The translations under genes and the position numbers were made by a program. Source: Candidatus Heimdallarchaeota archaeon (GTDB taxonomy: Archaea > Asgardarchaeota > Heimdallarchaeia > Hodarchaeales > Hodarchaeaceae). From it: a stretch of DNA of 11,497 bases. The notes below the pieces were generated by a model. That model was given only the letters and a program-made list of their open reading frames with translations. It was not told the DNA's origin and made no database searches. Numbering within the stretch: position 1 is the first letter of the stretch; each line of letters begins with the position of its first letter. The DNA lies in contig DXJL01000029.1 of NCBI GenBank assembly GCA_019057635.1, positions 1 through 11,497 on the forward strand, in the 5' to 3' direction. This document shows, one piece after another, positions 1 to 11,497 of the stretch.

Positions 1-2
1 CA

Positions 3-1952
3 AATGGACTAGCAGCATTTTTTAGTTGGGTTGACCCTCAAACATGGTATCCAGAAGGTCGTTATTGGGGACAATCACAATATATAGGAACACCCCTTTC
101 AGCAGTAATCTTACACCAGCTATTTCTGTTGCTTGGAATTCCAGCTTCATTAGAATTTACAGCATATTTGCAGCCTCCAATATTTGGAGCACTTACCTGT
201 GTGGCAATATACTTCCTAGGAAAAGAAATTGCTAACAAGAAAGTTGGCTTATTAGCAGCTTTATTTCTCTCAATCTCTGCAGGCCATCTACAACGTACTA
301 TTGCAGGCTTTTTTGATAATGAAGCTTTTGGTATTTTACTCTTAGTCTTAATCTTATACTTTTATGCCCGAGCTTTAAGAACAGGATCTGCATCCATGAC
401 TGTGTTTGCAGGTATTAGTTTAGGAATATTATCCGGCTCTTGGGGAGCCTCCACATATATATTCAGTCTATTAGCCCTGCATGCATTTATTTTAATATTA
501 ATGAGAAAAGATTCAGATCGACTATTGCTAGCGTACGGCGGCTCAATTATGATTGGCTCTTTCATCATGACCCTTATACCCAGAAACGGACCTGGATCGA
601 TTTTATCGACTGATGGATTGGTTCCACTAGGAGTTGTCGTTTTACTAATCTTAGTCACACTCTATAGAAATATATTAGCAATATATGATCTTACTGATGT
701 TAAAGCACGAATAAGACCGTATTTTCCAATCATTGGATTGGGAATTGTTATAGGTATAGTGGTACTTCTCCTTTCAGGAGTTGTGACCAATATTTCATCA
801 AAATTTATTACAGTCCTCTTCCCCTTCTTTAGAGATGAAACACCAATTCTTAAATCAGTTAGTGAACATCAATTGGTTTCTTGGGCAGGTTTCTTCCGAA
901 ATAATGGTATCCTATTATTCTTGCTACCATTAGCTATGTATTACTTGTATGAGAAACCAACGGAGAGAAATTTGTTACTATTAATCTTTGGATTTACTGC
1001 AATATATTTCGCTGGCTCTATGGTACGATTGGCACTGATTTTGGCACCCGCAGCTGCATTACTAGCCGCAAAGGCCATTGATCAAACTCTATTACCTTTT
1101 GTGTTAACATTCCAAGAGCGTTTTGCGTTAAGTCGAAGGAAAACACGACTCGTCCAACCCATGTCTAATGAACACACAGCGATCGCGTTTTCATTCATTG
1201 GTCTCTTCTTATTATTTTCGGTCCTTAACGCGACACAAGCAGCAATTAATTCGACTCAAGCTCCTTCCATACTTACAATTGTTCCTGGTAGTGGAGGTCA
1301 ATCGTTAATCATCGGTAATGATTGGCAAGAAGCCATTGGATGGTTAGATTACCATACAACAGTAAATGATGTCACCGCTTCATGGTGGGACTATGGTTAT
1401 TGGATAAGTGGAAATTCAAATGCCACAATCTTGGTGGACAATGCTACAATCAACAGCACCAAAATAGGAAATGTTGGGTGCATGTTGGTTCTCAACCCGC
1501 GGCAATCATTGAAGATAGCTAAAATATACGATGTGACATATATTGCCCTTCTTGTATCAGATGGATATGGAACTTACGGATTGGATTCTGATCTTGGAAA
1601 AGTTCCATGGTTCGTCCGTATCGGAGAACAAAGTGGGAATATCTTCCAGATCGATCAAGATGACTATTTAGAATTTGATTCACGAGGCCAATATATCACT
1701 GGATATGTCGATAAGTTCTATGATTCTGTCTTTTGGGCTCTCTTCACAGCTGGAGTTTCAGAGGAAGCTTATAGTAGTCGAATTACTCAATATAGTCCAA
1801 TTATAGACAACGCTCCTGCAGCTCGAGGTTTTTCACCTGAATATGCAGAGTATGCAAACTATTACGAACTTGCATACAAAACAGCTCACGATTGGATCTA
1901 TATCTATAAGATTTTGTGGGATGTCATACCCCCAGGTGCTATAGCACCCTAG
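3..1952 (+). CDS. aglB: Oligosaccharyltransferase AglB/STT3 (5'-partial; starts upstream of the window)
   Basis: WWDYG motif, GFFDNE, SVSEHQ, MVRL, DNATIN..IG and DLGK(VPW) DK motif; many TM segments. The frame is open from base 3 (NGLAAFFSWVDPQTWYPEGR, the STT3 'W.D..TWYP.GR' motif), so the ORF-track start at 129 is not the true start. Confidence 0.96.
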   Translation, partial: NGLAAFFSWVDPQTWYPEGRYWGQSQYIGTPLSAVILHQLFLLLGIPASLEFTAYLQPPIFGALTCVAIYFLGKEIANKKVGLLAALFLSISAGHLQRTIAGFFDNEAFGILLLVLILYFYARALRTGSASMTVFAGISLGILSGSWGASTYIFSLLALHAFILILMRKDSDRLLLAYGGSIMIGSFIMTLIPRNGPGSILSTDGLVPLGVVVLLILVTLYRNILAIYDLTDVKARIRPYFPIIGLGIVIGIVVLLLSGVVTNISSKFITVLFPFFRDETPILKSVSEHQLVSWAGFFRNNGILLFLLPLAMYYLYEKPTERNLLLLIFGFTAIYFAGSMVRLALILAPAAALLAAKAIDQTLLPFVLTFQERFALSRRKTRLVQPMSNEHTAIAFSFIGLFLLFSVLNATQAAINSTQAPSILTIVPGSGGQSLIIGNDWQEAIGWLDYHTTVNDVTASWWDYGYWISGNSNATILVDNATINSTKIGNVGCMLVLNPRQSLKIAKIYDVTYIALLVSDGYGTYGLDSDLGKVPWFVRIGEQSGNIFQIDQDDYLEFDSRGQYITGYVDKFYDSVFWALFTAGVSEEAYSSRITQYSPIIDNAPAARGFSPEYAEYANYYELAYKTAHDWIYIYKILWDVIPPGAIAP

Positions 1953-1969
1953 AATGCGTAAATACTCAT

Positions 1970-2000
1970 GGAGAACCACGTGTTCTCCCATAGCTCTTTT
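1970..2000 (+). terminator. Hairpin plus pyrimidine tract after aglB
   Basis: GGAGAAC (1970-1976) / GTTCTCC (1982-1988) perfect 7-bp stem with 5-nt loop, followed by CTCTTTTTCC, 17 nt after the stop codon. Confidence 0.5.
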
Positions 2001-2013
2001 TCCTCCTCATATA

Positions 2014-2058
2014 CTCGAACTCCTCAGTAGAAAATAAATTATAAAGTAGGATTTCGAG
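2014..2058 (+). promoter_or_regulatory. Putative DP1 promoter: TATA box bracketed by an inverted repeat
   Basis: TTATAAA at 2039-2045 is preceded by an A-rich BRE-like tract. CTCGAACTCCT (2014-2024) and AGGATTTCGAG (2048-2058) form a 10/11 inverted repeat. Confidence 0.4.
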
Positions 2059-2150
2059 GAACTAACTTCATGATTGTTAGGTTAATTATAGACTACCTAG
2101 TCCCAAGCAATTTTACTTAACAATACTGGATAATAAGGAGCACTAATATC

Positions 2151-3704
2151 TTGGAAAGGGATGAAATAATAAGGATTTTTCTCCAATTCAATTATAATAT
2201 TAGTGCGGAAACTTTAGAATATATAAAAAATCAGAATATTTCAGAGAAGGAACTAAAAGCCTTATTAAAAAGTCAAACTCTGATAGAACCAGTGATTTCA
2301 GTAAACATCTTAAAAGAGGGAATTAGAGGGAAATCAGTAAAGAAATTAGGAATCCCTTCTCCTTCTGAGGTTGAAAACAGAGTTCACATCAGAGAAAAAT
2401 CCCCAATGCAGGAAACAGTGCAAAAGCCTGTAGAAAAACTACAATATTCTATAGATTTAGATATTCCCTATAAGCTATCACAGGAACCTAAAATCACAGT
2501 TTTTCGGAACCTTTTTCTTGACCGATATCAAACACTATCAAGAATATTACTTGAAAATTTAGAACCAGAAACCACAGTCTTGAAGTACAACTTACAACTT
2601 GAGGAAATTCCTCACCAGAGGGCTGGTATCCTCATTGGGATGATTCATGATACGCAAGTTTTACATACAAACCGCTTTGTAATACAACTAGAAGATCATC
2701 TAAGTGGCCATACAACAAAATGCGTCATCGTAAAAGAATGTCCATCATTTCCCGAATATAGAAGGATCCTAAGGGACTCAGTAATAGGAGTGTCTGGAGT
2801 ATTACCAAAAAATTTTCATGAGGGACACCTTACAGCATTTTGGGGAAAAGATATCATTCGACCCTCCTTTAGAGCACATCACTTCGCAATTTCAGAACCC
2901 TCAACCAAAGTATTATGTCTTTCGGATATACACATTGGTTCAAAAAGATTTTCAAACCGATTATTCTCCCGTCTTGTCGCATATCTAAATGAAAAAGTTA
3001 ATATACCAGATTTCCCATTTTCTGCTGCTAATATTTCCTCTATTATCATTGCTGGAGATTTAGTGGAGGGAACAGGGGTTGTAACAAAGGAAGACAGTAA
3101 ACTCAGTATCGACTCCTTTGAAGTACAATATGAACAACTCACCAAGTTACTGAATGAAATTCCAAAGCGTATTACAATATTCACAATTCCTGGAGAACAT
3201 GATGCGTCTCAATTGGCTATCCCCCAACCGGCAATTGACAAGAAGATTGGAAAATCTCTATATTCGCTTCCAAATGTAAAAAACCACGGAAATCCTCTTC
3301 GTCTAACAATCAACGGGATGAAATTCTTGATTTTTCATGCACAAAGTTGTGAAAATAGCTTTCATCGACTATTGAAAATTGAACAGACTTCCCTGATAAA
3401 TGGGTTCAAAGAATTACTGGAATATCGTCATTTATCACCAGAATATGGGTCATTTGCTGCATATGCACCTTATTCAAAAGATTATCTTGTGATTAATGAA
3501 ATACCAGATGTATTAGTGACGGGGCATTTTCATCAAGCTGGAAAGGAGATTTACAAAGGTGTACGTATAGCTACATGCGGAACATTCAAGAACCCTCACA
3601 AAACAACAGAAAAAACATATGCATTAACTTCTGTTGGTGTGTTTCCAGTTATAGATACGGGAACGGGGGAAATAACAATGATAGATCTGAAACAAATTCC
3701 TTAA
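2151..3704 (+). CDS. polB: DNA polymerase D small subunit DP1 (PolD1; calcineurin-like phosphoesterase/exonuclease), divergent
   Basis: N-terminal helical region, F..RY..L motif, OB-fold-like region, then SDIHIGS, AGDLVEG, PGEHDA, LAIPQP, NP, RHLSPEYG, DYLVINEIPD and TGHFH, colinear with DP1 motifs. TTG start with AGGAG at 2136-2140. Adjacent to cdc6. Confidence 0.88.
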   Translation: MERDEIIRIFLQFNYNISAETLEYIKNQNISEKELKALLKSQTLIEPVISVNILKEGIRGKSVKKLGIPSPSEVENRVHIREKSPMQETVQKPVEKLQYSIDLDIPYKLSQEPKITVFRNLFLDRYQTLSRILLENLEPETTVLKYNLQLEEIPHQRAGILIGMIHDTQVLHTNRFVIQLEDHLSGHTTKCVIVKECPSFPEYRRILRDSVIGVSGVLPKNFHEGHLTAFWGKDIIRPSFRAHHFAISEPSTKVLCLSDIHIGSKRFSNRLFSRLVAYLNEKVNIPDFPFSAANISSIIIAGDLVEGTGVVTKEDSKLSIDSFEVQYEQLTKLLNEIPKRITIFTIPGEHDASQLAIPQPAIDKKIGKSLYSLPNVKNHGNPLRLTINGMKFLIFHAQSCENSFHRLLKIEQTSLINGFKELLEYRHLSPEYGSFAAYAPYSKDYLVINEIPDVLVTGHFHQAGKEIYKGVRIATCGTFKNPHKTTEKTYALTSVGVFPVIDTGTGEITMIDLKQIP

Positions 3705-4927
3705 TAACGATTGAAGTCAAATTGTTTGTCTTTCTGTAACGTAGATTCAACTAAGGAACGGGGAATGCTAAAATGAATCTCCTTAGTTCTTCCATGTCTA
3801 CCTCTAGACACCACACGTGCAGATATAATACCGAGAGCATCAAGCTCGTTGATTAAATCTCCAACACGTCGCTGTGTAAGTGAGTCCATACCCGCATCAC
3901 GGCACAATTGGACATATTTCTCGTATACATCACCCGTCGAGACAGCATCGGGATCACTTGTAACATTTTCAAGTTGATAGATAGAGGAAATGACAAATTT
4001 TGACTGAACAGGAAGAGTGCTGATAACTTCAGTGATTGTATTTCGTTCAATCGCTCCTTGGGCCTTCTTAACATGGGATTGAGTAATAACTTCCGAGTGT
4101 CCGCGTTCGGCAATTTCTGCTGCAACCCGAAGTAAATCAATAGCTCTTCGTGCATCACCATGCTCCTGAGCAGCAATGGCAGCGATCAAATTGATGACAC
4201 CTTTATCTAAGGTATTAGGACGAAAAGCTAAATCCGCTCTTTCAACAAGAATATCAGTTATTTCTGGGGCCTCGTATGGTTTAAAAACAAGTTCTTCTTC
4301 TGAAAGAGAGGAAAGAACTCGAGGATCCAAATAATCCTTAAATTTCAGATCGTTAGAAATTCCAATAATGCTAACTTTGGCACTAGAAAGATCTGAATTA
4401 ATACGAGTTAAACTATAGAGCGTTTCATTCCCAGATTTTTTGATTAGACTATCAATTTCGTCCAATACAACAATGAAAAGTGATTCCCGCTGATCAAGAC
4501 CTTGCTTAAATCTAGTAAAAACTTCATCAGTTGCAAGACCAGTGAAAGGGACTTCAATACCTAAGGTACTGCAAAGATCTGCAAAGACACGATAGTTGGT
4601 GTCGACATTATTACAATTTAGATAAGCCACCTCAACTCGTAAACCATGATCGGGTGCTTTTTCCTTTAACATGCTTAAAACATACTTAGAAACAGCAGTC
4701 TTACCAGTACCAGTTTTACCGAAGCACAAGATATTACTAGGTTTAGCTCCTCGTAAAACAGAAGCTAAAATATAGCCCAATTGCTTAATTTGTTCCGTTC
4801 GGTGAGGAAGATTCTTAGGTACAAAGGAACTATCTAAAACATCGCGTCTCTGAAATAGTTTAGGTGATTTAAGATACCCCTCAAAGATTTCATCTAATGT
4901 TAAATCCGAATCATCGTTTTGTTTCAT
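3701..4927 (-). CDS. cdc6: Orc1/Cdc6 replication initiator (AAA+ ATPase plus winged helix)
   Basis: LPHR, Walker A GKTGTGKT, Walker B VVLDEID, sensor-1 IGISN, LDPRVLSSL, sensor-2 GDARRA, C-terminal wing GRHGRT. ATG 4927 is preferred over GTG 4942 because GGTGGGTG (SD-like) lies 8 nt upstream. Confidence 0.97.
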   Translation of the reverse strand: MKQNDDSDLTLDEIFEGYLKSPKLFQRRDVLDSSFVPKNLPHRTEQIKQLGYILASVLRGAKPSNILCFGKTGTGKTAVSKYVLSMLKEKAPDHGLRVEVAYLNCNNVDTNYRVFADLCSTLGIEVPFTGLATDEVFTRFKQGLDQRESLFIVVLDEIDSLIKKSGNETLYSLTRINSDLSSAKVSIIGISNDLKFKDYLDPRVLSSLSEEELVFKPYEAPEITDILVERADLAFRPNTLDKGVINLIAAIAAQEHGDARRAIDLLRVAAEIAERGHSEVITQSHVKKAQGAIERNTITEVISTLPVQSKFVISSIYQLENVTSDPDAVSTGDVYEKYVQLCRDAGMDSLTQRRVGDLINELDALGIISARVVSRGRHGRTKEIHFSIPRSLVESTLQKDKQFDFNRY

Positions 4928-4964
4928 TCGTAATGCACCCACCGAAATCTTAACAAATCTACAC

Positions 4965-5005
4965 TTCCAATAGCATTACCAGTATTTCCTATCGAAGAAT
5001 TTAAA
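4965..5005 (-). promoter_or_regulatory. Putative cdc6 promoter with degenerate mini-ORB-like sites
   Basis: TTTAAA at 5000-5005. TTCGATAGGAAAT (minus strand, 4984-4996) and TTCCAATAGCATT (plus strand, 4965-4977) each match the ORB core TTCCAATGGAAAT at 10/13. Confidence 0.35.
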
Positions 5006-5091
5006 TTGAACGCTAACTCAACGAAAATGAAGGAAGCGTGTATAATGAAAAAACAAGCAAAAAATATCTCTCCAAATCTCAAAACAGGTCT

Positions 5092-5415
5092 TTATTCATC
5101 TGGAAGAGATAGAAGAGAAGCAGTTCTCGACACGGTGACTTGAGATTCCCTCATACGTCTGATAGCCTCCAACTTCTCGAGGAGGGAAGTAATATCAAAA
5201 TGCTGTTTGAATCGGGAATCAATCGAGCTTAACTTCTGCCAGGCAAGTTCAGGACTACGACCTAAATATTTCCAAGAATATTTACCTGCTTGTTTCCCTT
5301 CTAAACGAGCAGAGTGATAAGTGACAAGCCACAAGTAGGGACCGTGATAGACCCCATCATTACATCGACAGCCAGCTTTTCCGCACTTCTGCCATTTAGC
5401 AAGGACAGAGACCAT
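5092..5415 (-). CDS. DUF6788-like small Cys/His (putative Zn-binding) protein
   Basis: CGKAGCRCNDGVYHGPY matches the CGKxxCxCxxGxxHGPY signature as I recall it, followed by WKYLG. TATAAA (minus strand, 5441-5446) about 26 nt upstream suggests a leaderless transcript. Confidence 0.75.
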   Translation of the reverse strand: MVSVLAKWQKCGKAGCRCNDGVYHGPYLWLVTYHSARLEGKQAGKYSWKYLGRSPELAWQKLSSIDSRFKQHFDITSLLEKLEAIRRMRESQVTVSRTASLLSLPDE

Positions 5416-5450
5416 ATTTGGGACAGGATCTTCACAGAAATTTATAGATT

Positions 5451-5463
5451 TCTTACCATATCA
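5451..5463 (+). repeat. Dispersed motif copy 1 (TCTTACCATATCA)
   Basis: Perfect 11-mer core; intergenic. Confidence 0.85.
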
Positions 5464-5477
5464 TTATTCTAAATAAA

Positions 5478-5681
5478 TCACTTAGATTCATCATCGGTGG
5501 TTTTAGGGGATCTAATCGACTCATGAACGACTTTAAAGGTTTCTAGTTCCTGTTGTATTTTCTTATCAAATCGGGAAGCAGATTGAATAGAACGGCCAAG
5601 GATAAATAACACAATCTTGACAATTGCTCTTTTTCCACGTTTCCTTCCTGGAAATATTACTTGATATGGTGAGACACTCAT
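5478..5681 (-). pseudogene. Short hypothetical ORF, probably a truncated gene fragment
   Basis: 67 codons from ATG 5681. The protein-like amphipathic segment KRAIVKIVLFILGRSIQSASRFDKKIQQEL is followed by a low-information tail. Lies directly downstream of another broken gene. Confidence 0.4.
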
Positions 5682-5716
5682 AATGCAAACCAAATCTTAA
5701 AAATTCTAATTTCTGC

Positions 5717-6141
5717 TTAAAACGAAGATTTAATCCACAATTCTCTCCTAGTAAGACTATTATTGAAAATAATTGGAAGGAAAATGAACAAACCAGTAAC
5801 CGTATCAGTACAGGCAATTAGGATATAAGCGAATTCAACTCCTTCAGTAATCCAAAAAAGAATGATGATTAATGCAAAAGCAAATCGTACTACACTAGAC
5901 CCGAAACCAATGAATAAATAATTGGTAACATTATGAAAGCATGCGTACAATAAGAAATAACCAACAAGAAGTAGAAATAAACCACTTATGTATACGAATA
6001 TCATATTATCAGGTTTAGTCACCCCAAAATAGATATCAATAAATCTGAAAGAAAGATTACTCTAAATCCAAGGATTAAATCATAAATTCCCCAAATAAAA
6101 AAACCTAGCTTTATGAATTTTACATCAGTGTACTGAGACAT
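5717..6141 (-). pseudogene. Small 4-TM membrane protein gene with a frameshift
   Basis: SD GAGGAG precedes ATG 6141. The frame reads MSQYTDVKFIKLGFFIWGIYDLILGFRVIFLSDLLISILG* (stop 6019-6021). One extra G in the G4 run (6022-6025) fuses it to the 5717-6022 hydrophobic ORF, giving 141 aa. Confidence 0.7.
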
Positions 6142-6233
6142 AAATTTACACTCCTCAAAAGAAAGAAAGCATCTCTTTTAAATTTTATTAAGAGAGGGAG
6201 ATGAGAGGTGATTATGACTTGAAAACGTTACTC

Positions 6234-6533
6234 CTAATTCAAAGCTCTATAAAAGACTTTAGGTCGACCCCTATGACGACGATCCTCAGAATAACTAGCC
6301 ACATATCCCTTAAGAATTAAACGAAGGAGACTGTCATAGAGAGTGGATCGAGCAATTCCTGTTAAAGACACAAGCTTCCCTCTAGTAAGAGGCCCTTGCT
6401 GTTCGAGGATGCCTAAAACCTGGAGATCTAATTCATGAACAATAGAAGGTTTAACCTGCGATAAATTATGCCTATGGTCAGAGGATCCAATTTTAGGTTT
6501 TCCGATTACATGAAGAAGTTGATTATTGGACAT
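6234..6533 (-). CDS. TrmB-like stand-alone winged-helix DNA-binding protein (paralog A)
   Basis: GPLTRGKLVSLTGIARSTLYDSLLRL..KGYV HTH and RGRPKVFY wing. ATG 6533 has a GGTGA SD 5 nt upstream (ORF track uses GTG 6542). Confidence 0.88.
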   Translation of the reverse strand: MSNNQLLHVIGKPKIGSSDHRHNLSQVKPSIVHELDLQVLGILEQQGPLTRGKLVSLTGIARSTLYDSLLRLILKGYVASYSEDRRHRGRPKVFYRALN

Positions 6534-6720
6534 GTGAATCACCGTTTATTACACGAGAGAAAGGAATCCACTGAATATAAAACACCACAATATGTAGACA
6601 TTACGTTGGGAAAAAAGATTCAGCAGTACAGAAACACACGAAAGATAAAAAAATTCGAAAAGAAGAATCACGAAAAAACAGAAATTGTATTTCTCACTGA
6701 ATAAAGAGAAGAAAGGAAAA

Positions 6721-7203
6721 TTACATCAGAATTTTCGGCAATTGATTAACTTTTTTACCATTAATACGATATTCTAAAGGATTGACACCTTCTTGACGTT
6801 CTACAAAACCTGATTCGACAAGACGATTCAAATTTGTTTGGATCGTTGAAATACCAATCTCTTCTTTCAAATAATGGGTATAGAGCTCCTGGATTTCACG
6901 AGCAGTAAGGAAATTTGGATTTGCACGGTTGGAGACAATAGATAGAATGCGCTCTTTCTTGGTGTCAAGATCAGATAACGAAACTACCTTGTGTAAGGAA
7001 GAGGAGTCAAAAACGGTTTCTTCAGAAGTTTCGTTTTGCATAAGCAAGGATTCGATAAGATCATCAATTTGCCTCTGTTGACCTCTAGATAATTCTAAAT
7101 ATCCTTCTACTAAAGTATGAAGCGGTCCAAGACGTATTTTCCGATCAAACGCAATAGTAATCTTATCATTATTCGCGGTAATTTTAGAACCAGTTTCACG
7201 CAT
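6721..7203 (-). CDS. Two-domain protein with C-terminal winged helix
   Basis: C-terminal KERILSIV...LTAREIQELY...EEIGISTIQTNLNRLVESGFVERQ....EYRI is a wHTH pattern. Small N-terminal beta/alpha region and acidic linker. Confidence 0.8.
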   Translation of the reverse strand: MRETGSKITANNDKITIAFDRKIRLGPLHTLVEGYLELSRGQQRQIDDLIESLLMQNETSEETVFDSSSLHKVVSLSDLDTKKERILSIVSNRANPNFLTAREIQELYTHYLKEEIGISTIQTNLNRLVESGFVERQEGVNPLEYRINGKKVNQLPKILM

Positions 7204-7270
7204 AATTTCTACACGTCACTTGAAAGATTGTTAAGTAATTCAGAGTAGATAAATTCATTCATCCTTATCT

Positions 7271-7860
7271 TTCACAATTAATACGAGGAGATTCACCCTA
7301 ATAAAGATTAATCAATACCCCAATATTACAAAAAACGATTGCTACCGACAAAATCAAGATAAAACGTTCACATGTAAAACCCCTTTCACTTGTGAACAAG
7401 ATTTCACATAAATTAGAGTGAATAGATAGAAAACGATGAAATGGCAAGATAAAGGTATCTTATGCCCTTAGTAAGAAAAAACAGACAAAAAAAGACTTTA
7501 ATTAGAAAATCGTAACACACTTCCTAAATTCAACTTAACAGTTGGTCATTCCGATGTGAAGGAAGAAAATTAACTTCGCAAGGAAATTCTACCAAGTTCC
7601 AATGGAAATAAGGGGGATGGTGTTAATCAATGTGAATAAGGATAAAAACAAAATTTATTTATAGAAAATGATTTATTAAGCTAAAAATTAAAATAAACTT
7701 ATGTGATTAACTAAAAATGAATTGATATGTTAATAGAACTTATTTTACTTTAACAAAAACATTTTTAACCTAGATTTCCAGTGAAACAAAAAAGTGAAAA
7801 AAGGCATAAATTTGTGAAACAAAAAATCTTAGTGAAAAAATTATTCCTAATATATGTGAA
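7271..7860. repeat. Array of 14 GTGAA/TTCAC pentamers
   Basis: TTCAC at 7271, 7292, 7367, 7385, 7403; GTGAA at 7392, 7418, 7556, 7632, 7781, 7794, 7814, 7832, 7856. GTGAAACAAAAAA is exactly repeated at 7781 and 7814. Confidence 0.7.
7596..7787. other. Candidate replication origin (oriC): ORB - DUE - inverted ORB
   Basis: GTTCCAATGGAAATAAGGGGG (7596-7616) is a canonical-looking ORB with G-string. Inverted GTTTCACTGGAAATCTAGG ends at 7787 (12/14 core match). The intervening 7621-7770 has 25 G+C in 150 bp. An extra mini-ORB TTCGCAAGGAAAT lies at 7575-7587, and cdc6 is 2.7 kb away. Confidence 0.75.
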
Positions 7861-8017
7861 ACGAACTTCCCCAAGAGTCTCGTACCGTCAAAACCGTCCA
7901 AAGGATGAAATTCTTTATGTCTCCACTAGGATGTTCAAGAATACAAAAGATCATATTGACCTTATACTGAAAATCTTAAAAAACATGACCGCCTAAATTA
8001 CTCAATTCAGTTTCATA

Positions 8018-8335
8018 ATGTTCTGGCGAAGAGAAATGGGCCGATATATGGATGAAATGCTAGTAATCGAAACAGATGAGGAAATGACAACTGAAAGTCA
8101 TCCTCATGAAATAATCTCTAGTTTTACAAATCAAACCGACTTAAAAGTATTTACTGCATTAAAAGAACACCAACCAGCCACACGCATGGAATTGTGCGAT
8201 AAAACAGGAATAGCTCGAACGACAATTTATGATGCCCTAACAAGACTAATGGTCCTGAAAGTCGTGACAAAATATTCACCCCCTGTCAGTAAAAAAGGTC
8301 GACCCAAAGTATTTTATCGAACTATCTCAGAATAA
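8018..8335 (+). CDS. TrmB-like stand-alone winged-helix DNA-binding protein (paralog B)
   Basis: QPATRMELCDKTGIARTTIYDALTRL HTH and KGRPKVFY wing; 30/61 ungapped identities to paralog A. Start uncertain (several downstream in-frame ATGs). Confidence 0.88.
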   Translation: MFWRREMGRYMDEMLVIETDEEMTTESHPHEIISSFTNQTDLKVFTALKEHQPATRMELCDKTGIARTTIYDALTRLMVLKVVTKYSPPVSKKGRPKVFYRTISE

Positions 8336-8407
8336 ACGCTTGATCGTTATTTTCATCATTTCGGGGTATTTAACGAGACAATTCAGATAGAATATTTTAT
8401 CCCCACC

Positions 8408-8626
8408 ATGGATATCTCTCCCAATCAAAATACACGTATCGATGACAGTAGTGGTGACTACTCCCAGTTACTGAGAGAAGCATTTAACCCAGAAAATCTC
8501 AAACAATGCGAACTATCCCAAGAAAAAACATATTTAATTGAGAGACCAAAGGGAAGAAAACTTGGAAAAGAAACGAACGAAAAAAATCACATAAACCTGG
8601 TTAGAGTGAAATCCAGGAGGGAATGA
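8408..8626 (+). CDS. Hypothetical small hydrophilic protein (72 aa)
   Basis: ATG-started ORF co-oriented with and just downstream of paralog B, with a double stop (TGA TAA). No recognisable motif or SD. Confidence 0.3.
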   Translation: MDISPNQNTRIDDSSGDYSQLLREAFNPENLKQCELSQEKTYLIERPKGRKLGKETNEKNHINLVRVKSRRE

Positions 8627-8656
8627 TAAGGAAAGATCGAGGGGAAATAGAAACTC

Positions 8657-8671
8657 ATTCATATGGTAAGA
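8657..8671 (-). repeat. Dispersed motif copy 2 (TCTTACCATATGAAT on minus strand)
   Basis: ATTCATATGGTAAGA is the exact reverse complement of 9028-9042. Confidence 0.88.
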
Positions 8672-8748
8672 TCCCTTAAAAGGTTGAGGCGAAAGGAGCA
8701 TGTTATGACGAATTCCCACACCCGCTCTGGTTGCCAGTCCAACCCGAC

Positions 8749-8763
8749 TATATATATATATAT
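8749..8763. repeat. (TA)7 dinucleotide tract
   Basis: TATATATATATATAT, with shorter TATATATA runs near 8781 and 8816. Confidence 0.8.
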
Positions 8764-8769
8764 TCTATT

Positions 8770-8780
8770 TCTTACCATAT
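8770..8780 (+). repeat. Dispersed motif copy 3 (TCTTACCATAT)
   Basis: Perfect 11-mer core. Confidence 0.8.
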
Positions 8781-8964
8781 TATATATACCATCATATCAT
8801 GATAGTACCTCTTTTTATATATACACATTTCACGAAATTTCACTTCTTCGGGGTACTACTTGGTAGATAACACCTCTCAGGCCTTTTTTCCACTCTTAAA
8901 ATTTTTAGTCGTTGGAAAATGCTTAATGGACAGGTTTCGCTTTTCGCATAGCTAGCCGTAGATA

Positions 8965-8984
8965 TTCCATCGGAAATGTGGGGG
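8965..8984 (+). promoter_or_regulatory. Isolated ORB-like element
   Basis: TTCCATCGGAAATGTGGGGG has the same TTCCA-N2-GGAAAT-N2-GGGGG layout as 7597-7616 (16/20 identical). Confidence 0.65.
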
Positions 8985-8992
8985 TGGTGGTT

Positions 8993-9025
8993 TGAAAAAT
9001 ATTTCACCTTATGAAAAATATTTCA
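8993..9025. repeat. Tandem pair of quasi-palindromic 14-mers TGAAAAATATTTCA
   Basis: Exact copies at 8993-9006 and 9012-9025 (19-bp period); each is TGAAA-N4-TTTCA. Confidence 0.8.
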
Positions 9026-9027
9026 AT

Positions 9028-9045
9028 TCTTACCATATGAATATA
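9028..9045 (+). repeat. Dispersed motif copy 4 (TCTTACCATATGAATATA)
   Basis: 17/18 identical to the copy at 11261. Confidence 0.88.
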
Positions 9046-9240
9046 CTTTTTCCTCCATTCTCTAGCTTCTTTTTTTCTACCTGCAGATAATCTTTCTCCT
9101 ATTTTCCAATATTCTAACCTAATATTCAACATTGTTTTCTAGTTTTTGCTTTAGATAATATATCTAAACAATCTGATCTTGATCTCTGTCAGAATAGTTT
9201 TTTTACATCAAACATCAAAGACTCCCTTGGAGACTATACG

Positions 9241-10059
9241 ATGTCTAGCAGATGTAAAACACATGAAGAAAATGCTACAGCCTTAGAAGTAGAAAATCCA
9301 AGCTCTGCTTTTGAATTGTACAAAAGAGCTGCAAAGTGTTTTGGTAAAGATAATGATGTAAAAAGTGGTAGGAAATGTCTCGAAAAAGCGGTAAAATTAC
9401 TTCAAAATACAGACAATAGTAATGAAAATATATTCCAAACTTTGGAAAAGTATACTAGTGTTTCCGAAATTTATAATCAGATTGGTAAACCATCAGAATC
9501 AGAAAAAGTGATGAAAAACGTTTATAAGAAATTCATTGACCTGGTTAAGAGTATTAGATCAGAAGTTAAGGGGTTGGAAGATCCCTATTCTTCAGAAAAA
9601 AGGTTAACATTAGCAGCAGCTTATGCTAAAGCAGCAAATGATCATAATTTGAGAAAAGCGTGCTGGGTGGATCTAGGTGATAAATTTCGAGAGAAAGCAA
9701 CTAAAATTTCCAATCCTCGGCAAGCATTAGAATTGTATCTTCAAGCGGCTAAGAAATATAATAAAGGGGATAATAAGAAATTAGTAAATGAGATGTATAA
9801 AGAAGCTGCCAACAATTTTACCAGAAGGGGAAATCAGATTGAAAAATCCAAGAAGGATCTAATTATGGCAATTGAGAATTATAGACAGGCTGCAATTTTA
9901 AATAACATGGCTGATAATAAAAAAGCCGCAACAGCAATGAGTGAAAAACTCGAAGAATTATGTGAGATTATTGGTTTTCCTCAAAATCATGTTTTTGACT
10001 ATTTAGAAAAGGAATTAGGGTTTTCAGACGTAAGTGTCATCATTGATGAGCATTCTTGA
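9241..10059 (+). CDS. Alpha-helical repeat protein, SNAP/TPR-like
   Basis: Recurring unit: SAFELYKRAAKCF, QALELYLQAAKKY, MAIENYRQAAIL, plus degenerate QTLEKYTSVSEIY. K/E/A-rich; GGAG 8 nt upstream of the ATG. Confidence 0.7.
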   Translation: MSSRCKTHEENATALEVENPSSAFELYKRAAKCFGKDNDVKSGRKCLEKAVKLLQNTDNSNENIFQTLEKYTSVSEIYNQIGKPSESEKVMKNVYKKFIDLVKSIRSEVKGLEDPYSSEKRLTLAAAYAKAANDHNLRKACWVDLGDKFREKATKISNPRQALELYLQAAKKYNKGDNKKLVNEMYKEAANNFTRRGNQIEKSKKDLIMAIENYRQAAILNNMADNKKAATAMSEKLEELCEIIGFPQNHVFDYLEKELGFSDVSVIIDEHS

Positions 10060-10216
10060 TCTGCAGTTCTTTGACAAGACTTCCGCGCAACACAGGTGGA
10101 ACTCTGGAAATACACATTGAAAATAATACTACCAAGCCTGTAATTTGTCTTCCGAGTCTTTCCCTTTATTCATGAGAGAGGCCAATTTCATTCGTCGTAG
10201 AAACTTGATGACAAGT

Positions 10217-10254
10217 TCTTACCATATGAGTAAATTAATAATTCATTTGATTTC
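10217..10254 (+). repeat. Dispersed motif copy 5, long 38-bp form
   Basis: TCTTACCATATGAGTAAATTAATAATTCATTTGATTTC; 35/38 identical to 11261-11298. Confidence 0.92.
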
Positions 10255-10341
10255 AGATGGTTTTTATATCGCGCATCGTAGAGGAACCGGCTTAGCACCT
10301 GAAAACACCGTCTCTAGATAGAAGAATCAATGTGAAAATAC

Positions 10342-11151
10342 GTGGAGATAGCAGTAATATATTTTTCAGGAACGGGAGTCACAGAAGGTTACGCGGAAAT
10401 AATTGCCCGTGAATTGGAGCACCAGGGAGCGAATGTCGCATTGCATAATATCACGAGTTTGCAAAAGCGTAAGAAATCAGTGATTTTTGAGCAATATGAT
10501 GCCTTGATTTTTGGTTTTCCCGTTTATGGAGGGTGGCTTCCTAATGTTGCAGAATCTTGGCTTTCTGGTCTAACAGGAACTCAACGGGTGGCCATGTACT
10601 TCACTTACGGAGGCCGCGACCTGGAATATGCCCATCAAACTGGCTTTTACTTGCTCTCTCAAGCAAAGTTCGTTGTTATTTTATCCGCTGAATTTTTAGG
10701 AAAACATTCATTTAACGTTGCGAAAGGATGGAATTTAGCAGCTGATCGTCCTAACGATCAAGATGTGTTGGTGGCCAAGCAATTTGCAAAAGAATGTTTT
10801 GAACGCTTTCAAAAAGAGTCTATTAGATGGAGTTATGATTTAACGAATTTTTCTTACCGTCTAAGAGTCACAAAAGAAATTGATGGTCCTTTTGCCATTT
10901 TTCTCCCCTCTAAATCTCAAGATTGTCGTATGTGTTATCGATGTGAAAATGAATGTCCCACAAATGCGTTTAACCTCACATTAGGACAAGCTACTAATGG
11001 GATATGTATAAGCTGTATGCATTGTGTTTTTATCTGCCCTGATGAGGTAATTGAGGTTGGTGATGCCACTAAACTATTTCAACATTTTGGAACTCAACTA
11101 AAATTAACCCACGAGAAGGTTATAAACAAAAAAAGCAGAATAATCTATTGA
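10342..11151 (+). CDS. EFR1-family flavodoxin-ferredoxin fusion (flavodoxin fold plus 2x[4Fe-4S])
   Basis: YFSGTGVT FMN loop, FGFPVYGG, FTYGGRD, and two CxxCxxCxxxCP motifs (CRMCYRCENECP, CISCMHCVFICP). Confidence 0.9.
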   Translation: MEIAVIYFSGTGVTEGYAEIIARELEHQGANVALHNITSLQKRKKSVIFEQYDALIFGFPVYGGWLPNVAESWLSGLTGTQRVAMYFTYGGRDLEYAHQTGFYLLSQAKFVVILSAEFLGKHSFNVAKGWNLAADRPNDQDVLVAKQFAKECFERFQKESIRWSYDLTNFSYRLRVTKEIDGPFAIFLPSKSQDCRMCYRCENECPTNAFNLTLGQATNGICISCMHCVFICPDEVIEVGDATKLFQHFGTQLKLTHEKVINKKSRIIY

Positions 11152-11260
11152 AATTGGTTTTTACTGACTTTGGTATTGAGACTGGTTTCCAAACGGTACT
11201 TCTTCTCCTTTTAGTTGATGTGAATTATGAAAGGTTGCTCCATTGGGCAGATATTTTTGA

Positions 11261-11298
11261 TCTTACCATATGAGTATATTAATAATTCATGAGATTTC
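11261..11298 (+). repeat. Dispersed motif copy 6, long 38-bp form
   Basis: TCTTACCATATGAGTATATTAATAATTCATGAGATTTC; 35/38 identical to 10217-10254. Confidence 0.92.
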
Positions 11299-11497
11299 GA
11301 GTGATATTCATGACTAAATTTGTCAAACAACGCAGTAAAACCGCGTTCTGGACAGGATGAGTCACACATCCACTATCCGGCAGGTTAGCAACACGAAAAT
11401 GTATACTATCAATTGGAACCACTTGGGAAGCAGGATGAAAACACTGAAGAATCTTCCGAGCCACGGTATAATCGGCAATTCCCACCCCTTACAGGAA
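11279..11497 (-). pseudogene. Possible degraded C-terminus of an agmatine/peptidylarginine deiminase-family gene
   Basis: ADYTVARKILQCFHPASQVVPIDS...SGCVTHP resembles the family's terminal 'D..A..IL...FP...VV.ID......GG..HC.T..P' segment. In-frame TAA at 11489-11491 upstream. Runs to the window edge. Confidence 0.35.

Follow-up and report, generated by a model that had tools for sequence, protein, structure and literature searches.

A repeated box as a putative accessory protein-binding site at an orc1-linked origin of an Asgard archaeon

The box TCTTACCATATGA, which recurs in an 11,497-nt contig of a Candidatus Heimdallarchaeota archaeon (GenBank assembly GCA_019057635.1; the complete contig, C204, is referred to here as the window), is probably a conserved sequence-specific protein-binding box of the orc1-linked origin in an Asgard archaeal genus. 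Judged from sequence comparison, it is best read as an accessory origin box, a putative protein site, with a cassette joint being the less fitting description. In the corresponding model, the boxes would be bound by a lineage-specific DNA-binding protein, which at the origin would help or control the action of Orc1/MCM, as in the case of ucm and UBP of Sulfolobus, and which at the flanking promoters would couple the transcription of origin-proximal genes to the state of the origin, in the manner of DnaA boxes.

Occurrence of the box in the window and in the assembly

Six exact copies of the 11-mer TCTTACCATAT are present in the window (5451+, 8661-, 8770+, 9028+, 10217+, and 11261+), with every coordinate and strand of a preliminary description of this DNA being reproduced. 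Allowing up to one mismatch raises the number of matches in the window to 7, whereas 200 dinucleotide-shuffled sequences give 0.33 on average (largest 3; 0 of 200 reaching 7). The minus-strand copy with one mismatch, which had likewise been described, is found at 5664–5674 and is probably due to chance, since it sits in a coding remnant and is not kept in relatives, whose versions of the same ORF lack it with up to one mismatch allowed. The core block was correctly said to be free of the box: the 11-mer is absent from positions 1–4942, and its 8-mer core occurs there once, at 4699, inside orc1. The proposed extension to a 13-mer is borne out by 52 distinct copies from the origin loci of the source genome and its relatives, in which position +1 is G in 71% and position +2 is A in 87%; no conserved bases were found 5' of the box in the same copies.

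Throughout the 3.19-Mb assembly, the exact 11-mer occurs 21 times, compared with 8 occurrences of a reversed control word, and 6 of the 21 copies therefore fall within the window, that is, within 0.36% of the assembly bases. In 12 searched genomes from outside the genus, the frequency of the box is at the control level. The box is an origin-locus element, and a genome-wide repeat is ruled out; the previously offered alternative of a REP or MITE-end motif fails because 10 of the 15 copies outside the window lie in long ORFs and the total is close to that of the control.

Table 1. Features of the window (positions 1 to 11,497)
Feature	Position	Strand	Remarks
orc1/cdc6 initiator gene	3701..4942	-	413-aa ORF; protein atlas ORC1-type clusters, score 0.99
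DUF6788 gene	5092..5415	-	107 aa, basic, pI 9.5; Pfam PF20586, E 2.7e-8; candidate box binder
Box A, DUF6788 promoter region	5451..5463	+	ATATGGTAAGA when read on the gene's strand; ATG 35 nt downstream
Box-like copy, 1 mismatch	5664..5674	-	inside coding remnant 5478-5681; probably chance
wH1, small TrmB-like winged-helix protein	6234..6542	-	pI 10.3; genus-wide synteny
wH2, C-terminal winged helix	6721..7203	-	160 aa; matches in 16/18 genus genomes
ORB-a, canonical origin recognition box	7597..7616	+	AT-rich wH2-wH3 spacer; strict ORB match
wH3, TrmB-like winged-helix protein	8018..8335	+	wH1 paralogue; Pfam TrmB E 6.9e-7; PDB 2d1h E 9e-5; syntenic
Box flanking ORB-c	8659..8671	-	G-string side, 42 nt off; exact; matches relatives' outer copy C
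ORB-c, degenerate	8714..8742	-	aligns with relatives' TCCAGTGGAAGGAAAGGTAGGTGTGGGA (alignment A1); fails ORB regex
Inter-ORB stretch, putative unwinding region	8743..8964		contains box 8770
Box within inter-ORB stretch	8770..8782	+	corresponds to relatives' copy B
ORB-b, canonical origin recognition box	8965..8986	+	strict ORB match
Extra box past ORB-b G-string	9028..9040	+	limited to this subclade
SNAP/Sel1-like helical-repeat gene	9241..10059	+	accessory insert; sole gene of 1189-bp unit
Box, GDPD promoter, frameshifted 5' GDPD remnant	10217..10315	+	older duplicate
Flavodoxin + 4Fe-4S ferredoxin fusion gene	10342..11151	+	accessory insert; sole gene of 1044-bp unit
Box and GDPD promoter, orthologous copy C	11261..11309	+	87% identical to G002
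MITE-like element, first part	11310..11497		~307 bp whole, inserted at GDPD start codon

The origin locus and its conserved boxes

The boxes had been placed beside oriC, and this placement holds, with orc1 adjoining the origin locus (its product is 78–98% identical to those of the relatives' loci) and with the only two strict ORB matches of the entire assembly both lying within the window (pattern TTCCANNGGAAAN{1,14}GGGG; reversed control, 0). The inter-ORB stretch is 223–225 bp long in 8 of 8 genomes, and its AT content amounts to 73–78% in six relatives and to 67% in the source genome. It has to be noted that no GC-skew switch was seen at the locus in one closed relative that was sampled, an observation that counts against an origin box.

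Three ancestral copies of the box, A, B, and C, exist. In 15 of 19 loci, an exact box A lies 24–40 nt (mode 29) upstream of the DUF6788 start, and a separate locus count gives 13 of 17; two genus members, G001 and G016, keep DUF6788 without box A, which also goes against the origin-box reading. Copy B, inverted, precedes ORB-c by 25–26 nt in seven genomes, and a co-oriented box follows ORB-c by 19–22 nt in six, so that copies B and C, mutually inverted, bracket ORB-c at fixed spacing; the box at 8659–8671 aligns with the relatives' copy C once the core is reverse-complemented. At least one exact box is located 223–340 bp past wH3 in 12 of 13 loci, the columns of TGGTAAGA are invariant across all 12 aligned origins, and the box is conserved where the identity of the surrounding DNA is only 65–75%. 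In a second genus of the same order, the ORB is followed, after 44 nt, by TCTTACCAAAT. In the source genome (G000) and in G002, the subclade-specific box (9028 in the window) sits 33 nt past an extended G/T run, and in a G018 contig this distance is 41 nt.

A part of this arrangement could also be produced by a purely transcriptional operator or promoter element, through which one regulator would serve DUF6788, GDPD, and the accessory genes with no role in replication. Such an element would account for the fixed distance of box A to DUF6788, for copy C being 40–75 nt upstream of GDPD in relatives, for the co-oriented box 70–125 nt upstream of each of the genes that diverge from the origin core in G018, and for the AT-rich, TATA-like tracts that follow most copies. 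However, copy B at its constant distance from ORB-c serves no gene, the genes behind the boxes have no common function, almost no regulon exists outside the locus, and copies A and C differ in orientation relative to their genes (ATATGGTAAGA toward DUF6788, TCTTACCATAT toward GDPD), which makes this explanation rather unlikely; the lack of a uniform orientation to the nearest gene is a point against the origin box as well. The protein operator named as an alternative in the preliminary description thus comes nearer to the outcome than the cassettes it favored, but a purely transcriptional role is rated below an origin box.

It is very doubtful that the box is instead a diverged mini-ORB recognized by one of the three other Orc1/Cdc6 paralogues, comparable to the secondary initiator paralogues of Sulfolobus, whose origins are described in a review as differing in the presence of a classic ORB, a mini-ORB, or neither (PMC4010727). 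The assembly does encode four Orc1/Cdc6 paralogues, the boxes keep a fixed spacing to the true ORBs, and the reverse complement TCATATGGTAA agrees with roughly 7 of the 10 positions specified in the ORB core TCCAnTGGAAA, as matched by eye and unscored. This resemblance is weak and may be fortuitous, the box has neither the TCCA...GGAA dyad nor a G-string, and no cluster near the other three orc1 paralogues was found among the 21 assembly copies.

Accessory genes, local rearrangements, and recombination

Local events account for the additional copies of the box: the ~370-bp origin core was inverted, another copy was gained past ORB-b, and the box was duplicated together with the GDPD promoter. 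Core inversion and promoter duplication, along with a MITE insertion, are the three local rearrangements to which the extra copies are traced. The duplication surrounds the inserted flavodoxin-ferredoxin gene, with the copy at 10217 sharing 51 nt (82% identity) with 11261–11311 and being 77% identical to the region upstream of the intact GDPD gene of G002. The MITE-like element, present in ~40 copies across the assembly, has terminal inverted repeats that are imperfect and an 88-bp overlap with the end of contig C113, and the intact GDPD gene follows the element on that contig. The ORF at 11279–11485 was rejected as a gene, as it falls within this repeat.

The co-oriented boxes at 9028, 10217, and 11261 delimit, as had been described, units of 1189 and 1044 bp with one unrelated gene each. 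The SNAP/Sel1-like gene is shared with G002 (87% identity) and missing at that place in 9 other species, and a PhzF-like gene occupies in G002 the place of the flavodoxin-ferredoxin gene of the source genome. In G000, G002, and G018, each unrelated accessory gene (SNAP-like, flavodoxin-ferredoxin, PhzF, methyltransferases, radical SAM, serine hydrolase) is preceded by an exact box without extended flank similarity, so that plain segmental duplication is not an explanation; these copies are a difficulty for the origin-box reading too. The suggestion that gene variation would have its edges at the box is correct for part of the cases, in that three homology breaks start precisely at its first base.

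In the cassette reading, the box would serve as the core site for site-specific recombination, by a system that would capture single-gene cassettes beside oriC and could invert the origin core. Consistent with that, the inserted genes are functionally unrelated, the first base of the box is the precise point at which the homology between G000 and G002 picks up again, the three junctions have a common right flank and unrelated left flanks (to the left of 10217, 11261, and the last G002 copy, scores do not exceed those of shuffled sequence), and inverted boxes stand on both sides of the inverted core in G000 and G002, 42 nt from one ORB and 40 nt from the other. Nevertheless, no recombinase was found among 10 window ORFs, in keeping with the preliminary description, nor in 10 ORFs from relatives, five situated between or beside boxes and the other five at further variable positions in the locus; the sole trace of one is given by HTH_7 matches to wH1 and wH3, which are weak and below threshold. 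As a site, the box is a single 13-mer without a second arm or an attC-like fold, and no dif-like structure was found at the boxes. On its left, the flavodoxin-ferredoxin insert borders on a fragment of a GDPD pseudogene rather than on a box, the variable segment past the SNAP-like gene begins at the stop codon of the latter, and breaks at the box edge are equally expected if selection forbids breaks within the origin core and the GDPD promoter. A fixed site in stable synteny had been named beforehand as an arrangement that would speak against cassettes, and it is this that was found for A before DUF6788 and for B and C around the ORB, the three ancestral copies being held in at least nine species without any cassettes. 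Excision joints were not seen either, at any box in the contigs of four metagenomes (a weak test, limited to contigs). Hence, of the cassette architecture, the unrelated genes behind co-oriented boxes and the breaks at the box stand, but the fixed ancestral copies and the missing site structure speak against it, and recombination at the box is considered improbable.

Candidate binders and known systems

Proteins that may bind the putative origin box include DUF6788, wH1–3, and one of the three other Orc1/Cdc6 paralogues. DUF6788, a candidate whose own promoter region holds box A, occurs just once per genome in 16 of the 18 genus genomes; its length is 105–123 aa, and its pI is 9.2–10.2 across 15 homologues; wH2 is present in one copy each in 14 of 18. 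The structure model of DUF6788 (pLDDT 91) has no recognized DNA-binding fold (lowest E with Foldseek, 0.57; highest Z with VIA, 4.7), which weighs against the origin-box reading, and no window protein convincingly resembles any PDB chain.

With integron attC sites and Xer/dif modules, the locus shares short co-oriented sites that part single unrelated genes (G000, G002, and G018) and some homology breaks at the site edge. Unlike these, it lacks an integrase or Xer gene, a site with attC secondary structure, and the 28-bp, two-arm layout of dif, and its sites are ancient fixed parts of the origin in species without cassettes.

Bacterial DnaA boxes are short and asymmetric and occur at oriC and in the dnaA promoter. 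The present box is likewise short, asymmetric, and clustered at an origin, with a further copy in the promoter of a neighboring replication-linked gene; given copies at both places, one protein could serve origin function and autoregulation. The two systems differ in domain of life, initiator, and sequence, and since the ORBs are here the separate, canonical initiator sites, the box would be an accessory rather than an initiator site.

At Sulfolobus oriC1, an 11-bp motif that is not an ORB and lies between inverted ORBs is essential, as described by Dhanaraju et al. (2025, PMC12141716); this ucm motif of oriC1–3 is bound by UBP, a basic protein of 111 aa and pI 9.3, has >300 genomic sites, and its ubp gene is reported as restricted to Desulfurococcales and Sulfolobales. 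Compared on the features given in that account, ucm and the box are both 11 bp long, non-ORB, lineage-conserved, and placed in an AT-rich stretch between inverted ORBs, and UBP and DUF6788 are both small and basic. In contrast to ucm as described there, the box is multi-copy, brackets an ORB, and also occurs in a neighboring promoter, and it is confined to the origin locus, its absence from hundreds of sites being a further argument against the origin-box reading. An extra cis element between inverted ORBs is also described for Haloarcula hispanica oriC1, where an enhancer modulates origin activity (Wu et al. 2013, PMC3936714); that element is reported as a haloarchaea-specific, G-rich inverted repeat without promoter copies, a sequence type unrelated to the box. 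By analogy, the box would be close to ucm in concept and to DnaA boxes in arrangement.

Position and copy number of the box at the putative origin

Archaeal origin recognition boxes (ORBs) and mini-ORBs are built on a TCCA-N-GGAA dyad core, to which full ORBs add a G-string. Two canonical ORBs (a TCCA-NN-GGAA core followed by a G-string), ORB-a and ORB-b, lie in the window and are the only two sites that the strict pattern TTCCANNGGAAAN{1,14}GGGG finds in the whole assembly, the reversed control giving none, while a third, degenerate one (ORB-c) is recognised only via alignment with relatives. Standard archaeal origins consist of ORBs flanking an AT-rich unwinding region beside an initiator gene (PMC4010727; PMC12141716), and judged by its sequence the locus is a replication origin. 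GC skew in twenty 20-kb samples around the locus in one closed relative gave no clear switch. The AT-rich, 814-bp spacer between wH2 and wH3, which is free of boxes and carries (7240-8017) several GTGAAAC/TTTCAC repeats on either side of a very AT-rich part at ~7640-7780, could serve as a second unwinding region or else hold divergent promoters. An RNA gene in the window was considered and dropped, Rfam giving two sub-threshold matches only and no tRNAs being found.

Features of the window with their positions (boxes and duplicated elements by their start where no range is listed)
Feature	Position	Strand
AglB-like oligosaccharyltransferase	3-1952	+
DNA polymerase D small subunit (DP1)	2151-3704	+
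orc1/cdc6	3701-4942	-
DUF6788 protein, 107 aa	5092-5415	-
Exact box	5451	+
Deletion right of box A	5467-5551	
12-bp microhomology at the deletion joint	5540-5551	
Fused coding remnant	5478-5681	-
Box with one mismatch	5664	-
Membrane ORF	5717-6022	-
wH1, winged-helix	6234-6542	-
wH2, winged-helix	6721-7203	-
ORB-a	7597-7616	
wH3, winged-helix	8018-8335	+
Inverted origin core	8661-9038	
Exact box	8661	-
ORB-c (degenerate)	~8714-8742	-
Exact box	8770	+
ORB-b	8965-8986	
Exact box	9028	+
SNAP/Sel1-like repeat protein	9241-10059	+
Exact box	10217	+
Remnant of GDPD 5' end	10257-10315	
Flavodoxin + 4Fe-4S fusion	10342-11151	+
Exact box	11261	+
MITE-like element (part)	11310-11497	

The box was first described as six exact copies of the 11-mer TCTTACCATAT and one copy with a single mismatch, and both the motif search and the shuffles bear this out: the seven window matches compare with a mean of 0.33 in dinucleotide shuffles, of which none in 200 reaches seven. 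Across the assembly (3.19 Mb in 214 contigs, the window being one entire contig) there are 21 exact 11-mers, compared with 8 occurrences of the reversed control word; six of the 21 thus lie in 0.36% of the DNA. Ten of the 15 copies outside the window fall within ORFs of at least 90 aa and five are intergenic; being mostly coding and near the control level, they speak against a genome-wide repeat family and leave hardly any room for a regulon, a reading therefore discarded. The alternative of a REP or MITE-end motif, raised in the preliminary description, falls on the same counts, and the MITE-like element of the assembly has other ends. A related genome (G004) gives a similar picture, with 11 of 20 examined copies (21 in total) coding and several at orthologous coding sites. 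The 8-mer core is without enrichment (144 against 184).

When 52 distinct origin-locus copies are compared, the two positions after the 11-mer are conserved (G at +1 in 71%, A at +2 in 87%), whereas the upstream positions are not and no conservation is seen past +2; judged from this alignment, the conserved unit is the 13-mer TCTTACCATATGA. A few intergenic copies away from the origin share a longer pattern, in which TCTTACCATATGAACAA is followed after ~10-18 nt by TATATGAAC or a close variant (G000:C67:28097 and C213:8078 in the assembly under study, L036 and L045 in G004); it is kept in two species and looks like a separate small conserved element.

Conservation and spacing of the boxes in relatives

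Thirty relatives were searched by DNA and protein, and at least 20 retrieved loci were read. The genus has a common architecture, which runs from AglB, DP1, orc1, DUF6788, box A, wH1 and wH2 through the AT-rich spacer with ORB-a to wH3, inverted ORB-b, an AT-rich stretch of 223-225 bp, inverted box B and ORB-c, and ends with a variant box TTCTTACCAGGT, box C and a glycerophosphodiester phosphodiesterase (GDPD) gene. The box is exact in relatives though their DNA identity to the window is only ~65-75%, and 12 of 13 loci have one exact copy or more at 223-340 bp past wH3. The length of the inter-ORB stretch holds in all eight genomes compared, and its AT content in six relatives is 73-78% against 62-66% for their loci. 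Box B, the ancestral copy in this stretch, ends 25-26 nt before the ORB-c core in seven genomes, and its columns TGGTAAGA are invariant in all sequences of a 12-sequence alignment of the origin core; a co-oriented TCTTACCA begins 19-22 nt past the ORB-c G-string in six genomes. Two further conserved blocks of the same alignment vary little or not at all among its 12 origins: CGACAAAAA, between ORB-b and box B at ~50 nt from the former, and CATAACATG, which comes directly past ORB-c.

The species-representative genome collection yielded 19 DUF6788 loci, and in 15 of them box A, reading ATATGGTAAGA on the gene strand, ends 24-40 nt upstream of the start codon of that gene, with a mode of 29 (a separate count gave 13 of 17). 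Of the other loci, two are devoid of the box, a MITE splits it in the third and the fourth carries it with a single mismatch. Copy C lies 40-75 nt ahead of GDPD. An operator-type position before syntenically stable genes, as the preliminary description had envisaged in one of its alternatives, is thus found at both boxes, near promoters that are themselves predicted from sequence. It favours a purely transcriptional operator, a reading that we nevertheless regard as unlikely; taken together, the deep conservation, the fixed ORB spacing and the copy in an adjacent promoter indicate a site for a sequence-specific protein that would be part of the origin. The box is thus probably an accessory origin box. 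The positions, conservation, spacing and rearrangement history of the boxes are matters of observation, and we infer that a protein binds them, which protein this may be, and that it may affect replication or transcription.

The 11-mer stands at the control level in 12 genomes searched outside the genus. Within the order, one genome from another genus carries two ORBs and, 44 nt past them, TCTTACCAAAT; an inverted TCTTACCATGT comes ~140 bp later. A search of the order with a composite box-ORB pattern returned the origin unit in seven genomes together with three unrelated matches, the pattern being exact, so that variant ORB cores in other genomes escape it. Marine sediment and cold seeps are the sources of the sequencing runs that contain the sequence.

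Several loci depart from the common layout. In G016 (L028, 4493-4530) copy C is replaced by a perfect palindrome, in which two variant boxes TCTTACCAGGT stand in inverted orientation with 16 nt between them. The closed contig of G015 carries the locus (L019 and L026) split within the wH2-wH3 spacer, with orc1-DUF6788-wH1-wH2-ORB-a at 1.68 Mb and wH3-ORB-b-box-ORB-c-box-GDPD at 2.73 Mb, the halves lying ~1 Mb apart. In G018, a single MAG contains two forms of the origin core, ~79% identical (L024 and L025, on contigs C250 and C259); 4-5 boxes are arrayed at each of them and the flanking genes differ, which could reflect two origins or two strains in one bin.

Rearrangements at the boxes and the question of recombination

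Four events account for the extra copies and local structure of the assembly under study (G000): an inversion, a duplication around an insert, a MITE insertion and a deletion. To align with the other nine origin cores, those of G000, of G002 (its closest relative) and of one contig of G018 must be reverse-complemented, which means that the ~370-bp core has been inverted relative to wH3. This subclade has a further box past the ORB-b G-string (9028), so that its core is bracketed by inverted boxes, 42 and 40 nt from the two ORBs. The copies at 10217 and 11261 have 51 nt in common at 82% identity, and both represent box C with the GDPD promoter. The GDPD remnant between them is frameshifted, and the intact gene is found on contig C113, the end of which has an 88-bp overlap with that of the window. 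The flavodoxin-ferredoxin gene is thus framed by an old and a current copy of one and the same promoter. In G002 the order is instead SNAP-like gene, box, PhzF-like gene, box and intact GDPD. The MITE-like element, ~307 bp long and with imperfect terminal inverted repeats, is present in the assembly in ~40 copies. The one at the window end stands precisely at the start codon of GDPD, continues on C113 (reverse strand) and explains the contig break; in G018, box A is split by another element of this family (L014). To the right of box A, what might pass for a hot spot of insertion is in fact a deletion in G000, joined at the microhomology: the multi-kb segment, with genes for a 393-aa alcohol dehydrogenase of the iron type and for an uncharacterised protein of 495-530 aa, is kept by G002, G004 and G018, the undeleted form is present in contigs of runs X3 and X4, and the ORF at the joint is a fusion of two truncated genes.

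The preliminary description had proposed integron-like or dif-module-like gene cassettes beside the origin. What stands of it is a gene turnover at the boxes in one subclade. Thus in G000, G002 and G018 each unrelated accessory gene beside the core follows one co-oriented exact box, these boxes point away from the core on both sides, and newly associated boxes have nothing in common past the 13-mer. At three GDPD-type junctions the right flank is common from the first base of the box, whereas on the left the sequences are unrelated and score no higher than shuffles in local alignment. The predicted coincidence of gene gain and loss with the motif is seen at these right-hand breaks; the left-hand ones lie off the box: the flavodoxin-ferredoxin insert begins inside the GDPD remnant, and the variable segment past the SNAP-like gene begins at the stop codon of that gene. 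Breaks at the box edge are, moreover, also expected from selection, the origin core being only ~12-45 nt from the GDPD promoter box, and the three boxes A, B and C stand in stable, cassette-free synteny in at least nine species.

Nor does the structure of known systems appear. Integron cassettes have an adjacent integron integrase, a tyrosine recombinase; as the preliminary description had reported for the window, its 10 ORFs contain no recombinase domain at or above the Pfam cut-off, and neither do 10 ORFs of relatives (five between or beside boxes, five at other variable sites of the locus). attC sites are imperfect inverted repeats of ~60-140 bp that fold as a bulged hairpin, whereas at the boxes only 13 nt are conserved among the 52 copies, and a repeat finder gives no extended inverted repeat and hence no attC-like structure. 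Xer/dif sites consist of two ~11-bp inverted arms with a 6-8-bp spacer; the box has no second arm, the nearest inverted copies being ~80-110 bp apart. The circular or empty-site joints that had been suggested as a check are absent from contigs of four metagenomes (X1-X4), which cover the structure across 10217 and 11261 with no joints at boxes and no strand-changing joints, a weak test since contigs would miss rare isomers. It is very unlikely that the box serves for crossover in a so far unrecognised recombination system linked to the origin. Such a system would flip the ~370-bp core between two orientations and capture single accessory genes just outside it, oriC then doubling as a gene-capture platform; its recombinase would be encoded elsewhere or be an uncharacterised local protein, either DUF6788 or a resolvase-HTH-like winged-helix protein.

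Candidate binding proteins and comparison with known origins

In the preferred reading, in which the box is an accessory origin element, a lineage-specific protein would bind the boxes as part of the origin. DUF6788 is a candidate, box A lying in its own promoter region; other candidates are wH1, wH2 and wH3, which are syntenic across the genus, and three Orc1/Cdc6 paralogues encoded besides the locus orc1. A site for an Orc1 paralogue would fit the partial likeness of the box to the ORB core (~7 of 10 positions, by inspection only), but the box has neither the ORB dyad nor a G-string in the 52-copy comparison, and the ORB-pattern elements (7597 and 8965) are separate from it, so we hold this reading to be improbable.

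DUF6788 homologues have 105-123 aa and a pI of 9.2-10.2, with one copy in 15 of 18 genus genomes. The DUF6788 structure model (pLDDT 91) matches no solved fold (best Foldseek E-value against the PDB 0.57), a VIA wide comparison gives a best Z of 4.7, to ribosomal proteins, and this lack of a match to the predicted fold speaks neither for nor against DNA binding. PDB sequence searches gave nothing meaningful for DUF6788 and wH2 and, for wH3, a match to a 109-aa archaeal regulator; by sequence or fold, the window proteins have no convincing match in the PDB. Literature searches brought up neither a paper that mentions DUF6788 nor any account of origin motifs in this archaeal group.

Archaeal origins are known in detail in a few cultured lineages only. 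The present analysis provides an origin map with three ORBs, the inter-ORB stretch and the boxes, together with a short list of locally encoded candidate binders, and indicates that genes can turn over rapidly in the area bordering an origin core. The layout of the box, at the origin and in a neighbouring promoter, recalls that of DnaA boxes. The genus belongs with relatives labelled Hodarchaeota or Heimdallarchaeota; one paper cites a recent study as having placed eukaryotes as sister to Hodarchaeales, and remarks that the replisome markers of the paper itself lend this little support (PMC12680538).

The closest precedent, likened by layout and not letter by letter, is the ucm of Sulfolobus, an 11-bp non-ORB motif between inverted ORBs that is essential for oriC1 and is bound by a basic protein of 111 aa, UBP, which contacts MCM (PMC12141716). 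The ubp gene is described there as confined to two orders, and its authors ask whether other lineages have analogues (PMC12141716); the genus studied here has a different, equally short box at fixed ORB spacing. Like ucm, box B is a non-ORB motif that lies within an AT-rich stretch between inverted ORBs and is kept across a lineage. Unlike ucm, the box has inverted copies that bracket an ORB, recurs in the DUF6788 promoter and is confined to the origin locus: ucm has hundreds of further genomic sites, as in nucleoid-protein behaviour, whereas the box has 15 outside the window against 8 for the control.
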